A stretch of DNA of 64,000 nucleotides, from contig JAQVEZ010000001.1 of NCBI GenBank assembly GCA_028697455.1, forward strand, positions 67,902 to 131,901, written 5' to 3'. How positions within the stretch are numbered: the first letter of the stretch is position 1; each line of letters starts with the position of its first letter. The position numbers were made by a program, and so were the translations under genes. The DNA is from Minisyncoccota bacterium. Lineage in GTDB: Bacteria > Patescibacteriota > Minisyncoccia > Phycocordibacterales > UBA1006. This document shows, piece by piece, positions 1 to 64,000 of the stretch. A model generated the notes under the pieces. The model was given only the letters and a program-made list of their open reading frames with translations. It ran no database searches and was not told the origin of the DNA.

Positions 1-596
1 TTACATCGCAGTTATTAGGATTTTTTAATACGACAAATTTGGTTGCCGTTATCGGAGTCCTTGAACAACTTGGCTTCTCTTTGGAGTCTTTGATTCCAGT
101 TATTTCCGATCTTAAAGGGGCTGAAGGGAGAATGGAAATTGTTTCTTCTCAGCGACAGGATTTTATTGCTGTTGTTGATTATGCGCATAGTCCGGACTCA
201 CTTTCTCAAGTACTTGATATACTTCAGGAGATTTCTCACAATAAAATTATTACTGTTGTTGGTGTTGGTGGGGGAGAAGACAGAGAAAAGCGTCCTATTA
301 TGGGGGATATTGCTATCTTAAAGAGTGATTATACTTTTTTTACCAACGATAATCCAAGATTTGATGACCCTGGAGAAATTTTTAGTGATTTAACGCAAAA
401 TACTCAAGAGCTTAATTCTTGGAAGGTAATTCCAGACCGAGAAACAGCTATCCGAGAAGCCATAAGAATGCTTACACCAGGTGACATTCTTTTGGTTGCG
501 GGGAAGGGGCACGAAGAATATCAGGAGATAAATGGTATAAAATATCCATTTAAAGATAAGTCTATTATTGAAAAATATTTGACAAAAGAAATTTAA
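1..596 (+). CDS. murE: Mur ligase, C-terminal portion (UDP-MurNAc-tripeptide synthetase MurE-like); 5' end lies outside the window
   Basis: GRMEIV...DYAHSPDSL...GVGGGEDREKRPIMG...NDNPRFDDP...LVAGKGHEEYQ matches the MurE C-terminal domain. The ORF is open to the window edge. Confidence 0.75.
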   Translation, partial: TSQLLGFFNTTNLVAVIGVLEQLGFSLESLIPVISDLKGAEGRMEIVSSQRQDFIAVVDYAHSPDSLSQVLDILQEISHNKIITVVGVGGGEDREKRPIMGDIAILKSDYTFFTNDNPRFDDPGEIFSDLTQNTQELNSWKVIPDRETAIREAIRMLTPGDILLVAGKGHEEYQEINGIKYPFKDKSIIEKYLTKEI

Positions 597-651
597 TTCA
601 TTATACTGGTAAAAATAGACCAAAAATTTTTTCCAGAAAGAACAAGATATT

Positions 652-1014
652 TTGGAAAACGGAAATGTTTCTTGCGCTCTCTTTGTTTCCACCGTCCTCA
701 CTATTTGTAAGTTAGTTGATAGAATCTATTTTACCGTCAACAATTCAGTTAAACATCTTGAAAACAATAACTCTTTTGAGATGATTTTATCGCCAGAGTG
801 GTCAGATATCGAACCGGGAGATGTCATTGTCTGGGACGCTTTAACAGAAGGAGGACATAAACATGTTGGTTTTTGTGTATCTTTTGGTGTAGCAATCTCA
901 AATATGAGTAGAAAAGGATCTCCAGGTAGGCACAGTATTGTTTATACGGGTTTTGGGTATGATGAAGATAAAAAAGCTCAAATATTAAAATGTTTCCGTC
1001 TAAAAAGCCCATAA
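652..1014 (+). CDS. small NlpC/P60- or CHAP-like hydrolase domain protein (hypothetical)
   Basis: An early Cys (SCALFVS), then GDVIVWD...GGHKHVGFCVS, arranged like the Cys...His pattern of NlpC/P60. There is no signal peptide. The similarity is weak. Confidence 0.4.
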   Translation: MENGNVSCALFVSTVLTICKLVDRIYFTVNNSVKHLENNNSFEMILSPEWSDIEPGDVIVWDALTEGGHKHVGFCVSFGVAISNMSRKGSPGRHSIVYTGFGYDEDKKAQILKCFRLKSP

Positions 1015-1056
1015 ATTTTAAGGACTTTTTGTTTCGATTGTGGAGAAGTATTTTCT

Positions 1057-2304
1057 TTGTATACTGAATTTATGAACCTTAGCCAATACAAGAAAATAAC
1101 ACTACCACAAACACCGGGGGTTTATTTTTTTAAAAAAGGAAATACTATTTTATATATAGGAAAAGCAACGAATCTCGCCAATCGAACTAAAAGTTATTTT
1201 CAGGAAAACCTCATGGAAACACGAGGTCCCATTATTGCAAAAATGATAGAGGAGATTGATACTGTTGAGTGGAAAGAAACCGATTCGGTCCTCGAAGCTC
1301 TTATTCTTGAGTCTCACCTTATCAAACAACACCAGCCAGAATACAATACAAAAGAAAAAGATGATAAAAGTTATAACTACGTAGCAATAGGAAGTGAAGA
1401 TTTCCCAACAATTTCAATTCTTCGCGGGAAGGAACTTCTTCTTACACAATCTAAAAAAGAAAATAAATTTCTCTATACTTTTGGCCCTTTTCCACATAGG
1501 GACCAGCTTCAAGTTGCTCTGGGAATTTTGAGAAAAATTTTCCCTTTTTATTCTCAAAAAACTATTAAAAAATACTCAAAAGAATTTTATCGACAACTTG
1601 GGTTGATTCCAAGCCCAGGAGAGACTGATCAAAATTTTAGAGAAGAGTATCGAAAGAATATTGATTATCTTGCTCTTTTTTTTGAAGGGAAAAAGAAATC
1701 AATCCTTCAAAAATTAAAAAAAGAAATGAACGAGGCAGCGCAGAATCTTCATTTTGAAAAAGCGATGATTCGAAAACGTCAAATCGATGCGCTTGTACAT
1801 ATTCAAGATATTGCTCTCTTAAAACGAGATTTTGATTCCGTTTCTTATTTCCAGGAGTTTCGTATGGAGGCTTACGATATTGCTCATACCGAAGGGAAGT
1901 CAATGATTGGTGTTATGGTGGTTCATAATGGACGCGATTTTCGCTCAGATGAATATCGTGTTTTTAAAATAAAATCTCTCCAGAAAGCAAATGACACAGC
2001 AGCCCTTGCAGAAGTTTTGGAGAGACGGCTAGAACATAAGGAATGGCAATTTCCTACAATTATTATTGTCGACGGGGGTATCGCACAAAAACGTCGAGCA
2101 GAAAAAGTGCTGCGCGAACGAAATATAAAGATCCCTGTTATTGCTGTTGTTAAAGACGAGAGACACAAAGCAAAAGCCCTCCTTGGACAAAAAGGGCTTA
2201 TTCAAAAATATGAAAAAAGTATTATTGCAATTAATAATGAATCACACCGCTTTGCAATCTCTCAACATATCAAAAAACGATCAAAAGAGTTCTTACAAAG
2301 ATAA
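1057..2304 (+). CDS. uvrC: excinuclease ABC subunit C, compact form lacking the C-terminal (HhH)2 domain
   Basis: N-terminal GIY-YIG motif (PGVYFFKKGNTILYIGKATNLANRTKSYF...TRGPIIAKM...EALILESHLIKQHQPEYN). A UVR motif (LQKLKKEMNEAAQNLHFEKAMIRKRQIDAL). An RNase H-like endonuclease domain (YDIAHTEG...IIIVDGG...NESHRFAI). The protein is 415 aa and stops before any HhH region. Confidence 0.85.
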   Translation: MYTEFMNLSQYKKITLPQTPGVYFFKKGNTILYIGKATNLANRTKSYFQENLMETRGPIIAKMIEEIDTVEWKETDSVLEALILESHLIKQHQPEYNTKEKDDKSYNYVAIGSEDFPTISILRGKELLLTQSKKENKFLYTFGPFPHRDQLQVALGILRKIFPFYSQKTIKKYSKEFYRQLGLIPSPGETDQNFREEYRKNIDYLALFFEGKKKSILQKLKKEMNEAAQNLHFEKAMIRKRQIDALVHIQDIALLKRDFDSVSYFQEFRMEAYDIAHTEGKSMIGVMVVHNGRDFRSDEYRVFKIKSLQKANDTAALAEVLERRLEHKEWQFPTIIIVDGGIAQKRRAEKVLRERNIKIPVIAVVKDERHKAKALLGQKGLIQKYEKSIIAINNESHRFAISQHIKKRSKEFLQR

Positions 2305-2312
2305 AGACTTCT

Positions 2313-2996
2313 CTAGTATGAGAAGTCTTTATTCGCTCTTTCGAGGTGTTCGATAGTATTGATTGGTTTCCATGAAGTACAAACTACGGTAGTAACAGGG
2401 TAGTCATGAGTGTGGGCGACAAGTGTTTGAGGGATACCAATTTCTCCCCCCCAAACTTCACGAGGTTCGAAATCAAAGAAATTACTATCAAGTACATAGG
2501 CTCCCGTTGCGACAAGAGCGCCTTTTTCTTTTTCTTCATCTGTTTGTGGTTCAAATCGAGAGAGGAATCCTTCTTTACTTATTATTTTATAGTGCCCTGG
2601 GAGTATGGCGTGTTGTACCTGGAAGCTTCGCGAATGAAGAAGTAAATTTTCAAGGTCATGTTTTTTGATAAGGTCATCACCGTTTAATACAAGAAAACGC
2701 TCACCTTTGTTTATAAAAGGTTTGACAGAAAGAAGGGCAGCCCCAGTTCCTTTTTTATCGGGTATTTGTTGGATATAGTTAATTGAAAATGGATAGTTTT
2801 TGCTCTCTACAAAATCCCGAATCTTTTCTCCAAGGTAACCAACCACCAAAAAAACTTCAGTAATATTTTCTGGGAGTTCTCTCAAAATATATTCGAGAAT
2901 TGGCTTTCCTTGAACAAGGAGAAGTGTTTTAGGGGCTGTGTCAGTGAGAGGTTTTAATCGTGTTCCTCTTCCTGCACAAAGAATGATTGCTTTCAT
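2313..2996 (-). CDS. sugar-phosphate nucleotidyltransferase (NTP transferase family)
   Basis: MKAIILCAGRGTRLKPLTDTAPKTLL is the classic nucleotidyltransferase N-terminal motif. The listed ORF starts further upstream, but the internal ATG at 2996 fits this motif and avoids overlapping the NUDIX gene. Confidence 0.75.
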   Translation of the reverse strand: MKAIILCAGRGTRLKPLTDTAPKTLLLVQGKPILEYILRELPENITEVFLVVGYLGEKIRDFVESKNYPFSINYIQQIPDKKGTGAALLSVKPFINKGERFLVLNGDDLIKKHDLENLLLHSRSFQVQHAILPGHYKIISKEGFLSRFEPQTDEEKEKGALVATGAYVLDSNFFDFEPREVWGGEIGIPQTLVAHTHDYPVTTVVCTSWKPINTIEHLERANKDFSY

Positions 2997-3039
2997 TAAG
3001 ACCAAGTATAAGAAAAAGCGTTGCTTAATGCAACGCTGT

Positions 3040-3534
3040 TCAGTCTTGCCAGTGGAGATATTTTTTCCCCTGCCAGATAGAGCGATCTCTGAGAAGTCCC
3101 TCTTGAAGCTTGCAACTTTCTTGAAACTTAAGAAAAGTAAAATAAAGCCACAAGGGTCCAGAAGAAAAATCCTTCCAGTTATCCAGTATTTCAGAATATG
3201 AAAAGAATTTGAAATCTGAATGTTCATCACTGATATTGATGACTGGATTGTTTCGAAGAAAGAGACTGTGTAAAAAAACAAGCCCATTCTCTACGGGATA
3301 TATCTCCTGTATCCTCTTAGGAAGACGCTGTCCTAACACAGCAACGAGGTGCAAAGAATCCTTGTCTACGATAATGCCCGTTTCCTCTCTTATCTCCCTA
3401 ATTGAGACTGCTTTGTAATCAATTTCATTGACATCAAAGCCTCCCCCTGTAAGATCCCAGAGACCTGTATCTTTTCTCTTGAGGAAGAGAGCCCTTCCGT
3501 CCCAAGAGATAATGGTAAATGATCCATTTATCAT
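3040..3534 (-). CDS. NUDIX hydrolase
   Basis: Nudix box GG...VNEIDYKAVSIREIREETGI (GX5EX7REUXEEXGU pattern). Confidence 0.8.
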   Translation of the reverse strand: MINGSFTIISWDGRALFLKRKDTGLWDLTGGGFDVNEIDYKAVSIREIREETGIIVDKDSLHLVAVLGQRLPKRIQEIYPVENGLVFLHSLFLRNNPVINISDEHSDFKFFSYSEILDNWKDFSSGPLWLYFTFLKFQESCKLQEGLLRDRSIWQGKKYLHWQD

Positions 3535-3643
3535 TTTTTTAATTTATTTTTTATTAATATACCACTGAAGTAAATTTTAATCAACAAAAATAAAAACACC
3601 TTTTAAAAAGGTGATTTGTAAAGATTTCTTTTAAAAGGATTAG

Positions 3644-4408
3644 CTAATAGGTAGTACAACTTATTAACCCATAACCGTTGGTATAGCAATTAGTATTGTA
3701 GGTCTTTGGAATTGATGGGATAGTAAAAACTCCATCGCAAGCCTTACCTTGTTCAGAAAAAAGTAATGATTCTTCGCTAGAAAGAGTTAAAGCCTCTCTG
3801 CTGTATTCCATATACTTTAGAAAAGCAGAATCGCTATTATCTTTCTTATATGCTTTATAATAACTATCTGATTTATCTTGAGTTTTTTTCTTCTTTTCTT
3901 TAATATTTTCAAGTTGTTTAGTTGCTTCTCGACACTCAACACTATTTTTTCGTTCCTCCTGTTGTTTTAATAGATCATTTCCTCCTTCTCGTTGTTGGTT
4001 TATAGAATTAATGAGAGGGGAGGTACAATACGCTTGTCCCGATGAGGGGCAGAAAAATTCAGTTCCGATACTACAAGTATTGGTATAAGTAATCCCATTA
4101 CATTCTCTCAGGTCTTGTTGTTGACTTGGTATAACAACAGTAGGGACTTGCACTAGTGAAGTTTGGATGGTTGGTGTCGTTTGATTTTCTGAAGGAAAGG
4201 GCTCACTATCTTCTTGCTCTATAGTAATAGACTCTTCAGTTGGTGGTACTTTTACAGTTTCTGAAATTTGGGTTTCAGTATGTTGTCTCATGAAAATATT
4301 CCAAATTTTCCAAGTAGTTGGGTTCCACCACACAGCGAAAGTAACCTGTGGTATTATCAACAGAGTGATCACAAAAATAAAGATAAATTTCTTAGTTTTT
4401 TTGTCCAT
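3644..4408 (-). CDS. secreted or membrane-anchored cysteine-rich protein, unknown function
   Basis: N-terminal hydrophobic segment (FIFIFVITLLIIPQVTFA) and a C-terminal half with 12 Cys in CxxxxxxxC-type spacing. The start is taken at MDKKTKK to avoid overlapping tRNA-Ala. Confidence 0.6.
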   Translation of the reverse strand: MDKKTKKFIFIFVITLLIIPQVTFAVWWNPTTWKIWNIFMRQHTETQISETVKVPPTEESITIEQEDSEPFPSENQTTPTIQTSLVQVPTVVIPSQQQDLRECNGITYTNTCSIGTEFFCPSSGQAYCTSPLINSINQQREGGNDLLKQQEERKNSVECREATKQLENIKEKKKKTQDKSDSYYKAYKKDNSDSAFLKYMEYSREALTLSSEESLLFSEQGKACDGVFTIPSIPKTYNTNCYTNGYGLISCTTY

Positions 4409-4411
4409 AAG

Positions 4412-4484
4412 TGGACCCGACAAGATTCGAACTTGCGACCTCCTCAGTGCAAATGAGGCGCTCTACCAACTAAGCTACGGGCCC
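4412..4484 (-). tRNA. tRNA-Ala(TGC)
   Basis: Cloverleaf GGGCCCG/CGGGUCC with a G3:U70 pair, anticodon loop UUUGCAC, T-loop UUCGAAU. CCA is not encoded. Confidence 0.9.
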
Positions 4485-4605
4485 AAACCGTTTTTAACAA
4501 CGGTAATATAAAATGTAAAAGAACAACTGAAAGACATTATAAAGAAAGGCTTTAATTTTGCAAGTACTTATTTTACTCATTGGAGATTTTTGTTACCCTA
4601 AGAAT

Positions 4606-5274
4606 ATGACAGCCCAACAAAAAGAAGAAAGACAAAAGAGAATCAAAAAAATGCTCCCTATTCTAAGGAAAATGTTTCCAAGCCCACAATCAGAACTTAA
4701 TTACGGGAATGATTTTGAGTTTCTTGTTGCGGTAATTCTCTCTGCTCAATGTACCGATAAAAGGGTAAATATTGTCACCAAAACTCTTTTCAAGAAATAC
4801 AAAACAATCTCTGATTATGCACATGCGGATTTGGAAACGTTTGAACAAGATATTTTTTCAACAGGATTTTATAAAAACAAAGCAAAGAACATTATTGCAA
4901 CAGCAAAGATTGTCCAAGATGAGCACAAGGGGAAGCTTCCTCGCAATATCGCATCTCTCCAAAAACTCCCAGGGGTAGGGAGAAAAACCGCAAATGTTAT
5001 TCTTTCAAATTTATACGATATTCACGAAGGAATTGCTGTTGATACTCATGTTATGCGTATTGCTCAAAAATTTGACCTTGTTGACCCACCTTATACTCCT
5101 GTATCAATAGAAAAAGATCTCATGGAAATTATCCCAAAAAAAGAATGGGGGAACATAAATCACTATTTTGTTCTCTATGGTCGCTATTATGCACCTGCAC
5201 ATGCAAAGGAAGTTAATGATGAATTAACAAGGCTTTATCCACCCGCTCGTTTTAAATTGAAAAGTCTAGCTTAA
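4606..5274 (+). CDS. nth: endonuclease III (DNA glycosylase/AP lyase)
   Basis: ELNYGNDFEFLVAVILSAQCTDKRVN ... LPGVGRKTANVIL ... HhH-GPD family. The start is set at MTAQQKE. Confidence 0.9.
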   Translation: MTAQQKEERQKRIKKMLPILRKMFPSPQSELNYGNDFEFLVAVILSAQCTDKRVNIVTKTLFKKYKTISDYAHADLETFEQDIFSTGFYKNKAKNIIATAKIVQDEHKGKLPRNIASLQKLPGVGRKTANVILSNLYDIHEGIAVDTHVMRIAQKFDLVDPPYTPVSIEKDLMEIIPKKEWGNINHYFVLYGRYYAPAHAKEVNDELTRLYPPARFKLKSLA

Positions 5275-5684
5275 TTTAAGCTAGACTTTCTGAGATTCAT
5301 TTTTGTTGTTGTCACCATGATACCTGGCAAGATAGATATTTTTGGAATAAGAAAGCAGTAGATTTTTTTGAGAACACTTTTTTCAAGCGTATAGCTTTTG
5401 TGGGTATATCTTCTTTCTTGCTCAATTCCAGAAATAATCCAGATATCTTCTCCTGGTAAAATTTTTTTCTGTAATATGTCTTTGATAATCCCTTCTCGCA
5501 TTTGTATTGTTTTGAGAAGGAGGAAATGATCGTTTCTTACAGGGCTCGCTGCTGTTGGATAAAAAGACTTTGTTGACCCCCTAAGATAAAAGAGAGGGTA
5601 GCCTTTGTTTACTAAAGAGAGTAAGCCCTTGTCTATCTCAAGAGTTGCTCCTGGATAGATGGTCACCTTTTCGATTGCTAACAT
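5271..5684 (-). CDS. hypothetical protein (weak DUF218/YdcF-like resemblance)
   Basis: A 137-aa ORF convergent with nth. There is no strong motif and only a weak HM.R-like segment. Confidence 0.3.
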   Translation of the reverse strand: MLAIEKVTIYPGATLEIDKGLLSLVNKGYPLFYLRGSTKSFYPTAASPVRNDHFLLLKTIQMREGIIKDILQKKILPGEDIWIISGIEQERRYTHKSYTLEKSVLKKIYCFLIPKISILPGIMVTTTKMNLRKSSLN

Positions 5685-5758
5685 ATTTTTAAAGATTCTT
5701 ATTTTCTAGTTTAGGGGAACTTTATTTTTAAACAAGTCTTTGCTATACTTATATCGTT

Positions 5759-5857
5759 ATGAAAGAACAGTTACAAAAAGTACGAGGAAATAAAACCTTC
5801 CGAATTGTACTTATCTTGGTGTTATTAGCTATTGCGGTGTATCTTTATTTTAACTAA
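5759..5857 (+). CDS. putative 32-aa single-TM micro-protein
   Basis: MKEQLQKVRGNKTFRIVLILVLLAIAVYLYFN, lying immediately upstream of the Excalibur-domain gene. Support comes from the ORF alone. Confidence 0.2.
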   Translation: MKEQLQKVRGNKTFRIVLILVLLAIAVYLYFN

Positions 5858-5869
5858 TTTAAACGACTT

Positions 5870-6274
5870 ATGGATACGTCAGAATTAAAAAACAAAATCA
5901 AGAACAAGGTTAACAAAGAAACTATCAAACCAACGAGTACCAAAAAGAAAGTTCTTCTTGGTGCTATTATTGTGCTCCTTGGAGCACTTGGTCTCGAGCT
6001 CAGCAACAATGATTTTTCTCTAGAATCCCTTCTAGCGGGGAACTCACTATCTGAATCGAAAATTATCCGTGATGCAAACGGGAACATTGACTTTTCAAAT
6101 CCACTTAACGTAAAAGCATATTGTGAATTAGATACAAAAAACTGTGCTGACTTTACAACCCAAGCAGATGCACAAAAAGTATTTGAACAATGTGGAGGGA
6201 CTTCAGCTGATATCCACCGACTTGATGGTGACGGTGATGGTGTTGCGTGTGAGTCTTTACCTGCAGGAAATTAA
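5870..6274 (+). CDS. membrane-anchored Excalibur (extracellular Ca-binding) domain protein
   Basis: N-terminal TM ([15 protein letters not shown]) and a C-terminal [10 protein letters not shown] motif (Excalibur DxDxDGxxCE). Confidence 0.75.
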
Positions 6275-6420
6275 AACTTTAAATAAAGTTTTTTTTATTA
6301 TTTAAAAACTATGGAACAATTTCCAAAACCAAACAACACGAAAGTTGAAACAGGAGTATCGACCTCTTCAGAAGAAGAATTTTTTTGTTGAGAAATCCTG
6401 CGGTTTTGCGATGGCTCGTA

Positions 6421-6552
6421 ATGGTAGAAAATGGACAACATTGGCTTCACACAGGACATGGAGCTAACTGGCTAAGGTCTGAATATGGTCAAGCATGGTT
6501 AAGATCCGATGCTGGAAAGAAATGGATGAACGCTCCAAAAGAACTTCTTTGA
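6421..6552 (+). CDS. putative 43-aa Trp-repeat peptide (WLxSxxGxx nonapeptide repeats)
   Basis: MVENGQHWLHTGHGANWLRSEYGQAWLRSDAGKKWMNAPKELL. The underlying DNA has degenerate 27-nt and 64-nt tandem repeats. A terminator hairpin follows at 6578-6606. Confidence 0.25.
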   Translation: MVENGQHWLHTGHGANWLRSEYGQAWLRSDAGKKWMNAPKELL

Positions 6553-6577
6553 TTTCTCAAAGATTTAACAAAGAAAA

Positions 6578-6606
6578 AGCCGAAACCCTCGTTTTGGCTT
6601 TTTGTA
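6578..6606 (+). terminator. rho-independent terminator
   Basis: AGCCGAAAC cctc GTTTTGGCT followed by TTTTT. Confidence 0.5.
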
Positions 6607-6793
6607 TTCACTCTTCACAAATAGTATCCTTGCAAATAAACTATTCTTGTGGTAATGTCTTAAATAAAGGTAGTCTTGTAGCTTGAGAGATTTTCTCAAA
6701 AGAGCTGAACGAAATTCTTAAAATCTTTCTCTTATTTGAGAAAAACAGAATGGATTGAGACACCCAAGAGTTCTTTTTTAAATGAACTTAAAC

Positions 6794-6828
6794 CCCTCGG
6801 CACAAAATGCCGAGGTTTTTTATTTTTT
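6794..6828 (+). terminator. rho-independent terminator
   Basis: CCTCGGCA caaaa TGCCGAGG followed by TTTTTTATTTTTT. Confidence 0.55.
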
Positions 6829-6963
6829 GAAAAAACAGGAGACTTCTTAACCATAAGAGTCAAAAGTATATTGTTTTGCCACAACGGAAACAGGATAAGA
6901 GATATTATTAAAATGAGTTAATTTTATAAAAACCTAGAATAAATATTCTAGGTTTTTATGTAT

Positions 6964-7048
6964 TGGTGCCCAGGGCGGGACTTGAACCCGCACGCTCTAG
7001 GAGCCACGGCCCTCAACCGTGTGTGTATACCAATTCCACCACCTGGGC
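6964..7048 (-). tRNA. tRNA-Leu(GAG)
   Basis: Acceptor GCCCAGG/CCUGGGC, anticodon loop UUGAGGG, long variable arm hairpin GCUC/GAGC, T-loop UUCAAGU. CCA is encoded. Confidence 0.9.
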
Positions 7049-7122
7049 AATACAGATTATTGTAACAAAAAAGATACGAAAGACAATGTTTTTATGTTAT
7101 TTTTGAGTTATACTAGGGTTCT

Positions 7123-7518
7123 ATGTGGAATCTTTTTCAACAATTTCAAAAATATAGAAAGGCAAGGGAAGTACTCGAGACTCAACCAGAGGACGTCGCG
7201 GCAGGTTTTCTTCTTTCGTATGTGAGAAGCTTTCTTTTTGCAGCAGGAATGATTCTTTCGTTTCTTGGGCTAGCATTTCTTCTTATTGGGTATACTCAAG
7301 ACATTTTTTTCTTTCGTTTTTTTGGATATGCATTCTTTTTTGTGCTGTTGTTAGATATTGCTTTTTATCTTTTAATTAAAAAAATAATTTACCGAATCGT
7401 GCGATCTCTTAAGAATAGTTTTATGGGAAATTCACAAAAAATAATTTCTCATAACTCCGTTATTGACGTTGATCTTAATAATTCGGAATCAAAAAGTTAT
7501 GGAGAAAGAGAATTCTAA
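7123..7518 (+). CDS. hypothetical membrane protein
   Basis: Two or three hydrophobic helices with no recognisable domain. The 3' end overlaps the rsmI start. Confidence 0.45.
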   Translation: MWNLFQQFQKYRKAREVLETQPEDVAAGFLLSYVRSFLFAAGMILSFLGLAFLLIGYTQDIFFFRFFGYAFFFVLLLDIAFYLLIKKIIYRIVRSLKNSFMGNSQKIISHNSVIDVDLNNSESKSYGEREF

Positions 7519-8188
7519 ATTTTATGTTGTTGCGACTCCGATAGGAAATCTCAAGGATTTTTCTTTTCGTGCGGTTGAGGTGTTGTCATCGGTAGATAGT
7601 ATTCTTTGTGAAGATACTCGAGAAACGCAGAAACTTCTCAATGCTTATGATATAAAAAAGCCAACCTATTCTTACCATGCGCAATCTTCACAAAAGAGAG
7701 AAGACTTTATTATTCAGAAGATCCAAGAAGGGGAGACCTTTGCCCTTGTTTCTGATGCGGGGACACCGACTATTTCTGATCCAGGAGTCAAAATTATTTC
7801 TCGTATTCGGAAAGAATTCCCTGAAATCCAAATCATCCCTATTCCAGGAGCCACTGCTTTTGTTTCAGCACTTTCTGTTACAGGATTCAAAGGAGGACAG
7901 TTTACTTTTTATGGATTTCTCCCACACAAGAAGGGAAGAAAGAAAATTTTTGAAGAGATAGCAAATTCTGAAAAAATTAGTGTTTTTTATGAGTCTCCAC
8001 ACCGCCTTCTTAAAACGTTAACAGAGCTTACAGAATCTTTAGATGATAAAAAAGAAGTGTGTGTTGCACGAGAAATTACTAAAATCTTTGAAGAAACACG
8101 TATTATGAAGCCTCAAGAAATGCTAGATTTCTTTAAAGAAAATCCTGAAAAAATAAAAGGAGAATTTGTTATTATTATTAATTCTTAG
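7499..8188 (+). CDS. rsmI: 16S rRNA (cytidine1402-2'-O)-methyltransferase
   Basis: YVVATPIGNLKDFSFRAVEVL...ILCEDTRETQKLL...DAGTPTISDPG, the tetrapyrrole-methylase-fold RsmI signature. Confidence 0.9.
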   Translation: MEKENSKFYVVATPIGNLKDFSFRAVEVLSSVDSILCEDTRETQKLLNAYDIKKPTYSYHAQSSQKREDFIIQKIQEGETFALVSDAGTPTISDPGVKIISRIRKEFPEIQIIPIPGATAFVSALSVTGFKGGQFTFYGFLPHKKGRKKIFEEIANSEKISVFYESPHRLLKTLTELTESLDDKKEVCVAREITKIFEETRIMKPQEMLDFFKENPEKIKGEFVIIINS

Positions 8189-8236
8189 GCTCTTAAAAAT
8201 AGAATTTTTTTTGTTTTTTGTTACAATGTTTTTTAT

Positions 8237-8578
8237 ATGAAATATTATTTTAATCTTATCCAGTATGCAGCAATTTTTCTCCTACTTTTTCCATTTTTGG
8301 GATTCTCAGAAACGTGGGAAACTTTGTACGTAATAATTCTCGCAATTGTTATTGGTTTTTCTAATCTTTATATCAGAAAGAACGTTGAAGGAATCAAAAG
8401 AAAGTCAGAAGATAAGTCTCTTCAGGGATATATTGATGAATTAAAAACACGATTCAAAAATTTTGAATCTCAAACTCCTCGAGAGAATATTCACGAAAGA
8501 AGTTTTTATAAAAAGAAAGATATTATTATTAAGGAAACGCAAGAAGAAGAAAATTCTTCATCAGAAGAGAATAATTAG
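8237..8578 (+). CDS. hypothetical membrane protein
   Basis: Two N-terminal TM helices and a charged C-terminal tail. Confidence 0.45.
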   Translation: MKYYFNLIQYAAIFLLLFPFLGFSETWETLYVIILAIVIGFSNLYIRKNVEGIKRKSEDKSLQGYIDELKTRFKNFESQTPRENIHERSFYKKKDIIIKETQEEENSSSEENN

Positions 8579-8581
8579 TTT

Positions 8582-9799
8582 ATGAAAAAAAATCCCTTCA
8601 TTACTTTAATATCTTTTTTCATCATTCTTGCTTCTTTCTTTTTGCTTCTCTCTGAACAGAAAAATGTATTCGCAGAAATACATTCTATTTATGATACCAG
8701 CGTTCTTGAGGCACTGACTCTTGATGGAGATAGTATTATTAAAGTGAGAACAAAGCAAAAGGAGATAGTTGAAAATCTAAACTTTACGAATACCGCTTCT
8801 CACATAAAAACTCCTGAAAAAGTTCACGCTCTTTATATGTCGAGTTGGGTAGCAGGAACACCTTCCGTTCGTGACGGAATTCTCAAAATTATTGATGAGT
8901 CAGAAGACCTCAACGCTCTTGTTGTTGACATTAAAGATTCAACAGGGGTTGTTTCTTTTGAGATACAAACACCACTTGCTTTAAAATATGGAACAGGCTC
9001 AACACGTATTGCTGATATAGAAGGCTTCGTTAATCTTGTCCATGAGAAAAATATTTATCTTATTGGGAGAATTAGTACCTTCCAAGATCCTGTTCTCACC
9101 GAAAAGAGAAACGACTGGGCACTTAAACGTATCGACAACGGAGGGATATGGAAGGACAATAATGGGCTTGCTTTTATCGACCCAGGAAAAGCAGAAGCAT
9201 GGGAATATATAAAAGAAATTTCTCTTGAAGCATATCGCGTTGGTTTTGATGAAATTAATTTTGACTATATTCGTTACCCATCTGACGGACCATTGAGAAA
9301 TTTGAACTATGCGCTTCCAGAAGGGGAGACAAGAGTTTCTTCTTTGAGAAAATTTTTCCAATACCTCGATCTTGAATTACGACAAAATAATAATATTCCA
9401 ATTTCTGCTGATATTTTTGGGCTTGCGACTTCAGCTGAGGATGATCTTGGCATTGGGCAATTCTTTGAAGAAATTTATCCCTACTTTGATTATGTTGCAC
9501 CGATGGTGTATCCATCGCATTACGGCCCTGGGACCTTTGGTTTTCCAGATCCTGAGATAAAACCTTATGAAGTTGTTAAGATGGGAATGGAGTCAGCTAT
9601 TAGGCGCGCAACGGCTCTTGGCATCACTGAAGATCAAAACCCTTATCGAAAACTAAGAACCTGGATTCAGGATTTCTCTCTGAGGGTTCCTTATGGCCTT
9701 AAAGAAGTTACTGATCAGATAAAGGCAAGTAGGGAAGCAGGGATTGATTCTTTTATGGTTTGGAACGCTTCAAATATTTATACAAAAAAAGCTTATTAA
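8582..9799 (+). CDS. secreted putative glycoside hydrolase (DUF4015/GHL-type TIM barrel)
   Basis: Signal/TM segment, then HALYMSSWVAGTPSVRDGILKIIDESEDLNALVVDIKDSTG ... FDEINFDYIRYP, as in the DUF4015 putative glycosyl hydrolase family. Confidence 0.5.
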   Translation: MKKNPFITLISFFIILASFFLLLSEQKNVFAEIHSIYDTSVLEALTLDGDSIIKVRTKQKEIVENLNFTNTASHIKTPEKVHALYMSSWVAGTPSVRDGILKIIDESEDLNALVVDIKDSTGVVSFEIQTPLALKYGTGSTRIADIEGFVNLVHEKNIYLIGRISTFQDPVLTEKRNDWALKRIDNGGIWKDNNGLAFIDPGKAEAWEYIKEISLEAYRVGFDEINFDYIRYPSDGPLRNLNYALPEGETRVSSLRKFFQYLDLELRQNNNIPISADIFGLATSAEDDLGIGQFFEEIYPYFDYVAPMVYPSHYGPGTFGFPDPEIKPYEVVKMGMESAIRRATALGITEDQNPYRKLRTWIQDFSLRVPYGLKEVTDQIKASREAGIDSFMVWNASNIYTKKAY

Positions 9800-9811
9800 C
9801 ACACAACAACG

Positions 9812-10996
9812 ATGCAAAAATTCTTCTCAAAAAAAATAATTTCTTTACTCCTCCTTGTTCTTGGTTTTATACTGGGTTTTTTGTTATACCCACGTATTTA
9901 TGATTTTAAATATCCGCTTGCAAGAGGGGCTGATTTTGATTCACTTCGAAAGGTTTGGTCTATTATGGAAAAGGAATATCCTTTTGAACAGCCAAGTGAG
10001 AAGGATCGAATATATGGAGCTATTCAAGGACTCGTTGCATCGTACGGAGACGATTATTCTCGTTTTCTCACTGAAGAAGATTTGGAATATTTTGATCAAA
10101 ACATTCTTGGAAAATTTGGAGGAATTGGAGCAGAAATAAGTGTTCAGATGGGATTGCTTGTTGTTTCATCACTTCTTCCAAATTCACCTGCAGAGCAGGC
10201 AGGATTACAGATTGGAGATATTATTTCCCAAATTAATGGAGAAGATATTTCTCAAGGAACTTTTAATGAGGCCATTGCAAAAATTCGAGGAGAGATAGGA
10301 AGCTCGGTTACTCTTCGTATTGTGCGTCTTAATTTTGCAAGTGAAGAAGGACAAGACCGCGAAACAAAAGATATCACCATCGTACGAGATGCCGTAGAGG
10401 TGCCTATTATCAACACAGAAGTCCTTGAGGATAAGGTCTTTCTTATCCAGCTCTTTGGCTTTAATAATGGGGCAAAAGAGGCTTTTAGAGACGCTATGGT
10501 GGAGTTTAGCAATTCCGATACCACAAAGCTTATTGTAGATTTGCGTGGAAACCCAGGAGGATATTTAACCTCTGTTGTTGATATGCTCAGTTATTTCTTG
10601 CCTCAAGGTTATGTTGTTGTTAAGGAGCAGGTTGATCTTGATCATTCAAAAGATTATTCATATAGAAGCCTCGGGCACACACTCCTTGATACCAAGAGTT
10701 TCAAAACCGTTGTTCTTATTGATGAAGGGTCAGCATCTGCCTCTGAGATCTTTGCTGCTGCGTTACGTGATTATGAAAAGGCGACAATCATTGGCGAAAC
10801 AAGCTTTGGAAAAGGTTCCGTGCAGGAGCTTATTGAGTTTGATAACAACACTGCACTCAAGCTTACTGTTGCGCGGTGGCTTTCACCAAAGGGTGAATAT
10901 ATCGCTGAAGGAATTGTTCCCGATATTCTTGTTGATAATGAGGGAAAGGAAGATGTCCAACTGAATCGAGCAGTAGAATTTTTATTAGCATCGTAA
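9812..10996 (+). CDS. ctpA: carboxyl-terminal processing protease (S41 family) with PDZ domain
   Basis: PDZ region (GDIISQINGEDIS) and the S41 motif LIVDLRGNPGGYL. Confidence 0.85.
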   Translation: MQKFFSKKIISLLLLVLGFILGFLLYPRIYDFKYPLARGADFDSLRKVWSIMEKEYPFEQPSEKDRIYGAIQGLVASYGDDYSRFLTEEDLEYFDQNILGKFGGIGAEISVQMGLLVVSSLLPNSPAEQAGLQIGDIISQINGEDISQGTFNEAIAKIRGEIGSSVTLRIVRLNFASEEGQDRETKDITIVRDAVEVPIINTEVLEDKVFLIQLFGFNNGAKEAFRDAMVEFSNSDTTKLIVDLRGNPGGYLTSVVDMLSYFLPQGYVVVKEQVDLDHSKDYSYRSLGHTLLDTKSFKTVVLIDEGSASASEIFAAALRDYEKATIIGETSFGKGSVQELIEFDNNTALKLTVARWLSPKGEYIAEGIVPDILVDNEGKEDVQLNRAVEFLLAS

Positions 10997-11014
10997 TTGT
11001 TCACGAGTAAAGGT

Positions 11015-11458
11015 ATGAAAGTTATATTATTACAATCAATAAAAGGGAAGGGACAAAAGGGAGACGTTATTGAAGTCTCTGACGGTTATGCGCAAAACGC
11101 ACTCTTTCCAAAAGGGCTTGCTAAGGCAGCAACCTCACAAGAGATTAATAAACTCAAACTTGCTCAAGATTCTCTTCATCACAAAGAAGAAAAACTAAAA
11201 AAAGAAATTCTTCTTGCTTTTGAAGTTTTGAACGGAAAGAATCTTATTATCAAAGAAAAGGTCAACGAAAAGGGGAGTCTTTACCGTGCCGTTACCAACA
11301 AGGAGATTTTAGAAGCTCTCAAGAGAGACTTTCGCGTTGATCTTCCAGACTCAAGTCTTTCTGATAAACACGCCTTGAAAGAAACAGGAGACTATCAAAT
11401 TGAGTTTGGTTCCTATGGTAAAAAAATTACCTTACTCGTAAGCATTCAATCACAATAG
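11015..11458 (+). CDS. rplI: 50S ribosomal protein L9
   Basis: MKVILLQSIKGKGQKGDVIEVSDGYAQNALFPKGLA is the L9 N-terminal domain. Confidence 0.9.
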   Translation: MKVILLQSIKGKGQKGDVIEVSDGYAQNALFPKGLAKAATSQEINKLKLAQDSLHHKEEKLKKEILLAFEVLNGKNLIIKEKVNEKGSLYRAVTNKEILEALKRDFRVDLPDSSLSDKHALKETGDYQIEFGSYGKKITLLVSIQSQ

Positions 11459-11464
11459 GGAACT

Positions 11465-11926
11465 ATGATAACTTTAGCTCAATTAAATAAAAAATGGTGG
11501 TATCGATTATTAAAAGTAGTCTTTGTCGCTGCGTACCTATTCGTCTTGCTTTTTGGCGTCATTACTTTTATTTCAAATTATGTTAATAACAAGACCCATG
11601 AAAAAGAAGAAGAGTTGGTTAGCTCTTCTCAGGAAATAAATACTATGGACATTAAAAATTATCTTTACAATTTAAGTATCGAACTAGGGTACACGCCAGA
11701 GCAAGCTGCACAAATGGTGCAAAAGTCATACGAACCGATAGAACAAAAACGAGCTATCGAAAATAATCAAGTATCAAAATTTAGTTTAGATATTGAGAAT
11801 ATTCAAAGTCTGAGAGAGATATTAGTATTTTCTCTGATATGGACTATAGTTACTTCTTTGATATTTGAAGGAACAAGAAGACTTTTCTACTATATCATTC
11901 TAGGAAAGTTCAGACCGACCAACTAA
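11465..11926 (+). CDS. hypothetical membrane protein
   Basis: TM helices at the N- and C-termini with no recognisable domain. Confidence 0.45.
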   Translation: MITLAQLNKKWWYRLLKVVFVAAYLFVLLFGVITFISNYVNNKTHEKEEELVSSSQEINTMDIKNYLYNLSIELGYTPEQAAQMVQKSYEPIEQKRAIENNQVSKFSLDIENIQSLREILVFSLIWTIVTSLIFEGTRRLFYYIILGKFRPTN

Positions 11927-12065
11927 AACAGAGTACTTATTACTCTCAAAGGTATCAGGGGAGAAAATAATGTAACGTCGCACAACATCTATTTTACGAC
12001 ATTATATCTTAAAAACCACTCTTTAAATAAGAATAAAGCGACCTTCTCTATCTTCTTTAATAAAA

Positions 12066-12094
12066 AACCCATCATTAATTAGATGGGTTTTTTA
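12066..12094. terminator. bidirectional rho-independent terminator between convergent genes
   Basis: CCCATC attaatt GATGGG flanked by an A-run and a T-run. Confidence 0.5.
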
Positions 12095-12106
12095 TTTATC
12101 TTCTTT

Positions 12107-12727
12107 TTATTCTCCCTTCAAGAGATATTCTCTTAAAAGATTAATATTTCTACCAGATTGAGCTGAGTAATAAAATATTTTTACGTTTTCATTCCCAACG
12201 ATATTAAAGACTTCTTTTTGTAGTTCGTTCTGTCTTTTTTGGTTGATTTTATCGACTTTATTAAAAGCCAATACAAAAGGTCTCCCCGTTTTTTGAATAA
12301 GGTCAAGATACTCTTCATCTAATGTCGTTATACCGACCTTTGCGTCCAAAATAAGGCATATAAGGGCCGAATGCATCTTAAGATGAGTAATGTACCATCT
12401 TATAAGTTCCTGGAGCTCTAAACGTTGTTTTTTGGATACTTTGGCGTATCCATAACCTGGAAGATCTACAAAATAAGCTTTTTGTAGATCTGGCGTACTT
12501 ATTTCAAAGAAATTAATCTCTTTCGTCTTCCCAGGGGTCTTTCCTGTTTTTACCAATTTCTTTCGCTCCAAAAGTCCATTGAGTGTACTAGATTTTCCGA
12601 CATTAGATCTTCCAATAAAAGCGAGCTGTGGAATCCCGTCATGCATGATAGGATCTTCACCTACAACTCCTTTTACAAAGCGAACAGATTGTATTGCTGA
12701 TGTAGACATAATAAAAGAATGAAGCAT
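12107..12727 (-). CDS. engB: ribosome biogenesis GTP-binding protein YsxC/EngB
   Basis: AFIGRSNVGKSSTLN (G1 motif), DLPGYGY (G3 motif), NKVDK (G4 motif). Confidence 0.85.
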   Translation of the reverse strand: MLHSFIMSTSAIQSVRFVKGVVGEDPIMHDGIPQLAFIGRSNVGKSSTLNGLLERKKLVKTGKTPGKTKEINFFEISTPDLQKAYFVDLPGYGYAKVSKKQRLELQELIRWYITHLKMHSALICLILDAKVGITTLDEEYLDLIQKTGRPFVLAFNKVDKINQKRQNELQKEVFNIVGNENVKIFYYSAQSGRNINLLREYLLKGE

Positions 12728-12730
12728 CCT

Positions 12731-13159
12731 CTAGACTTCAGATGGTTCAGATTGAGAACTTTCTTCGTTTGGTTGTTGGGCATTCTCACTTTGTCCTTCT
12801 TGCAGAGTGCCTTGAGGAGCGCCAGTGTTAAATATCTCTGGATTAATAAGAGAAGTTACTTCCTCTGAGAACGCAGGTCCACCTTCTTGAATTCTTCCCA
12901 TATTATCAATAAAACTATTCCACAGGAGATCAACAAAAACATCATACCAAAGGTAATCAAAGGTATTTTTTAGATGTTTTGTATAAAAATTTTGTGATTG
13001 CTCAGAAACATAAGAAAAGTTTTCTTGTGTTTGTTCACTTTCAATTGCTTTTTTAAGACTAAAGTTAAAGAAATATGAAGCAACGAGAAGCACAAGAGCA
13101 AGAATGATAATGAGTTTGAGAAGTGAAAAGCCTTTATTCATACTCATTATATATATCAC
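12731..13159 (-). CDS. hypothetical secreted or membrane-anchored protein
   Basis: N-terminal TM or signal segment and a Q/E/S-rich C-terminus. Confidence 0.45.
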   Translation of the reverse strand: MIYIMSMNKGFSLLKLIIILALVLLVASYFFNFSLKKAIESEQTQENFSYVSEQSQNFYTKHLKNTFDYLWYDVFVDLLWNSFIDNMGRIQEGGPAFSEEVTSLINPEIFNTGAPQGTLQEGQSENAQQPNEESSQSEPSEV

Positions 13160-13166
13160 ATATCAG

Positions 13167-14501
13167 CTATTCTTTGAAACTTCCAGCATCAAGTCCCGGA
13201 AGATATGCGAGCGGGTCAAGATAGGCAGCGGTTGGTGCAAGTGGCATTCGATAATTGTTCCCAGGACACGCAGCACTTGGTCGTTCGGTAACCCGTGCCC
13301 CCTCTCCACCATCAACTCCTTTTGTTGCATAAACAGTAAGGTGAAGGTGGGGCCCAGTACTGTGACCAGTATTTCCAGAGTACGCGATAAGATCTCCTTT
13401 TTTCACTGTCTGTCCCTCGGTAACTTTCCAGCTTGAAAGGTGCCCATAAGTCGTTGAGAGTCCTATCCCGGTATGTTCAATGAAAACCCATTTTCCAAAT
13501 GAAGCTCGAGGACATTGCAGATCAGTATCCCCTACCCCCTTTACAATACCGTCAGCAACAGCATACACAGGAGTTCCTACAGCAGCTCGAAAATCAACAC
13601 CACTATGTGATCCAGAAACGTATAAACGTTCCGAAGAAACAGTTTTACCAAAACGCTGGGTTACATAAATATCTTTGAGTGGCCAAGCCAGCACTGCAGA
13701 GCCTTTTTTAGGAAGTGTACTTGGATTAAGAACGAAATCAAGTTTTGATTCGTAATCCCGTATTTCTGCGTCGAGGGCTGAGATCATTTTGACAGTCTCA
13801 TCAAGTTTTTTCTGGTGTTCAGATTCTTTTTTCTGAGTTTCTGAAAGAATTTGATTTTGTTTATCTTCTTGTGATTTAACAATGAGGCGTTGGTCACCTA
13901 AAATTTCTTTCTCCTCTTCAAGTTCTTGTTGCTGGAGTAAAAGGGTTTGACTGCTGTTATAGAGTTCAGATTTTCTCTTTTCAAGTTCTGCTGTTGTCTC
14001 CACAATTCTTGCTTGGAGCTGACTATAGTTATCTCGCGATTCAAAGAGACTTGAGATATTTTCTGCTGAAATAATGGTTTCAAGAATTGTGAGTGAATTC
14101 TGTTGTTCAATTCCTCGCAAAAGAGATTCAAGCGTTTTTGAATGTTCTTTGATGGATTGATTATGGAGTTGAATTTCTAATGCATTTTTGTTGATAGAAA
14201 GATTAAGTTCAGAGATTGTGTTCTCTGTTTTTTTGATCGTATTATCAAGGCTCTTTCTCTCGTTATTTATTCTATTGAGTTCTTGTTGGAGGGTTGTTTT
14301 TTCTCCCTTGGTTTGTTCGAGCTCTTTTCTAATTTCTTCCGCACGTTTTTCAAGTGTTAATCGTTCTTGAGTACGTTCTTGAATTTGTTGTTCAAGCTCT
14401 TCAATCGTTTGCGCTTGTGCAGAAAAAATATTTGTATTGGTAAAAAAAATAGTTCCAATAATCAATGCAAGTGTTATTCCTAAAGTCTTTTTTGTTTTCA
14501 T
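13167..14501 (-). CDS. M23 family metallopeptidase with N-terminal coiled coil (EnvC-like)
   Basis: Signal peptide, long heptad-repeat region, then HSGVDF...YGHLS...GNTGHSTGPHLH, the LytM/M23 motifs. Confidence 0.85.
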   Translation of the reverse strand: MKTKKTLGITLALIIGTIFFTNTNIFSAQAQTIEELEQQIQERTQERLTLEKRAEEIRKELEQTKGEKTTLQQELNRINNERKSLDNTIKKTENTISELNLSINKNALEIQLHNQSIKEHSKTLESLLRGIEQQNSLTILETIISAENISSLFESRDNYSQLQARIVETTAELEKRKSELYNSSQTLLLQQQELEEEKEILGDQRLIVKSQEDKQNQILSETQKKESEHQKKLDETVKMISALDAEIRDYESKLDFVLNPSTLPKKGSAVLAWPLKDIYVTQRFGKTVSSERLYVSGSHSGVDFRAAVGTPVYAVADGIVKGVGDTDLQCPRASFGKWVFIEHTGIGLSTTYGHLSSWKVTEGQTVKKGDLIAYSGNTGHSTGPHLHLTVYATKGVDGGEGARVTERPSAACPGNNYRMPLAPTAAYLDPLAYLPGLDAGSFKE

Positions 14502-14643
14502 TATGGGCTTATTGTAGCATATTTTTAATTTCTTTTAAAAATTTGACAAATAGATAAAAAGTAAAAATTTAAAAAAATGGAAACAACAACTTTTTCAAAA
14601 GATTTTTTTAAAAATAGAGCTGACTTGTATTTCTCTAGCTCTG

Positions 14644-15066
14644 ATGAGGTTTTTAAAAAAAATACTCAAAAAGGCAAAAAACTCTTTGGAGATTTTACCC
14701 TCTCCAAAATGCTTTGAAGAAAAACCGGACAACTTTCTCTTCCGTGCCTTGGGCATATTGAAGGAGGGAGAATATTATTCATTGTTGCAAAAATGGGAAA
14801 TTGAAAAAATGTTAAAGGAAGAAACAATTTCAATTAAGCCCATAGAAACAGTTCTTTCTGAGATGTATGCAGTTATAGAGGACGAAGAATTTTCTGACGA
14901 TAGGACAATTGTATGGTTTGCCAAAGTCAAAATGTATTGGCTTCTTCCTTCTGAAACTGTTTGGATAATATGTCGCCGCGATAGATCTAACCAAAAAAGA
15001 TGGGAGATTCGGTCATATTTTCTTTTGAAAGGCGATGAGTTCAGAAACTGCAAATTTGCCCAATGA
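14644..15066 (+). CDS. hypothetical protein
   Basis: A 140-aa ORF with no recognisable motif, lying downstream of a perfect TTGACA -35 hexamer at 14554-14559. Confidence 0.4.
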   Translation: MRFLKKILKKAKNSLEILPSPKCFEEKPDNFLFRALGILKEGEYYSLLQKWEIEKMLKEETISIKPIETVLSEMYAVIEDEEFSDDRTIVWFAKVKMYWLLPSETVWIICRRDRSNQKRWEIRSYFLLKGDEFRNCKFAQ

Positions 15067-15091
15067 GCAAAAACAAAAATTAAAAACAAAA

Positions 15092-15121
15092 ACCCCAGCT
15101 TTTAATAGCTTGGGTTTTTTG
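15092..15121. terminator. rho-independent terminator between convergent genes
   Basis: CCCAGCT tttaat AGCTTGGG followed by TTTTTT. Confidence 0.5.
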
Positions 15122-15122
15122 T

Positions 15123-16454
15123 TTATAACAATTCTCTTGCTTTTTGGATACGACTGAGAGATTCTTTCTTTCCAAGAACAAAAAGTAAAGTAAAGGGATC
15201 TGGAGATTTTTCCTGTCCTGATAGAGCGTAGCGGAGTGGCCAGAGCACATCACCCTTCCCTTCTTGTTCTGCGTAAGGGAAGATGAGCTCCTTGAGGGCG
15301 TCGTTATTCCACTCAGCAGAATAGTTTTCAATTAATTGAGAAACTTTTTCCAAATGTTTTTGGGTTGTTTCTGCAGGATTTTCTTTCCAGGAGATTTTTT
15401 CTTTATTGAGTTCTGGGGAGTTGAAATAATACCCAAGCTCATTTTTTTCAATCATTTCTCTTACCCCGTCAAAATCATCAACCCGTTCTTTTATAATAGG
15501 GATAATTTTTTTAAAAATTTCTTGATTAAAATTTGGAATTTTTTGGAACTCAACTTCAAGAGGTTTAAGATAATTTTCAAACTCATCAAGAGAGTATCTA
15601 TTGAGATATTGTTTGTTAATCCATTTGAGCTTTTCAATATTGAAAACTCCCCCACCCTTTTGAACTTTATTAAGGTCAAATTCCTTGATCAGTTCTTCTT
15701 TTGAGAGAATCTCTCGTTCGTCTCCTGGATTCCATCCGATAAAAGCCATAAAGTTAATCAGTGCTTCTGGGAGAATTCCCTTGTCTTTGTATTCTAAAGT
15801 TGGAACGACTTCGGGGTCACGTTTTGATAGCTTTCCTCCACGAGGGCTCATAATGAGAGGAATATGAGCGTATTGAGGTCTCGAAAAACCAAGTGCTTCA
15901 AGGATAAGAATTTGTCGTGAGGTGTTGTTGATGTGTTCTTGCCCTCGGATAATGTGAGTAACACCCATAAGCCCATCGTCAACAACAACAGTGAGGTGAT
16001 AGACTGGGAGATTAATCGTTCGAGCAATGACAAAATCTCCAAGTTCGGTTGTATCAAATTCTATGTCTCCCAGGATAAGGTCTTTGAAGGAGATTTTTTT
16101 ATTGGGATTTTTGAAACGAATAACGGCCTGTTGAGAATCTTCTTTTGAAGGTTCTGCTTCATAGGCGTGCCCCGAGCTAATGAGCTGTTTGATATGTTTT
16201 TGATAAATAGCTGTCCGTTCAGATTGTCGATAAAATTCATCAAAATCAAGTCCGAGCCACTTAAGAGAATCGAGCATGTTATCTTCATATTCTTGTTTTG
16301 AGCGTTCTTTGTCGGTATCTTCACTTCGGATAATAAAAGTTCCCTTGTGCTGTCGTGCAAAAAGGTAGTTGAACAAGGTCGTTCGTACTGATCCAATATG
16401 GAATTTTCCCGTAGGTGAGGGTGCCATACGAGTAACAATTTTGTTCTCATTCAT
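15123..16454 (-). CDS. gltX: glutamyl-tRNA synthetase
   Basis: PSPTGKFHIGSVRTTLFNYLFARQHKGTFIIRSEDTD (HIGH motif) and the KLSKR region. Confidence 0.9.
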   Translation of the reverse strand: MNENKIVTRMAPSPTGKFHIGSVRTTLFNYLFARQHKGTFIIRSEDTDKERSKQEYEDNMLDSLKWLGLDFDEFYRQSERTAIYQKHIKQLISSGHAYEAEPSKEDSQQAVIRFKNPNKKISFKDLILGDIEFDTTELGDFVIARTINLPVYHLTVVVDDGLMGVTHIIRGQEHINNTSRQILILEALGFSRPQYAHIPLIMSPRGGKLSKRDPEVVPTLEYKDKGILPEALINFMAFIGWNPGDEREILSKEELIKEFDLNKVQKGGGVFNIEKLKWINKQYLNRYSLDEFENYLKPLEVEFQKIPNFNQEIFKKIIPIIKERVDDFDGVREMIEKNELGYYFNSPELNKEKISWKENPAETTQKHLEKVSQLIENYSAEWNNDALKELIFPYAEQEGKGDVLWPLRYALSGQEKSPDPFTLLFVLGKKESLSRIQKARELL

Positions 16455-16493
16455 AGGGATTAGTATAGCAAAAAAACCCTTTTAATAAAGGAT

Positions 16494-17624
16494 TTATTTT
16501 TCGTGAGAAAGCCCAATACGAATAATTTCTTCTGCAATTTTTTGTGCCGCATCAGCTCTTCCAAATTCACGAGCTCCCTGCTTCATTGACTCTTTGACCT
16601 TCTCATTATCGTAAATTCTATTGATCTCAAAAAGAAGTAACTGCGAAGAAAGGTTATTTTCCTCAATAACAACTCCTCCACCTTCTCGTGCGTAGTTATA
16701 AGCATTTTTCATTTGGTGATTTCCGTGAGAATGTGTTATCGGGATAATAATAGCCGGAACTTCCCAGTGAGCAATTTCGAATAATGCAGATCCTGCTCGT
16801 GTAATCACAATATCAGCAACACCTGCTACCATTTTCATAGAAAGAGGGTTAAGAGAACCAAAAATATGATATCGGTTTCGATAAGGGTTTTCTTTGAGGA
16901 GTACTTCAGTCATTTTTTCCATTTCTTCAAGATTTTTCTCCCCCACCTGATGAATAACCTGGTATTTCTGGAGAAGTTCTGGAAGGATGCTTTCAATAGC
17001 ATAATTGATTTTTTGTGCACCAAGCGATCCTCCCAAGATCCAAACCACAGGAACCTCTTTATCAAGAGAAAGAAATTCGTGAGCACCTTCACTTACGGGG
17101 TGAAGCAAGTCTCGTCGTATTGGTTGTCCGGTATGAATAATATTTTCTTTATTTTTAAAAACTTCTTTTGCTTGTTTATAAGAAAGAGCTATTTCTTTGG
17201 CAAATTTAGCACTCCAGAGGTTTACTCGACCCACAGCAGAGTCTGATTCATGAATGATAATAGGAATTCTTAAAATTCTCCCTGCAAAAACAACAGGAAA
17301 AGCAGCATAGCCACCTTTTGAAAAAATAACATCTGGAAAAATAGAAAACACAAGAAAGAAAGTTTGTATTGTTCCGATGACGAGTTTGAATAAATCAGGA
17401 ATTGATTTGAACGAAGGTGTGAGTCGTAATTTACCAGCATTAATTTTTTTATAGATAATTCTATTTTCAAAAAGAGCTTTTTGATCATAGGGGGCGTCAG
17501 AAAGAAAATAAATTTTACTATCAGCAATATTTTCATCTGAGATAATTTGATTAAGCTCCTCAGCGACAGCTATTAAGGGATAAAAATGTCCACCAGTCCC
17601 TCCTCCAGCAAGGATAATTTTCAT
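16494..17624 (-). CDS. murG: undecaprenyldiphospho-muramoylpentapeptide beta-N-acetylglucosaminyltransferase
   Basis: MKIILAGGGTGGHFYPLIAVAEEL, the GT28 N-terminal signature. Located in a dcw-type cluster. Confidence 0.9.
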   Translation of the reverse strand: MKIILAGGGTGGHFYPLIAVAEELNQIISDENIADSKIYFLSDAPYDQKALFENRIIYKKINAGKLRLTPSFKSIPDLFKLVIGTIQTFFLVFSIFPDVIFSKGGYAAFPVVFAGRILRIPIIIHESDSAVGRVNLWSAKFAKEIALSYKQAKEVFKNKENIIHTGQPIRRDLLHPVSEGAHEFLSLDKEVPVVWILGGSLGAQKINYAIESILPELLQKYQVIHQVGEKNLEEMEKMTEVLLKENPYRNRYHIFGSLNPLSMKMVAGVADIVITRAGSALFEIAHWEVPAIIIPITHSHGNHQMKNAYNYAREGGGVVIEENNLSSQLLLFEINRIYDNEKVKESMKQGAREFGRADAAQKIAEEIIRIGLSHEK

Positions 17625-17652
17625 ATATCAAGAGTATAGCACAGAAAAAGCT

Positions 17653-18771
17653 TTATATAATCCTTTTTTTGACAAGGTTCGTCTTTTTGTAGCGAGAGAT
17701 GTTGAGAACAATACCGAGAGCTCCTAGTGTTGTGAGAAGCACGGTTCCTCCGCTACTAATAAAAACCAAAGGAAGCCCAGAGACAAAGAAGAGACCGGAA
17801 ACAGCAGCAATATTAAAGAATGATTGAATAATGATTATTGTAATAATTCCAACAGTAAGATTTTGAGCAAAAGCATTGGGGGCATTTTTTGCAATTCTAA
17901 AACCAAAAAACGCAAAAGCGAGGTAGAGCATAATAAGAAGAACGCCTCCTACAAAACCAAGCTCCTCTGCAAAAACAGCAAAGATAAAGTCACTACTGTG
18001 TTCGGGAAGATAGTTATCGAATTTTTGAATACTTTGCCCGAGACCTCTTCCCAAAAGTTCTCCTGACCCTATAGCTATTTTAGATTGACGCACCTGATAT
18101 CCTGAACCAAGAGGATCTTTTTCTTGGTTAAAGAAGCTTGTTACTCGTTGCATCGCATAAGGCTGAGTGCTTGCATAGAGAATCCCCCCAGCAACAACAA
18201 TAAGAGCAAAAACGAGAATATGTTTTAAATTAGCTCCTCTTAAAAAATAAATAACAAAAAGAGCAATAGAAATAAGAGCAATCATCCCAAAGTGAGGTTG
18301 AAAGAAAAGGATAAAAATAACAGGGGCAAGAATCCCTAAAAAGGCTGCAAGTCCGTGTCGAAAAGTTTTTACACTTTCTTTATATTTATCAAACCAAGCA
18401 GAGAGAAAAATAACGGCTCCAAATTTTAAAAGTTCTGAGGGTTGGAAAGAAATAATTTTAAAAGAAACCCAACGTTGAGCTCCCCCATGCCCTACTCCAA
18501 GAGGGCTGAACACAAGGAGAGTTAATCCTAATGTTGTTAAAAAAATAATAAGAGCATATTTTTTCCAAAACAGATAGGGAATTTTGGAGATAAGAAGCAT
18601 AAATAAAAAACCTCCCCCAGCACCGAGTCCAATGTGTTTAAAAAGCTCAACCCAAAAAGCACCTTTGTTTTGAGTATAAAGAGGTAATGAGGCCGAAACG
18701 AAAGTCACTACTCCAACAATGAGGAGGATAGTAATAATCCAGAAGAATTTTTTATCTATTGCTTTATTCAT
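17653..18771 (-). CDS. ftsW: SEDS family peptidoglycan glycosyltransferase FtsW/RodA
   Basis: Polytopic membrane protein with the SEDS pattern, positioned between mraY and murG. Confidence 0.85.
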   Translation of the reverse strand: MNKAIDKKFFWIITILLIVGVVTFVSASLPLYTQNKGAFWVELFKHIGLGAGGGFLFMLLISKIPYLFWKKYALIIFLTTLGLTLLVFSPLGVGHGGAQRWVSFKIISFQPSELLKFGAVIFLSAWFDKYKESVKTFRHGLAAFLGILAPVIFILFFQPHFGMIALISIALFVIYFLRGANLKHILVFALIVVAGGILYASTQPYAMQRVTSFFNQEKDPLGSGYQVRQSKIAIGSGELLGRGLGQSIQKFDNYLPEHSSDFIFAVFAEELGFVGGVLLIMLYLAFAFFGFRIAKNAPNAFAQNLTVGIITIIIIQSFFNIAAVSGLFFVSGLPLVFISSGGTVLLTTLGALGIVLNISRYKKTNLVKKRII

Positions 18772-18786
18772 AATCTTTTTAAATAT

Positions 18787-19872
18787 CTAACCAATAAGGA
18801 CAAAAATAATTCCTGAAGCTGAACAAATAACTGAAAACACCCAATAGCGCATGGTAATTTTTTCCCTGCTCCACCCTATTGCTTCAAGATGGTGATGCAG
18901 AGGTGCAACCTTAAAGATTTTTTTATGAAAGAGTCTTCGTGAAATAATTTGAGCAAGTGAAGAGAAGGCCGTTATTACAAGAGGAAAACCTAAGACAAGA
19001 AACTCAAAAACAGTATCCGTTAAAAAGATAAGAACGGCTAATGAGAGCGTGAGTGCAAGAATTCCCGTTTCTCCGAGATAGAATCGTGCGGGAGGAATAT
19101 TAAACCAAAGAAAAGCAAGCAAGGCCCCCATAACAGCAAAAGAAAACGCAGCAATGTCAAATTGTCCTTGAAGCATTCCAATAACCCCATAACTTCCAAA
19201 AATAGATGCCATAACTCCCCCAGCAAGCCCATCTATTCCATCGATAACACTACTTGAGAAAAGAGCTAAAATAACAACAATAACAAAAGGAATAAAAAAT
19301 ATTCCAAGATGAATATCCCCAAGCTGAAAAGGCAGAGCAAGCGATTCGTGTCCAAGTTTGTAATAAAACCAAGATCCAACAAGAAAGCCGAGGATACTTA
19401 CAAGAAGTATTCGTATTCTTCTCGGAATTCCAACGGTGAGTTGGTATTGACCACCAAAGATTTGCAAAAGATCGTCTGCAAGCCCAAGGAGTGCTCCCAA
19501 AATCATACAAAGGAACGGAATGAGTGTTTGGTTTCGTGAGAGAAAATTAAGATATCCTTCAGGAATATAGCCAACGGAAAAATGCGATAAGGCTATTGAT
19601 CCTGCAAGGGCAAAAATAACAGAAACCCAGACAATAATTCCCCCAACTCGAGGAGTTTTTATTTCGTCTTCTGCATTGTGTATTTGCACAAACTCTTGAT
19701 TCATCTCAAGATCCCCTTTGGTATGGTTTTCATTCGAACTCCGAGAAGATCTTTTCCAGAGTCTATATTTATAAAATAAATCAGAAAAGAAGGGCGTAAT
19801 AAGAATCCCTGACATAAAAGCTACCACTGAGGGTAGGAATATCTTTATAGCAATTGCAACGTTATGTACCAT
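18787..19872 (-). CDS. mraY: phospho-N-acetylmuramoyl-pentapeptide transferase
   Basis: Polytopic protein with the DDLLQIFGGQ and GLAGG motifs of MraY. Confidence 0.9.
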   Translation of the reverse strand: MVHNVAIAIKIFLPSVVAFMSGILITPFFSDLFYKYRLWKRSSRSSNENHTKGDLEMNQEFVQIHNAEDEIKTPRVGGIIVWVSVIFALAGSIALSHFSVGYIPEGYLNFLSRNQTLIPFLCMILGALLGLADDLLQIFGGQYQLTVGIPRRIRILLVSILGFLVGSWFYYKLGHESLALPFQLGDIHLGIFFIPFVIVVILALFSSSVIDGIDGLAGGVMASIFGSYGVIGMLQGQFDIAAFSFAVMGALLAFLWFNIPPARFYLGETGILALTLSLAVLIFLTDTVFEFLVLGFPLVITAFSSLAQIISRRLFHKKIFKVAPLHHHLEAIGWSREKITMRYWVFSVICSASGIIFVLIG

Positions 19873-19880
19873 AGAATAAT

Positions 19881-20435
19881 TTAGAGATTAGCTTCTTTTT
19901 CTCGAATAAATTCATCTTGAATACTTTCAAGATTTTTCTTTGCTTCATTATACCCTGGGAGATCTGAATATCGTTCTATACCAAGGAAGGAAAAGAAATT
20001 ATGCGTTGGAATATAGAGAGGAGATCTTTTGTCTTCGGGATTTGCTTTTTTTTCAATGAGTCCACGGATAAGAAGATTTCTAAGAATAAAAACCGAATTA
20101 ACTCCTCGAATATAGTCTATTTCAGATTTGGTAACCCCGTCTTTGTAAGCAATGATAGAAAGGGTCTCGAGAGCCTGTTTGCTCAGTTCTTTTTCGTCTT
20201 TATTTTTTTTGATATCTTGAATAAGGGATGCAAAATCACGATGAGTAACAAGAGCAATAGAATCAGCTGTTGTGATAAGCTGGATCCCCCTTCCTTCATA
20301 AAAAGAACTCATATGCTCTATTGTTTCTAAAATATCTTTCTCAGAAATAGAAAGTTTTTTTGAAAGCCAGTTAATACTGAGTGGTTCGTTTTTATAAAAA
20401 AGTAAAGTTTCAATTTTTCGTTCAAGATCATTCAT
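19881..20435 (-). CDS. scpB: segregation and condensation protein B
   Basis: Tandem winged-helix pattern (LETLSIIAYKDGVTKSEIDYIRGVNSVFILRNLLIRGLIE). Overlaps the scpA stop by 4 nt. Confidence 0.85.
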   Translation of the reverse strand: MNDLERKIETLLFYKNEPLSINWLSKKLSISEKDILETIEHMSSFYEGRGIQLITTADSIALVTHRDFASLIQDIKKNKDEKELSKQALETLSIIAYKDGVTKSEIDYIRGVNSVFILRNLLIRGLIEKKANPEDKRSPLYIPTHNFFSFLGIERYSDLPGYNEAKKNLESIQDEFIREKEANL

Positions 20436-21163
20436 AGTGAGTTAATAGAGATAGGACTAAAGTTGTTTTCTTGCTCAACACCAACCTCTCCTTTTTTGGC
20501 GAGTTCGAGAATAGCAAGAAAACCAACAATATAATAACTTTGTTCTTCTTCTGGAGAATGTTTCTGCTCTGTTAAGAATGAGCTAACAAATTCATTAAAA
20601 GAAAGTGTATGAGCACCACTAACTCTCTTGATCAGTGATTTCATAATATCTTCGATATGGATAATTATTTTGAGACTCGCTTCTTTTTTGGTTGGAAGGT
20701 TTTCGGGTATTGATTGTAAGAGTTTATTGAGGAGCTCGAGGAGTTCTTCTTTCTCAAGAGATGCTGGTGGAGAAAAGCTTATTTCCTTTTTTCTCATTTG
20801 AGCGAAATAAAAAGTCTGCACTGGCCTGATTGTTTCCTTGAGACCAAGGCTTAACGCTCGGTATATCTTAAGAAGTTCGAGTCTCTTTTTGAGAAGCTCA
20901 ATATCCCCTTCTTCTTCTGAGGAAAGGTCAAGTGTTGGGAGAAGAGATTTTGACTTTATGAGCGTGAGCGTTGAGGCGACAAAAATAAAATGAGTCTTTT
21001 CATTGAGAGATATTTCATCAAGACTTTGTAAAAACGAAAGGTATTCCTCAGCAATGAATGCAAGGGAGACATCATTGATAGGCATTTTTCTCTTTTCTAT
21101 CATTTGAAGCAAGAGATCGATAGGACCTTCAAAATTTTCTATACTCAGGGTAAATGAGGACAT
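20432..21163 (-). CDS. scpA: segregation and condensation protein A
   Basis: ENFEGPIDLLLQMIEKRKMPINDVSLAFIAEEYLSFL, the ScpA N-terminal signature. Confidence 0.85.
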   Translation of the reverse strand: MSSFTLSIENFEGPIDLLLQMIEKRKMPINDVSLAFIAEEYLSFLQSLDEISLNEKTHFIFVASTLTLIKSKSLLPTLDLSSEEEGDIELLKKRLELLKIYRALSLGLKETIRPVQTFYFAQMRKKEISFSPPASLEKEELLELLNKLLQSIPENLPTKKEASLKIIIHIEDIMKSLIKRVSGAHTLSFNEFVSSFLTEQKHSPEEEQSYYIVGFLAILELAKKGEVGVEQENNFSPISINSL

Positions 21164-21246
21164 ACAAAGTCTATTTTATCAGGTTTTGAGGAAAGAAAAA
21201 ACCACCTTTTTACAGATGGTTTTGTTCTGTGCTAAAGACGGGAGAT

Positions 21247-21528
21247 TCACCAGAGAGTGACTTTAGGAATACTCTTAATCCATCCAACCCCTTTCTGGAT
21301 ATTGAGAAAACCCTTGAAACAAGCATCTCGGTGCGGCATTGTGAGACCATTTGGGGTAATGATTTCCATGAGACCTGCTTGGAATAGAAATCTTTTTCCA
21401 GACCCGTCTTCCCTCGCTAACGAGATAAGATGAAGATTATAAGAGTATCCATTTTCTCCTACCATCTTTATCGATTCTCCATTGGCAAATTTACCGAGGA
21501 GACTTAGGCGTTCCTCTTCCGTTTTCAC
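21247..21528 (-). CDS. hypothetical protein
   Basis: A 93-aa ORF on the same strand as its neighbours, with no recognisable motif. Confidence 0.4.
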   Translation of the reverse strand: MKTEEERLSLLGKFANGESIKMVGENGYSYNLHLISLAREDGSGKRFLFQAGLMEIITPNGLTMPHRDACFKGFLNIQKGVGWIKSIPKVTLW

Positions 21529-21580
21529 TTGTTGATATGTAAAAACAAAACCCTTCGTTTTCAGAAGAGTTTTTAGGTTT

Positions 21581-21733
21581 TTATTTTTTTTCTAACAACG
21601 ACACCAAAATTATGCCTAATATGTAGAGCATAACAGTAATGAGAAAAGTATCTAAAGATATTTCCTTTTTGATGTAGCCCCAACCGGCACCTACTACTAT
21701 TACAATAAGAACTGCGGTAAGTGTGTTACTCAT
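21581..21733 (-). CDS. putative 50-aa two-TM micro-protein
   Basis: MSNTLTAVLIVIVVGAGWGYIKKEISLDTFLITVMLYILGIILVSLLEKK. It lies between aspS and the 93-aa ORF and is not in the ORF track because it is shorter than 60 aa. Confidence 0.3.
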   Translation of the reverse strand: MSNTLTAVLIVIVVGAGWGYIKKEISLDTFLITVMLYILGIILVSLLEKK

Positions 21734-21839
21734 TGTTTTTTTCACCATTTGTTTTTTTTGATTTTCTTGATAAGATAATGCACTATTCTAATTTGTTTGT
21801 CAAATCATTACGAATAAAAATAAAACCTCTAAACAGGTT

Positions 21840-23261
21840 TTATTTTTTAGGTAATTCCTTGAGACTGAGATTAAGCTCATCAAGTTGCTCTTTGGCAATA
21901 AAGGACGGTGAATCCATCATAGGATCTCTCCCCTCTCCATTCTTTGGAAAGGCAATGAGCTCTCGAATGGTTTTTTCGTTTTGGAGAATCATCATTAACC
22001 GATCAAATCCCCACGCGATTCCTCCGTGCGGTGGTGTTCCAGAACCAAGGGCCTTGAGCATGTGCCCAAAATTTGCTTCTATTTTTTTGTCACTATGTCC
22101 AAGAATTTGTAAAATTGATTTCAAAATCTCAGGATCATGAGCTCGAATTGAGCCTCCTCCGATTTCATATCCATTCAACACGATGTCGTATTGAGCTGCG
22201 ATAATATCTGCAATATTGGTCTTGTTTTTGATATTTTCAATGTGTTCTGGTTTAGATAATGAAAACGGATTGTGAGTAAAGGTCCATTCTCCTATTGCTT
22301 GAGGGTCATCAGAAGTTGCTGTCTTTTCAAAAAATGGGAAATCCACAACCCAACAAAAGGCAAGGAGATTGGGATCATCTTTGTCTTCACGAATATCAGG
22401 ACGGTCACTTCCATATTTTTCCATAGCCTCAGCATATGGAATACGTGGAAATGGAATTTGTTGGATACGTTTTTCTGGATAGAGTTTGCGTACGATATTA
22501 ATCAACATATTTTCATTGAGCTCCATAATGTCATCCTCATTCACGAAAGACATTTCCATATCCAATTGAGTAAATTCTGGCTGACGATCTCCTCGTAAAT
22601 CCTCATCTCGCATACAGCGAGCAAATTGGAAATAACGTTCCATTCCTCCAGCCATCAAGAGCTGTTTATATTGTTGTGGGGACTGTGGCAGTGCGTAAAA
22701 TTGATGAGGTGAGAGTCGTGCTGGAACAACATAATCTCGTGCTCCTTCTGGGGTTGATTTTGTCAAAATTGGCGTTTCGATTTCGAGAAAGCCTTGATCG
22801 TCCAAATAATCACGACACAATTTTGCAACACGATGACGCATCATGATATTGTTGTGCATTCGCTCGGTTCGCAGATCAAGGTAGCGGTTTTTGATACGAA
22901 CTTCTTCATTAATATCTACTGTTGATTCAGTGATTTCAAAGACTGGAGTTTCTGCTTTGTTCAAAATTTCAATACCGGTAATTTCTATTTCTACATTACC
23001 ATTTTGAACGCCTTCTTTGACCATTTTTTCGGGTCTCTGGTTTACTATTCCGGTTATGGCTACCACCCATTCTGGTCGCAAGGTTTTTGCAATTTCAAGA
23101 ACGTCTGGTTTTCCAAAAACAACTCCTTGAACTTTTCCTGTGGCATCACGAAAATCAAAGAACGCCATTTTCCCTTGATCTCGAGCTACATCAACCCACC
23201 CCTCAATACGAATCGTTTCGGTGATATGTTGTGCTATGTTTTTTATTAATGTTCGTTTCAT
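21840..23261 (-). CDS. aspS: aspartyl-tRNA synthetase (short form without the large bacterial GAD insertion)
   Basis: N-terminal OB fold, then class II motifs FFDFRD ... QFARCMRDEDLRGDRQPEFTQLDMEMSF ... GGGSIR. The protein is 473 aa. Confidence 0.9.
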   Translation of the reverse strand: MKRTLIKNIAQHITETIRIEGWVDVARDQGKMAFFDFRDATGKVQGVVFGKPDVLEIAKTLRPEWVVAITGIVNQRPEKMVKEGVQNGNVEIEITGIEILNKAETPVFEITESTVDINEEVRIKNRYLDLRTERMHNNIMMRHRVAKLCRDYLDDQGFLEIETPILTKSTPEGARDYVVPARLSPHQFYALPQSPQQYKQLLMAGGMERYFQFARCMRDEDLRGDRQPEFTQLDMEMSFVNEDDIMELNENMLINIVRKLYPEKRIQQIPFPRIPYAEAMEKYGSDRPDIREDKDDPNLLAFCWVVDFPFFEKTATSDDPQAIGEWTFTHNPFSLSKPEHIENIKNKTNIADIIAAQYDIVLNGYEIGGGSIRAHDPEILKSILQILGHSDKKIEANFGHMLKALGSGTPPHGGIAWGFDRLMMILQNEKTIRELIAFPKNGEGRDPMMDSPSFIAKEQLDELNLSLKELPKK

Positions 23262-23276
23262 ATATTGTTTTAATTA

Positions 23277-24167
23277 TTAATCTTCAATGAAAAAATCTTC
23301 ATCAATTTCTTTTATAGAAAAAGTTTCCTTAATTTGAACTCCTAAATTATATTTAATCATTAGGTCTACTAATTTATCACCATTGATTAATATAATTTTA
23401 TGATTTCTTGCATCCCTTACTTTTTCTAAGGCTGCCTTATCAAAATCTGAAGTAGTAACAAAAATTCCTTTTGAGACATCACCAGACATTGCTCCAATAA
23501 AATTACGGATTTCTTTTTCTCCCACAAGGTTTGCTGTATATCTTTTTGCCTGAGTATAAATTCTCTCAACCCCTAAAGCATCTTGATTGATAATCCCATC
23601 AATTCCACCATCCCCAGATTTTTTTGTTTCTTGAAAATCTCCATAACCCATTTTTTGAAAAAGTTTTAAAATTATCTTTTCAAAATAATATGGATTTGAA
23701 ACTTTTAATTTTTCCAATAATTCAATTTTTAAATTCTCTTCAATATCAGCATATCCAACTTCAATCATTTCTTGAGATGACAAATCAGTGACTTTTATAT
23801 TTTCGTTATTTTCAGATTTTTTATTTTTTTGATATTTTTGAAAATCGAAATCATTTTGTATATATTCTTTTGTTAAATTTATCCCCTCCTTAAGAATATT
23901 TAATCCTTTATCGGTAATTTTTACATATCCTCTTTCTGGATAATCAACCATTTTTGCTACACGTAATTTTGATTTTGCGAAATGAATACGATTAAGTAAT
24001 GTATTGTCACCATTTTTTGGATTAACTCTATTTAAAACTTCTTCTGGCAAATGTGAATAAAAAGTATCTCTTACTTTTTCTTCAAGGTCTTTTCTGTGTA
24101 AAGTTTCTCCATTACTCAAAATCTTAAGTACTGGGATATATATTTCGTGGTATTTTGGCATTTCCAT
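23277..24167 (-). CDS. mrr: Mrr-like type IV (modification-dependent) restriction endonuclease
   Basis: An Mrr_N winged helix (PKYHEIYIPVLKIL...NRIHFAKSKL). An Mrr_cat domain (YYFEKIILKLFQKMGY...SGDGGIDGII...YTQAKRY...KGIFVTTSDF...LVDLMIKYNLGV) that aligns closely with E. coli Mrr. The track ORF begins at a TTG codon inside the T-box terminator, so the first ATG (MEMPKYHEI) is preferred. Confidence 0.85.
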   Translation of the reverse strand: MEMPKYHEIYIPVLKILSNGETLHRKDLEEKVRDTFYSHLPEEVLNRVNPKNGDNTLLNRIHFAKSKLRVAKMVDYPERGYVKITDKGLNILKEGINLTKEYIQNDFDFQKYQKNKKSENNENIKVTDLSSQEMIEVGYADIEENLKIELLEKLKVSNPYYFEKIILKLFQKMGYGDFQETKKSGDGGIDGIINQDALGVERIYTQAKRYTANLVGEKEIRNFIGAMSGDVSKGIFVTTSDFDKAALEKVRDARNHKIILINGDKLVDLMIKYNLGVQIKETFSIKEIDEDFFIED

Positions 24168-24189
24168 AATATTTTTATATTCTATTTGC

Positions 24190-24395
24190 AAACAAAAAAT
24201 CGTCCGCAATCGATTAACTTATAATCTCTTGCAGGGACGATTTTGGATAACCGCGGTGCCACCCTGATTCCTGATGTGTATCAAGCGCTCTTTATTATTA
24301 GTCCAAAAATATCCTTAGACTTAATTTTTCACCTCAGCTGTGTCAAAGCGTCGTTGGTACATAAAATATAACAAAAATAAGCAAAAAAGAAAAGA
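24190..24395 (-). promoter_or_regulatory. T-box riboswitch leader (likely Asp-specific) upstream of mrr-aspS
   Basis: On the minus strand, AGGGUGGCACCGCGG at 24251-24265 matches the T-box consensus AGGGUGGNACCGCG exactly. The variable position C would pair with G73 of tRNA-Asp. A terminator helix AAAATCGTCC(CTGCAA)...(TTGC)GGACGATTTT with a U-tract follows at 24196-24244. Upstream there is a short stem I-like helix containing GGACUAA (GAC is an Asp codon). Confidence 0.55.
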
Positions 24396-24405
24396 TAGCA
24401 AAAAG

Positions 24406-24615
24406 CTATCTTTCTTTATAATTTTTATACATATCGGAGTTATCATTTCCAGAATAGAGATCATCAACTTCTTCCTTTGTTAAACCGAAACCATCAACGT
24501 CTTTTGGCTTCTCTGTGCCTGTTGGCTTTTGTTCTTGTTCTTGCTTTGGAGAAGAATTTTTACTTTCTGAATCCTTTTTTACTCTTTCTTCTTTTTGTGG
24601 TTTAAAATTTTCCAT
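24406..24615 (-). CDS. small acidic, low-complexity protein, unknown function
   Basis: A 69-aa K/E/S/D-rich protein on the same strand, downstream of the two paralogs. Confidence 0.4.
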   Translation of the reverse strand: MENFKPQKEERVKKDSESKNSSPKQEQEQKPTGTEKPKDVDGFGLTKEEVDDLYSGNDNSDMYKNYKER

Positions 24616-24672
24616 AATAATATTGTTTCTTATTTAATTTATTATAAATCATTTTTTAAATTAAAAAAGTGG

Positions 24673-25152
24673 CTATATGCCACTTTCTCTTTTTTCCAGC
24701 TCTTCTCTTATAAGACTCGCTACTTCGTAATCCTCATCCTCGAGTACTTTTTGAAGCTTGGTCTGAAGTTTCTTTTTGGAATAATAAGGAATGTCTTTTG
24801 CTTCAAATAGAGCCTCGGTATCAATGATTAAAAAGTTGTGGGTAGAAAGTTTTATAAACCCAGGGTGATCCTCAAGAGAATCATACATCTCATCAAAGAG
24901 TATTACTTCGTACTCTTCAAAGTAATCCCCAAAATCAAAAAAGTATGTCCCTTCTTCTCCGAGTTCTGCTGTGCCCAAATATGCCTCTTCTAAAAAATCA
25001 CCTTTGTTTTCTGAAACAAGAAGAAATTTTGGAATAAAAATATTCTTGAGCGTAATGATGATACTCTGAACATCAAAAAAGACTTTTGAACCTTGCTGTA
25101 TTCCGCCAAGAGTATTCTCGGGGAAAAAACCTTGAATTTTTATAGTGCTCAT
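24673..25152 (-). CDS. uncharacterised protein with C-terminal UVR-like motif (paralog 1)
   Basis: Shares TIKxxG...NIFIP(K/R)(F/Y)L and a C-terminal LQKVLEDEDYEVASLIREELEKRE with the adjacent gene. The C-terminal 30 aa resemble the UvrB/UvrC UVR motif. Confidence 0.6.
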   Translation of the reverse strand: MSTIKIQGFFPENTLGGIQQGSKVFFDVQSIIITLKNIFIPKFLLVSENKGDFLEEAYLGTAELGEEGTYFFDFGDYFEEYEVILFDEMYDSLEDHPGFIKLSTHNFLIIDTEALFEAKDIPYYSKKKLQTKLQKVLEDEDYEVASLIREELEKRESGI

Positions 25153-25209
25153 GATTAGATTGTATTTTTATATAAAAATAGCATAAAAATTCAATTTAAA
25201 AAAGCAGGT

Positions 25210-25701
25210 CTAATGACCCGCTCTGTTTTTTTTGAGTTTTTTAAGTTCATCCCTCACCATCGCTGCATAATCATAGTCTTCGTCTTGCAGGGCTTTCTCA
25301 AGGTCGTGCTCAAGGGTTTCAATTTCTTTTTCTTCAATTCTCGCCTCGTGATAGTATTGGATCTCATATTCTTTTCTTGGGACAGTGATATACATCCCAG
25401 ATCTGAAGAGTTTTGGTTCAATATCTTCAGTAAAGATAGGTTGATAACCTAATTTTTCAATTCCTTCAAAAAAGACACTAAACGAACCCGAACTATCTTT
25501 TGTTACGGCAATGGTTGCTGGAGCCCCTTCAAAAGTTTGGTAAAGTGCTTCAGGTGAAGTAAATACCCCAAGATATCTTGGTATGAAGATATTATTGTTT
25601 GTGATAATAACATGACTATACAAACAATACCTTGTAGTATTTGCCTCCATTGTTTCGAGGGTCTCTCCTGTATACCATCCTTTTATTGTTAGCATTTTCA
25701 A
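25210..25701 (-). CDS. uncharacterised protein with C-terminal UVR-like motif (paralog 2)
   Basis: Homologous to 24673-25152 (TIKGWYTGETL...NIFIPRYL ... LEKALQDEDYDYAAMVRDELKKLKK). Confidence 0.6.
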   Translation of the reverse strand: MKMLTIKGWYTGETLETMEANTTRYCLYSHVIITNNNIFIPRYLGVFTSPEALYQTFEGAPATIAVTKDSSGSFSVFFEGIEKLGYQPIFTEDIEPKLFRSGMYITVPRKEYEIQYYHEARIEEKEIETLEHDLEKALQDEDYDYAAMVRDELKKLKKNRAGH

Positions 25702-25768
25702 TTTAGTTTTTTTGTATTATATAACGTATTTAAAAAAAATAAAGAGGTTTCTCTTTATTTTTTAGTTT

Positions 25769-26158
25769 TTATTTATTTCTTTTTCTAAAAATAGCAAGGA
25801 GAATTCCTCCGACCACAAGGGCAGAAAGAGCGTCTATAATGTTTTGTTGGTGTCGGTTCTTGAATTGATACCTTTGTTGTTCTCTATTTCGTTTGATACA
25901 GCTTTGAATTTCTTCTGGGTTTTGTTCCACGATCTCCCCTGCCCTTTCGGTTTCTGATAATGGTTGAGGAGTTAGTTTACTATAAGGATAGACACACTCT
26001 TGTTCTGTGAAATAGGAATAAGGATCTTCTTGGAAGAAAGCAAGCTTGAGCGATGAACTTATGAGCATAATTCCTCCTACGGAAGAGATGATAATTCCTG
26101 CTGCAAAAGCAAGGATGGGAATGAGTCGAGTAATCCAGTGAGTTGTGTTTTCTGACAT
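25769..26158 (-). CDS. hypothetical two-TM membrane protein
   Basis: TM helices at both termini with a soluble middle region. A terminator hairpin (ATAAAGAG/CTCTTTAT plus U-run) follows on the minus strand. Confidence 0.45.
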   Translation of the reverse strand: MSENTTHWITRLIPILAFAAGIIISSVGGIMLISSSLKLAFFQEDPYSYFTEQECVYPYSKLTPQPLSETERAGEIVEQNPEEIQSCIKRNREQQRYQFKNRHQQNIIDALSALVVGGILLAIFRKRNK

Positions 26159-26185
26159 ATATTTCTTTGATGAATTTTTAATAAA

Positions 26186-27160
26186 TTAAAGTCCTACTTT
26201 TTCTCTTACTTCTTTCATCTTTGCGCGGACAATGGCTTGTATCTTTTGTCTCCCTTCATCCAAGATTTGGCGAACGATTCCTGGGTTTTCTTCATAATAT
26301 TTTCTTTTCTCACGCATTGGGGTGATAAAAGCAAGATAATTTTCCAAAAGCATTTTTTTAGAATCTCCGTATCCAAGACCTCCCTCAAGATATCCTTTTC
26401 TGATTTCCGAAAGCTGAGGCTCTGGGGTTATCAGCTTATGAATAGCAAATACATTACATTCTTCTGGGTTTTTGGGTTCAGATGGTTCTTTGCTATCAGT
26501 TACGATACTCATGATAGCTTTCTTGATTTCAGCATCAGTTCCAAAAAGAGGAATAATGTTGCCATATGATTTTGACATTTTTTGCCCATCCGTTCCTGGA
26601 ATAATGGCAAGTTCTTCTCTGATAGCTTCGGTTGGTTCCTTGAAAGTTTCTCCGTATTGGGCGTTGAATTTTCTCACAAGTTCACGTGTCATTTCAACAT
26701 GTTGCACCTGGTCTTTACCGACAGGAACAAGGTCTGCATTAGGGAGAACAATATCTGCAGCCATAAGTACCGGATAGTTAAAGAGCCCAACAGTTGCTTC
26801 AATTCCTTTTGTTGTCCTGTCTTTGAAAGCATGAGCTCGCTCAAGCCATGGCATTGTTACAAGACAGTCAAATATCCACATGAGTTCAGTGACTTCTGGA
26901 ATATCAGATTGTTTGTAGAGGATTACCTTTTCTGGATCAAGTCCAATAGCGAGATAGTCCAAAATTAAATCATAACTTTGTTCACGAAGTGTTTTCCCGC
27001 TGGTGACTGTCGTAAGAGCATGATAATCAGCCACAAAAACATAGAGATTAAAGGTATCTTGCATATTCACAAATTCACGCATTGCTCCAAAGTAATTTCC
27101 AATATGTGGGCGCCCTGTAGGCTTGATAGCTGAAAGTGCTGTTTTCTTCTTTTCATTCAT
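26186..27160 (-). CDS. trpS: tryptophanyl-tRNA synthetase
   Basis: GRPHIGNYFG (HIGH-type motif) and KMSKSYGN (KMSKS motif). The protein is 324 aa. Confidence 0.9.
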   Translation of the reverse strand: MNEKKKTALSAIKPTGRPHIGNYFGAMREFVNMQDTFNLYVFVADYHALTTVTSGKTLREQSYDLILDYLAIGLDPEKVILYKQSDIPEVTELMWIFDCLVTMPWLERAHAFKDRTTKGIEATVGLFNYPVLMAADIVLPNADLVPVGKDQVQHVEMTRELVRKFNAQYGETFKEPTEAIREELAIIPGTDGQKMSKSYGNIIPLFGTDAEIKKAIMSIVTDSKEPSEPKNPEECNVFAIHKLITPEPQLSEIRKGYLEGGLGYGDSKKMLLENYLAFITPMREKRKYYEENPGIVRQILDEGRQKIQAIVRAKMKEVREKVGL

Positions 27161-27215
27161 GCGAATAGTATATCACAGGGAAACAAAGAAAAAATCGGCT
27201 TCACCTGAGTCCATT

Positions 27216-27977
27216 TTATAAATTTTGTTGACGCTTCCATTCATAGAGCACCACAGCAGCAGCAACAGAAACATTAAGCGATTCAACATTATTTTCCATG
27301 GGAATCGAGAGGATATAATCTGAATGTTCTCTCGTTTTTTCACTTACCCCTTTTCCTTCCCCTCCGAGAACAAAGGCCATAGGGCTATCATGCAAAGAAT
27401 GTTTCCATAGAGGTTGAGAAAGTCCTTCTTCGTCCATATCTACAGCAGCAATCCAAAACCGAGATTTTTTGAGTTTTTCAATGCTGTGGTTGATGTTTGA
27501 CACACGCACAATAGGAACCTTTACTATCGTTCCTGCTGAGGTTTTGTAGCTAATTGCGTTGATAGGAGCTTGTCGGTCTTTGGCTACAATTACCCCCGCA
27601 ACACCAACAGCAGCAGCGGTGCGAACAAGAGCGCCAAAATTATGAATATCTTCTATGTGATCAAGAACAAGAACTGCTGGATTATCCTCAATATTGAGAG
27701 TCTCAATCCATTCATCAAAATCTTGATACTCTGCCCTTTTGATAAGTGCAATAACTCCCTGATCATTAACATCTCCTACATATTCTTTGATTTTTTGTTT
27801 TGTTACTGGATTAACAGGGATTCGGTGCTCTTTTGCTTTTTCTCGGAGATCTTTGACTCCCCCATAGAGATCTGCCATCTTGTCTGAGATAAAAATTCGT
27901 AGAATATTCTCTGGATTACGCAAGAGCTGCTCTTCTATTGGTTTTTTCCCATAGATATAAAAACTTTCTTTGTTCAT
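27216..27977 (-). CDS. rlmB: SpoU/TrmH family rRNA 2'-O-methyltransferase (RlmB-like)
   Basis: N-terminal L30e-like substrate-binding domain, then the SPOUT motifs LVLDHIEDIHNFGALVRTAAAVGVAG ... FVLGGEGKGVS ... SLNVSVAAAV. Confidence 0.8.
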   Translation of the reverse strand: MNKESFYIYGKKPIEEQLLRNPENILRIFISDKMADLYGGVKDLREKAKEHRIPVNPVTKQKIKEYVGDVNDQGVIALIKRAEYQDFDEWIETLNIEDNPAVLVLDHIEDIHNFGALVRTAAAVGVAGVIVAKDRQAPINAISYKTSAGTIVKVPIVRVSNINHSIEKLKKSRFWIAAVDMDEEGLSQPLWKHSLHDSPMAFVLGGEGKGVSEKTREHSDYILSIPMENNVESLNVSVAAAVVLYEWKRQQNL

Positions 27978-28083
27978 AGCTAGAAGTATAAGGATTTCTC
28001 AAGAAAAGTAAAAAGCCTTGTTATTTTATCAATACTCTATATGCTTAGGTTTAGATTTTTAATAAAACTAATACCAATATATT

Positions 28084-28506
28084 ATGGGAGATTTTAGAAA
28101 ACCATTTACCAAAAACAAAGGAGATACTGAACGAGTGATGCACAAAGCAGTTTGTGATACCTGTGGAAAGGATTGTGAAATCCCTTTTGAACCAACCAAA
28201 GGAAAGCCTGTTCTTTGTTCCGATTGTTTTAAAGCATCAGCACCACGAAAAGATTTTGGAAAGCCACGATTTGAACGTCCTTCTGGGAGACGAGATTTTG
28301 GGGAACGTCGAGAACGTCAGGAAAAGCCAGATATGTCCGAATCAGTTATGTTCCAAGTTGATAAACTTAAAAAACAAATTGATGCCTTGGAGCAGAAAAT
28401 TGATCTTATTGCTAAGGCTTTGAAGATAGCGGTACCAACCCAAAAGAAAACACTTGAAGGGCTCAAAGATACTCTTGAAAAAGCTCAGAAATCTGAAGAA
28501 GAATAA
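28084..28506 (+). CDS. zinc-ribbon (CxxC...CxxC) protein with basic linker and C-terminal coiled coil
   Basis: CDTCGKDCEIPFEPTKGKPVLCSDCF, followed by an R/E/F-rich stretch and a heptad-like tail. Confidence 0.6.
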   Translation: MGDFRKPFTKNKGDTERVMHKAVCDTCGKDCEIPFEPTKGKPVLCSDCFKASAPRKDFGKPRFERPSGRRDFGERRERQEKPDMSESVMFQVDKLKKQIDALEQKIDLIAKALKIAVPTQKKTLEGLKDTLEKAQKSEEE

Positions 28507-28507
28507 A

Positions 28508-28536
28508 AAACCAAACTAAAGAAGTTGGTTTTTTAT
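28508..28536. terminator. rho-independent terminator between convergent genes
   Basis: AACCAA actaaagaag TTGGTT followed by TTTTTT. Confidence 0.4.
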
Positions 28537-29079
28537 TTGTTGTATCATTTTGAGATTTTCTTCAGAAATAATTATTGGGATGAAACGTTCTTTCTCTTTG
28601 TCCGAGAGACGGAATAGTTTATCAATACTCCAAGATTCAAAGCCTAGAGACTTCCCTTCTTCTACTTTAAGATCATTAATATCTCCTTTGTAGAGATAAG
28701 CATAGTAAGTACGAAAGACATTGTTTGTCATTCCTGTCGTTTCATCGAAGCTTTCACTCCTGGTTTTTTTGACGAAAACAAGGTCATTTATGTGGAGATT
28801 AAGCCCTGTTTCTTCCCTACATTCCTTTATCGCTGTTTCGGCGTAGCTCATTCCTGGCTCAACATGACCTCCTACGGTAGCATCAAGTTTGTCGGGTCGA
28901 GCTTCTTTGTTTTTTGCCCTGTGTTGGAAAATAATTTCTTCATGGGGAGTGAGAAAGTAGATATGAACTTCTCTATGGAGAAGCCCCTTTTGATGGATTA
29001 TTCCTCGTTTTTCTAACCTAACGACAAAGTCATTCTCATCAACAACTTCTAACAGAGCTTCATTTTTTCTTATTTCTGC
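28516..29079 (-). CDS. NUDIX hydrolase
   Basis: Nudix box GGHVEPGMSYAETAIKECREETGL. The start is probably at MAEIRKNEA. Confidence 0.8.
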   Translation of the reverse strand, partial: AEIRKNEALLEVVDENDFVVRLEKRGIIHQKGLLHREVHIYFLTPHEEIIFQHRAKNKEARPDKLDATVGGHVEPGMSYAETAIKECREETGLNLHINDLVFVKKTRSESFDETTGMTNNVFRTYYAYLYKGDINDLKVEEGKSLGFESWSIDKLFRLSDKEKERFIPIIISEENLKMIQQIKNQLL

Positions 29080-29133
29080 CATAAAAATATGATATATCAA
29101 GATAATAAAAAAAGAAACACTTTTTGTTTCTTT

Positions 29134-29826
29134 TTATTTTAAGAGATATCGTAATGTTGATACTACTCGTACGTTCTTGAATTCTGGTGAACCAGGATCT
29201 TTGTCAGTAATAGTAAAGACTCCTTGATTCGCTCGTGCAATAGATCCAACTGAAACGCCTGAATCCCGTGCGAATTCTTCGGCAGAAGATCGAGCATTTG
29301 CAATTGCTTCGGCAAGCATTTCTGATTTAATATTGTTGATATCAGAATATTCAAATTGAATATACGAATCAGTCATAATAACTCCTTTCTTAATCAATTC
29401 GAGAGTGTTTTGTGACGTTTGTTTTACAAGGTCTACCTTATCAGTGTACACAGACATCGAAATATGTGCGTTATAACGATACAGCGAACTCTGATAAGTA
29501 TCTTGATAGGTTTGAACGGGAGCAGTACTAATTTCGTCTTCAGTAAATCCTGCTTTTAGAAGAAAATTTTTAACCTCACCTATATAAGTATTGATCTGGC
29601 TAAAAAGATCTTCGCTGTTGTTTGATTTTACCTCAAAGTTAATCGGCCAGATTGCCCGGTCAGATTTTACAATTCTTTCTGAGAGTCCCTTTACTTCAAC
29701 ATATTTCCCTTGATTAGAAAATCCCTTCGCTGCTGCAAGAAATATCAGCGCACAAACAAGAATTGTTACCGAAATAATAATAATAAAAACTTTTTTACCA
29801 CCTTTTTTTGTTATTGTGTTTTCCAT
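29134..29826 (-). CDS. SIMPL domain (DUF541/YggE-like) protein, membrane-anchored
   Basis: N-terminal TM helix and the SIMPL family pattern (SMSVYT..., EAIANARSSAEEFARDSGVSVGSI). Confidence 0.8.
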   Translation of the reverse strand: MENTITKKGGKKVFIIIISVTILVCALIFLAAAKGFSNQGKYVEVKGLSERIVKSDRAIWPINFEVKSNNSEDLFSQINTYIGEVKNFLLKAGFTEDEISTAPVQTYQDTYQSSLYRYNAHISMSVYTDKVDLVKQTSQNTLELIKKGVIMTDSYIQFEYSDINNIKSEMLAEAIANARSSAEEFARDSGVSVGSIARANQGVFTITDKDPGSPEFKNVRVVSTLRYLLK

Positions 29827-29882
29827 ACTTTATCATTTTAACATTTCATCAAAACAAAAACAATTCTAAAGAGAATTGTTTT

Positions 29883-30329
29883 TTATCTTCTGTATTTCTT
29901 TCTCCTCCATTTATCAGCAATTTTTACTCGTGTGAGTGAACGTTCAAGATCTGTCTGAAAATGTTCAAAGTCAACAATATCCTTATTTTCTGCTGCAATA
30001 CGAAGCTCTTCTGCCCGCTTTTGAGCTTTTGCTATTTCTTCATCTGAGATATCGGCAACATGTTCGGCAAAATCAGCAAGAACAACAACAATGGTGTTTC
30101 CGTTTTCTTGTTTTACTTCAAGGAACCCCCCAACAACAGCAATGGGAACGTATTCTCCCTGAGTCATGGCAACAATATCTCCGTGAGCCAAAACAGCAAT
30201 AAGTGGAATGTGATTCGGAAGAATGGTAAGCTCCCCTTCCGTGGTAGCAACCGTAACAAAATCAACTACTTCTTGGAGAATTAGTTTCTCTGGGGTAACA
30301 ATGTTAAGTTGTAGTTGTTTTGTTGACAT
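29883..30329 (-). CDS. atpC: F1Fo ATP synthase subunit epsilon
   Basis: LNIVTPEKLILQEVVDFVTVATTEGELTILPNHIPLIAVL is the epsilon beta-sandwich signature. Last gene of the atp operon. Confidence 0.9.
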   Translation of the reverse strand: MSTKQLQLNIVTPEKLILQEVVDFVTVATTEGELTILPNHIPLIAVLAHGDIVAMTQGEYVPIAVVGGFLEVKQENGNTIVVVLADFAEHVADISDEEIAKAQKRAEELRIAAENKDIVDFEHFQTDLERSLTRVKIADKWRRKKYRR

Positions 30330-30368
30330 AGATAATGAGGTTTTGTAGTGGTGAAGTCAGAAAAAGAT

Positions 30369-31733
<1,365 letters not shown>

Positions 31734-31743
31734 TTAATTACGA

Positions 31744-32661
31744 TTAATTGAGTGATGCCATTCCGGCACTAATTTCTGAAATTTCTTGAGTGATAGAAGC
31801 TTGACGCGCCTTATTAAAGACAAGTGTCAAATCGTCAATCATCTCTCCTGCAGCGTCAGATGCGTTTTTCATTGCCATCATTCTTGCTGATTGTTCAGAG
31901 GCAGAGGATTCGAGGACCATTTGATAAATTTGCATTCTGACAAGTTTTTCTGCAAGTACTTCGATAAGAGAATTCATATCTCCTTCAAAGCTATAACGAG
32001 CATAATCTTTTTGAGAATTTGTTGACCCCTTACTTTCTTTTTGAATTTTTGAAAGTTCTTCTTTTTGGATGGGGAGAAGTTTCTTAATTTGAGCTTTCTG
32101 CGAAAGAGCTGACACAAAATCAGTATACGCAATATAAACCTCAGTATATTTACCAGATTTATATTTTTCGGTAATAAACTGTGAAAGCGAAGAAATATCT
32201 CGCAAACCAACGATATCAGGCATTTCAGTAAAGGAGAGGATTACTTCTTGTCCAACATGACGCATAGCTGAATCCCCTTTTTTTCCAACACTGACAATTT
32301 CAATATTACTTTCTCCCGAGAGTTCTTTGATCTTTGTAAGGGTTTTTTGTACTACTTGAGTATTATATGATCCACAAAGACCTCGGTTCGAACTTACTAA
32401 GACAATGAGTGTGTTGTTTTTTTGACCTGTTTTATTTTCTTTTGGTTTCTTTTGTTCAAAAAATGGATGGGCAATCTCATCAATTCGATGAGCAACAGAA
32501 GTTAAAAGCTCCCACGAATATTCAGCGTAGAGTCGGGATGACAAAGTCTGAGAAACAGCACGCTTCATTTTTGAAGCCGCAACCATTTCCATGGCTTTGG
32601 TGATTTTTTTGGTGTTCTTAACACTTTTAATTCTTCTTTTAATTTCTTTTGTTCCAGTCAT
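31744..32661 (-). CDS. atpG: F1Fo ATP synthase subunit gamma
   Basis: IKRRIKSVKNTKKITKAMEMVAASKMKRA at the N-terminus and QITQEISEISAGMASL at the C-terminus, the gamma signatures. Confidence 0.9.
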   Translation of the reverse strand: MTGTKEIKRRIKSVKNTKKITKAMEMVAASKMKRAVSQTLSSRLYAEYSWELLTSVAHRIDEIAHPFFEQKKPKENKTGQKNNTLIVLVSSNRGLCGSYNTQVVQKTLTKIKELSGESNIEIVSVGKKGDSAMRHVGQEVILSFTEMPDIVGLRDISSLSQFITEKYKSGKYTEVYIAYTDFVSALSQKAQIKKLLPIQKEELSKIQKESKGSTNSQKDYARYSFEGDMNSLIEVLAEKLVRMQIYQMVLESSASEQSARMMAMKNASDAAGEMIDDLTLVFNKARQASITQEISEISAGMASLN

Positions 32662-32691
32662 ATTTTTTAGAAAAGTAACCTTTGTTACTCT

Positions 32692-34194
32692 TTAGGATTG
32701 TACAAATCCTTCTTTGAAGTCAGCAATGGCTTTGATAAGCTCTGCTTCACCTTCATCAGTCCACATTTTTGTGGTGTTTACCTCTTCGTAAAACTTCTTT
32801 GCATTTTGCTCGGTGTAATCAAGAAGTCCTTCCTCAAAAGCTTTGATATTTTCAAGAGGAACATCATCAATAAATCCTCGAGTGAGAGCAAAGAGTATTA
32901 CAACCTGGTGGATAGTTTTAATTGGAGCGTATTGTGGTTGTTTTAAGAGCTCCACAGCTCTTCGTCCACGTTCAAGTTGTTTCTTGGTAGCATCATCAAG
33001 ATCTGATCCAAATTGAGAGAATGCTTCAAGCTCTCTAAATTGAGCAAGGTCGAGTTTTAATGTCCCAGCAACTTTCTTCATCGCTTTGATTTGAGCTGAG
33101 GAACCTACTCGAGAAACAGATATTCCAACGTTAATGGCAGGACGAATCCCTTTATAAAAGAGATCACTTTCAAGAAAGATCTGCCCATCAGTAATCGAAA
33201 TTACGTTGGTAGGAATATACGCTGAGACATCTCCTGCTTGAGTTTCGATAATAGGAAGAGCGGTGATTGATCCCCCTCCATGCTGTTCGTTTCTTCGACA
33301 TGATCTTTCAAGCAATCGTGAGTGAAGATAAAAAATATCTCCTGGATAAGCTTCACGTCCTGGAGGACGACGAAGGAGAAGTGAGATCTCACGGTACGCA
33401 ACAGCGTGTTTTGAGAGGTCATCAAAAACAATCAAAACATCTTTTCCCTGATCCATAAAGTATTCAGCAATTGCCATCCCACTGTAAGGAGCGATATAAG
33501 AAAGCGCTGCAGGTTCTGAAGATCCTGCGGAAACAATAATGGTATAATCCATGGCTCCACCTTCTTCAAGTCGTGATTGAAGTTTTCGTAATTTTGAATC
33601 TTTTTGCCCGATGGACACATATACACAGATCATGTTTTCTCCTTTTTGATTCAAGATAGTATCGATAGCAATAGCGGTCTTCCCTGTTTGTCGATCCCCG
33701 ATAATGAGCTCTCGCTGACCTCGTCCAACAGGAATAAGAGAATCAATTGCCTTGATTCCTGTTTGAACCGGTTGATCAACAGATTGACGCGAAATAACCC
33801 CAGAAGCAACTCGTTCAATTGGGTAGTGTGTTTTAGGGTTTAGAGGTGCCTTTTGATCAATGGGCATTCCGAGAGCATTTACGACACGACCAATAGTTTC
33901 ATCACCAACAGGAATCTCCAAGATTCGCCCTGTGGTATGCACCTCATCACCTGCTTTGATATTTGAAAAATCACCAAGAATAACAACCCCAACCGTATCT
34001 TCATCAAGGTTTAAAGCTACTCCTATTTCTCCTCCTGGAAAAGTTACCATCTCTGAGGCCTTGATATCTGAAAGTCCAGAAACACGAGCAATACCATCAA
34101 AAACCTCAAGTACTGATCCTGTCTTTTCTGCCCTCATTTCTATTTGGAAATTTGCTATTTGGTTTTTTAGTTTTTCGATAATGTGATTACTCAT
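32692..34194 (-). CDS. atpA: F1Fo ATP synthase subunit alpha
   Basis: [18 protein letters not shown] (P-loop), with an overall collinear match to alpha subunits. Confidence 0.95.
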
Positions 34195-34195
34195 A

Positions 34196-34603
34196 TTAAT
34201 TTTTTATTAAATAATCGTGTAATTTTTGGATCTTATTCTTAAGTGAGATATCAATAACCTCATCTCCAACTTCAATCCTTAATCCTCCAAGAATTTCTGA
34301 TGAAATTATCTCTTCCAAGACAACCTCTTTGGTTTGATATTTTTCTTTGAGTGCTTTTGAAAGATCTTTGCGTGTTGACGGCTTGAGTGCCTGATGACTA
34401 ATAACCTTTACCCGTGTAATTCCTTCATTATCATCTATAAGTTTTTGAATCTTTGAAAGAATGATGTCAGATTGAGAAAGAAGTTTGTGTTCTCTAAGAA
34501 GCTTTACCGAACGAATAACACACTCATCAAGTTCCTTTCCAGTCTTCCCTTTTGTAGAAGCATAAATTGCCTCGGCAATATCGTTGTTGCTGATAGTCGT
34601 CAT
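34196..34603 (-). CDS. atpH: F1Fo ATP synthase subunit delta (OSCP), short
   Basis: Its position between atpF and atpA and an OSCP-like helical pattern. It is 135 aa. Confidence 0.75.
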
Positions 34604-34609
34604 AGTCCG

Positions 34610-35101
34610 TTAAATAGTTTTAATTACCCCAGCTACTTTTTCTTCGATGTTCGAAGTATCTTCCGTTTCAAGTATCTTTTGGGTTGCTTGAATGACCAAG
34701 CTTGCTACTTCTTTTTTGGCATCAAGAAGCATTTTTTCTTTTTCGGTTTCGAGGGCTTTTTTCCCACTAGCAATCATTTCTTCGACTTCAGTTGCTGTTT
34801 GAGATAAAAGTTCATTTCGTTTCTCTTCTGCTTCTTTTTTTCCTTCGTTAAAGATAATGAGAGCTTTTGCACGAGCTTCTCTCAGTGCCTTATCGTATTC
34901 AGTCGTTGTTGCTTTGAGGATTTCAGCATTTGCTTCTGCATCGTGAATTCCACGTGCTATTTTTGATGAGCGTTCTGACATTAATTTTTTTAATGGCTTC
35001 AAGGCAAAAACATAGACAACAAGAATAACAACTCCAAAGTTTATGAGCTGTGCAATGATGATCTTCCAGTCAATATGAAAAGTTGAAATAAGGGATTCCA
35101 T
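34610..35101 (-). CDS. atpF: F1Fo ATP synthase subunit b
   Basis: Single N-terminal TM helix, a long charged helix, and its operon position. Confidence 0.85.
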   Translation of the reverse strand: MESLISTFHIDWKIIIAQLINFGVVILVVYVFALKPLKKLMSERSSKIARGIHDAEANAEILKATTTEYDKALREARAKALIIFNEGKKEAEEKRNELLSQTATEVEEMIASGKKALETEKEKMLLDAKKEVASLVIQATQKILETEDTSNIEEKVAGVIKTI

Positions 35102-35205
35102 AAAAATGCAGAATAATAAATAAAAATAAAATAAATAGTTAAGTGATTAACTCCTCGCTCCTGTTGCCGAGAACATCTCGTGCAACAGATGCTAGGAATC
35201 AAGTC

Positions 35206-35427
<222 letters not shown>

Positions 35428-35436
35428 TTAAAATAA

Positions 35437-36378
35437 TTAGTTAATAACAACACCACGATCATTGTGATGTGGGGATACCTTAGAATGACGTTCCTCTTCT
35501 TCGTGTTCATCGTGGTCTTGGGCTGCAATCGTAAAGTATACGAGGACTAGTATAGAGAAAATAAACGCTTGAATCAAGCCCACGAATATCTCAAGGAAGA
35601 TAAAAGGTACCGGAAGAATATAAGTAAAAATAGCGGCCATAGCCAAAAGGAGAACTTCTCCCGCAAAAACATTTCCAAAAAGTCGAAATGAAAGTGAGGC
35701 TACTTTGGCAAATTCACTAATAATCTCCAAAACCCCGACGAAGAACGAAACAGGAGCTACTACCAACACGGTTGGGTCTTTTCGAATATTCTTTGCCGCA
35801 TGAACAAAAGTCTGAAGATTAATATACTTGTTAAAAGCTTTCCATATTCCAACCGAAAGAATCCCAAAAACATTAGCAGCAATAACGGAAAGAATTGCAA
35901 GAGCAAGAGTTGTGTTAATATCGGCAGTTCCACTACGCAAGAATGGAATAAATGATGAAACACCACTCTCCTGATGGATAACCCCAAATCCCCCAAAAGG
36001 AAGAATTCCTAACCAATTGTTAATAAGAATAAAGAGAAAAATTGAGAACACTAAGGGAAAAGCTTTTTCTGACACTGAACGGTCATTCGTTACTTGATCA
36101 GAAAGTGAAAGTGCTCCATCAATAATATATTCAAAGAAGTTTTGTATTCCACGAGGAATTTCTTTGAGTCGAGTACGAAGAATCGCAACAAAGACAATGA
36201 TTATCACAACAGTAGCCCATGCAGTTATCAGAGCATTAGTTACTGGAAAATTTCCAATAGCAGTAACTGGTTCGGCGTGAAGAGTGATTTCATGGGATAT
36301 TTCTTGGTTTTCCAAAGATTCTAATGCTATTACATCATCGATTACCTCATCGACTATTTCATTATGTTCTGGTGTCAT
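35437..36378 (-). CDS. atpB: F1Fo ATP synthase subunit a, with a His/Glu-rich C-terminal tail
   Basis: Polytopic subunit a pattern including the conserved Arg region (NVFAGEVLLLAMA...). The C-terminus reads DHDEHEEEERHSKVSPHHNDRG. Confidence 0.9.
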   Translation of the reverse strand: MTPEHNEIVDEVIDDVIALESLENQEISHEITLHAEPVTAIGNFPVTNALITAWATVVIIIVFVAILRTRLKEIPRGIQNFFEYIIDGALSLSDQVTNDRSVSEKAFPLVFSIFLFILINNWLGILPFGGFGVIHQESGVSSFIPFLRSGTADINTTLALAILSVIAANVFGILSVGIWKAFNKYINLQTFVHAAKNIRKDPTVLVVAPVSFFVGVLEIISEFAKVASLSFRLFGNVFAGEVLLLAMAAIFTYILPVPFIFLEIFVGLIQAFIFSILVLVYFTIAAQDHDEHEEEERHSKVSPHHNDRGVVIN

Positions 36379-36442
36379 CGTTAGTAAAAATAAAAAAGTA
36401 TTGCTCTAAAAACAATAAAATTTTTCAAAAAGAAAAATTTTG

Positions 36443-36516
36443 TGCGCATGCCAAGACTTGAACTTGGGACCTCGTCATTATCAGTGACGCGCTCTAACCA
36501 CCTGAGCTACACGCGC
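36443..36516 (-). tRNA. tRNA-Ile(GAT)
   Basis: Acceptor GCGCGUG/CAUGCGC, anticodon loop CUGAUAA, T-loop UUCAAGU. Confidence 0.85.
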
Positions 36517-36653
36517 ATAACTGAAATAGTATAACAGAAAAAGACATTTTGCAAAGAGACGAGAACCCTCTACTCAAATTTATTAATAGCGAATTTAAAG
36601 AATCATCATGAATTTATTAAAAATAAAACAAAATACCATTTTGGGTACTTCTG

Positions 36654-36727
36654 TGCTCAGGGGCAGACTCGAACTGCCGACATCTTGCTCTTCAGGCAAG
36701 CGCTCTAACCAACTGAGCTACCTGAGC
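36654..36727 (-). tRNA. tRNA-Phe(GAA)
   Basis: Acceptor GCUCAGG/CCUGAGC, anticodon loop CUGAAGA, T-loop UUCGAGU. Confidence 0.9.
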
Positions 36728-36738
36728 ATTATAAGAAA

Positions 36739-37056
36739 CTATCTATTCACAAGATTCTGAAAGATATTTGCCAAATCATTTCCCTCTTGAATCGTCGGTA
36801 TTTGGTTTGCTGTTCCTATTGTTTCTCCAATTCCTTGGTAAAGGTTCATGAGATTCTTAAGGTATGGGATGGAGATGATAGAGGTTCCCACCAAAAAAGC
36901 TACGATAAGAAGATAGTAGAATCCCTTTATTAGGGTATTTCTTCTAAGGTTTGTATGAATCTTTTTTAATAATTCATTGTTTTCTTTGAGAAGAGCTGAA
37001 TTCTTCTCTAGAAGAAATCGATGTTCTTCAGAAGACTTTGAATGATCTTGATTCAT
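36739..37056 (-). CDS. hypothetical single-TM protein embedded between tRNA genes
   Basis: N-terminal coiled-coil-like region and one TM helix (FYYLLIVAFLVGTSIISI). The start is set at MNQDHSK. Confidence 0.4.
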   Translation of the reverse strand: MNQDHSKSSEEHRFLLEKNSALLKENNELLKKIHTNLRRNTLIKGFYYLLIVAFLVGTSIISIPYLKNLMNLYQGIGETIGTANQIPTIQEGNDLANIFQNLVNR

Positions 37057-37105
37057 ACGATGGAAAGTATAACACAAGACGCTCGAGAATCAAACGATTG
37101 CTGTG

Positions 37106-37178
37106 TGTCCTCACCAAGACTTGAACTTGGATCTAGAACTTAGGAGGTTCTTGTTCTTTCCCGTTGAACTATGAGGAC
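37106..37178 (-). tRNA. tRNA-Arg(CCT)
   Basis: Acceptor GUCCUCA/UGAGGAC, anticodon loop CUCCUAA, T-loop UUCAAGU. Confidence 0.85.
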
Positions 37179-37231
37179 AGTATTCATAAATATACTCATT
37201 AATGGGAAAAATAAAAACCCCTTGAGGGTTT

Positions 37232-37468
37232 TTATTTTAATTCAAGCAAGTCTCGAAGTTTTCCTTCGTTGAAACCAACAACGAGATCACCATTAATCTC
37301 GATAACAGGAACTCCCATTTGACCAGTTTTTTCAACCATTTCTGCTCTTTTATCAGCATCTTCAGCAACATTGTAATCAGTATAAGTAATGTTGTTTTCT
37401 TGGAAGAAGTCTTTTGCCATGTGGCAAAAATGACAGGTAGGGGTTGAGTAAATTGTTACATCCTTCAT
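37232..37468 (-). CDS. glutaredoxin-like (NrdH/Grx family) thiol-disulfide oxidoreductase
   Basis: VTIYSTPTCHFCHMAKDFF carries a CxxC motif in a thioredoxin fold, with GVPVIEINGDLVVGF at the C-terminus. Confidence 0.8.
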   Translation of the reverse strand: MKDVTIYSTPTCHFCHMAKDFFQENNITYTDYNVAEDADKRAEMVEKTGQMGVPVIEINGDLVVGFNEGKLRDLLELK

Positions 37469-37533
37469 ATTTTTATAGGTGTTTTAATTTCTAATAATAT
37501 ATTAATAATAGCAGGTATTTGATTTTTATCAAT

Positions 37534-37836
37534 TTATTCTATGATTTTGATGACTTTTTCATAGGGATTACTAACAACCCCTTTTTTCTTGAGTTCGTAC
37601 TCTTTTCCTTGGTCTGTTTCAAGGTAATCTATTTTGTTTTGGAGCTCTTCTTCTTTTTTTTCAAGGTCACGATACTTGTTTTCGTAATATTCCTTTTCTT
37701 CTTTTGCAATGGAATATTTTTTGATCAGCCCTAGTACACCCTTAATACTTAACAAGAGAAAAACCAATAATAACCCAATCACGAAGGGGCTATTAAAAAA
37801 GTTTGTATGATTTTTCCTTGTCTGAATGGTTTTCAT
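37534..37836 (-). CDS. septum formation initiator family protein (FtsB/DivIC-like)
   Basis: N-terminal TM helix followed by a coiled coil (EEKEYYENKYRDLEKKEEELQNKIDYLETD). Confidence 0.55.
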   Translation of the reverse strand: MKTIQTRKNHTNFFNSPFVIGLLLVFLLLSIKGVLGLIKKYSIAKEEKEYYENKYRDLEKKEEELQNKIDYLETDQGKEYELKKKGVVSNPYEKVIKIIE

Positions 37837-37983
37837 AATATATACTTATCTTCAATATGAATGTATTTAGTAAAAAGGCAAGAAAGAGAGTAAAAATCTT
37901 TATGATTGTTATTGGACTCTTTGTTTCTCTCAGCATGGTCTTGATGTACTCAGGATTCTTTGGATAAAACCCTTAATGGGTTT

Positions 37984-39777
37984 TTATTTTTTCATCATTT
38001 TTAAGAAAACGTCTTGACTTATATGGACTTTTCCAAGTTCTGCCATTTTTTTCTTTCCTTTCTTTTGTTTTTCTCTGAGTTTCATCTTTCTTGTGATATC
38101 TCCTCCATAGAGTTTTGCCGTAACATCTTTTTTCATGGCAGAAAGACGTTCAGAGGCAATGATTTTTCCATCAACACGAGCCTGGATTTTGAGGGCAAAC
38201 ATCTGCCGAGGTAAGATTTTTGCAAGTTTCTCAACGGTCGTTTTAGCTTCTTCTTGTTTTCGTCGTGAAGCAACAATTCGAGAAAATGCAGGAACGGGTT
38301 CATCAGCAATGAGGACATCCATACGAGTTACATCTGCCGTGTGCATCTCTTTGATCTCATAAGACACCGAAGCATAACCAGAAGAAACCGATTTGAGGTC
38401 ATCGAAGAAATTTCTCATGAGTTCTCGTAAGGGCATCTGTACAAGAAGCTGGGTTCTCCCATCTCCAAAGTTTGTTGTTTCTTTCGTTTCTCCTTCATGC
38501 TCATAGAGAAGCCCCATAACGTTTCCAAGATACTCTCCTGGGCTAATAATTTTCATCTCAACCCAAGGCTCCTCTATGAGGGCAACGTCCCCATGATCAG
38601 GAAACTGGGAGGCTGAATAGACCGTGATGATTTCTCCATCCTTTTTCATTACTTGGTAAGTAACACTTGGTGACGTTACCACGAGTTCAAGTTGAAACTC
38701 TCTTTTGAGTCGTTCTGAGATAATTTCAAGATGTAACATCCCTAAACACCCAATACGAAAACCTCTCCCTAGTGAACCAGAAACTTCCTCCTCAAAAGAA
38801 AGTGATGAATCTGAGAGTTGGAGTTTGCCTAGAGAAATTTTGAGAAGTTCAAAATCGTCAGCGGATTCTGGGTAGACTGACGCCCATACAACAGGAGAAG
38901 GGTTTTGATATCCTGGTAAGCCCTCAAGAGGGTCTTTGAGAAGAGTCAAAGTATCCCCCACCTGAGCAACTCGTGCTTCTTTAATCCCTGTGACAACATA
39001 ACCGATTTCTCCTGCTTTTAATACCCCGGTTTCTTCAGCTTTTGGTTTAAAAACCCCAACCTCAAGAGCAAAGAATTTTCTTCCTGAGGCACGGAAAAAA
39101 AGTTGGTCTCCTTTTTTTATTTCTCCGTCAAAAACTCTGACGTAAACAATAACTCCCTTGTGATCAGAATATTCAAAATCAAAGACAAGTGAACGCGAAC
39201 TTTTTGATTCTTCAATAATTTCTTTTGGAGCTGAAATTTGTTTTATTATTGTTTGTATAAGGTTCTCTACCCCTTCTCCTGTTTTTCCTGATACAAGAAG
39301 GATGTCATCTTCGTCAACGTCGAGAAGGTTGATAACTTCACTTTTTACCTCGTCAACTCGAGCTAAGGGAGAATCAATTTTTGAAAGCACTGGAATAATT
39401 TTTATTCCAGCTTCTTTTGCCATTTCTAGAGTAGTAAAGGTCTGAGCTTGGATTCCTTGGGTAGCGTCAATCAACAATAAGGACCCCTCAACCGCCTTGA
39501 GAGCTCTTGAAACTTCATATGAAAAATCAATATGTCCAGGAGTATCGATAAGGTTTAAAATAAAATCCTTTCCTTCGTATGGGTAGCGCATACGTACTGG
39601 TTGCATCTTGATAGTAATTCCACGCTCTTGCTCTAATTCCATTTTATCAAGTACCTGGCTTTTCATTTTTCGCTCAGGGATCGTTTTGGTTAATTCAATC
39701 ATACGATCAGCAAGTGTTGATTTTCCGTGATCGATGTGAGCAATGATTGAGAAATTTCGAATATGGGAGAGATTCAT
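37984..39777 (-). CDS. lepA: elongation factor 4 (translational GTPase LepA)
   Basis: IRNFSIIAHIDHGKSTLADR, DTPGHIDF, NKIDS, and the LepA-specific C-terminal domain. Confidence 0.95.
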   Translation of the reverse strand: MNLSHIRNFSIIAHIDHGKSTLADRMIELTKTIPERKMKSQVLDKMELEQERGITIKMQPVRMRYPYEGKDFILNLIDTPGHIDFSYEVSRALKAVEGSLLLIDATQGIQAQTFTTLEMAKEAGIKIIPVLSKIDSPLARVDEVKSEVINLLDVDEDDILLVSGKTGEGVENLIQTIIKQISAPKEIIEESKSSRSLVFDFEYSDHKGVIVYVRVFDGEIKKGDQLFFRASGRKFFALEVGVFKPKAEETGVLKAGEIGYVVTGIKEARVAQVGDTLTLLKDPLEGLPGYQNPSPVVWASVYPESADDFELLKISLGKLQLSDSSLSFEEEVSGSLGRGFRIGCLGMLHLEIISERLKREFQLELVVTSPSVTYQVMKKDGEIITVYSASQFPDHGDVALIEEPWVEMKIISPGEYLGNVMGLLYEHEGETKETTNFGDGRTQLLVQMPLRELMRNFFDDLKSVSSGYASVSYEIKEMHTADVTRMDVLIADEPVPAFSRIVASRRKQEEAKTTVEKLAKILPRQMFALKIQARVDGKIIASERLSAMKKDVTAKLYGGDITRKMKLREKQKKGKKKMAELGKVHISQDVFLKMMKK

Positions 39778-39853
39778 AGGGACATTTTAACAGAAGAATA
39801 TTTTTAAGAAAGAATTTATATAGCAAAAAATATCTTTACTTTATTTAGATATT

Positions 39854-40453
39854 ATGTATAATATAAAAACTATGAATTGGTTAGTAAACAAAGTAATTAT
39901 TTTAAGCCCATTGGCTCTTATTGTTATTATTCTTATCGCAGTAGCTATTGGATGGACCGTATATGCCTTACGTGGGTATCGGTACTGGCTTAATCGGTTT
40001 CAACGGTACCCTTATGGGATGACTCGAGCAAAAAGGCGGTCCCCACGAATAAGAAATCGATATTATTATCAAAACGTCGAATTTCCTCAGTACCCAGCTG
40101 TTCAAGTACCCTTGGCTCCTCAAAAAAGGGCTCCCCTTTCCTCAAAGAAAGCTCCATCTTTTAACAACGAAGGAACTCATTATCAAGGTCCAAGTGACGT
40201 ATCAAAAAAAGATGATCTTCAGGTTATCGAAGGAGTTGGTCCACGTATTGAAGAAGTTCTTAATAATAATGGAATCCATACCTGGAGAGAACTTTCTCAA
40301 ACCCCTGAAAAAGATCTGAAGCTTATCTTAGAAAAATCAGGGCTTGGAAGTCATGATCCAAAAACATGGCCCAAACAAGCTCACATGGCAGATAATGCTT
40401 ATTGGGATGAATTAAAAGAATATCAGGATATCCTCTTCGGAGGACGTGAATAA
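39854..40453 (+). CDS. membrane protein with a C-terminal helix-hairpin-helix-like domain (DUF4332-like)
   Basis: N-terminal TM helix, an R/Y-rich linker, and DDLQVIEGVGPRIEEVLNNNGIHTWRELS, an HhH-type motif. Confidence 0.45.
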   Translation: MYNIKTMNWLVNKVIILSPLALIVIILIAVAIGWTVYALRGYRYWLNRFQRYPYGMTRAKRRSPRIRNRYYYQNVEFPQYPAVQVPLAPQKRAPLSSKKAPSFNNEGTHYQGPSDVSKKDDLQVIEGVGPRIEEVLNNNGIHTWRELSQTPEKDLKLILEKSGLGSHDPKTWPKQAHMADNAYWDELKEYQDILFGGRE

Positions 40454-40455
40454 TA

Positions 40456-40482
40456 AAAACCCGTTAAGGGTTTTTATTATTA
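40456..40482. terminator. rho-independent terminator between convergent genes
   Basis: AAACCCGTTAAGGGTTT followed by TTATTATTATT. Confidence 0.5.
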
Positions 40483-42240
40483 TTATTCAGTGTCATCCTC
40501 TATGAATCCGTTTATCTGTGAATTCCACAGCTCTGCATAGTATCCATTTTTTTTCAAAAGTTCTTCGTGATTTCCTTCTTCGATGATAGCTCCCTTGTCC
40601 ATCACGATAATTCTATCCATTTTTTGAATAGTCGACAGCCGGTGAGCTATGACAACCGTAGTTCTTCCCTCCGAAAGCTTTTCAAAAGATTCTTGGATAT
40701 AAAATTCACTCTTAGAGTCAAGGGCAGAAGTTGCTTCGTCCATGATGAGAATTGGAGCTTCTTTCTTTAACATTGCTCGTGCAATACCTACACGTTGGCG
40801 CTGTCCCCCCGAAAGTTTGATACCTCGTTCTCCCACCATGGTTTCGTAACCATTCTCAAGGTTGTGAACAAACTCATCTACATAGGCAGCTCTTGCAGCT
40901 TCCATAACTTCATCCTGTGTTGCATTTAAGTTTCCATAATGAATATTGTCTAAAATACTTCTGTGGAACAAAATAGTATCTTGTGGAATATAAGCAATAT
41001 TTTTGCGCAAATCTTCTTGTGCAACCTTTGAAATATCTTGACCATCGATGGTTATGGATCCTTTATCGAGATCATATAAACGTAACAGAAGCTTTGTTAA
41101 ACTTGTTTTCCCAGAACCTGATTTTCCTACTACCCCAATACGTTCTCCTTCGGTAATTGAAAGGTTAAATTTTTCAAAAACGTGTTCACCGTCAGGATAT
41201 GAAAAAGAAACATTATCAAAATGGATAAAACCACGAGAGATGGTTATGGGCTCTGGTTTATCAACATCAAGGACATCAGGGACTCGTTCTATAATCTCAA
41301 TTGCCTCAACAGTATCTCCGATACTTGCAACAAGATTTCGGCTAATTCCTCCAAGTCTCCAAATCTGACTGTTTACTGAGTTTGCCATTGAAAAAACAAG
41401 TATCACTGCTCCAACAGAGAGAAGGTCTTGTTGAAATAAGGAGAGCGCATAAAAAGTAACTCCCAAGGTAAAGAGTGGTGCCAAAAGACTAATCCCTTGC
41501 TCATAGTTAATAGACGTTCGCCACACCCTTAAACTCATATTCGCTTCTTCAAGATTTTTATTGTGAAATCGTTCGAGATCATAAAATCTATTACCAAAAA
41601 ACATAATTGTTTGGATGTTGCTGATGATATCAGAGCTAACACCACGAAATTCAGAGCGCACTCTTGATTTTTGTTCGTGGAGTGGGGCAAGTTTTTTATT
41701 TGCCCAAAGAGTTAAAATTATATAGACAACCAAAAAGATAATAAAAGCAATTCCAATGTATACATGTTGGTTAAACAAAATAACGAGAGAGCCGATGATC
41801 CCAATAAACAGTGAGAATACTTGAAATAAAGCATTATCAAGAATTTGTACAAAATTCTTCCCTATGCGTGTTGATTTTTCTACAAGTGATCCCGTAAAAT
41901 TATTTACATAAAAATGATAATCATGTTTTGTAAAATCCTCAAAACTATCCTTTTGTATTCTTTTGTAAAGCTTAATTTCAAACCAAGAGAGTAAGTGCAT
42001 TGAAGCAAAGAGAAAAATTCTCCCAAGTATCCAAAGAAGGAGAATTATCATCAAGATCTTGTAGGCGCTTCCAATTTGAAGTTCTGTGAGGGCATTTGTT
42101 AGATCTTTAATATAAATAGGAGTGACAATATCTGTAATAGCAACCATCGCTCCAAAAAGAATAAAATTGCCAATGAAGGCAACTTTATATTCTCGAATAT
42201 ATTTCCAAAAATACTGAATGAGTTTTTTAAAATTTTTCAT
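40483..42240 (-). CDS. ABC exporter, fused permease/ATPase (MsbA-like)
   Basis: Six-TM domain followed by GKSGSGKTS (Walker A), LSGGQRQR (signature), ILIMDEATSALD (Walker B). Confidence 0.85.
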   Translation of the reverse strand: MKNFKKLIQYFWKYIREYKVAFIGNFILFGAMVAITDIVTPIYIKDLTNALTELQIGSAYKILMIILLLWILGRIFLFASMHLLSWFEIKLYKRIQKDSFEDFTKHDYHFYVNNFTGSLVEKSTRIGKNFVQILDNALFQVFSLFIGIIGSLVILFNQHVYIGIAFIIFLVVYIILTLWANKKLAPLHEQKSRVRSEFRGVSSDIISNIQTIMFFGNRFYDLERFHNKNLEEANMSLRVWRTSINYEQGISLLAPLFTLGVTFYALSLFQQDLLSVGAVILVFSMANSVNSQIWRLGGISRNLVASIGDTVEAIEIIERVPDVLDVDKPEPITISRGFIHFDNVSFSYPDGEHVFEKFNLSITEGERIGVVGKSGSGKTSLTKLLLRLYDLDKGSITIDGQDISKVAQEDLRKNIAYIPQDTILFHRSILDNIHYGNLNATQDEVMEAARAAYVDEFVHNLENGYETMVGERGIKLSGGQRQRVGIARAMLKKEAPILIMDEATSALDSKSEFYIQESFEKLSEGRTTVVIAHRLSTIQKMDRIIVMDKGAIIEEGNHEELLKKNGYYAELWNSQINGFIEDDTE

Positions 42241-42251
42241 AACTATAATAA

Positions 42252-43928
42252 CTAAATACCAGCGTCATCTTGATAGATAACCTTACGTTTCCAGAATTTT
42301 CTTTCAAGGGCCCCCAAGAAAGATAAAAATTCTTTGTTTTTTATAAAAATAAGGAAAAGTACCCCCATTAAAATTCCTATTATTCCTGTAAAAAAACCGT
42401 GAGCAAATACTCCAAGAGTTTTTGATGAATTAAAGAGGGCGTCAGTTAAATTTAAAACAAGATACGTAACTCCACCAATAATAAGGGAAGAAAGGAGAGA
42501 TTCTCTCAGAGTTTTTTTAATTCCGTAATTTTTAAAGAAAATAAAATCCTTCCTAAAAGACTTCCAGAGCCAATAAAGATTAATAAACATTCCAACCGAA
42601 AACGCAAGAGAGAGCATGACCACAGAAGATCCAGCGACCCCTTCTATTCTCAAAAGTTTTTCAATAAAAATTTGAAAAGGGGTAAGAGCGTTAAATATTC
42701 GAACAAAAATAAAAGCAAGAATAACCGTTATTACTGATGAACTAAGCGTAATCCAAAGAGGTTTCCAAGTTTTTCCTGAGGCATAATAGGCACGTATTAA
42801 AAGTAATATGATACTTTGTGCTGCAACAGAGAGGATAAAAAGAGCAAGAGATGCAGCAGTAAGTCGAGTATCTGCCCAAGTAAAATTTCCCGCTCCGAGG
42901 ATTACTCGAACAATTTGAGCTCGTAAAACAACAAAAAGCGTGATAATAGGAAGTGACCAAAAGATAATCTGTCTAATGGGAATCATCACATGGGAAATAA
43001 ATTTTTCGTAATTCTGGTTATTAAAAAAATCAACAAGAACAGGAAAGGCTGCAACAGAATAAGATACTCCAATAATTGATAGTGGAACCGATTGAAGATT
43101 ATAGGAGAGGTTAAAAATAGAAATTGCTCCAGAACTCACAAGCGATGCAAGTGATACAAAAACCAAAAAAACAATTTTAGACATTGATAGGGTCAGCGTC
43201 CGAGGGAGCGAATGATAAATAACTTCTTTGATATCTCCCCACGAAATAGTAAAAGAAAACTTTGGCAAAAGGTTTTGTTTGAGAACAACAGGGAGTTGAA
43301 TAAAGACATGAAGAAATGCTCCCAAAATAACCCCATACGCAAGTCCTGTGATGCCAAATAAGGGATAGAAAAAGAGAATCCCAACGATAATCCCAAGGTT
43401 ATAAAAAACAGGAGAAAGAGCATAAACAAAAAACTTTTTAAAGGATTGGGTAATCGTCGCAAAAAGATTTGATATTCCAAGAAGAAGTGGAGAAAGAAGC
43501 ATAATGCGTGATAAAAGGATTACTTCTTTCAAAGTCTCCCCATCGAAGCCAGGAAAAAGCTTTTCAGTGATAATAGGAAGGAGAACAAAAAGTATCGCTG
43601 ATGCAATAATAATAAAAACAAAGAAAATGGTAAAAATGTCATCCAAAAATTTCTTCCCTTCTTTGTAGGAATCATCAAGTTTCTTTTTGAGAAAAGGCAT
43701 CAAAATTGCAACAGAGATGAATGATGCTCCAAGAGTAAAAAGAAGATCAGGAATCCTAAAAGAAGCATAATAAATATCAAGAGCTTCTCCTGCCCCTATG
43801 TTTCCTGCGAGGAGTCGATCTCGAAAAATACCCAATATTTGAGAGAGAAAAGTAAAAATCCCCAAAACAATAGCTGCCTCAGAAATGATACTGAATTCTT
43901 TATTGAAAAGTCGTTTAATTTTTTCCAT
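42252..43928 (-). CDS. murJ: lipid II flippase MurJ/MviN
   Basis: Fourteen-TM MOP-family protein. The N-terminal LGIFRDRLLAGNIGAGEALDIYYASFRIPDL is the MurJ signature. Confidence 0.85.
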   Translation of the reverse strand: MEKIKRLFNKEFSIISEAAIVLGIFTFLSQILGIFRDRLLAGNIGAGEALDIYYASFRIPDLLFTLGASFISVAILMPFLKKKLDDSYKEGKKFLDDIFTIFFVFIIIASAILFVLLPIITEKLFPGFDGETLKEVILLSRIMLLSPLLLGISNLFATITQSFKKFFVYALSPVFYNLGIIVGILFFYPLFGITGLAYGVILGAFLHVFIQLPVVLKQNLLPKFSFTISWGDIKEVIYHSLPRTLTLSMSKIVFLVFVSLASLVSSGAISIFNLSYNLQSVPLSIIGVSYSVAAFPVLVDFFNNQNYEKFISHVMIPIRQIIFWSLPIITLFVVLRAQIVRVILGAGNFTWADTRLTAASLALFILSVAAQSIILLLIRAYYASGKTWKPLWITLSSSVITVILAFIFVRIFNALTPFQIFIEKLLRIEGVAGSSVVMLSLAFSVGMFINLYWLWKSFRKDFIFFKNYGIKKTLRESLLSSLIIGGVTYLVLNLTDALFNSSKTLGVFAHGFFTGIIGILMGVLFLIFIKNKEFLSFLGALERKFWKRKVIYQDDAGI

Positions 43929-43992
43929 AAAATCTGAGTACAGTTTACACGAGTTTTGTTATCTTATCAAAAAACTACCTCTTGGGCAGTTT

Positions 43993-44529
43993 TTAGTTAA
44001 AAAGAATGTACAAACTTTTAAAAAGATTATTGAATTGTGGAATTTTGAGAGTTTGTCCGCAAGGTTCAATTTTCTCACCTTCTTGTTGTACAAAAAGAAA
44101 TGCCTCTCCGTGCTGGATAATAACATCATCCAAAGTTATTTTTTCGGGATTAAAATATTCGAAGGTGGTACCTTCTTGAGAAGAGTCTGTGACAGAACAT
44201 CTTTCGGTATCTCCCTGCAAGAGTTGAGAGACTGAATAAATTCCGAGAGTAAAATAAGGACTCTCTTTTATGCTCTGCTCTGCTACTTTTTTAAGATTTT
44301 TTGAAAGAGAAGATTTCTGTGAGCTCTGTAATTTCTCTTCTTTCATAGAAAGGAATTGATTATTGGAATCAAGGTTTGAAAAAGAAGGTACAGAAAAATC
44401 TTGATTCAAAGTTCCATTTGAATCAAAGAGGGGCTCTTTGTCGTGTTTTTGTTCCCCACGACTTGAAAAAAATACAGCAACGAGAACACCAACAGCAATA
44501 ATAATAGTAATAATTTCTGACAATTTCAT
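43993..44529 (-). CDS. hypothetical membrane-anchored protein
   Basis: N-terminal TM helix and an S/Q/N-rich body, with no recognisable domain. Confidence 0.4.
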   Translation of the reverse strand: MKLSEIITIIIAVGVLVAVFFSSRGEQKHDKEPLFDSNGTLNQDFSVPSFSNLDSNNQFLSMKEEKLQSSQKSSLSKNLKKVAEQSIKESPYFTLGIYSVSQLLQGDTERCSVTDSSQEGTTFEYFNPEKITLDDVIIQHGEAFLFVQQEGEKIEPCGQTLKIPQFNNLFKSLYILFN

Positions 44530-44533
44530 AGTA

Positions 44534-47074
44534 CTAAATAACTATATTAAATATTTTATCCTCTTTGTAAATGATTTTCTTGATTTCTTTTCCTGAAACC
44601 CATTTTTTGACCTCGTCTTGTGTAAGTACAAGATCAGTAATTTCTTTTTCAGAAATTCCTTTTTTAACCTTAATAAAGGCACGATTCTTCCCATTGATTT
44701 GGATAGGGAGAGTTTTTTCATCGTCCGCAAGAAATCTTTCATTGTATTGCGGAAACGATGATTGGTGAATAGAGGTATCTTCAAAACTATTCCATAATTC
44801 TTCAGTAATATGCGGTGCTATTGGTGCTAATAGCTGCAAAAAGATCTTATACTCCCCTTCCCCTATTTTTTCAAGTTTTTCAGCTTGGTTTAATAAGGTC
44901 ATTAATTGTGAAATTGCTGTATTGAATTTAAGTCTTTCAAGGTCTTCGGAAACTTTTTTAATTGTTTGATGAAGAGATTTAACGAAGAGTTCTTCTGATG
45001 GTTCCTTTGAAACTTTTTCTCTAAGTCTCCACACCCGTTCAAGAAATCGTTTGACCCCAACAACGCCATTTGGATCCCAGGGGTAATTTCCAGGCTCATT
45101 AAAAGGACCAATGAAGGCAAGATACATTCGAACGGCGTCTGCACCGACAAAAGACACAACTTCATCTGGGTCGATAACGTTTCCTTTTGATTTTGACATT
45201 TTTTGCCCGTCAGGGCCGAGGATAAGTCCGCGATTAGAGCGACCTTCATAAGCTTCAGAATGAGGAACGAGTCCTAGGGAGTGAAGTGCTTTTACCCAAA
45301 ATCGTGAGTAGAGTAAGTGCATGGTAGTGTGTTCTGAACCTCCAAAGTACAGAGATATTGGCATCCATTGCTTTATAAAATCTTCTTTTGCAAAGATATC
45401 TTGGTTTTTATTATCAAGGTAACGATAAAAATACCACGATGAATCAACAAAAGTATCCATAGTATCAACTTCTGGAGTCCAGCCTTTCCCAAAAATATTT
45501 TCTGTTCGTTCTCGAAGCTCCTGCGAACGAGCAAGAGGCGCTGTTCCATCGGGAGTATAATCAACATCCGTTGGAAGTTGCCATGGTAAATGCTCAAGGG
45601 GAATGGAGTGAGGGAGTCCTTCGGGATCATACACAATAGGGATAGGCGTTCCCCAGTATCGCTGTCTTGACACTCCCCAATCTCGTAATCGATATGTTTT
45701 CGTAAGAGTTCCTCCTACTGCTTTGGTAATTTTTACTCGTGCCTCCTCTGAACTCAGTCCATTAAATTCACCTGAATGAATAAGTCGCCCTTCAAAAGAA
45801 CATGCGACTCTCTTCCCTTTTGGAAGAAGTCCGTCCTTATCGTGTTCAATAATATCGTAAAAAGCATGCCACTCGGCATTTATTTGTTTTTGACCTTTTT
45901 CTTCATGAGCTCCTGCTTCTAAAATAGAGACATTTTCTCCTGAGGTTATAAGGGGGCGTGAATGACCTATTTCTCCCGCAGATGGAAGAATAACAAACTG
46001 AAAAGGGAGGTCGTGAGTAAGGGCAAATTCCGCATCTCTCTCATCATGAGCAGGAACAGCCATAACTGCTCCTGTTCCAAATCCTGCGAGTACATAGTCA
46101 GCAATCCATACTTCAATAGGTTTTTTTGTTGCAGGATTAATTGCAGTAATGCCTTCCAAGCGTACTCCGGTTTTTTCCTTTGTTTGCTGACGATCGCGCT
46201 CCGATTTTTTTGCAACGGATTGAACATAATTCTCAACTTCCGCCCAATTTGTAATCTGTTCTTTCCATTTTTGGATTTTTTTATGTTCAGGAGCGAGAAC
46301 AATATACGTCACACCAAACAAAGTATCAGCACGAGTTGTAAAGACTTCAAGATTCTCATTTTTTTGAATTTCAAAAGGAATAAGACTTCCCTCCTTACGT
46401 CCGATCCACTCTCGTTGAGCTTGTTTGATTGATTCGTCCCAATTAAGTTTCTCAAGATCATCAATTAAAGGATCTGCAAATTTGGTGATACGGAGCATCC
46501 ATTGAGCCATATCCTTTTGTATAACCTCACTACCGCAGCGTTCACATTTTCCAGCAATGACCTGTTCGTTTGCAAGAATTGTTTTACACTGTTCGCACCA
46601 ATTAACCTTGGTAATATCCCGATAGACAAGATCGTTTTCAAAAAACTGAGTAAACATCCATTGTGTCCAGCGATAAAACTCAGGTTCCGAGGTGATGATT
46701 TCTCGTGACCAATCAAAGCTCGCCCCCATACTCTTGAGCTGATTGCGCATATAATCAATGTTCCCGTACGTCCATTCTTTTGGGTCGAGCCCGCGTTTGA
46801 TTGCCGCATTCTCAGCAGGTAAACCAAAAGAATCAAAACCAATTGGATACAGAACGTTGTATCCTTGCATCCGTTTTAATCGTGCATAGATATCAGGCAT
46901 AGCAAAGGCATACCAATGCCCAACATGAAGATTCCCTGACGGATATGGGAACTCAGAAAGAAGATACATATTTTCTGCACCGTCTTTACTTTCTGGTGTT
47001 GTATAGATACCTTGTTTCTCCCATGTATCTTGCCATTTCTTTTCTATTTCTTTCGGATTATATTCGTGTGACAT
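44534..47074 (-). CDS. leuS: leucyl-tRNA synthetase
   Basis: PYPSGNLHVGHWYAFAMPD (HIGH motif), KMSKSKGN (KMSKS motif), and the editing domain. The start is set at MSHEYNPKEIEKKWQ. Confidence 0.95.
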   Translation of the reverse strand: MSHEYNPKEIEKKWQDTWEKQGIYTTPESKDGAENMYLLSEFPYPSGNLHVGHWYAFAMPDIYARLKRMQGYNVLYPIGFDSFGLPAENAAIKRGLDPKEWTYGNIDYMRNQLKSMGASFDWSREIITSEPEFYRWTQWMFTQFFENDLVYRDITKVNWCEQCKTILANEQVIAGKCERCGSEVIQKDMAQWMLRITKFADPLIDDLEKLNWDESIKQAQREWIGRKEGSLIPFEIQKNENLEVFTTRADTLFGVTYIVLAPEHKKIQKWKEQITNWAEVENYVQSVAKKSERDRQQTKEKTGVRLEGITAINPATKKPIEVWIADYVLAGFGTGAVMAVPAHDERDAEFALTHDLPFQFVILPSAGEIGHSRPLITSGENVSILEAGAHEEKGQKQINAEWHAFYDIIEHDKDGLLPKGKRVACSFEGRLIHSGEFNGLSSEEARVKITKAVGGTLTKTYRLRDWGVSRQRYWGTPIPIVYDPEGLPHSIPLEHLPWQLPTDVDYTPDGTAPLARSQELRERTENIFGKGWTPEVDTMDTFVDSSWYFYRYLDNKNQDIFAKEDFIKQWMPISLYFGGSEHTTMHLLYSRFWVKALHSLGLVPHSEAYEGRSNRGLILGPDGQKMSKSKGNVIDPDEVVSFVGADAVRMYLAFIGPFNEPGNYPWDPNGVVGVKRFLERVWRLREKVSKEPSEELFVKSLHQTIKKVSEDLERLKFNTAISQLMTLLNQAEKLEKIGEGEYKIFLQLLAPIAPHITEELWNSFEDTSIHQSSFPQYNERFLADDEKTLPIQINGKNRAFIKVKKGISEKEITDLVLTQDEVKKWVSGKEIKKIIYKEDKIFNIVI

Positions 47075-47160
47075 AGTTTTTATAGTACAATAAATAGAAA
47101 TTTTTTCAAAAAGAAAAGCCCACAAATGAGGGCTTTAATGTTCTTTGTTTTGTTCTTAAC

Positions 47161-47427
47161 TTATCTCCTAAGGAGAAACTTTGGAAAGCTTAATCCCAAA
47201 ATCGAGATGAGTGCTGCAATCTCACAAATAAGTAAGAATATTACAAAGAGATCCTTTTCTTCTTGTGTCTTAAGAGAAATTATCCCAAAAGAATAAGTCC
47301 CCAATAATGCAACAAAAACAAAAAGTGTAATCATAAGAGAGATAAACCAAAAATTTTTCATTTGTAGATGTATTTTGATATCAATAAAACAAATTATAGA
47401 TATTTTGTCAATACTTATATCTCTCAA
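47161..47427 (-). CDS. hypothetical small membrane protein
   Basis: Two hydrophobic helices. The start may be the internal MKNFWF. Confidence 0.3.
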   Translation of the reverse strand: MRDISIDKISIICFIDIKIHLQMKNFWFISLMITLFVFVALLGTYSFGIISLKTQEEKDLFVIFLLICEIAALISILGLSFPKFLLRR

Positions 47428-47459
47428 TAAATTTAAAAAAAATATGCTAAGCTTCTTTT

Positions 47460-48782
47460 ATGGATGATTCTATTACTCTCAAAATCTCCGCTATGAGCCC
47501 TTCTGGACACGGAATTGGAATTGCCTCTGATGGAATAAAGTACTACGTTCTGGGTGCATTTATTGGAGATATCCTTGAAGTTTCTCCTTACAAAAACTCA
47601 GAAGGAATTCATTATGCAGAAATTCTTAAATTACTCTCCCCTTCTTCAGACAGATCTTTTGTTCCAAAAAAAGCTCCTTTCTATAATCCCCATGCTCCAT
47701 GGAGATATCTAATAGATACAAAAGAAATGGAGTACAAACAAAACATCATTGAAAATCTTTTTATTGGAGGAAAACAAGACCAAGAAATATTCTCACCAGA
47801 GAAAACAACATATTATCGAAATAAATCAGCATTTGCTTTTGTTGAACAAAAAGGTCGGTTAGCGTTTGCATCTTTTCAGCGTGGAAAATCTGGAGGAAAA
47901 AAAATTCCACAATTGGAGAATATTTTAAATCACGAAGTAATAACGAACCTTGCTCAAAAATTTTTAACATTTTTTAATCAACACAAGATTCCAAAAGACG
48001 AGCTTAAATACCTTATCCTTCGTTATTCATATACGACACAAACTTGTGTTGCTCATATTCTCGTAAACAAGAATTCACGCAAAAAATTATCTTTCAAAAA
48101 ATCTGATCTTGAAAGATCGCTTAAACAAAACAAAGAAATATCTGGGATTCTTGTTTCTTTTTCACTCCCTGAAACGCGATCTACTACAACTGAAAAAGAT
48201 CTTTTTCAGATAGGGAATATTGATAGTAAAGAAATATTGTTGGGCAAAAATTATCACTATCACCCAAGCCAGTTTTTTCAAGTCTACCCAGCAGCTTTTG
48301 CAGAAATCCTCAAAGACATAGAAAACTATCTAAAGACCGTTCCAGAAATATCATCTTATGAACTTCTCGATCTCTTTTCTGGTGTTGGTGTTATCGGAAT
48401 TCATCTAGCTCACCTTGTTCAAAAGGTTATTTCAATTGAACACAGTCCTCTATCTCAGATTTACACGGAAAGAAATACAAAGGAAAATAACATACATAAT
48501 TTTGAATTTCATGAACTTGATGCAGAGCAGGCACTTTCTCATATAAAAAGAAAACAAATTCTCGTTGTTGATCCTCCTCGGAGCGGGTTGAGTAAAAAAC
48601 TTTGCAAAGAGATATTTGCAAAAAGCCCAGAATATTTTGTGTATATTTCTTGTAACCCGATAACCCAAGCGCGGGATTTGGCGATGATTACTTCATACCA
48701 AAAAGTTTTTTCTCGAGCATATAACCTCTTTCCTCAAACTCAACATATTGAACATCTTGTGATCCTCAAAAGAAAATCGTGA
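47460..48782 (+). CDS. RlmD/RumA (TrmA) family RNA (uracil-C5)-methyltransferase with TRAM domain
   Basis: N-terminal TRAM domain. SAM motifs LLDLFSGVGVIGIHLA, VVDPPRSGL and the catalytic FPQTQHIEH. The RumA Fe-S cysteines are absent. Confidence 0.85.
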   Translation: MDDSITLKISAMSPSGHGIGIASDGIKYYVLGAFIGDILEVSPYKNSEGIHYAEILKLLSPSSDRSFVPKKAPFYNPHAPWRYLIDTKEMEYKQNIIENLFIGGKQDQEIFSPEKTTYYRNKSAFAFVEQKGRLAFASFQRGKSGGKKIPQLENILNHEVITNLAQKFLTFFNQHKIPKDELKYLILRYSYTTQTCVAHILVNKNSRKKLSFKKSDLERSLKQNKEISGILVSFSLPETRSTTTEKDLFQIGNIDSKEILLGKNYHYHPSQFFQVYPAAFAEILKDIENYLKTVPEISSYELLDLFSGVGVIGIHLAHLVQKVISIEHSPLSQIYTERNTKENNIHNFEFHELDAEQALSHIKRKQILVVDPPRSGLSKKLCKEIFAKSPEYFVYISCNPITQARDLAMITSYQKVFSRAYNLFPQTQHIEHLVILKRKS

Positions 48783-48790
48783 TACAAGAA

Positions 48791-48828
48791 AAGCCCTAGT
48801 AACTCTTGAGAGTCCTTTAGGGCTTTTT
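48791..48828 (+). terminator. rho-independent terminator
   Basis: AGCCCTA ... TAGGGCT followed by TTTTTAAAAA, after the methyltransferase gene. Confidence 0.45.
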
Positions 48829-48999
48829 AAAAATCGTTTTGGGATCTAATCATAATCTGCCATAACCATAATGTATTTCTTGATACTATTTTAACAAAAA
48901 TATAAAAAGAAACAAAGACTTGAAACAAAACAAGAAAGAACATAATAAAAGCCCAGGCAAAACTCATACGAATTTTCCTGGGCATTTCCCGTAATAACT

Positions 49000-49056
49000 T
49001 TAATTTGAGGTGCCGCCACCTCCGCAGCAGCCACCTCCAGATAATTTATTTCTCAT
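49000..49056 (-). CDS. putative 18-aa Gly/Cys-rich micro-ORF (MRNKLSGGGCCGGGGTSN) or small RNA
   Basis: On the minus strand it is preceded by TTGCAC-16nt-TATATT (promoter-like). It is followed by the hairpin GCCCAGG...CCTGGGC plus a U-tract at 48953-48985. Confidence 0.2.
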   Translation of the reverse strand: MRNKLSGGGCCGGGGTSN

Positions 49057-49120
49057 AATATTAAAATTTCTTAACTTTAATATACCAAGAATATAAAAAG
49101 GTGCAAGGTTTTTTTAAAAA

Positions 49121-50599
49121 ATGTATACTATCTTTATGAAAAAGAGCGATGAGCGACTAGAAAAACTCTATGAATCTATTCGTGTTAAAACAACCTTAAA
49201 AGAGAAAAAACAAATTGAAAAAGCTTTTTTCTTTTCTCAAAAAGCTCATGAGGGGCAAACGAGAGCAAATGGTGACCCTTATTTTTCTCATGTCTATGCA
49301 ACAGCATTGAATCTTGCTGATTTTGGACTCGACGCTACAACAATTATTGCAGGGCTCCTCCATGACACCATCGAAGATACTTCTGTTTCACCAGAAGACG
49401 TTCAAAAAGAATTTGGAGAAGAAATTCTCTTTCTTGTTAACGGAGTGACAAAGCTTGGAACACTGCGCTATCACGGAAAAGAACGCCACGTTGAATCTCT
49501 TCGAAAATTTTTCATCGCAACAGCAAAAGATTTTCGTATTGTTGTTATCAAACTTGCAGACAGACTTCACAATATTCAGACCTTACAGTTTGTCAGACAA
49601 GACAAACAAAAAAGAATAGCCGTAGAAACGATTGAGATTTATGCCCCGCTTGCTTATCGACTCGGAATGGGACATGTCGTTGGTATGCTTCAAGATGCTG
49701 CTTTTCCTTTTGCATATCCAGAAGAAGCAAAAATGATTGATGACCTTCTCAAACAAAAGAAAAAGCTCAGTGAAAAGTATCTTGAAAAAGTTTGGAGATC
49801 TCTCAAGTCTGAAATGGCAAAACACCAAATCAAAGACATTACTACCCACCAGAGGGTAAAGGGTCGCTATAGCCTCTGGAAAAAACTCCAAAAGAAAAAA
49901 ATGGATATCGAACAGGTATATGACATTGTTGCTCTTAGAGTTATTGTCCCTACTGTCGATGATTGTTACAGAGTTCTTGGAATTATTCACTCAATGTGGA
50001 GACCTCTCCCGGGAAGAATAAAAGACTACATCGCGCTCCCTAAAATAAACGGTTATCAATCTCTTCATACAACGATTTTTACAGGAGATGGGGGTATTGC
50101 TGAAATTCAAATTAGAACCCCAGAGATGCATGCCTTTGCCGAATATGGACTTGCGGCGCACTATCTTTATAAAACAGGAAGAAAAAAGAGCGCCGATGCA
50201 CGATCTCTTGATTGGCTTCAACAACTCAAAGAACTCCAAGAAAATGAAAAGTCAGCAACATTCTTAAAAAATTTAAAAACTGATTTTTTCCAAGACAGGA
50301 TCTTCGTCTTTACTCCCTTGGGAGATGTTATTAATCTTCCTCAAGGAGCCTCTGCTCTTGATTTTGCTTATTCAATTCACACCGAAATTGGAAATACTGC
50401 TCAAGCAGCTATTATCAATGGAAAAAATTCAGCACTCAAAACTCAACTTGAAAATGGAGATATCGTTGAGATCCAAACCAACAAAAAAACAACACCTTCT
50501 TCAAAATGGCTCCCTTATGTAAAAACAACCCTCGCAAGAAAACACATAGAGAAATATACCAAAGAAAATAGTCTTTGGAATAAATTCTTTAAAAACTAA
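49121..50599 (+). CDS. rel: short bifunctional (p)ppGpp synthetase/hydrolase (HD, synthetase and TGS domains; no ACT domain)
   Basis: HD motif LHDTIEDT, the synthetase region RVKGRYSLWKKL...YQSLHTTI, and the TGS domain IFVFTPLGDVINLPQGASALDFAYSIH. Confidence 0.9.
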   Translation: MYTIFMKKSDERLEKLYESIRVKTTLKEKKQIEKAFFFSQKAHEGQTRANGDPYFSHVYATALNLADFGLDATTIIAGLLHDTIEDTSVSPEDVQKEFGEEILFLVNGVTKLGTLRYHGKERHVESLRKFFIATAKDFRIVVIKLADRLHNIQTLQFVRQDKQKRIAVETIEIYAPLAYRLGMGHVVGMLQDAAFPFAYPEEAKMIDDLLKQKKKLSEKYLEKVWRSLKSEMAKHQIKDITTHQRVKGRYSLWKKLQKKKMDIEQVYDIVALRVIVPTVDDCYRVLGIIHSMWRPLPGRIKDYIALPKINGYQSLHTTIFTGDGGIAEIQIRTPEMHAFAEYGLAAHYLYKTGRKKSADARSLDWLQQLKELQENEKSATFLKNLKTDFFQDRIFVFTPLGDVINLPQGASALDFAYSIHTEIGNTAQAAIINGKNSALKTQLENGDIVEIQTNKKTTPSSKWLPYVKTTLARKHIEKYTKENSLWNKFFKN

Positions 50600-50630
50600 A
50601 ACACCTCAGAAAGGTGTTTTCGTTTATTTT
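50599..50630. terminator. rho-independent terminator between convergent genes
   Basis: AACACCT cagaa AGGTGTT followed by TTCGTTTATTTT. Confidence 0.5.
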
Positions 50631-50632
50631 AA

Positions 50633-51895
50633 TCAGCCAAACAATCTTTTGAAAAATCCTTTTTTCTTTGGTTCTACATAATCACCATGAGCATAATTAT
50701 TTTGATGATATTGATTCTCATCGTAATAGGATCTTGTCTGGTAATGTACGTTTCTTAATTCCTGTCCAGGTTCTCCCTGTGGTCTTCCATAAAAATCATC
50801 ATGAGAAAATTCTTGAGCATAGCTAGGTGCTTCGTATGAGTGAGGATCATTTACCTCTTCAAAAGAATGATGCTGGGCTTGAACAAACACCTCTTCTTTT
50901 ACATCCACTTCTTTTTGAGTGTTTATTTCTTCTTTGGGTTCATTAAAGTGTTCTTCCTTTTCAACTCTCAATGGGCTTGATGATTCGAGCGCCTCTACAC
51001 TAGGAATATCACCCCCTTGTCTCTCAGAATATCTCTCTTTTGGGTTTAGGTAATTAAATGAGCTTAAGTTTTTATTTCTCAAGGAAGCAAGAATTCCTTC
51101 AATATCGTTGAGTGTCGAGTAATTAATAAGAATCTGTCCTCCGTTTTCTTTTGCCTCAATGTGAACACGAGTTCCAAGATTTTCAGAAAGTTCCTTTTCA
51201 TAATTACGTATTTTAGGGTCAGTAATAAACTCTTTTTTACGTACCCTATCTTGAGCAATTTTTCGAGCAACCTTTTCGGCATCACGAACAGAGATTTTTT
51301 TGAGAACAATCTCTCTAAAAAGAGTACTCTGTTCGTCAGGACGGTCAGAAAGCATCAAAAGAGGTCGTGTGTGCCCTTCTGTGATCTTATTTGAAAGTAA
51401 CCCCTGTTTGATATCTTCAGGCAATGAGAGCAAGCGGAGGCTGTTTGAAACATATACACGACTTTTTCCCATTCGTTTCCCAATTTCCACATGAGTTAAA
51501 TTAAATTCTTTGTGGAGTTGTTCAAAAGCAAGTGCCCTGTCGATGGGATTAAGATCCTCTCGCTGGAGGTTTTCGATAATAGCAAGCTCGAGCTTTACCT
51601 TGTTGTCAGGTTCTACTCGAATGATAACAGGTACTTGTTGAAGCCGAGCGATTTTTGATGCGCGAAGACGACGCTCTCCAGCAATAAGTTCGTAGAAAAC
51701 ATCCATACCAGCACCATCTGGACGGATAATTTCTTGGCGCGTAACAACAAGTGGTTGAAGGACCCCGTACTGCTTGATAGAATCAGCGAGATCTTCTAGT
51801 GCATTGGCATCAAAGTCACGTCGTGGCTGGAAAGGGTTCGGAAGAATTTTATCTATTTCAACCCAAAAAATAGAATTGTTTTGATACTCTGACAT
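50633..51895 (-). CDS. parB: ParB/Spo0J partition protein with long low-complexity C-terminal extension
   Basis: ParB box GERRLRASKIARL, an HTH, and a roughly 150-aa E/Q/Y/H-rich tail ending KKGFFKRLFG. Confidence 0.85.
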   Translation of the reverse strand: MSEYQNNSIFWVEIDKILPNPFQPRRDFDANALEDLADSIKQYGVLQPLVVTRQEIIRPDGAGMDVFYELIAGERRLRASKIARLQQVPVIIRVEPDNKVKLELAIIENLQREDLNPIDRALAFEQLHKEFNLTHVEIGKRMGKSRVYVSNSLRLLSLPEDIKQGLLSNKITEGHTRPLLMLSDRPDEQSTLFREIVLKKISVRDAEKVARKIAQDRVRKKEFITDPKIRNYEKELSENLGTRVHIEAKENGGQILINYSTLNDIEGILASLRNKNLSSFNYLNPKERYSERQGGDIPSVEALESSSPLRVEKEEHFNEPKEEINTQKEVDVKEEVFVQAQHHSFEEVNDPHSYEAPSYAQEFSHDDFYGRPQGEPGQELRNVHYQTRSYYDENQYHQNNYAHGDYVEPKKKGFFKRLFG

Positions 51896-51983
51896 ACAAT
51901 ACCTATAATATCACATCGCTTATGAATAAGAAATTTATCATCTTGCAAAAAGCACAACTTTTCAGTAGTATCATAAGGTGTAA

Positions 51984-52065
51984 GCCGGAGTGGCGGAATT
52001 GGTAGACGCGTACGACTCAAAATCGTATATCTTTGGGTGTGTGGGTTCAAGTCCCACCTCCGGCA
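51984..52065 (+). tRNA. tRNA-Leu(CAA)
   Basis: Acceptor GCCGGAG/CUCCGGC, anticodon loop CUCAAAA, long variable arm, T-loop UUCAAGU. CCA is not encoded. Confidence 0.9.
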
Positions 52066-52127
52066 CGAGTATTAAAACCCAGAAAATTTGTTTTGGGTTT
52101 TAATATACGAGTAGCAAAAAGGTTGTG

Positions 52128-52316
52128 GGGCTTGAAAAAAGCGAAGCGGTATACAAGACGATCCACCAGCTGGCGGAGAGTGCTTGTCGCGAGCGGCGGG
52201 GCCCTACGAATGGGGTCGCAGTGAGTGCAGAGCACGAAACGAGACCCATGAGGGTGACCAAGTCCCACCTCCGGCACACAGCAAAACAAAAAACACTCAT
52301 TTTTGAGTGTTTTTTG
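52128..52316 (-). repeat. copy A of a two-copy GC-rich structured element (candidate sRNA or dispersed repeat), ending with a U-tract
   Basis: The 48-nt core CCCTCATGGGTCTCGTTTCGTGCTCTGCACTCACTGCGACCCCATTCG is 45/48 identical to copy B. Like copy B, it is flanked by a 5' AAAAACAC(Y)CA...UG(R)GUGUUUU hairpin and a 3' GC-rich region followed by TTTTTT. GC content is far above the local average. Confidence 0.45.
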
Positions 52317-52317
52317 T

Positions 52318-52986
52318 TTATTCGTTTTCTCCTTCTTTATCTTCTGAAGTAACTTCCTCATGCGCTCGAACCTCTCCTCCTGAGACAATATCATTATAGA
52401 GATAGGTAGAAGCAATTGAGATGAATGGAATAACAACGATCATACCAACGAGGGTGAGTGCTCCAATAATTGAAATAATTCCAATAAGGATCAAGAAGAA
52501 GAATATTCTCCAACGATTTCCTTTAGTTAATTTCCAAGATTTTGAAAAAGATTCCATAACTTTTGCTTTTTCATCAGCAACAAGATATTGCGTCATGTAG
52601 AGTCCGGACATCAAAATGAGTCCTGGAATAATCAAAGCAATAAACCCAAATCCAATAATAATTGCATAAACAATTCCTACAATCAAGAATGAAAAATAAA
52701 GTTTCAGACTAATATTTTCAAAAAGGTTTCTTAGGGCAATCTTCTTCCCTCGAATACGATTAAGAATCATTCTAATAAGACCGAGACTAAGAAATACTGA
52801 AAGAAGTCCTCCAATCAATTTGATAAAGAATTCAGATGCTGTGTAAAAACTTGAAGAATCAAATTTTAATTCTGTTAAAAATGCAACAATTGAAATGATA
52901 AGCCCTGCTGATAAAAAGATTTTCCAATCTTGAGTAAAAGTATCCCAAGAACGTCGAAAGATATTATTAATACTTATTTTTTTCAT
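52318..52986 (-). CDS. hypothetical polytopic membrane protein
   Basis: Four to five TM helices and an acidic C-terminal tail. Confidence 0.5.
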   Translation of the reverse strand: MKKISINNIFRRSWDTFTQDWKIFLSAGLIISIVAFLTELKFDSSSFYTASEFFIKLIGGLLSVFLSLGLIRMILNRIRGKKIALRNLFENISLKLYFSFLIVGIVYAIIIGFGFIALIIPGLILMSGLYMTQYLVADEKAKVMESFSKSWKLTKGNRWRIFFFLILIGIISIIGALTLVGMIVVIPFISIASTYLYNDIVSGGEVRAHEEVTSEDKEGENE

Positions 52987-53023
52987 ACTTTATTATTATA
53001 CTTTATTCTTTTAAAAAACAAAA

Positions 53024-54490
53024 CTATTTTTCTCGAACAATAGGAAACAAAATCACATCCCTCAAATTCCTCTGCTCTGTCAAAATAGCAACGATACGAT
53101 CAATTCCCATCCCAAAACCAGTCATCGGCGGCATCCCATGCTCCATGGCGGTGAGGAAACGCTCATCAACTTCCATAGCTTCATCATCTCCACCTTCTTT
53201 GAGAGATGCCTGGTGTTCGAGTAGCTCTCTTTGCCTCAAGGGATTAACAAGCTCAGCATACTGATTAGTAATTTCTGCCCCCGCAATAATCAACTGAGCA
53301 ACACGAGCTGTTCCATCTGGATTTTGTTGTGCGAGGGGTTTGAGATCTCCAGGATAATCAATAACAAAAGTCGGATGAATAATATGATTACGCGAAGATT
53401 TTTTATAAATAAAATCAAGAAGATTTGCTTTACCCGTTTTATTGATTTCAGATATGTCCATGCCGTACTCTCGCGCCTTCTCTTTTATCTCATCGAGACT
53501 TGCACTAAAGATATCAAGATGGGCATTTTCAAGAACAAGACTTGCAAAAGTTTTCCGTTCCCATGTTTTATCAAAATCAACTTCAACATCATTACCATCT
53601 TTATCTTGAACAATGAATACTGATTTCCCAACAATATCTTTCGCAAGGTGTTTTAAGAGTTCTTCGGTCCATGCCATATTGGTTTCAAGTGATTCGTAGG
53701 CGGCATACCATTCAATCATAGTAAACTCCTGAATATGAGTCGGGTCTGATCCTTCGTTTCTAAAGTTTTTAGCAATTTCATAAACTCGAGGATATCCTCC
53801 AGCCATTATCATCTTATGTTCAAGCTCAAGAGAGATTCGCAAAACCATATCCATATCGAGATCGTTATGATGAGTGTTAAAGGTTTTTGCCATTGCCCCT
53901 CCTGCTTGGTTTTGCAAAATAGGTGTTTCAATTTCAAGAAAACCTCGTGAGTCAAAGAATTTTCGTATTGCAGAAATAATTTTTGAGCGAGTTCTAAACC
54001 TCTCAAAAGATTCTGGATTGCTCAAAAGATCCAAATAGCGTTTTCGATAAATCTCATCAATGTCTTGAAGACCTGAGTGTTTATCTGGGAGAGGAAGAAG
54101 GGCTTTCCCCGCCATCTTCCAATCATCTGCAAGAAGACTCTGTGCCCCTCGCTGAGTTACAAAGAGCTCCCCAGAAAACCAAAGAAAATCTCCAATATCA
54201 ACCGTATCAAGGAAAAGATTAAAAAGGTTCTCATCAAGAGAGTCTTTTTTGAGAACCACCTGAAAAGATCCCGTTCCATCATTAAGAGTAATAAAGTTTA
54301 TCGCGCCAGCACTCCGAAGAGAAAGAACTCGCCCAGCAACACTGGTATGAGACCCTTCTTGGAAATTTTTAAGAACTTCTTCAAGACTTTGCTTGCGAGT
54401 TACTTCAGAAGGAAAAGCAGGCATGCCATGAGCTTCGAGTTTTTGTAATTTTTCATTTCGTACTGAACGTAGTTCTTCAAGAGATGCCAT
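53024..54490 (-). CDS. lysS: lysyl-tRNA synthetase (class II)
   Basis: N-terminal OB fold, then class II motifs FRNEG ... GGAMA ... GMGIDRIV. The start is set at MASLEELRS. Confidence 0.95.
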   Translation of the reverse strand: MASLEELRSVRNEKLQKLEAHGMPAFPSEVTRKQSLEEVLKNFQEGSHTSVAGRVLSLRSAGAINFITLNDGTGSFQVVLKKDSLDENLFNLFLDTVDIGDFLWFSGELFVTQRGAQSLLADDWKMAGKALLPLPDKHSGLQDIDEIYRKRYLDLLSNPESFERFRTRSKIISAIRKFFDSRGFLEIETPILQNQAGGAMAKTFNTHHNDLDMDMVLRISLELEHKMIMAGGYPRVYEIAKNFRNEGSDPTHIQEFTMIEWYAAYESLETNMAWTEELLKHLAKDIVGKSVFIVQDKDGNDVEVDFDKTWERKTFASLVLENAHLDIFSASLDEIKEKAREYGMDISEINKTGKANLLDFIYKKSSRNHIIHPTFVIDYPGDLKPLAQQNPDGTARVAQLIIAGAEITNQYAELVNPLRQRELLEHQASLKEGGDDEAMEVDERFLTAMEHGMPPMTGFGMGIDRIVAILTEQRNLRDVILFPIVREK

Positions 54491-54534
54491 ATAGATTACA
54501 GTATAAAGCAAAGACCTTAATATTCAAGGTTTTT

Positions 54535-54999
54535 TTATTTTACATCTTTAATATTGTAAATTGTTTCCCCTTTTGGAGAACTTACAGTGATCTTATCTCC
54601 TTGTTTCTTTCCCATCAATGCTGCCCCCAAAGGAGATTCAAAACTAATCTTTCCAAGAGAAAAATCAGATTCTTCGTTCCCAACAATTTGATATTCACAA
54701 ATATCTTTAGCCCCCTTTTTTAGCAAAAAAACAGTAGAACCGAGGTCAATAAACCCGTCATTTTTTTTGGTAATGGTTACTGCTGATTTCAAAATACTTT
54801 CAATCTGAGTAATTCGCGCTTCGTTCTTTCCCTGCTCTTCTTTGGCGTCATGATATTCTGCGTTTTCAGAAAGATCTCCCAAAGACTTTGCAAAAGCAAG
54901 TCGATCAATAATCTCCTTTCTTTTGTCTGATTTCAAATACTCAAGCTCTTTCTCCAGCTCTTTCTTTTTTTCTTTTGTCAAAAAATCCTGTTGACGCAT
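54535..54999 (-). CDS. greA: transcription elongation factor GreA
   Basis: N-terminal coiled coil EIIDRLAFAKSLGDLSENAEYHDAKEEQ and a C-terminal FKBP-like domain. The start is probably internal, at MRQQDF. Confidence 0.85.
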   Translation of the reverse strand: MRQQDFLTKEKKKELEKELEYLKSDKRKEIIDRLAFAKSLGDLSENAEYHDAKEEQGKNEARITQIESILKSAVTITKKNDGFIDLGSTVFLLKKGAKDICEYQIVGNEESDFSLGKISFESPLGAALMGKKQGDKITVSSPKGETIYNIKDVK

Positions 55000-55041
55000 A
55001 TTGAGCCTAAGTATAGACATTTTAGCTGTTATTGCAAGCAA

Positions 55042-56748
55042 CTATTCTCCTGTTAGACTTTCAAAAAATTCAGGATAATGTTCTTTAGTTTGGTCAAGAA
55101 AATATCTCATCGCCTGGGCCGCTGATCCAGTACTTGAATCAGGAGCTCGTTCCATAACAAGAGCAAAAGCGTATTGAGGATTTTTATAAGGGAAAAATCC
55201 AATGATCCATGAATTATAAAATTCATTATTAACACCGACTTCAGCTGTTCCTGTTTTTGCAGCAATTTCAAGGTACGGAACATTTACAATTTTTGCAGTA
55301 CCTTTGGTAACCGTGTCTCTTAATCCCGCTTGAATAACGTCAAAGTCCTCACGAGTAATATTTTCAGAGATTTTTATTTTTTCTATTTTTTCATTTTTTA
55401 CAAGAAGTGGCTTGAGCAAAAAACCATCATTTGCAAGTCCTGCAATTGCTCGTGCCATTTGAATCGGCGTCACCTGAAATCCAAACTGCCCAATAGAGGT
55501 AATGTAAGTATCTCCGATTCGCCAAGTCCCATCTTCAAAAGTTTTTTGTTTCCATTCAGGATTTGGAATGACCCCCTTAAGTTCATTTCCAAAATCAATT
55601 CCTGTTGGTTCGGCAATACCAAACATTCGTGTATATTTTTCAATATTCTCGATTCCTAAACCTTTTCGTGTTGAATCTCCACCCCCAAGAATATAAAAGA
55701 AAGTGTTAACCGAATCAGCAAGAGCAAAACGAACATCGGTAAGCCCGTGCCCCGTTCTCCTCCAGTCTCGAAAGATTGAGGGATTTTTTGGATCAAAACG
55801 ATTTGGCACCTCTATCTTCCCGGTGCTGAGAATTTTGGTATCTTTTGTGATAATTCCTTCGTGAAGCCCCGCAAGAGCGAGAAAAGGCTTTACCGTTGAC
55901 CCAGGTGAATAGAGTCCCGATAGTGCCCGATTAAGAAAAGGCTTTCTTGGATCGGCAAAGAGCGCACGAATAGCATCGAGATCTTGTCCATCGGCAAGAA
56001 GTTGAGAATCAAATTCTGGATAGCTTGTCATAGCAAGAAGCTCCCCGCTATTAATATCCATAATAATTCCTGCACCTCCTTGGAAATGGGATTTTTCTGC
56101 CTGAGATTGAATCCCTTCATATAAATAGTGTTGAATAAAGGTATCCAATGTAAGAGTAAGGTTCTGCCCGTTAATGGGTGAGACGGTAAGATTATCGCTC
56201 AGTTGATTCCCCAGAGCGTCCATTTCGAGAATTTTTGCTCCATTTTCTCCGGCAAGAAGCGTATCGTATTTTCTCTCAATTCCTGTAAGCCCTGTTATCT
56301 CGGTTCTCCAATAAAAACCATTACTATCCTTTTGGGGGTAATTCACGTACCCAAGAATATGTCCGTGTCCCGAGAGTTCGGTATATTCACGAAGAGAGAA
56401 GTCTTTTTCAGACAACGGAAGATTCCAAGCAAGTTCCTTTCCATTTCGATCGTAAATAATTCCTCTTTCGGCAAAAAGCGGAGCGGATCGTAAACGATTT
56501 CTTTCGGATCTTTGAAAATAATTATCTCCAGAAATAACTTGGAGTGAAAACAATTGTCCTGTTAGAACAAAAAGAGCGACAAGAATAACAATACCAAGAA
56601 TAGCAAGGGAGCGAATGGGAATAGGCTTTTCAATAACCCCTTCAAATTGCTGTTGATCAAGATCTGATATATTAACGTCATCAATAAAAATCTCATCTGG
56701 ATTTATTTCATAATCTCTATATTTCTTTTTAAAACGCCAGAATCGCAT
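55042..56748 (-). CDS. mrdA: penicillin-binding protein 2 family transpeptidase
   Basis: N-terminal TM helix, dimerisation domain, and transpeptidase motifs STVKP, SVN, KTGTA. PBP2 versus FtsI could not be resolved; placing it downstream of an MreD-like ORF is tentative. Confidence 0.8.
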   Translation of the reverse strand: MRFWRFKKKYRDYEINPDEIFIDDVNISDLDQQQFEGVIEKPIPIRSLAILGIVILVALFVLTGQLFSLQVISGDNYFQRSERNRLRSAPLFAERGIIYDRNGKELAWNLPLSEKDFSLREYTELSGHGHILGYVNYPQKDSNGFYWRTEITGLTGIERKYDTLLAGENGAKILEMDALGNQLSDNLTVSPINGQNLTLTLDTFIQHYLYEGIQSQAEKSHFQGGAGIIMDINSGELLAMTSYPEFDSQLLADGQDLDAIRALFADPRKPFLNRALSGLYSPGSTVKPFLALAGLHEGIITKDTKILSTGKIEVPNRFDPKNPSIFRDWRRTGHGLTDVRFALADSVNTFFYILGGGDSTRKGLGIENIEKYTRMFGIAEPTGIDFGNELKGVIPNPEWKQKTFEDGTWRIGDTYITSIGQFGFQVTPIQMARAIAGLANDGFLLKPLLVKNEKIEKIKISENITREDFDVIQAGLRDTVTKGTAKIVNVPYLEIAAKTGTAEVGVNNEFYNSWIIGFFPYKNPQYAFALVMERAPDSSTGSAAQAMRYFLDQTKEHYPEFFESLTGE

Positions 56749-56751
56749 GTC

Positions 56752-57009
56752 TTATTTTATATATTTTTTGAGAAAAAAAGAAAACACAACAAAAACAACC
56801 CCCGCTACAAGTGTATATAAAGGAATTGATATTCCATGAAGGGTAAAAGAACCCCAGGTCAGAAGATCGTAGAGAGCTCCAAAAAAAATAATTTCAAAAT
56901 AGTTATTATATTTATAGAGAATAAGAAAAATACTTCCCAGTATTACAAGTGGGAAAAATCCCCAAATAATAAAAGCAAAAAATAATAAAAAAAAGAAAAG
57001 ACGAGACAT
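56752..57009 (-). CDS. small three-TM membrane protein (possibly a minimal MreD-like protein)
   Basis: An 85-aa hydrophobic ORF immediately upstream of the PBP2 gene. Confidence 0.35.
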   Translation of the reverse strand: MSRLFFFLLFFAFIIWGFFPLVILGSIFLILYKYNNYFEIIFFGALYDLLTWGSFTLHGISIPLYTLVAGVVFVVFSFFLKKYIK

Positions 57010-57057
57010 AGTATTAAAGACAGGTGACAGATAAAGAAAAGTTAAAAATCATTTTAA

Positions 57058-57906
57058 CTACAGAGAAACAAATTCTGGATGGATAAGTTCATGGACTTCT
57101 TTCACAAGTTTCTTTGCTGTTCTCTCAGAAACTCCATAATCTTTTTCAAAATCTTTTGCTTCAAGATAATAAAGGTCTTGCACAAGAACCACATCATTGA
57201 GTGCGAGTTTTTTAAGTAATGATTGTGTCATTGAAGGAACAACGGTAACAGGATAAAGCTTTTTTTCGCGAACTATTTTTTTGAGATTAATAAATTTAGG
57301 ATAATCCCACCCCATCAACTGTAGGTCTCGGTGCTCTATATAATTGAGCGAGTTCTGAGTGAACTGAGTGTTCGTAACCATCCACATATAATACTCCCGA
57401 GTATCCCCATTGAGCTGAGCTTTTTTTCGAATATCAACAAGGCGAGCATCAGCATACATAACCTTATCGATATGTGTTTTTGTACGAAAATCATTTTTGT
57501 ATTTTGCTTCAACAAGGAAGACAACATTCCCTTTTTGAGCCATAACATCAATTTCATGTTCAACAGCCTCCCCATGGAGATACACATTTTTTTGAGAAAA
57601 ATATCCCATCTTTCTAAAAAGCTCAGAAACAAAGTGCTCGAAAAGAAATCCTGAAGGCCCCAAGGAACTTAGACCTCTCTCAAGAGAGTATAAGGCTGCA
57701 AGTTCAGGATCAATAGGTTTTAAGTATTTTCGTGTAATATTAAAAATCTTCTCAGTTGATGTTCCTGAGCTTATTTTTTCTGAGACGATATCACAAACCT
57801 GTGTTGCGAGTGATGTTGGGGCTCCAGCAGCGACAATAGAGTTACAAAGCTTTTCTGCAGAAAAAGGTTCTTGTGATCCATTTTTTTTAATGATTTTTTT
57901 ACTCAT
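57058..57906 (-). CDS. ATP-cone domain fused to a restriction-endonuclease-like PD-(D/E)xK nuclease domain
   Basis: An N-terminal ATP-cone (KIIKKNGSQEPFSAEKLCNSIVAAGA...). An Mrr_cat-like block (FLFEHFVSELFRKMGYF...HEIDVMAQKGNVVFLVEAKYK) with the D...EAK catalytic pattern. Confidence 0.7.
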   Translation of the reverse strand: MSKKIIKKNGSQEPFSAEKLCNSIVAAGAPTSLATQVCDIVSEKISSGTSTEKIFNITRKYLKPIDPELAALYSLERGLSSLGPSGFLFEHFVSELFRKMGYFSQKNVYLHGEAVEHEIDVMAQKGNVVFLVEAKYKNDFRTKTHIDKVMYADARLVDIRKKAQLNGDTREYYMWMVTNTQFTQNSLNYIEHRDLQLMGWDYPKFINLKKIVREKKLYPVTVVPSMTQSLLKKLALNDVVLVQDLYYLEAKDFEKDYGVSERTAKKLVKEVHELIHPEFVSL

Positions 57907-57971
57907 GATGATAAAAATAGCTTATGCTTCTATTCTATCAAAAAAAATCAATTTCTGATATACTAGCCAGC

Positions 57972-58697
57972 ATGTCTGATAAAAATGAAAAAAAAGAATC
58001 TCTAGAAGAAATCATAGATTCGTGTGTTAATAATAGCTCAAACGCCCTTGAATCAAGACTCTGTATTATCAACAAAGAACTTAAAAGAGGGTTTGATTTA
58101 CTCAGCAAGCATCCCAAGTCAGTAACCTTCTTTGGCTCAGCTCGATTAGCTCCAGAAACTGATCCATATAAAAAAGCAAAGAGTCTCTCTGAAAAAATTG
58201 CAAACGAGGGGTACTCTGTTATCACCGGAGGAGGGTTCGGCATTATGGCTGCGGCAAGCGAAGGTGCACATCAATCAAGCAAGGGAACATCAGTAGGAAT
58301 CAATATCCAGCTTCCCTTCGAACAAACTATCAACCCCTTTCTTGATGAATCAATGGAATTCCATCATTTCTTCTCGCGAAAACTTATCCTCTCATACTCT
58401 GCCGAAACTTATATTTTCTTCCCTGGAGGCTTTGGAACCCTTGATGAACTTTTTGAAATTCTTACTCTCAAACAAACAGGTAAAATGCCCAATGTTCCTA
58501 TTATCCTCTTTGGAAAAGAATTTTGGTCACCTCTTGAAGATTTCTTTAAAAAAGTTTTGCTCAAGAATGGTCAAAAGGTTATCTCTGACGAAGATGTTGA
58601 TATCTATACGATAACCGATTCAGAAGAAGAGGTTCTCGAAATTGTCAAAAGCGCTCCTATACGAACCGAAGTTTCTACAACCATGGGACTTGGTTAA
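57972..58697 (+). CDS. LOG family protein (cytokinin riboside 5'-monophosphate phosphoribohydrolase-like / TIGR00730)
   Basis: VTFFGSARLAP...VITGGGFGIMAAASEGA...FPGGFGTLDELFEILTLKQTGK, the PGGxGTxxE motif. Confidence 0.85.
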   Translation: MSDKNEKKESLEEIIDSCVNNSSNALESRLCIINKELKRGFDLLSKHPKSVTFFGSARLAPETDPYKKAKSLSEKIANEGYSVITGGGFGIMAAASEGAHQSSKGTSVGINIQLPFEQTINPFLDESMEFHHFFSRKLILSYSAETYIFFPGGFGTLDELFEILTLKQTGKMPNVPIILFGKEFWSPLEDFFKKVLLKNGQKVISDEDVDIYTITDSEEEVLEIVKSAPIRTEVSTTMGLG

Positions 58698-58717
58698 TAA
58701 AAAACAAGTAAGATTTC

Positions 58718-59149
58718 TTACTTGTTTTTTAGCACATCTCTAATCTCAGAAAGAATATCAAGCTCACTTGGTCCCTTAGGTGCTTCTTCTGCTGGAGTTT
58801 CAAAACTTTGTTTGATCCGATTAACTGCTTTTACCACAAGGAAGAGCGCCCACGAGACAATTAAAAATGATATAAAAGCATTAATAAATGATCCATATGC
58901 AAGAACAGCAGCTCCTGCCTCTCGTGCCTTTTCAACCGAAGTAAAGACTTCTCCCGTTCCCTTGAGTATTACAAATAAATTTGAAAAATCAGGAACAGTG
59001 AGAATTCCCGAAACAATCGGCATCATAACATCGTCTACCAATGATTTAACGATAGTACCAAAAGCACCTCCGATAACAATTCCGACTGCCATGTCGATCA
59101 TGTTACCCTTGACGGCAAATTGTTTAAACTCTTGTAAGATATTTTTCAT
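58718..59149 (-). CDS. mscL: large-conductance mechanosensitive channel
   Basis: MKNILQEFKQFAVKGNMIDMAVGIVIGGAFGTIV, the MscL N-terminal signature. Confidence 0.9.
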   Translation of the reverse strand: MKNILQEFKQFAVKGNMIDMAVGIVIGGAFGTIVKSLVDDVMMPIVSGILTVPDFSNLFVILKGTGEVFTSVEKAREAGAAVLAYGSFINAFISFLIVSWALFLVVKAVNRIKQSFETPAEEAPKGPSELDILSEIRDVLKNK

Positions 59150-59266
59150 ACGGTATACATCTAAAACATTATCAATAAATAATTGATATAAGTATAACAA
59201 AAGTGTTCATAAGGAGTACTTGATTTTTGACCAAAAAGTGATATGGTTAAACAAAAATAAAAACGA

Positions 59267-59875
59267 ATGGGAAGACCAAAAATTTTCCTCGACTTTGATG
59301 ATACTCTTTTCGACACCAAAAGAGCAACGCTTTCATATTTTAAAGATAAATACGGAATCGAGCTCGATCCACATCGTTGGTACTGTGGAAACCAATTTTA
59401 CGAAATAATAAACCAACAACTTGAAAAGAAAATCTCAGCCGACGTCTTTTGGAAAGATTTTGCAGATGAATTTCTTGCATCTGTCGAAAGACACAAACAA
59501 GTCGAGGCAATGCCCCAAATGGTTCCTGTCGTAAAGGAACTTGCAGAAAAATATGATCTTTATGTTGTAACTGCGCGACAAGAAGAAGGAAAAAAATCAA
59601 TGTTCTATCTCTTTGAAAGAGATATCAAGGGGTGTATAAATTTTGCTCACTTTGCTTGGGCAAGAAGCCGCAAGGAAAAAGAGTATTTTTCAAAAAAAGA
59701 CTTCATTCAATCACGTTGGGGAGAAAACGTCTGCTATATGGATGACAACCCCAATGAGATAAAAGAGATTGACCCTTTTCTTCCCTCATTTCTTTTTGAC
59801 CCAAAAGGTTTCCATAAGGAAACTCCTTTTAAAAGAATTGAAAGCTGGGAAGAATTTGCTAACAAAATTTTATAA
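59267..59875 (+). CDS. HAD superfamily hydrolase (5'(3')-deoxyribonucleotidase-like)
   Basis: FLDFDDTLFDT is HAD motif I, with an NT5C-like architecture. Confidence 0.55.
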   Translation: MGRPKIFLDFDDTLFDTKRATLSYFKDKYGIELDPHRWYCGNQFYEIINQQLEKKISADVFWKDFADEFLASVERHKQVEAMPQMVPVVKELAEKYDLYVVTARQEEGKKSMFYLFERDIKGCINFAHFAWARSRKEKEYFSKKDFIQSRWGENVCYMDDNPNEIKEIDPFLPSFLFDPKGFHKETPFKRIESWEEFANKIL

Positions 59876-59877
59876 AA

Positions 59878-59905
59878 AAAGCCGTTCGTTTGAACGGCTT
59901 TTCTT
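59878..59905. terminator. rho-independent terminator between convergent genes
   Basis: AGCCGTTC gttt GAACGGCT followed by TTTCTTTTTT. Confidence 0.55.
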
Positions 59906-59922
59906 TTTTAGTTATAAGTTCC

Positions 59923-60570
59923 TCAGAGAAAGAAAGAACCTACTCTCTCACCCAAAAAAGAGAATGCTTTTTTAAGGAGTATTGAAATTCCTAACAAAGC
60001 AAGCCCTGAGGTAAGAAGGGCGAGTGAATACAATAGGCCAAAGAATAATCCTAAGGACATTCCCCAAATGAAAAAATAAAAATTCATATTGAGGAGAAGA
60101 AGGAGCACTGCTTGCAAACTTCCTCTTTTAATTGTTCCTTTATACTCAGGATCGCTTCCAGCAAAAAATATTGCCAGTACCTCAAGCAAAATGACCAACT
60201 GAAGGAATAAAAAGAACACTCCATCTCCCGTTATTTTATACAAGATAACAACAGCGAGAAAACTTGCTCCCACAATAACAGGGTAGAGGAAGAAATGACC
60301 CATCAAGGTTACTTTCTTGATATTCTTTTTTCTCACTTTTCTTAAGATCTTAAAGATCAAAAGAAAGATCGAGAAAGAAAGAACGGGGACAAAAGAGTCA
60401 AGAATGGAAAATTGAAAATATCCAAAACTCACAAGCCCTTGGATATCCAAGGTTTTTTTCACGGGAGAAAAAAGCTCGAGATCCTTGCCTCTTTTCGTTA
60501 AGAAAAGAACCAAAGACACAAGGAGAGAGATTCCCCACACAAACCAAAAAAGAGATCTAAGTTTCTTCAT
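59923..60570 (-). CDS. hypothetical polytopic membrane protein
   Basis: Six or more predicted TM helices with no recognisable domain. Confidence 0.45.
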   Translation of the reverse strand: MKKLRSLFWFVWGISLLVSLVLFLTKRGKDLELFSPVKKTLDIQGLVSFGYFQFSILDSFVPVLSFSIFLLIFKILRKVRKKNIKKVTLMGHFFLYPVIVGASFLAVVILYKITGDGVFFLFLQLVILLEVLAIFFAGSDPEYKGTIKRGSLQAVLLLLLNMNFYFFIWGMSLGLFFGLLYSLALLTSGLALLGISILLKKAFSFLGERVGSFFL

Positions 60571-60875
60571 TTTTTAATAATTATTTAACTAAATTATATT
60601 AATAAATAATTTATTGTCAATATCATAAAGAACTAAAAAAGAACCCTTTCGGATTCTTTTTTCAGTATTTTTTACTTAAAGATTTTTTCTTTTAAATCTT
60701 CATATGAGGATATCATGTCGTATTTGATATCACCTGTATTAAGTGACTCAAATTTATTATTAAAAATCGTGATCATATTATGTTTTTTTACTAATTTTGA
60801 TAAACGTTTTCACAATATATGTAAATTGTACCAAAAAAGACAAAAAATAGAATTTTAAATTTATTTTTAAAACCT

Positions 60876-61020
60876 AAAAACACCCAATACTTCGTATTGG
60901 GTGTTTAAGGTCATATGACCCTCATGGGTCTCGTTTCGTACTCTGCACTCACTACGACCTCATTCGCTCGACCCCGCCGTCGCCTACGGACTTCGTCCGG
61001 CTTCGCAGGCGACTTTTTTC
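60876..61020 (+). repeat. copy B of the two-copy GC-rich structured element, with 3' terminator hairpin GTCGCCT...AGGCGAC plus T6
   Basis: Same architecture as copy A: a 5' hairpin ACACCCAAUA/UAUUGGGUGU, the 45/48-identical core, a GC-rich hairpin, and a U-tract. Convergent with tRNA-Gln. Confidence 0.45.
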
Positions 61021-61088
61021 GAATCCTTTCTGATCAGGTAAAGCAAAAAGCATCTCCATACTTTTGTATGAAGATGCTCTGCTTTATG

Positions 61089-61159
61089 CTGCCAGACTAG
61101 GATTCGAACCTAGATAGTCGGCGCCAGAAGCCGAAGTCCTACCATTAGACGATCTGGCA
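61089..61159 (-). tRNA. tRNA-Gln(CTG)
   Basis: U1:A72 acceptor UGCCAGA/UCUGGCA, anticodon loop UUCUGGC, T-loop UUCGAAU, discriminator G. Confidence 0.85.
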
Positions 61160-61174
61160 ATACAAAAACGTGTA

Positions 61175-62098
61175 TTACACGTTTAGATATTTTCTTGTTG
61201 CAAAGTGTGAGGATATTACTCCTATAATAATTCCTACCACAATTGTCAAAACAAAGAAAGAAAAAATATTCGTCATAAAGTATCCAAAGAGGTTCATCCC
61301 CCCAAAGAAGGTCTCAGTATATGCTCCCAAACGTTGAGTTACAAAGAAGAGAATAATCATCGTCAGAACAGCTGAAATTGCACCGTAGAGAGCTCCTGCC
61401 ATAATAAAGGGTCCTCGAATATATCGTGGCTCAGCACCAACAAGACGCTTGATGATAATCTCCTTCTTTGATGAGTAGATAGCGATTCGAATGGTGCTCA
61501 TAATGACAAGGAGAGCAATCACCCCAAAGAAGACAATAATAAAGGATCCTACATTGTGAGCAGTATGACTAAACTGATTAAGCCTATCAATAATCGTTTT
61601 GTTGTCGTAATAGTTAATCCTTTCTACAAAGCTTGTATTTGACACTGCTGGGTCAGCCTCGATGGTTTCAACGATACTTTCGTACCTTGTTGAGTCATAA
61701 GCTCGTATATTAAGGGCTGCTCCAAGAGGATTTGTTCCAAGCTCTTCAAGTGATTGTATAATAAGAGGATCTCCCTCATGTCGGTTCTTGAAATTAGCAT
61801 ATGCTTCTTCTCGTGAGATATACTGTACTTCTCGTATTTCTGAGGTTTTTTCAAGTCGATCAGCAAGAGCAATAATATCTTCTTCAGGAACTTCTGGATA
61901 AAAATATACATTGACATCGACTCTGTCTTCAAGTTGTTTTAAAGAAAAATCCAAAACACCATTGAGAAATACCAATGAACTCAAAACAATCAAGGTCATT
62001 GTCATCACCACAACCGTAGAAATAGAGACAACCTTATTTCGCCAAAAGGCAACAAACCCTTCTCGTGTTATTCTTTTGAAATCTAATTTTAATGACAT
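61175..62098 (-). CDS. ftsX: cell division ABC transporter permease FtsX
   Basis: Four-TM FtsX topology with a large periplasmic loop, lying directly downstream of ftsE. The start is set at MSLKLDF. Confidence 0.8.
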   Translation of the reverse strand: MSLKLDFKRITREGFVAFWRNKVVSISTVVVMTMTLIVLSSLVFLNGVLDFSLKQLEDRVDVNVYFYPEVPEEDIIALADRLEKTSEIREVQYISREEAYANFKNRHEGDPLIIQSLEELGTNPLGAALNIRAYDSTRYESIVETIEADPAVSNTSFVERINYYDNKTIIDRLNQFSHTAHNVGSFIIVFFGVIALLVIMSTIRIAIYSSKKEIIIKRLVGAEPRYIRGPFIMAGALYGAISAVLTMIILFFVTQRLGAYTETFFGGMNLFGYFMTNIFSFFVLTIVVGIIIGVISSHFATRKYLNV

Positions 62099-62102
62099 AT
62101 CT

Positions 62103-62792
62103 TTATTCTTTAGTATGGTAAGTTCCCTTCTCTTGATCTCGAGTGATTCGACCTTCTTCAAGTTTAACGACTCTCTTCTTGAGTGCGTCAACGATATCTT
62201 TGTCGTGAGTTGCCATGATAACCGTTGTTCCTAGTTCGTTGATTTTCTTGAGAATGCTAAGAACTTCTTTTGAACCTTCTGGATCAAGCGATCCTGTTGG
62301 TTCATCGGCAATGAGAATATCTGGCTGATTAATGATAGCTCGCGCAATAGTAAGTCGTTGTTGTTCCCCTCCTGAGAGTTGATGTGGAAAATGAAACATT
62401 TTTTGAGAAAGCCCAACAAGCTCAAGCGCATAAGGAACGTCTTCATGAATATCTTTATCACTTTTTCCTACCATTTCCATGGCAAAAGCCACGTTCTCAA
62501 AAACTGTTTTGTTTTCGAGGAGTTTATAATCCTGGAAAATAACCCCTATTTTTTGTCGATATTTGGGGATATCATGCTTTTTGAGGTTATGAATATTTAC
62601 TTCATTAAAGTAAACAGTCCCAGAACTTGGTTTTTCTTCGGCTAAAAGGAGTCGGATGAGAGTTGTCTTCCCCGCTCCCGATGGCCCGATGAGAGTAACG
62701 AACTCTCCTTTGTTAATTTTTAAATCAATGTCATACACAGAAACATTTTTCTCTTGGTATGTCTTTGAAACTTTATCGAATATTATCATCAC
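62103..62792 (-). CDS. ftsE: cell division ABC transporter ATPase FtsE
   Basis: GPSGAGKTT (Walker A), LSGGEQQR (signature), ILIADEPTGSLD (Walker B). Confidence 0.9.
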   Translation of the reverse strand: MMIIFDKVSKTYQEKNVSVYDIDLKINKGEFVTLIGPSGAGKTTLIRLLLAEEKPSSGTVYFNEVNIHNLKKHDIPKYRQKIGVIFQDYKLLENKTVFENVAFAMEMVGKSDKDIHEDVPYALELVGLSQKMFHFPHQLSGGEQQRLTIARAIINQPDILIADEPTGSLDPEGSKEVLSILKKINELGTTVIMATHDKDIVDALKKRVVKLEEGRITRDQEKGTYHTKE

Positions 62793-62831
62793 AAGTGTTA
62801 TTTTATCACAAAGAACAAAGAGGCCAAATTT

Positions 62832-63701
62832 TTAAGACTCTTTTATAAAAATATCAATATCACCAGCAAGGACACCCTTAACATCATCGGTTTCAATTTC
62901 TTTCTGGTGGTCTTTTACTTTTTGATAAGGGTCGAGAATATATGATCTCATTTGATTTCCCCACTCAATAGAGACTTTGTCAGAAAGAGTCATCCCTTTT
63001 GATTTTTTCTCTTCGTCTTCAAGAAATTTCTTATAAAGTTTTGCCCTCATGATTTCAAGAGCTCGGTCTCGATTTCTTTCTTGAGTTCTTCCTTCGGAGA
63101 TAAAAACTGAAAAACCTGTTTTAGGATGAACAACTCTCACCGCCGTCTCTCTTTTGTTAACGTTTTGTCCCCCAGCACCTCCAGAACGAGCAAAGCTTAT
63201 TTCAAGTTCTGATTCATCAAGAGAAAAATCGTTCTTTTCAAGCTCTGGTAATACTTCTACCAAGGCGAAACTCGTTTGCCTTTTTCCTTGTTTATTAAAA
63301 GGTGATTTTCGCACAAGGCGATGTACCCCTGATTCTCCCTTGAGGTTTTTATACACATTTTTTCCTGAAACAAAAAAAGAACAACTTCTCATTCCCCTAA
63401 GATCATTATGTGAGATATCAAGAATCTGGAGATCCCATCCTCTTTTTTGGATAAAGGCTTGATACATCTCAAAAAGCATTCGAACAAAATCCTCAGCGTC
63501 ATCTCCTCCTGCTCCTGCAAAAATCGAAATACTTGTATTTCCAGAATCATACTTATTTTTTCCGAGAAGTTGTTTCTTTAGTTCTGCTATTTCTGAAATA
63601 ATTAATTGAGCTCTTGTTTTGTCGTTCCAAAAAGACGGGGAAAGCATCTCTTTTTCATATTCTTCTATTTTGAGCTGTATTTCTTTTAGAGAGTCTTCCA
63701 T
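62832..63701 (-). CDS. prfB: peptide chain release factor 2, compact, encoded without a programmed +1 frameshift
   Basis: SPF tripeptide (RKSPFNKQG), GGQ motif (SGGAGGQNVNK). The protein is 289 aa, and no CTT TGA C site or upstream frame-0 exon is present. Confidence 0.85.
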   Translation of the reverse strand: MEDSLKEIQLKIEEYEKEMLSPSFWNDKTRAQLIISEIAELKKQLLGKNKYDSGNTSISIFAGAGGDDAEDFVRMLFEMYQAFIQKRGWDLQILDISHNDLRGMRSCSFFVSGKNVYKNLKGESGVHRLVRKSPFNKQGKRQTSFALVEVLPELEKNDFSLDESELEISFARSGGAGGQNVNKRETAVRVVHPKTGFSVFISEGRTQERNRDRALEIMRAKLYKKFLEDEEKKSKGMTLSDKVSIEWGNQMRSYILDPYQKVKDHQKEIETDDVKGVLAGDIDIFIKES

Positions 63702-63797
63702 AGATGTTCAATGTACCAAAGAAGCTAAAAAAATTCAACGAAAGTATGCTATACTAGCACTTGTCGGATTTATAAAAGACAAAAATAATATTAATTA

Positions 63798-64000
63798 TGA
63801 CATTACAAAATAAAATTAACCTTTCTTTAGGGATTTCAGCAATTGCACTGATAGTAGCTATTCTCTCTCTTTTTTTGGGAGGAAAAGCCCCTTCTCAAGC
63901 GGCAGGAACTCCAGCTGAATTTCTTAAAAATGTTGCGAAAGAGGCAGGTTTAAAATCAAAAGCTTTTGATCAATGTTTAGAAAGTTCTGAAACAAGAGAT
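63798..64000 (+). CDS. DsbA-like thiol-disulfide oxidoreductase, N-terminal portion; 3' end lies outside the window
   Basis: MTLQNKINLSLGISAIALIVAILSLFLGG (signal anchor) ... AEFLKNVAKEAGLKSKAFDQCLESSETRD. The ORF is open to the window edge. Confidence 0.4.

Follow-up and report, generated by a model that had tools for sequence, protein, structure and literature searches.

Why should a gene for a restriction nuclease lie between the riboswitch leader of an essential aminoacyl-tRNA synthetase gene and the synthetase gene itself? This arrangement occurs on the minus strand of the window (the whole 64,000-nucleotide stretch of DNA that was analyzed), where mrr follows a T-box leader and precedes aspS (Table 1). 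An earlier sequence-only reading had called a nuclease in such a unit unexpected, had proposed as its cause either insertion of a selfish gene into a site of guaranteed expression or domestication of the nuclease, and had placed the host in the CPR, correctly, as the source is a 'Candidatus Pacebacteria' metagenome-assembled genome (MAG) and its relatives are Paceibacteria/Patescibacteria MAGs. The Mrr enzyme by itself is ordinary and of a known kind, and its placement between a T-box and aspS is what is new. We propose, with a probability of roughly 0.7, that T-box, mrr and aspS form a single transcription unit in which mrr is accessory cargo occupying a slot.

Table 1. Features of the T-box, mrr and aspS region, in positions of the window
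Feature	Position	Strand	Basis or remark
Intrinsic terminator of the upstream 69-aa ORF	24390..24414	minus	hairpin search and MFE fold
Leader promoter, extended -10 TGTTATATT	24365..24373	minus	motif search; inferred, start at ~24358
T-box leader, Asp-specific, apparently transcriptional, ultrashort Stem I	24188..24358	minus	Rfam RF00230
Stem I hairpin, GCU / UUGACAC / AGC	24337..24349	minus	read from sequence
Specifier GAC	24344-24342, then A at 24341	minus	
T-box sequence AGGGUGGCACCGCG	24252..24265 (GGGUGGCACCGCG = 24264-24252)	minus	Rfam match and motif search
Intrinsic terminator of the leader	24190..24244; stem 24244-24196, U-run to ~24190	minus	inverted repeat I23
mrr, putative type IV (modification-dependent) restriction endonuclease, 296 aa	24167..23277	minus	ORF and profile matches
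Mrr_N part of mrr	24152-23886	minus	Pfam
Mrr_cat part of mrr	23696-23358	minus	Pfam
GDGGIDG...QAKRY motifs of mrr	23615-23538	minus	
mrr-aspS spacer, 15 nt	23262..23276	minus	no hairpin; no space for promoter and terminator
aspS, bacterial-type aspartate--tRNA ligase, 473 aa	21840..23261	minus	Pfam and NCBIfam
55-aa ORF after aspS	21748..21581	minus	
First terminator-like hairpin 3' of aspS (after the 55-aa ORF), probable 3' end of the unit	21547..21573	minus	

An intact Mrr-type nuclease gene

The product of mrr has an Mrr_N winged-helix domain (PF14338) at residues 6-94 (E 1.1e-19; 70.8 bits, cutoff 29.5) and an Mrr_cat domain (PF04471), a PD-(D/E)XK nuclease fold, at residues 158-270 (E 3.8e-34), and it matches the PADLOC profile mREase_IV from end to end (E 1.2e-50). 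It also aligns along its whole length with EcoKMrr (E. coli K-12 mrr, b4351) at 28% identity (E 2e-29), in agreement with the sequence-only reading, which had described an Mrr-like protein collinear with that of E. coli. The motifs named in that reading are present in mrr and invariant among its homologues, namely GDGGIDG at 185-191, QAKR at 206-209 and FVTTS, as is E163 (in FE), and the catalytic set of E163, D186/D190 and Q206-A-K208 is unchanged in Mrr alignments that include EcoKMrr; the glutamate of the first helix, the aspartate of GDGGIDG and the QxK are thus all in place. From these features mrr is an intact Mrr-type gene whose nuclease is apparently active.

EcoKMrr and the window Mrr share their domain order and the identical E...GDGGIDG...QAKR residues, and both are solitary: EcoKMrr has no cognate methylase, and mrr adjoins the T-box leader and aspS with no neighboring cognate methyltransferase. 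Their N-terminal domains, in contrast, are only ~19% identical, and this domain differs sharply even between close relatives of Mrr. The E. coli gene stands as its own unit by hsdR in the hsd or 'immigration control' region, whereas the window mrr appears to lie within a riboswitch-controlled synthetase operon. Searches with the AlphaFold model, whose Mrr_N region has a pLDDT of 84-97, returned the catalytic domains of MspJI and AspBHI (PDB 4F0P and 4OC8) as the best PDB matches by structure (Foldseek), and the same two domains were the best PDB matches to the catalytic domain by sequence, with ~140 residues aligned; the N-terminal readers of MspJI and AspBHI are SRA-like domains, unlike Mrr_N.

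An Asp T-box leader with an ultrashort Stem I

The T-box that the sequence-only reading had placed upstream of mrr was recovered with Rfam RF00230 (44.2 bits, local E 1.7e-8), together with a T-box sequence that occurs once in the window, a UGGCACC bulge and a terminator hairpin, and the 28-nt distance it gave from the end of the terminator stem (24196) to the ATG of mrr (24167) is exact. The leader falls short of the Rfam gathering score of 93 because its Stem I is ultrashort, and a scan of the window at the default threshold therefore returned tRNAs only, the T-box surfacing when an E-value threshold was applied. Related leaders likewise score 36-59 bits, below the gathering score although their E-values are significant, so T-boxes of Patescibacteria are probably under-annotated; our literature search turned up no publication that connects T-boxes to CPR bacteria or Patescibacteria.

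The leader lacks the extended Stem I whose distal platform (an AG bulge and a distal loop) stacks on the tRNA elbow. Its own Stem I is a hairpin of 3 bp and a 7-nt loop that has GA (K-turn-like) motifs on its flanks, so that 18 nt stand in place of 71 model positions in the cmscan alignment to RF00230. Specificity for Asp is supported by comparison of 43 distinct related leaders: 38 have the specifier GAC and 5 have GAU, a purine comes next in all 43, and the closing pairs of Stem I, counted by hand, vary in a compensatory manner (U-A, G-C, A-U). A fixed Stem I model with a 7-nt loop was rejected as a description of all leader classes, since the stem of deeper relatives is 4 bp long and closes a 6-nt loop, and the loop of one subclade reads AUGAYAA. 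Related leaders also carry a TGnTAnAAT motif 8-9 nt ahead of a conserved ACCAAYGA.

In the antiterminator fold, the 7-nt bulge UGGCACC separates a 5-bp from a 6-bp helix, and its UGGC is predicted to pair with the GCCA 3' end of the tRNA. The competing terminator has a folding energy of -21.6 kcal/mol (z = -5.9), matched by none of 200 shuffled sequences, and the two structures have the 5' arm AAAAUCGUCC in common and are thus mutually exclusive. Since a strong intrinsic terminator is present, the leader appears to act on transcription.

Limits of the proposed transcription unit

Upstream, the terminator of the 69-aa ORF is placed so that it should insulate the T-box unit from preceding transcription, and downstream the extended -10 motif for scpA, at 21181, lies past the hairpin that probably closes the unit. 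The identification of the gene after mrr as aspS stands, with 607 bits to NCBIfam NF001750 (cutoff 443) across two stretches of that 590-position model, 554 bits to TIGR00459 (cutoff 374), and Pfam domains for the OB anticodon-binding fold (tRNA_anti-codon) and the class II core (tRNA-synt_2). The protein apparently lacks a large insertion domain, with which the two-stretch match is consistent.

The end of the mrr stop codon (23277) and the aspS ATG (23261) are separated by exactly the 15 nt previously reported, and this junction forms no terminator hairpin (-2.2 kcal/mol, z = 0.4, like shuffled sequences). The strict extended -10 motif TGnTAnAAT stands just 5' of other minus-strand genes in the window and was not found inside or just ahead of mrr. 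An independent promoter and terminator isolating mrr from aspS, named in the sequence-only reading as evidence that would count against a joint transcript, were sought, and neither a terminator nor a conserved promoter was found. As none was found between the leader and aspS as a whole, co-transcription of mrr and aspS under T-box control is the best inference.

Occupancy of the gap in related genomes

We compared ~160 related aspS loci. Within the clade of at least 70% AspRS identity, the gap between the T-box terminator and aspS is empty in ~15 close lineages and filled in ~19, which are distributed patchily on the AspRS tree and whose cargo falls into ~14 unrelated families; the gap is mostly empty in deeper relatives, at 57-65% AspRS identity. 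The terminator is followed after ~10-25 nt by either the aspS ATG or the start of a cargo ORF, and cargo ORFs stop 2-28 nt ahead of aspS, which leaves them no space for signals of their own. In occupied loci the T-box is fully intact and hence still under selection. Each filled gap holds one to three genes, with two or three in L014, L071, L002 and L085, and its content differs between L094 and L096 although their flanks are 96-99% identical.

Nucleases with an Mrr_cat domain are found in the gap in three lineages: that of the window, that of L162 and L163, and L085. The second of these, represented by independent samples, repeats the T-box-mrr-aspS layout with an Mrr that is 58% identical to the window protein over its full length. 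Three or four further lineages carry cargo with weak HEPN-like or DUF4145 matches, and the remainder has no defense signature, comprising membrane proteins and HAD-like, HIT, serine hydrolase, SDR, VOC and YbaK-like editing-domain proteins. HAD-like cargo recurs in L014, L024 and L123, in the last as a remnant of 66 aa, and one membrane-protein family recurs in L002, L010, L004 and L005; the divergence of recurrent families equals or exceeds that of AspRS. The trpS-to-leader and aspS-to-scpA junctions also vary, from 0 to 3.7 kb, so that all three junctions around aspS are variable and the term hotspot may fit the whole neighborhood.

Bracketing mrr, we found no target-site duplication, terminal inverted repeats or attC-like sites, only chance AT-rich repeats, and the neighboring ORFs scanned (part of those in the window) included no recombinase family that would indicate an integrase or transposase. 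On this evidence mrr is best described as an accessory gene placed on the riboswitch-gated promoter of an essential gene within a local variable zone. The survey thus modifies the sequence-only reading. The nuclease within a synthetase unit is borne out as a layout; the arrangement is not a one-off, as a second lineage has it and the same gap takes many unrelated cargoes. Of the two causes suggested, accessory or selfish insertion into a site of guaranteed expression fits the pattern of occupancy, and we found nothing that supports domestication.

Composition and age of mrr

Among the 63 ORFs of the window, mrr is the outlier in composition (z = -3.5), with the lowest GC content (27.0%) and the lowest GC3 (15.2%). 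We rejected this composition as proof of recent horizontal transfer, since the L162 copy is equally AT-rich though anciently diverged. Recent transfer of mrr between the two lineages was also rejected, as third-position identity is saturated in both genes (0.59 in mrr, 0.52 in aspS), and this saturation of synonymous sites indicates that the mrr-aspS pair of the window and L162 is old. The catalytic halves of the two Mrr proteins are 83% identical despite the saturated third codon positions, which points to purifying selection on the catalytic domain.

A look-up by exact sequence returned no entry for the window AspRS. In genome and metagenome collections, the closest relatives of the window reach 81% AspRS identity and none of those loci contains Mrr; the closest AspRS relatives of L162 (88% identity) likewise lack it. 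With the nearest relatives of the window at this distance and devoid of Mrr, a date of insertion is not obtainable. The closest relatives of the window Mrr outside the gap occur in ordinary defense-island contexts, beside LexA-methylase fusions, ThsB-TIR and Endonuclease VII, and a further neighbor is, by motif only, a KAP-type P-loop NTPase.

A proposed accessory slot and its alternatives

We hypothesize that the unit runs from an extended -10 promoter through the Asp T-box leader, mrr and aspS, and possibly the 55-aa ORF, to the downstream terminator, and that the stretch of ~20 nt from the T-box terminator to the start codon of aspS serves as a slot for cargo. Pairing of uncharged tRNA-Asp to the specifier GAC and to the UGGC of the bulge would stabilize the antiterminator and allow RNA polymerase to read into mrr, which would carry neither a promoter nor a terminator of its own, and aspS would be translated from the same mRNA, 15 nt downstream. 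Because aspS is essential, some read-through would always occur, and cargo would be expressed without regulatory parts of its own. The winged helix of Mrr would bind DNA and its PD-(D/E)XK domain, in the E...D...QxK variant, would cut foreign DNA that is presumably modified. Within this Paceibacteria clade, genes would have entered the slot, been lost and been replaced time and again. As no mobile-element signatures were found, cargo most plausibly arrived by DNA uptake and recombination at the conserved sequences on either side, the leader and aspS; Patescibacteria possess competence and homologous-recombination genes and exchange genes mainly among themselves (PMC12455944). We entertain only tentatively the stronger proposition that the gap is a dedicated single-site cassette slot, in which riboswitch and aspS serve as homology arms for swapping promoterless accessory and defense genes and every cassette falls under control by tRNA-Asp charging; if it held, the dosage of a defense nuclease would be coupled to translational stress.

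The alternative that survives best, and that we still judge unlikely, is decay of a longer ancestral T-box operon by differential loss, with Mrr as one of its original members. Such a history would account for the presence of the same families (HAD-like, Mrr and the membrane protein) in non-sister lineages, their divergence as deep as that of AspRS or deeper, the truncated HAD-like gene of L123 and the slots with two or three genes. It would, however, require an ancestor with ~14 unrelated genes in the slot, and it is at odds with the differing contents of L094 and L096, which indicate recent turnover, with the compositional deviation of mrr from the rest of the window, and with the mostly empty slots of deeper relatives. 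Because the AspRS and Mrr trees were built by neighbor joining only and are poorly resolved, gain of mrr is not firmly separable from ancestral presence followed by loss.

Somewhat less probable still is that mrr, aspS or both have promoters of their own, in the tail of the leader terminator or the 3' end of mrr, such that the adjacency is physical only and T-box control of Mrr or aspS has been lost. A weak internal promoter is conceivable because the genome is AT-rich and promoters apparently lie very near start codons, the extended -10 motifs of other window genes standing only ~10-20 nt before them. Among the many -10-like hexamers of the region, the weak candidates are TAGAAT at 24184-24179 (read from sequence), between the leader terminator and mrr, and a single relaxed extended -10 match inside mrr, TGATAAATT at 23379-23371; a promoter-like TTCAAA-18-GATAAT also occurs inside mrr at 23700-23671. 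Against this, a sigma-70-like scan of the region gave 13 matches where 12.7 are expected by chance, no candidate fits the strict TGnTAnAAT used elsewhere in the window, and the site at 23379 has no conserved counterpart in L162. Moreover, ~14 unrelated cargo genes, each ending 2-28 nt ahead of aspS, would have had to acquire an internal promoter separately, and the intact T-box of occupied loci speaks for continued selection on the leader.

We consider it very unlikely that the linkage is itself adaptive, that is, that Mrr is a domesticated member of the aspS regulon raised through the tRNA-Asp sensor upon starvation or phage takeover. The occurrence of Mrr_cat nucleases in the slot in three lineages, the weak HEPN-like matches in three or four more and the age of the mrr-aspS pair would suit this idea, but the majority of cargo has no defense signature, outside the slot the Mrr proteins nearest to it are found in ordinary defense islands, and the nearest AspRS relatives of the window and of L162 lack the gene. 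Finally, although the source is a MAG and Mrr has a weaker Pfam match to NA-iREase1, a family labeled 'inactive restriction endonuclease', it can hardly be credited that the assembly is chimeric or that the nuclease gene is dead, and both readings were rejected, given a Logan assembly (L001) that is 100% identical with the same junctions, if possibly derived from the same reads, the same architecture in the two unrelated samples L162 and L163, and a full-length ORF with all catalytic residues conserved and purifying selection on its catalytic domain.

Relation to known systems

T-box regulons have been described as consisting of aminoacyl-tRNA synthetase, amino-acid biosynthesis and transport genes. 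If mrr is indeed accessory cargo of the aspS unit, the presence of a restriction nuclease, and of a changing series of unrelated accessory genes, behind a T-box would widen the known range of T-box targets. A precedent for a gene between a T-box and aspS exists in Thermoflavimicrobium daqui (L073), which has a T-box (95.6 bits) followed by hisS and aspS; there the intervening gene is another synthetase, whereas the window and related slots hold a restriction nuclease or unrelated cargo. Our results suggest that CPR bacteria, with their reduced genomes and few promoters, may express newly acquired genes by lodging these in the transcription units of essential genes.

Core-gene-flanked hotspots of defense or variable genes are chromosomal islands between conserved genes, and the aspS slot resembles them in its variable content, its recurring nuclease and HEPN-type genes and its turnover between near-identical strains. 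It differs in holding one to three genes, in showing no integrase among the scanned ORFs and no tRNA attachment site or repeats, and in its apparent position within a transcription unit, 3' of a riboswitch and 5' of an essential gene. A slot inside the aspS transcription unit implies that cargo inherits its regulation and must not terminate transcription.

The window leader has in common with the transcriptional T-boxes of Bacillota (RF00230) the T-box sequence, the 7-nt UGGN bulge, the competing terminator and a specifier that matches the synthetase. Unlike them, it and its relatives have a Stem I of 3-4 bp with the specifier in the terminal loop and no platform for the tRNA elbow. A truncated Stem I of this kind has been described in actinobacterial ileS T-boxes, whose 'ultrashort' Stem I lacks the elbow-binding platform (IDTM) (Sherwood et al., 2015, as reviewed in PMC7583486); those T-boxes act on translation, whereas the window leader appears to be transcriptional. 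The Stem I platform has been described as essential in transcriptional T-boxes (review, PMC7583486), and the leaders compared here appear to be transcriptional T-boxes that lack it. More distant relatives of the leader appear to retain a Stem II S-turn and a IIA/B region.

The leader upstream of mrr and aspS

At Rfam gathering thresholds, a search of the whole window returned tRNAs only and no T-box. A local E-value search placed RF00230 at 24428..24230 with 44.2 bits (E 1.7e-8), which falls short of the gathering score of 93 since 18 nt stand in for 71 Stem I positions of the model. We read the leader parts directly from the strand and folded the pieces, and the T-box motif, antiterminator and terminator so obtained, together with the RF00230 match, bear out the sequence-only reading that a T-box lies upstream of a nuclease gene; from the terminator stem end at 24196 to the mrr ATG there are exactly the 28 nt it had given. 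Related leaders score 36-59 bits with significant E-values, also below the gathering score, and are therefore missed by standard annotation; a Bacillota T-box ahead of hisS-aspS reaches 95.6 bits. From these features we regard the window's leader and its relatives (compared loci L002-L162) as genuine but atypical T-boxes.

The leaders combine a strong terminator with a Stem I that is ultrashort: it consists of a hairpin of 3-4 bp, whose terminal loop carries the specifier, and lacks an elbow-binding platform. A review links ultrashort Stem I to actinobacterial T-boxes that act on translation and treats the Stem I platform as essential for transcriptional ones (PMC7583486); the leaders described here likewise have an ultrashort Stem I but, because they contain a terminator, look transcriptional. 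Our literature search of the searchable library found no paper tying T-boxes to CPR or Patescibacteria. In L012 (~3954-4001) the T-box motif stands just 47 nt ahead of the aspS ATG with no evident terminator hairpin, as also in L099 and L133, and these leaders may represent a translational type, or a degenerate one, inside the same clade. Another locus, L096, has an extra GC-rich hairpin of ~40 nt inserted into the antiterminator loop, and similar loop insertions occur in L014 and L067.

Relatives of aspS were gathered from one-genome-per-species and metagenome collections and their leaders extracted. The loop of the short hairpin reads GAC in 38 of 43 distinct leaders and GAU in the other 5, followed by a purine; its closing pairs covary (U-A, G-C and A-U within the class of the window; GCAG/CUGC versus GCGG/CCGC in deeper relatives), and the UGGC bulge base is nearly invariant. 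Exchange between the synonymous codons GAC and GAU at one fixed place in the loop is the behavior expected of a specifier codon, here for Asp.

Features of the window (minus strand) and cargo of compared loci
Feature	Position or locus	Strand	Details
Intrinsic terminator of upstream 69-aa ORF	24414-24390	minus	
Predicted extended -10 promoter	24373-24365	minus	TGTTATATT
T-box leader	24188-24358	minus	
Short hairpin	24349-24337	minus	GCU/UUGACAC/AGC, GA motifs on both flanks; read from strand
T-box sequence	24265-24252	minus	AGGGUGGCACCGCG; single such motif within window
Antiterminator		minus	canonical, 7-nt UGGCACC bulge; folding
Terminator hairpin	stem ends 24196	minus	-21.6 kcal/mol, z = -5.9; 5' arm common to antiterminator; folding
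mrr ORF	24167..23277	minus	296 aa
Mrr_N	23886-24152	minus	
Mrr_cat	23358-23696	minus	
aspS	23261..21840	minus	bacterial-type aspartate--tRNA ligase, 473 aa; NF001750, 607 bits (cutoff 443)
Cargo family: small membrane protein	L002, L010, L004, L005		BLAST
Cargo family: HAD-like protein	L014, L024; 66-aa remnant in L123		BLAST
Cargo: serine hydrolase	L013		Pfam
Cargo: HIT	L014		Pfam
Cargo: SDR	L006		Pfam
Cargo: YbaK-type tRNA-editing domain	L071		Pfam
Cargo: HEPN or DUF4145	L017, L019, L105		Pfam, weak, below cutoff
Cargo: 39-aa hydrophobic peptide, glyoxalase/VOC protein, 327-aa Mrr_cat protein	L085 1454-3001		Pfam

The nuclease and the synthetase

The ORF encodes an Mrr-type protein collinear with E. 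coli Mrr, as had been claimed: Pfam finds Mrr_N at residues 6-94 (E 1.1e-19) and Mrr_cat at residues 158-270 (E 3.8e-34), the PADLOC model of type IV methyl-directed restriction enzymes matches over its full length (E 1.2e-50), and EcoKMrr (from MG1655) aligns end to end with 28% identity (E 2e-29). The residues to be expected of an Mrr-variant nuclease, namely E163, the aspartates of GDGGIDG (185-191) and Q206-A-K208, do not vary in alignments of 7 and of 33 homologues, and the start at 24167 (MEMPKYHE...) agrees with homologue N-termini (MELPKYHE...). The best PDB matches of the AlphaFold model (mean pLDDT 79.6) are MspJI and AspBHI, whose catalytic domain is the sole solved structure matching Mrr by sequence, and an identical protein in NCBI, from a 'Candidatus Pacebacteria' MAG, is labelled restriction endonuclease. 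By these comparisons Mrr itself looks like a standard type IV restriction enzyme, and what is unusual is its placement, with an Asp T-box upstream and an essential synthetase downstream.

The identity of aspS follows from NF001750, and its distance from mrr is the 15 nt originally counted. Its product aligns to the bacterial model of 590 positions in two separate segments and seems to be missing the large insertion (GAD-type) domain, an absence seen in all the Patescibacteria relatives as well (about 465-486 aa).

A cargo slot between the T-box and aspS

The window's Mrr is absent from ~160 loci of aspS relatives (tblastn), many of which carry extra DNA between T-box motif and aspS. The sequence-only reading had proposed a presence/absence comparison with related genomes; within the clade of at least 70% AspRS identity, the gap is empty in ~15 lineages, with aspS directly after the terminator (motif-to-ATG 47-137 nt), and filled in ~19 lineages by 1-3 same-strand ORFs of unrelated kinds, patchily placed on a neighbor-joining AspRS tree. 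All-against-all BLAST yields just two multi-member cargo families, the others being singletons, and the GC of the cargo is below that of aspS in every case. In one locus (L085) the VOC protein is followed by a second kind of Mrr_cat nuclease (E 4.6e-18), whose N-terminal domain matches no recognised family and might serve to read modifications. From these comparisons, the gap is a recurrent cargo slot, reused by unrelated accessory genes in the clade, which is our main new result; T-box operons and variable gene hotspots are known kinds, and the placement of mrr is a novel variation on both.

In two near-identical genomes, L094 (~330-529) and L096 (~160-641), the leader and aspS flanks agree at 96-99% identity but the slot contents differ, with breaks immediately after the common start codon and just ahead of aspS; turnover of the slot has therefore happened recently and within sharp bounds. 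We found no direct or inverted repeats bracketing mrr and no recombinase among the neighboring ORFs scanned. Published work describes competence and recombination genes in Patescibacteria and reports that genes move mostly inside the phylum (PMC12455944), so exchange of slot content by way of the conserved flanks would be plausible.

Synteny mapping recovers a conserved backbone of spoU-trpS-(129-aa ORF)...T-box-aspS...scpA-scpB-glycosyltransferase, with variable DNA at each of the three junctions that surround aspS (the trpS-to-leader span varies by 0.1-2.2 kb, the aspS-to-scpA span by 0.02-3.7 kb), so the slot is part of a variable neighborhood, a caveat to calling it a hotspot. Its position inside what reads as a regulated transcription unit sets it apart.

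Co-transcription

Strict extended -10 motifs (TGnTAnAAT) occur on the minus strand at 62808, 57940, 39792, 29843, 28031, 21181, 14519 and 7067, 10-20 nt 5' of start codons or of one tRNA gene, which suggests that 5' leaders in this genome are very short or absent and -35 elements little used. From the leader to aspS there is none; a single relaxed match within mrr (23379-23371) is not kept in the second mrr-aspS locus, and generic sigma-70 matches number 13 against 12.7 expected by chance. Folding reveals no terminator-like element between mrr and aspS and no hairpin in the spacer (-2.2 kcal/mol, the same as shuffles), so neither of the signals by which mrr might be isolated from aspS, a terminator or a conserved promoter of its own, was found. 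Across related loci, GACGAUUUUUUGUUUGC plus about 10-25 nt runs up to a start codon regardless of what comes after the terminator, and all cargo ORFs stop 2-28 nt 5' of aspS. Were mrr and other cargo served by independent promoters and terminators instead, such signals would need to arise inside many unrelated genes, and read-through from the leader is thus simpler. We infer that mrr and aspS are co-transcribed under T-box control; the original observation is confirmed and, with co-transcription at that strength, its interpretation is supported.

Origin of mrr

Apart from the exact protein, Mrr homologues reach at most 60% full-length identity, many of them in Bacteroidota. The closest full-length match, P0004, has the window's arrangement of T-box, mrr and aspS, with 8 nt before aspS, in two independent samples (L162, L163) whose surrounding genes differ from the window's. 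Identity between window and L162 is 83% in the Mrr catalytic half, 35% in the N-terminal half and 78% in AspRS; with third codon positions saturated in each of these, there is no sign of recent mrr exchange and the split is old. Although mrr has the lowest GC (27.0%) and GC3 (15.2%) of 63 window ORFs (z about -3.5), we rejected this as a mark of recent arrival because the L162 copy is equally AT-rich; low GC instead marks an accessory gene.

In the neighbor-joining tree of catalytic domains, the window's Mrr and P0004 are weakly sister, within a small clade that also holds P0121, P0133 and P0010 and has the P0122/P0123 pair as sister. Both P0121 (locus L166) and P0133 come from UGA-recoded genomes, the former showing TGA in frame where Trp is conserved, the latter W where G is conserved, which suggests a Gracilibacteria-like origin; the recoded members look Gracilibacteria-like, Absconditabacteria-like or as if from another recoded lineage. 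None of P0010, P0121, P0122 and P0123 adjoins aspS: P0122 and P0123 neighbor LexA-methylase fusions and ThsB-TIR proteins (P0123 also Endonuclease VII), P0010 adjoins an apparent KAP-type P-loop NTPase (by motif only), and P0121 follows an apparent RNase Y gene (by reading). The window's catalytic domain is closest to the Patescibacteria-type clade (81-83%), whereas its N-terminal domain is 47-52% identical to a Bacteroidota-type group versus 32% to P0004. Such discordance indicates that the DNA-binding domain changes, by evolution or exchange, on a course separate from that of the nuclease domain; swapping of domains or fast diversification of target recognition may lie behind it.

Other observations around aspS

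In L015 (~2739-3995), aspS follows two ORFs reading by eye as rplW and rplB and has no T-box motif, so some lineages have lost or rearranged the T-box-aspS linkage. In the window, the variable zone 5' of the T-box contains adjacent minus-strand ORFs of 159 aa (24673-25152) and 163 aa (25210-25701) that look paralogous by eye (e.g. NIFIPKFL and NIFIPRYL) and share a similar acidic C-terminal helix; in the 163-aa ORF this helix produces a UVR-motif Pfam match, their only family match. In L005 a further Mrr_cat-type ORF (3-845, plus strand; E 2.7e-13 with a custom HMM) immediately precedes the conserved 129-aa ORF, which places it at another junction of the variable neighborhood around aspS.

Follow-up and report, generated by a model that had tools for sequence, protein, structure and literature searches.

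A predicted tRNA-Asp-specific T-box leader lacking stem II upstream of mrr and aspS in a Minisyncoccota bacterium

T-box riboswitches serve as a model system for the recognition of one structured RNA by another, and in the current structural view capture of the tRNA needs either a long stem I, offering a platform to the tRNA elbow, or a stem II/IIA-B module. Three described groups come closest to the leader considered here. In the ileS T-boxes of Actinobacteria (Mycobacterium, Nocardia; 'class II' in TBDB), a very short stem I with a K-turn at its base displays the specifier, followed by a purine, in its apical loop and has no elbow-binding distal platform; the discriminator is canonical, the S-turn of stem II and the IIA/B pseudoknot have been described as essential for tRNA binding, and the competing fold is a Shine-Dalgarno sequestrator (for the definition of the ultrashort stem I class, see PMC7583486 and PMC11297988). 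The glyQS-type glycine T-boxes (Bacillus, Geobacillus) have neither stem II nor IIA/B, a short single-stranded linker between stem I and the part made up of stem III and the discriminator, and a terminator/antiterminator platform, but their long stem I carries the GGC codon in an internal loop and engages the tRNA elbow by a distal double T-loop platform. The hisS-aspS and aspS T-boxes of Firmicutes, which are canonical RF00230 members with long stem I and stem II domains and a UGGC or UGGU bulge, regulate AspRS at the level of transcription.

The stretch of DNA analysed here, 64,000 nucleotides from a Minisyncoccota bacterium and referred to below as the window, carries on its minus strand a leader that shares features with each of these groups. 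The very short stem I with its basal K-turn, the apical specifier with its purine, the canonical discriminator and the lack of a distal platform are those of the actinobacterial ileS T-boxes, from which it differs in the lack of both the S-turn of stem II and the IIA/B pseudoknot throughout its clade, in having an intrinsic terminator where those have a sequestrator, and in Asp specificity, the aspS gene and its occurrence in Patescibacteria. The terminator/antiterminator platform, the short linker and the missing stem II and IIA/B are shared with the glyQS type, but the 28-nt stem I with an apical specifier loop, no platform and a GAC codon places the leader outside that class. What it has in common with the Firmicutes aspS leaders is a UGGC bulge and the predicted transcriptional control of AspRS. 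We consider it very probable that a transcription-attenuating, tRNA-Asp-specific T-box riboswitch controls the leader-mrr-aspS transcript, most likely switching on the aspartyl-tRNA synthetase operon when tRNA-Asp is uncharged. The original prediction of a reduced, Asp-specific T-box that precedes mrr and aspS and works by a terminator/antiterminator switch is supported in these respects; what was directly seen comprises the sequence motifs, two folds that exclude each other, conservation and covariation among relatives, and the neighbouring genes.

The T-box sequence itself leaves little room for ambiguity. As originally noted, the minus strand matches the consensus exactly: it reads AGGGUGGCACCGCGG at 24265-24251(-), and the exact 14-nt consensus AGGGUGGNACCGCG occurs as a single copy in the window (24265-24252(-)), while none of 100 dinucleotide shuffles gave a match. 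This T-box (AGGGUGGCACCGCG, 24252..24265, minus strand) aligns to RF00230 with high posterior probability. It forms the 5' part of an antiterminator (24233..24265, minus strand) that scores 68.4 bits with R1, our covariance model of the discriminator, the sole match in the window. Helix A1 (AGGG/CCCU, 24265-62 with 24236-33) is followed by a 7-nt bulge UGGCACC (24261-55), which conforms to UGGNACC and in which UGGC (24261-24258) is the predicted pairing partner of the tRNA's 3'-terminal GCCA, and then by helix A2 (GCGGUU/AAUCGU, 24254-49 with 24242-37), which is closed by G24254•U24237; among the 46 sequences of the family, 23 close A2 with G•U, 16 with G-C and 7 with A-U. A weak second motif, GGTTGGTACCGCT at 28428-28440(-), was dismissed as a chance match; it lies antisense within a plus-strand 140-aa zinc-ribbon-like ORF and has no R1 match.

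The described signature of a T-box discriminator is 5'-RRRxG-stem III-AA-3' plus a G•U wobble pair that closes the foot of A2 (PMC7583486), the RRRxG (RAG) motif being defined in the same review and in PMC11297988. All of these parts are present on the minus strand of the window. Stem III (CUUGAU-ACAC-AUCAGG, 24285-24270), which had been anticipated as a tiny helix, has 6 bp and a 4-nt loop; conserved AA follows directly on its 3' side (24269-24268), and the purine-rich AAAGAGCG (24286..24293) abuts its 5' side, giving GAGCG as RRRxG here, the relatives keeping AAAGAGYG or AAAAGUG at this place. In alignment A6 of 46 discriminators, which was fitted to the model's own structure and is thus biased toward pairing, 96% of cells are paired and compensatory changes occur in 13 of 15 pairs, a level seen in none of 500 shuffles. 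These include all six pairs of stem III, and both A1 and A2 covary. A6 was obtained by Infernal seed-and-realign (A5 to R1 to A6), in replacement of a MAFFT alignment of hand-cut discriminators (A4) that was out of structural register.

Downstream of the antiterminator, an intrinsic terminator (24190..24244, minus strand) consists of a hairpin at 24244-24196, with 10+4+5 bp (19 bp) and -21.6 kcal/mol, and the U-tract UUUUUUGUUU at 24199-24190. Because its 5' arm AAAAUCGUCC doubles as the 3' strand of A2/A1, the two structures are mutually exclusive; the strand common to both is AAUCGUCC, and the energies computed over 24293-24190, -25.9 kcal/mol with the terminator and -12.0 kcal/mol with the antiterminator, make the terminator the more stable of the two, as is expected of a T-box. 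Both the mutual exclusion of the two helices and the ability of an antiterminator with the UGGC bulge to form were part of the original prediction, and both are borne out by the folds. Equivalent terminators are found in most relatives, with none recognisable in L011, L024, L026, L028 and L046. One might ask if the leader instead, or in addition, gates the entry of ribosomes at mrr, the mode of those actinobacterial T-boxes that have a short stem I, considering that stem I is elsewhere this short typically in translational T-boxes and that in L011, L024 and L026, which have no terminator, the T-box lies about 50 nt from the aspS ATG. In the window, though, the antiterminator competes with a helix of the classic intrinsic terminator type, followed by six U, whose end is 27 nt short of the mrr ATG so that the start region stays outside, and no Shine-Dalgarno sequence is found before mrr or aspS that could be sequestered. 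This last point favours transcriptional control, and we regard a translational or dual mode as very unlikely.

The tRNA-decoding part of the leader was located by comparison among relatives. Stem I is an ultrashort, 28-nt hairpin (24331..24358, minus strand; ACC / AAC / GA / CGCU / UUGACAC / AGCU / GA / GGU) made up of a K-turn, with the C-stem ACC/GGU, a 3-nt bulge and tandem G•A/A•G pairs, a helix of 3-4 bp and a 7-nt apical specifier loop. The GA motif at its base is that of a K-turn, the position past the G•A pairs being mostly non-Watson-Crick, and G7, A8, A25 and G26 are invariant in all 34 leaders (27 from a strict structural search and 7 read by hand; a relaxed regex gave spurious matches and was abandoned). 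Covariation was assessed in length-matched gapless alignments of the modules, A2 and A3, in place of a MAFFT alignment of all modules (A1) that was out of structural register. The A2 score is 0.243 compared to 0.126 in shuffles and was reached by 0 of 500, and A3 shows compensatory changes at 7 of 8 pairs (0 of 500 shuffles); the signal is supported in both length classes and collapses in slid-partner controls. The apical loop presents GAC (24344-24342), complementary to the GUC anticodon of tRNA-Asp, followed by the conserved purine A (24341), and thus matches the amino-acid class of the downstream aspS (24341..24344, minus strand). Across the 34 leaders the loop codon stays in the same register, being GAC in 27, GAU in 2 and AAC in 5, with the next A nearly invariant. 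The loop UUGACAC may be arranged like a tRNA anticodon loop (Y-U-NNN-R-N). Counted from the first nucleotide of stem I, which is probably near the transcript 5' end, the codon occupies about nt 15-17, compared to 16-18 in N. farcinica.

This assignment differs from the original one, which was right about Asp but had read the codon from GGACUAA, at 24303-24301, in a stem I-like hairpin at 24321-24300. That hairpin does exist, and its GAC is followed by U-A-A. Its GGAC, however, is fully base-paired in the 3' arm, its sequence is unrelated to that of the hairpins in relatives, at least 9 of which have none, the GAC is conserved in none of them, and 5' of it sits the K-turn hairpin, conserved and covarying, whose loop displays GAC+A. 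An architecture with stem I at 24321-24300 is extremely unlikely, the comparative data having already refuted it; the true stem I (24358-24331) still falls inside the interval of the original prediction. Another reading of the specifier arises from the single-sequence MFE fold, in which RNAfold pairs CGCUUU with AGAGCG and so brings the AAUAAUAA run (24299-24292) to the 3' side of an internal loop, the canonical specifier position, which would suggest Asn or Ile. AAC (Asn) specifiers do occur in five relatives. Against this, relatives do not conserve the pairing, each strand is part of a different conserved element (CGCU of the covarying stem I, AGAGCG of RRRxG), the A/U run varies freely among relatives, and the loop codon of the window is GAC. 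We rejected this candidate, to which we assign a practically negligible probability.

The hairpin at 24321-24300 occupies the position of stem II (24300..24321, minus strand; AGUCUAAGG-AUAU-UUUUGGACU), but it is a plain hairpin without internal loop or S-turn, and the fold buries the GGAC of its GGACUAA in the 3' arm. Unrelated sequences form the corresponding hairpins of L003 (GACUUU/AAAGGUC), L004 (CCAGAG/CUCUGG), L006 (AUUCCA/UGGAAU) and L013 (GAUUUUCU/AGAAAAUC), and it is missing in L002, L010, L011, L012, L016, L018 and L020-L022; it is variable and dispensable. Ten deeper relatives plainly show the S-turn signature, GARGRAAGAA...AGUAGA. In the 65 nt from stem I to the T-box of the window there is no AGUA, the sole structure is the fully paired hairpin, and neither a stem II S-turn nor a IIA/B pseudoknot was found; the GAAA and AAUA flanks of the hairpin may form a degenerate equivalent of the S-turn. 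The AG bulge and distal loop platform of a long stem I are likewise missing, the 28-nt stem I ending in the specifier loop. Since the deeper relatives retain stem II, the leader of the window is a derived, minimal, terminator-type T-box, and stem II appears to have been lost independently at least three times with the rest of the leader retained.

The same leader is found at about 38 related Patescibacteria aspS loci, with R1 matches on the aspS strand; as controls, R1 recovers the Firmicutes hisS-aspS T-boxes (L072-L079, 27-37 bits). Performance of the general model RF00230 is more limited. On the leader of the window it gives 44.2 bits with a local E of 1.1e-8 and aligns stem III, the T-box and the antiterminator with high posterior probability, but it falls short of the gathering score of 93 bits because the 5' half of the leader is non-canonical, the stem I of the model being mis-aligned onto the terminator hairpin of an upstream 69-aa ORF (24390..24414, minus strand), which marks the 5' boundary of the leader region. 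The significant RF00230 hit on which the original prediction had staked itself was thus obtained by local E value and missed by gathering score. None of the 15 relatives tested reached this score, and among three Firmicutes hisS-aspS controls only L075 did (96.9 bits). A threshold that misses two of three Firmicutes controls makes the sub-threshold score a limit of the model and not evidence against homology. We conclude that the element belongs to a previously unannotated family that Paceibacteria-type Patescibacteria conserve upstream of their aspS genes; we found no published description of T-boxes or riboswitches in Patescibacteria or the candidate phyla radiation in the literature searched.

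A leader without either of the two tRNA-gripping modules might be weak, dependent on a helper factor, or non-functional. Let us suppose, then, that it is a decaying T-box in which tRNA sensing went with stem II, leaving a constitutive leaky terminator or an inert 5' UTR. The literature on the Mycobacterium and Nocardia ileS T-boxes, where a short stem I needs stem II for tRNA binding, the sub-threshold RF00230 score and the five leaders with no recognisable terminator (L011, L024, L026, L028 and L046) would all be in accord with such decay. The pattern of conservation argues otherwise: in the clade without stem II, about 20 species whose AspRS is only 64-81% identical to that of the window have preserved the K-turn, the loop with GAC+A, the exact T-box, RRRxG and the terminator while the linker between these elements drifts freely, stem I is maintained by compensatory changes within this clade, and the remainder of the leader was retained after each of the apparent losses of stem II, at least three in number. 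Decay therefore seems to us quite unlikely.

If the leader is a working T-box, the tRNA binding, charge sensing and regulatory outcome that we infer for it might proceed as follows. Transcription would begin just upstream of 24358, and the first 28 nt would fold into the K-turn hairpin, whose apical loop UUGACAC displays GAC+A to the GUC anticodon of tRNA-Asp. The free 3' GCCA of an uncharged tRNA would then pair with UGGC of the T-box bulge and stabilise the discriminator, comprising the RAG purines, stem III and A1/A2, so that the 3' strand AAUCGUCCCU is kept out of the terminator and RNA polymerase enters mrr and aspS. With aminoacylated tRNA the discriminator would not be stabilised, and the more stable terminator (24244-24196 plus U-tract) would form and stop transcription before mrr. 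In the clade of the window the decoding module has been cut down to stem I alone, without distal platform, stem II S-turn or IIA/B pseudoknot. For the start of this transcript, a putative extended -10 element TGtTATATT (24365..24373, minus strand) predicts initiation at about 24361-24358, the foot of stem I. In the window, L002-L013 and L016, TGnTAnAAT precedes the 'ACC' of stem I at a fixed spacing of 6-8 nt; a generic sigma-70 scan did not report the element, and the promoter is inferred from this conserved -10-like sequence alone.

We give an even chance to the idea that this is a naturally minimal T-box, one that recognises its tRNA only via the anticodon-loop-like specifier loop and the NCCA-binding bulge and keeps the co-transcriptional termination decision with neither auxiliary module. 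Its sensing core would measure about 125 nt in the window and, in such relatives as L002 and L011, about 100 nt. The stability of a GAC:GUC loop-loop 'kissing' interaction or an unknown protein may assist it. If true, this would contradict two current rules, namely the dependence of a truncated stem I on stem II and the need of transcriptional T-boxes for contact with the elbow, and it would be the smallest working T-box, arising from repeated loss of stem II in genome-reduced Patescibacteria. A conserved family without either module, after apparently at least three losses, would put the tRNA-capture rule to the test, and the minimal leader would offer the smallest natural scaffold for engineered tRNA-responsive switches. 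The family also means that aspS is subject to predicted tRNA-sensing attenuation in Patescibacteria, a group in which gene regulation has hardly been studied, and that standard Rfam annotation misses their leaders entirely. From lineage to lineage the specifier toggles, reading Asp (GAC, GAU) in some and Asn (AAC) in others, in keeping with an AspRS that acts on tRNA-Asn as well. A search of the window and 35 loci for tRNA-Asp or tRNA-Asn genes in which G73 could be read found none.

Lastly, we need to consider the first gene behind the leader. mrr (23277..24167, minus strand) encodes a full-length Mrr-type restriction endonuclease of 296 aa with Mrr_N and Mrr_cat, and aspS (21840..23261, minus strand) a bacterial-type aspartyl-tRNA synthetase of 473 aa without the insertion (GAD) domain. 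Only 15 nt separate the mrr stop from the aspS start, with no terminator between them. The original prediction had called mrr an unusual first gene, and this it is: none of 71 patescibacterial loci has mrr between leader and aspS, and the leader-mrr-aspS arrangement is found on one other public contig (L081). The same slot in relatives holds HEPN, HIT, YbaK, a hydrolase or small predicted membrane proteins. Because different relatives carry different, unrelated genes there, the position of Mrr is explained as lineage-specific cargo, a passenger in a recurrently invaded slot and not a designed target. That the slot is a landing pad by which cargo of a defence type (Mrr in the window, HEPN proteins in L016 and L018) comes under tRNA-charging control appears unlikely to us. 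A secondary promoter for mrr may lie in the AT-rich 24190-24168. Past aspS and a small ORF, a terminator-like hairpin recognised by pattern match only (21547..21573, minus strand) is the probable end of the operon.

On the minus strand, the leader in front of mrr and aspS carries the T-box consensus match that the original prediction had claimed, AGGGUGGCACCGCGG at 24265-24251. The 14-nt consensus AGGGUGGNACCGCG is unique in the 64-kb window, and no match to it turned up in 100 dinucleotide-preserving shuffles, so we consider the motif real and above chance. A looser search returned one extra match with two mismatches, at 28428-28440(-), which we attribute to chance, as it lies antisense within a plus strand 140-aa ORF (28084-28506). 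This ORF, with two CxxC pairs and a tail rich in lysine and glutamate, occupies what appeared to be a long intergenic gap. Around the T-box, the discriminator shows every published signature of PMC7583486 and PMC11297988, which list RRRxG, the AA following stem III and the G•U pair closing helix A2. On the minus strand these are the purine motif AAAGAGCG, the final five bases of which match RRRxG; stem III (CUUGAU-ACAC-AUCAGG) and the ensuing AA; helix A1 (AGGG/CCCU); the UGGCACC bulge; and helix A2 (GCGGUU/AAUCGU), closed by a G•U wobble. In a structure-aware alignment of 46 discriminators, itself fitted to the model, paired cells make up 96% and compensatory changes occur in 13 of the 15 pairs, values reached by 0/500 shuffles.

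The same discriminator recurs in front of aspS in related genomes. An AspRS protein search, taking one genome per species, yielded 80 loci, 71 of them from Patescibacteria (labelled Paceibacteria, Parcubacteria, Campbellbacteria, Nomurabacteria or Kaiserbacteria); their AspRS shares 47-81% identity with that of the window. About 35 of these 71 have the exact core GGGUGGCACCGCG in front of aspS, on the gene's own strand. R1, a covariance model of the discriminator seeded with seven compact examples, gives one match upstream of aspS in about 38 of them, exactly one match in the window (24293-24233, 68.4 bits), and also recovers the hisS-aspS T-boxes of Firmicutes loci L072-L079. R1 finds no discriminator upstream of the minus-strand genes for LeuRS (47125-44534), LysRS (54511-53024) or a class Ib aminoacyl-tRNA synthetase (27160-26186); within these 64 kb the T-box is specific to aspS. 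The window also encodes a RelA/SpoT homologue at 49121-50599 (+), with HD_4, RelA_SpoT and TGS domains, and a second system sensing uncharged tRNA may thus exist beside the T-box.

An Rfam scan of the window at gathering thresholds reported seven tRNAs and nothing else. With RF00230, the Rfam T-box family, a permissive local scan did give the expected minus-strand match (24428-24230, 44.2 bits, E = 1.1e-8 for that stretch), which stays below the gathering score of 93. The 3' half of the alignment (stem III, T-box and antiterminator) has high posterior probability; the 5' half is poor, the base of the model's stem I being set on the terminator hairpin (24414-24390) of an upstream 69-aa ORF. The leader therefore combines a canonical discriminator with a non-canonical decoding half. 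None of the 15 patescibacterial leaders scored reaches the gathering score, so standard annotation overlooks these aspS leaders. Such failure is weak evidence against T-box membership, since two of three Firmicutes hisS-aspS control leaders fail too: L075 passes (96.9 bits), and L073 and L078 (about 2507-2603), clear T-boxes by motif and R1, fall under 93 bits. The default threshold can evidently overlook many T-boxes.

All leaders share a 5' module made of a 3-bp helix (ACC/GGU), a 3-nt bulge, GA, a helix of 3-5 bp and a loop of 6-8 nt, followed by the return strand, a second GA and the 3' half of the opening helix. The module is an ultrashort stem I with a basal K-turn, read in the window as ACC-AAC-GA-CGCU-UUGACAC-AGCU-GA-GGU (24358-24331, minus strand). 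Covariation in both length classes supports this stem: in the 4-bp class (14 sequences) it is 0.243, against 0.126 for shuffles, with 0/500 reaching the observed value; in the 5-bp class (13 sequences) compensatory changes fall in seven of eight pairs, again with 0/500 for shuffles. In both classes the signal vanishes once the 3' partners are slid. As K-turns commonly have, a mostly non-Watson-Crick pair adjoins the G•A pairs.

The expected Asp codon is present in the loop of this stem, GAC at 24344-24342 followed by A at 24341, and not in GGACUAA (24304-24298), where the original prediction had placed it. The latter forms the 3' arm of a hairpin (24321-24300) that is fully paired. In relatives its position is taken by a hairpin of unrelated sequence or by none, and we rejected this hairpin as stem I. 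Among 34 leaders, the specifier register reads GAC in 27, GAU in two (L012, L016) and AAC in five, with A next in all. In our reading of the gapless alignment of the 4-bp class, the loop, with its Y-U-NNN-A-N pattern, is similar to the anticodon loop of a tRNA. The AAC (Asn) leaders keep the UGGC bulge (L013:2850-2877, L020:564-591, L031:3718-3746, L066:3721-3749, L070:3070-3098) and are scattered on a rough AspRS tree, so the G-to-A switch seems to have arisen several times; AAC specifiers would suit an AspRS that is non-discriminating and aminoacylates tRNA-Asn too.

In ten deeper relatives (L024, L026, L028-L031, L043, L044, L056, L066), stem I is followed directly by the textbook S-turn signature of stem II (GARGRAAGAA ... 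AGUAGA) and by a segment resembling IIA/B, and because of these they look like actinobacterial short-stem-I T-boxes. No AGUA was found in the leaders of the window and its clade (L001-L022), where a linker of 11-15 nt alone precedes RRRxG, broken in some, the window included, by a plain hairpin. On the AspRS tree (neighbour-joining, no support values), stem II is present in the leaders of several deep branches and absent in three places, namely the window clade of about 20 species, L046/L049/L050, and L055, which implies at least three losses of stem II. Stem I of the window and its clade is too short to form the elbow-binding platform. According to PMC7583486 and PMC11297988, a truncated stem I by itself has barely detectable tRNA affinity, transcriptional T-boxes generally require a long stem I, and stem II is absent only from glycine T-boxes; these accounts do not describe what the window combines, a terminator with an ultrashort stem I and without stem II. 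The TBDB short-stem-I model was used on Actinobacteria, and otherwise only on leaders with a truncated stem I that the class I model had picked up beforehand. A full-text search, of incomplete coverage, found no paper that connects Patescibacteria or the candidate phyla radiation with T-boxes.

In the absence of platform and stem II, tRNA might be held in several ways: the anticodon-loop-like kissing complex, with two G-C pairs, might be intrinsically stable; the hairpin flanks, conserved as GAAA and YAUA, might form a degenerate S-turn; or a protein might help. GAC of the apical loop would pair with the GUC anticodon of uncharged tRNA-Asp, and UGGC of the T-box with the 3' GCCA of that tRNA. 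Bacterial tRNA-Asp and tRNA-Asn have G73 as discriminator base. Once stabilised, the discriminator would keep AAUCGUCC out of the terminator, letting polymerase enter mrr-aspS; with charged tRNA, the terminator would form. No tRNA-Asp gene was found in the window or the fetched loci. ARAGORN reports a tRNA-like gene with a four-base anticodon (tata), of unassigned identity, at L013:6863-6937 (-).

As anticipated for a canonical switch, the terminator competes with the antiterminator: the 3' strands of A2 and A1 (AAAAUCGUCC) serve as the 5' arm of a 10+4+5-bp hairpin (24244-24196), which is followed by UUUUUUGUUU. Sharing this strand makes the two folds mutually exclusive, at -25.9 kcal/mol for the terminator and -12.0 kcal/mol for the antiterminator conformer over 24293-24190. 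Most relatives have an equivalent terminator. This platform, together with the lack of a recognisable Shine-Dalgarno sequence ahead of mrr or aspS, makes transcriptional control most likely. A TGnTAnAAT element conserved 6-8 nt upstream of stem I (24373-24365 in the window) suggests that the transcript starts at the foot of stem I. In L011:3951-4001, L024:3948-4001 and L026:2693-2747, where the T-box lies about 50 nt from the aspS start, no recognisable terminator with U-tract was found; they may act at the level of translation, or the expression platform may have been lost. The U-tract is also absent in L028 and L046.

The first ORF past the leader is a full-length mrr (Mrr_N and Mrr_cat; 24167 (ATG) to 23277, minus strand). 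Fifteen nt past it starts aspS (23261-21840, minus strand), for a 473-aa bacterial-type AspRS (NF001750, 607 bits), and scpA and scpB are next. No terminator-like site was found between mrr and aspS, the next on the same strand being 21573-21547. The AspRS covers the 590-aa model in two stretches with no match to the GAD insertion domain, and thus lacks it; patescibacterial relatives have AspRS of the same length, and AspRS matches in the Firmicutes and actinobacterial loci L072-L079 are about 100 residues longer.

That mrr rather than the synthetase gene comes first was flagged as unusual, and rightly so, with Mrr in the slot between leader and aspS at none of the 71 patescibacterial loci. 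From T-box to aspS start, relatives have either 50-115 nt or 164-1100 nt, the longer gaps being filled by unrelated ORFs: small predicted membrane proteins (L001, L003, L004, L009), a serine hydrolase (L012:3424-3987), a HIT protein with an unassigned ORF (L013:3070-3965), defence- or toxin-like HEPN-domain proteins by weak, sub-threshold matches (L016:3469-3960, L018:3488-3994), a YbaK-type aminoacyl-tRNA editing protein (L070:3250-3735), and proteins of unknown function (L010, L021, L023, L046). The order aspS, scpA-scpB is conserved among patescibacterial loci, the aspS start in the window (AUGAAACGAACA) is unchanged, and 97 nt separate the T-box from the mrr ATG, the spacing at which aspS begins in L002, L006 and L007. 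The absence of Mrr from the slot in the 71 loci, the kept gene order and the unchanged start together argue that Mrr is a lineage-specific insertion in a recurrently invaded slot. One other public contig (L081, from SRR22315504) has the identical arrangement. Mrr would probably fall under T-box control as a by-product; several slot genes, Mrr included, are of defence type and would be co-induced when tRNA-Asp is uncharged.

Finally, the MAG of L069, labelled Saccharibacteria, carries a T-box-like discriminator (AAGGUGGCACCGUAG, 24.9 bits with R1) and a strong terminator with U-tract at 1250-1365, directly 5' of an archaeal-type PEP carboxylase gene (PEPcase_2, 1377-2879) and 2.7 kb upstream of aspS. 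The product of PEP carboxylase is oxaloacetate, the precursor of aspartate.

Follow-up and report, generated by a model that had tools for sequence, protein, structure and literature searches.

The A/B family belongs to a stable chromosomal backbone between trpS and aspS and is not a component of the adjoining Mrr restriction gene. In the window (the whole 64-kb stretch of DNA analyzed, from a Candidatus Pacebacteria/Paceibacterota (CPR) MAG), the family comprises two genuine but distant paralogs, A and B, which precede a third small gene, C. At this locus, the element that truly varies and is of a defence type is a gene inserted ahead of aspS, after the T-box leader. We assign a probability of roughly 40% to a reading in which A and B are paired, non-enzymatic, acidic cytoplasmic proteins of an adaptor-like kind that act through their C-terminal UVR hairpins.

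Paralogy and purifying selection

ORFs A, B and C were confirmed as co-oriented genes on the minus strand (Table 1). The NCBI proteins of the locus are MDD3693883-86 (locus tags PHC89_00595-00610), with A annotated as 'UvrB/UvrC motif-containing protein' (MDD3693885.1) and B as a hypothetical protein (MDD3693884.1). NCBI starts A at the ATG at 25695; an alternative start is the TTG at 25701 (ORF 25210-25701).

Table 1. Features of the A-B-C locus and its surroundings (positions in the window)
Feature	Coordinates	Strand	Remarks
trpS	26186-27160		upstream of A
Gene for 129-aa protein	25769-26158		two hydrophobic segments (small membrane protein); between trpS and A
Weak hairpin AAAGAG-AAAC-CTCTTT followed by T8	25741-25756 plus T8	-	upstream boundary, after the 129-aa membrane-protein gene; read directly
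TATAAT box	25716-25721	-	21 nt before the ATG of A
A	25210..25695	-	161 aa from the ATG; the divergent copy
A, N-terminal beta-rich domain (~aa 1-114)	25354..25695	-	from AF2 secondary structure; fold family without match
A, C-terminal helical hairpin with UVR motif (aa 115-159)	25219..25353	-	PF02151 match at nt 25228-25332
Terminator-like hairpin and T-run	25201..25224	-	overlaps A stop codon; then -10-like TATAAA at 25167-25172
B	24673..25152	-	159 aa; nearest to the family core
B, UVR-like segment (aa 127-154)	24691..24774	-	sub-threshold in Pfam; helical hairpin in the AF2 model
Terminator-like hairpin and T6	24666..24686	-	overlaps B stop codon; then TATAAT at 24641-24646
C	24406..24615	-	69 aa, K/E/D-rich
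Hairpin and T-run	24390..24414	-	at C stop codon; stem I, the start of the T-box leader, in the Rfam model
T-box leader of aspS	24230-24428	-	44 bits, E = 3e-7; below the Rfam gathering score of 93
mrr	23277-24209		downstream of the T-box; Mrr_N and Mrr_cat (Pfam); PADLOC mREase_IV, 1.4e-50
aspS	21840-23261		downstream of mrr
UvrC, short	1057-2304		GIY-YIG, UVR (27 bits) and RNase H-like domain

An earlier reading made from the letters alone (the sequence-only reading) had called A and B paralogs. BLASTP aligned them end to end with 26% identity and 47% positives (E = 2e-8, a single comparison), confirming that they are true, distant paralogs. The N-terminal block quoted in that reading also proved real, the stretch I-I-T-x-x-N-I-F-I-P-x-x-L being invariant among the orthologues of A and B. 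B shared 39-40% identity with the single copy at L005 (E about 1e-31 to 1e-33) and 30% identity with the upstream copy at L006 (E = 5e-17); by sequence, B is the core type and A a divergent copy. L006 likewise carries a second copy, a divergent 174-aa protein with a UVR motif, which lies downstream of the core copy, whereas A lies upstream of B. This placement of second copies on opposite sides in two distant genomes points to independent origin or to fast evolution, and their presence in both genomes fits a protein that acts as an oligomer.

Selection on the three genes was estimated as dN/dS by the Nei-Gojobori method, using the window and relatives with 84-90% protein identity. Ratios of 0.10-0.26 for A, 0.18-0.32 for B and 0.15-0.29 for C were obtained, compared with 0.05 for trpS. 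A, B and C are genuine genes under purifying selection. The description of C as a small acidic protein was borne out as to its size, its K/E/D-rich composition (25% D+E, 20% K+R) and its conservation in frame, which was kept through a 3-nt in-frame indel in L001; its acidity, however, is only mild (pI 5.0, net charge -3). The C protein is strongly hydrophilic (GRAVY -1.97) and probably disordered. C was confined to the closest relatives (the 84-90% identity group) and was not present in L005 or L006.

A UVR-type hairpin at the C-terminus

The UVR-like C-terminus proposed for both proteins was recovered in each, at different strengths. A scored 21.8 bits against PF02151, meeting the gathering cut-off of 21.5, and B scored 12.5 bits, below it; 5 of 7 family members matched this model, with a best E value of 4.9e-9. 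In NCBIfam, the C-terminal stretch aligned with the coiled-coil region of McsA and with the UvrB/UvrC UVR; phmmer paired it with the UvrB C-terminal peptide that has been crystallised, and the F/Y-E-x-A-A-x-h-R-D pattern was retained. These matches place the family in the broad class of UVR motif-containing proteins (PF02151).

Structures of A and B were modelled with AF2 on alignments of 7 sequences, giving models of moderate confidence (pLDDT 75.9 for A and 73.0 for B; pTM 0.54-0.55). In both models a beta-rich N-domain, made of six or seven strands and short helices across ~aa 10-110, was followed by a two-helix hairpin. The hairpin helices spanned residues 115-137 and 141-159 in A (pLDDT 83-93) and residues 126-138 and 142-156 in B (pLDDT 77-89). 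In Foldseek, the hairpin of model A fitted the Staphylococcus aureus ClpC M-domain at 31% identity and an rmsd of 0.6-0.8 A, with 39 residues aligned; the fit to 1e52, the C-terminal domain of UvrB, had an rmsd of 1.1 A. On the predicted models, the hairpin of A and B is a helix-turn-helix of the UvrB C-terminal type.

In the close relative L001, a frameshift in B deletes the hairpin, while the nearly identical assembly L002 has an intact B. Given this frameshift, the hairpin may be dispensable or the L001 copy may be decaying. A small UVR HMM, applied to ORFs from all six frames of the window, found A and B alone; it missed the UVR of the short UvrC, which Pfam found. This UvrC is the sole other UVR-bearing protein visible within the window. 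A literature search combining the UVR domain with Patescibacteria found no papers.

A clade-restricted N-terminal domain

The N-domain, of ~115 aa, had been described as matching nothing recognisable, and this held throughout the searches. No significant match was found in Pfam, NCBIfam, PHROGs or PADLOC; a weak match to DUF7934 was restricted to the hairpin. Sequence searches of the PDB with A and with an N-domain profile returned UVR peptides and a non-significant LnaB segment (E = 0.04). When both models were searched against the PDB with Foldseek, nothing matched the N-domain at E<0.3, and the Mop/ModG and LOV2-DARPin rows were ruled out by rmsd values of 9-17 A.

Word-indexed homologue searches with A, B and the family profile yielded 6 real clusters and no more, and a full-length family profile run against 5.8 billion sequences gave six clusters. 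An N-domain-only profile, searched exhaustively with HMMER over 1.84 billion representatives at 50% identity, recovered four real clusters, A and B together with P0007 and P0009, all from Paceibacterota; two further matches were tandem-repeat artefacts of 12-16 short stretches each. A scan of GTDB species genomes found one locus, in the same Paceibacterota MAG as P0009. No family relatives were found in locus scans of JGI metagenomes and IMG/VR, and tblastn against phage genomes gave weak hairpin matches and nothing else. As far as these searches reach, the N-domain is close to an orphan, seen in Paceibacterota only, and the A/B family is very narrow, with a handful of genomes in one small Paceibacterota clade.

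The pI of every family member was 4.4-5.0. The N-domain carried a net charge of -4 in A, compared with -10 to -20 elsewhere in the family. Across the eight aligned family sequences, M1, T14, F74, L129, E140 and A145 were the only invariant columns, and no conserved constellation of Cys, His, Asp or Lys was detected. The acidity and the lack of conserved catalytic-type residues argue against an enzyme or a nucleic-acid binder; the proteins would be non-enzymatic, and binding to nucleic acid is unlikely. On the basis of the missing catalytic residues, the N-domain is probably a protein-binding module.

A proposed adaptor role

Helical hairpins of the UVR type act as pairing surfaces in several characterized proteins. 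The UVR domain of UvrB binds the homologous domain of UvrC (PMC8889267), and the coiled-coil domain of McsA reassembles, or drives assembly of, the McsAB oligomer (PMC11046695). Head-to-head pairing of ClpC M-domains in the resting state has also been reported (PMC12583610). By analogy with these systems, we infer for A and B an adaptor role and a mechanism of pairing or docking. The lineage-specific beta-rich N-domain would provide a specific, acidic protein-binding surface, and the C-terminal hairpin, most likely, a helical pairing surface of the kind found in UvrB/UvrC, McsA and the ClpC M-domain. Through the hairpin, A and B would form homotypic or mutual pairs and/or bind a further protein bearing a UVR, for which the UvrC of the window is a candidate.

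A more defined role, and an unlikely one in our judgement, is that of a McsA- or ClpF-like adaptor or regulator of a ClpC-type AAA+ unfoldase or kinase, in which the hairpin would dock on the M-domain and the N-domain would bring or sense substrates. The top structural matches of the hairpin were ClpC M-domains, the top NCBIfam match was McsA (E = 5e-5, over the coiled-coil region), and Foldseek returned McsA 8wtb_B with a probability of 0.57. The size and layout, a small N-module and a C-terminal hairpin, also resemble McsA, and ClpC1 interactors in plants show a strong enrichment for UVR-domain proteins (PMC8889267). However, the family has no zinc-finger Cys motifs (0-3 Cys, none of them conserved), the McsA score was 23 bits against a cut-off of 210, and clpC, mcsB and clpP were not found in the window or in the neighbourhoods of the relatives.

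A bolder version of the adaptor reading is more doubtful still: the N-domain would be a new fold, and A and B a CPR-specific heterodimeric adaptor whose hairpins engage the UvrB-UvrC handover or an M-domain of the Hsp100 type. If true, this would add a new regulatory layer to excision repair or proteostasis in a reduced-genome Patescibacteria symbiont, possibly as an acidic decoy. Should the plainer adaptor reading be right, A and B would be a clade-specific case of a recurring design, the UVR hairpin joined to a private binding domain, and would offer a way into the protein-protein contacts of Patescibacteria, a group whose small proteins mostly lack annotation. The general importance is limited because the family is so narrow. 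The balance of probability beyond the readings discussed in this study goes to something else.

Position between trpS and aspS

To locate the family relative to its neighbours, gene order was compared across relatives. In L001-L006 the order was trpS, the membrane-protein gene, the family gene or genes, the T-box, a variable slot and aspS, and in five independent assemblies the wider order ran SpoU methylase, trpS ... aspS, scpA, scpB and mraY. This synteny is drawn from a narrow clade with generally conserved gene order and is a weak pointer to function. The slot between the T-box leader and aspS is filled by Mrr in the window, by a 312-aa PD-(D/E)xK-like protein with DUF5655 in L001 (PADLOC candidate PDC-S18, 3.7e-71), by a 201-aa protein without known match in L003, and by a 113-aa membrane ORF in L006, where a Mrr_cat gene lies four genes upstream instead. 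In L005 the slot is empty and the T-box abuts aspS.

The T-box and mrr named as neighbours in the sequence-only reading were both confirmed (Table 1). The T-box leader carries a AGGGUGGCACCGCG box and a terminator and recurs in four relatives, where it scored 47-48 bits and lay directly after the last gene of the cluster. The upstream terminator and TATAAT box proposed for the trio were also found, although the terminator is a hairpin with fewer than 3 G-C pairs, for which reason the terminator scan did not call it. Both intergenic gaps are 57 nt long, and each includes a -10-like box as well as a conserved hairpin followed by a T-run. In relatives, the hairpin at the end of A shows one G.U to A-U change that preserves pairing, and the stem of the palindromic hairpin at the end of B is invariant, its T-run lying on the minus strand. 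The 4.1-kb region holds 8 terminator-like sites compared with 2.6 ± 1.9 in shuffles. With a terminator-like hairpin and a -10-like box for every one of the genes, a single operon is uncertain; the A-B-C layout fits three attenuated or separate units equally well.

The family always lies after trpS and ahead of the aspS T-box leader, and in all five genomes the T-box model begins within or just after the last family gene, which could suggest a role tied to the flanking aminoacyl-tRNA synthetase genes, for instance an influence on how trpS or aspS is expressed, or on the leader RNA itself. We consider this improbable. Acidic proteins are unlikely RNA binders, the terminator-like hairpin at each gene speaks against such a link, and in one narrow clade where gene order is generally conserved the adjacency tells little.

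The extremely narrow distribution might instead mark recently acquired mobile or phage-derived cargo without a core function. A search of BFVD revealed a borderline fold likeness of the N-domain model to three uncharacterised actinophage proteins, the best match having E = 1.4e-3, a target-normalised TM-score of 0.66 and an rmsd of 2.9 A over 95 aligned columns. Against this, the chromosomal position is fixed among genomes whose family copies share 25-40% identity with the core B-type copy. In addition, A, B and C are under purifying selection, and the locus has a GC content of 0.33, like its surroundings (0.34-0.39 in adjacent 2-kb bins). Phage and IMG/VR collections contained no sequence relatives, and neither an integrase nor repeats nor a tRNA appeared at the borders in the window ORF list. 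A mobile origin is therefore a very improbable reading.

The link to restriction or defence that the sequence-only reading had raised, with the trio as an accessory, regulator or anti-restriction partner of the Mrr type IV enzyme or as a defence-associated module, has an equally slight chance of being right and is already largely refuted by synteny: the trio directly adjoins mrr in the window, its proteins are small and acidic like DNA mimics, and the adjoining slot holds defence-type genes in two genomes (Mrr here, PDC-S18 in L001), yet the family keeps its position where mrr is replaced or missing, the L006 Mrr_cat gene is located elsewhere, in every genome the T-box leader stands between the family and the variable gene, which places them in different transcription units, PADLOC matched neither A, B or C nor the L005 and L006 members, and phage, IMG/VR and JGI collections held no relatives. 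Whether the architecture recurs beside restriction or defence genes had also been put forward as a check; across relatives, the neighbour in the slot changes (the PDC-S18/DUF5655 nuclease, the 201-aa protein, the membrane ORF or none in place of Mrr), while the family is constant. Two things had been named as counting against a defence role, a conserved synteny unrelated to mrr and a known housekeeping family for the N-domain; the first was found, whereas no such family matched the N-domain. The regulatory pair also suggested in that reading was neither favoured nor contradicted by the data. The main practical value of these data is negative, in that the pair should not be counted in a defence system.

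Comparison with known systems

The architecture of A and B has several counterparts among known proteins. A and B resemble UvrB and UvrC in their C-terminal 35-40 residues, which carry the (F/Y)-E-x-A-A-x-h-R-D signature and are modelled as the same hairpin. They differ in having no helicase, GIY-YIG or RNase H-like domain, and consist of ~160 aa with an unrelated N-domain. The hairpin of A is closest in both structure and sequence to the ClpC M-domain, at the identity and rmsd given above; in contrast to ClpC, the AAA+ module is lacking and the hairpin stands C-terminal to an orphan domain.

McsA (NF053706), a protein of 182 aa, likewise joins a small N-terminal binding module to a C-terminal UVR-like coiled-coil hairpin used for oligomer assembly. 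A and B lack its two zinc-coordinating CxxC domains, and mcsB, ctsR and clpC are not in their neighbourhood. Identity with McsA was rejected on the score below the equivalog cut-off, the missing zinc fingers and the lack of mcsB in the loci examined.

The commonest bacterial architecture that combines an N-domain with a UVR is BFN/DUF151 (PF02577) plus UVR, of the Thermotoga TM0160 type and, in plants, BBD and UVR2-4. Like A and B, these proteins carry an N-domain (~130 aa) and then a UVR at the C-terminus, within a total length of 160-200 aa. A divergent BFN/DUF151 domain was rejected: PF02577 gave no match at E<=1 in 7 members, and for both models the PDB matches that Foldseek listed included no BFN structure. 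The hallmark motifs of BFN are not evident in the A and B sequences.

Plant ClpF (UVR and YccV) is a small UVR-bearing adaptor too; A and B differ from it in having no YccV domain. Membership in the McsA, BFN-UVR and ClpF groups fails because the N-terminal domain that defines each is missing from A and B. The architecture of a small N-module with a UVR is already known from McsA, BFN/DUF151-UVR and ClpF, and A and B are a clade-restricted variant of it with an N-domain of their own.

Features of the UVR-hairpin paralogs and their neighbourhood

Structural comparison of the predicted model of paralog A (md16bf5b58832) with the BFVD set revealed a resemblance of its N-domain to three uncharacterised actinophage proteins, namely U5PXJ5 from Clavibacter phage CN1A (E=1.4e-3, target-normalised TM-score 0.66), A0A1I9SAK7 from Rhodococcus phage Weasels2, and A0A6G5YFK0. 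No sequence similarity was detected between the N-domain and these three proteins. In L001, a relative's locus from assembly SRR28106885, the copy of paralog B carried a frameshift that replaced the UVR hairpin, giving a 146-aa product (P0006). Paralog B was undamaged (159 aa) in L002, an assembly near-identical to L001; the frameshift represents either an assembly error or incipient hairpin loss. The only UVR-bearing ORF found in the window besides the family encodes a short UvrC-like protein; a Pfam scan reported no helix-hairpin-helix domain in this protein.

We also examined the small protein (dN/dS ~0.1) encoded upstream of the family, which matched no family. A counterpart of 131-137 aa always preceded the UVR-hairpin gene or genes in the closer relatives (L001-L005), and a DUF2784 protein took its position in L006.

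The aspS leader and its variable slot

The T-box leader of aspS scored 44-48 bits in all five genomes, compared with an Rfam gathering score of 93, and its Stem I was scarcely alignable (18 nt versus 71 in the model). Both the terminator and the T-box sequence, AGGGUGGCACCGCG, were intact. A small hairpin (GCUUUGACACAGC, positions ~24325-24337) carries in its loop a GAC (Asp) codon with A as the next base. The aspS leader may be a T-box variant with a reduced Stem I. Several other aminoacyl-tRNA synthetase genes of the window (leuS, a gltX-type gene and trpS) share one co-linear, mostly minus-strand array with it.

Gene content between the leader and aspS differed across the window, L001, L003, L005 and L006. 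The slot genes lie tight against aspS, with a gap of 15 nt in the window and an overlap of 4 nt in L001. Given this placement between leader and synthetase, the defence-type genes of the slot appear to be controlled by a leader that senses tRNA, an arrangement that is unusual.

Coordinates of features in the window and in relatives' loci (slot rows: leader-to-aspS interval)
Feature	Locus	Position	Strand	Remarks
UvrC-like protein	window	1057-2304	+	415 aa; GIY-YIG, UVR motif (27 bits), RNase H-like endonuclease domain
gltX-type gene	window	15123-16454		
T-box leader	window	24230-24428	-	
129-aa protein	window	25769-26158	-	hydrophobic segments at N- and C-terminal ends
leuS	window	44534-47125		
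Second class II synthetase	window	53024-54511	-	Asp/Lys/Asn-type, besides aspS
Frameshifted paralog B	L001	6544-7023		
Slot: Mrr	window	23277-24428	-	
Slot: PDC-S18 candidate defence nuclease	L001	7270-8461		with DUF5655
Slot: unknown gene	L003	7269-8128		201 aa
Slot: none	L005	3499-3753		
Slot: membrane ORF	L006	7994-8590		113 aa
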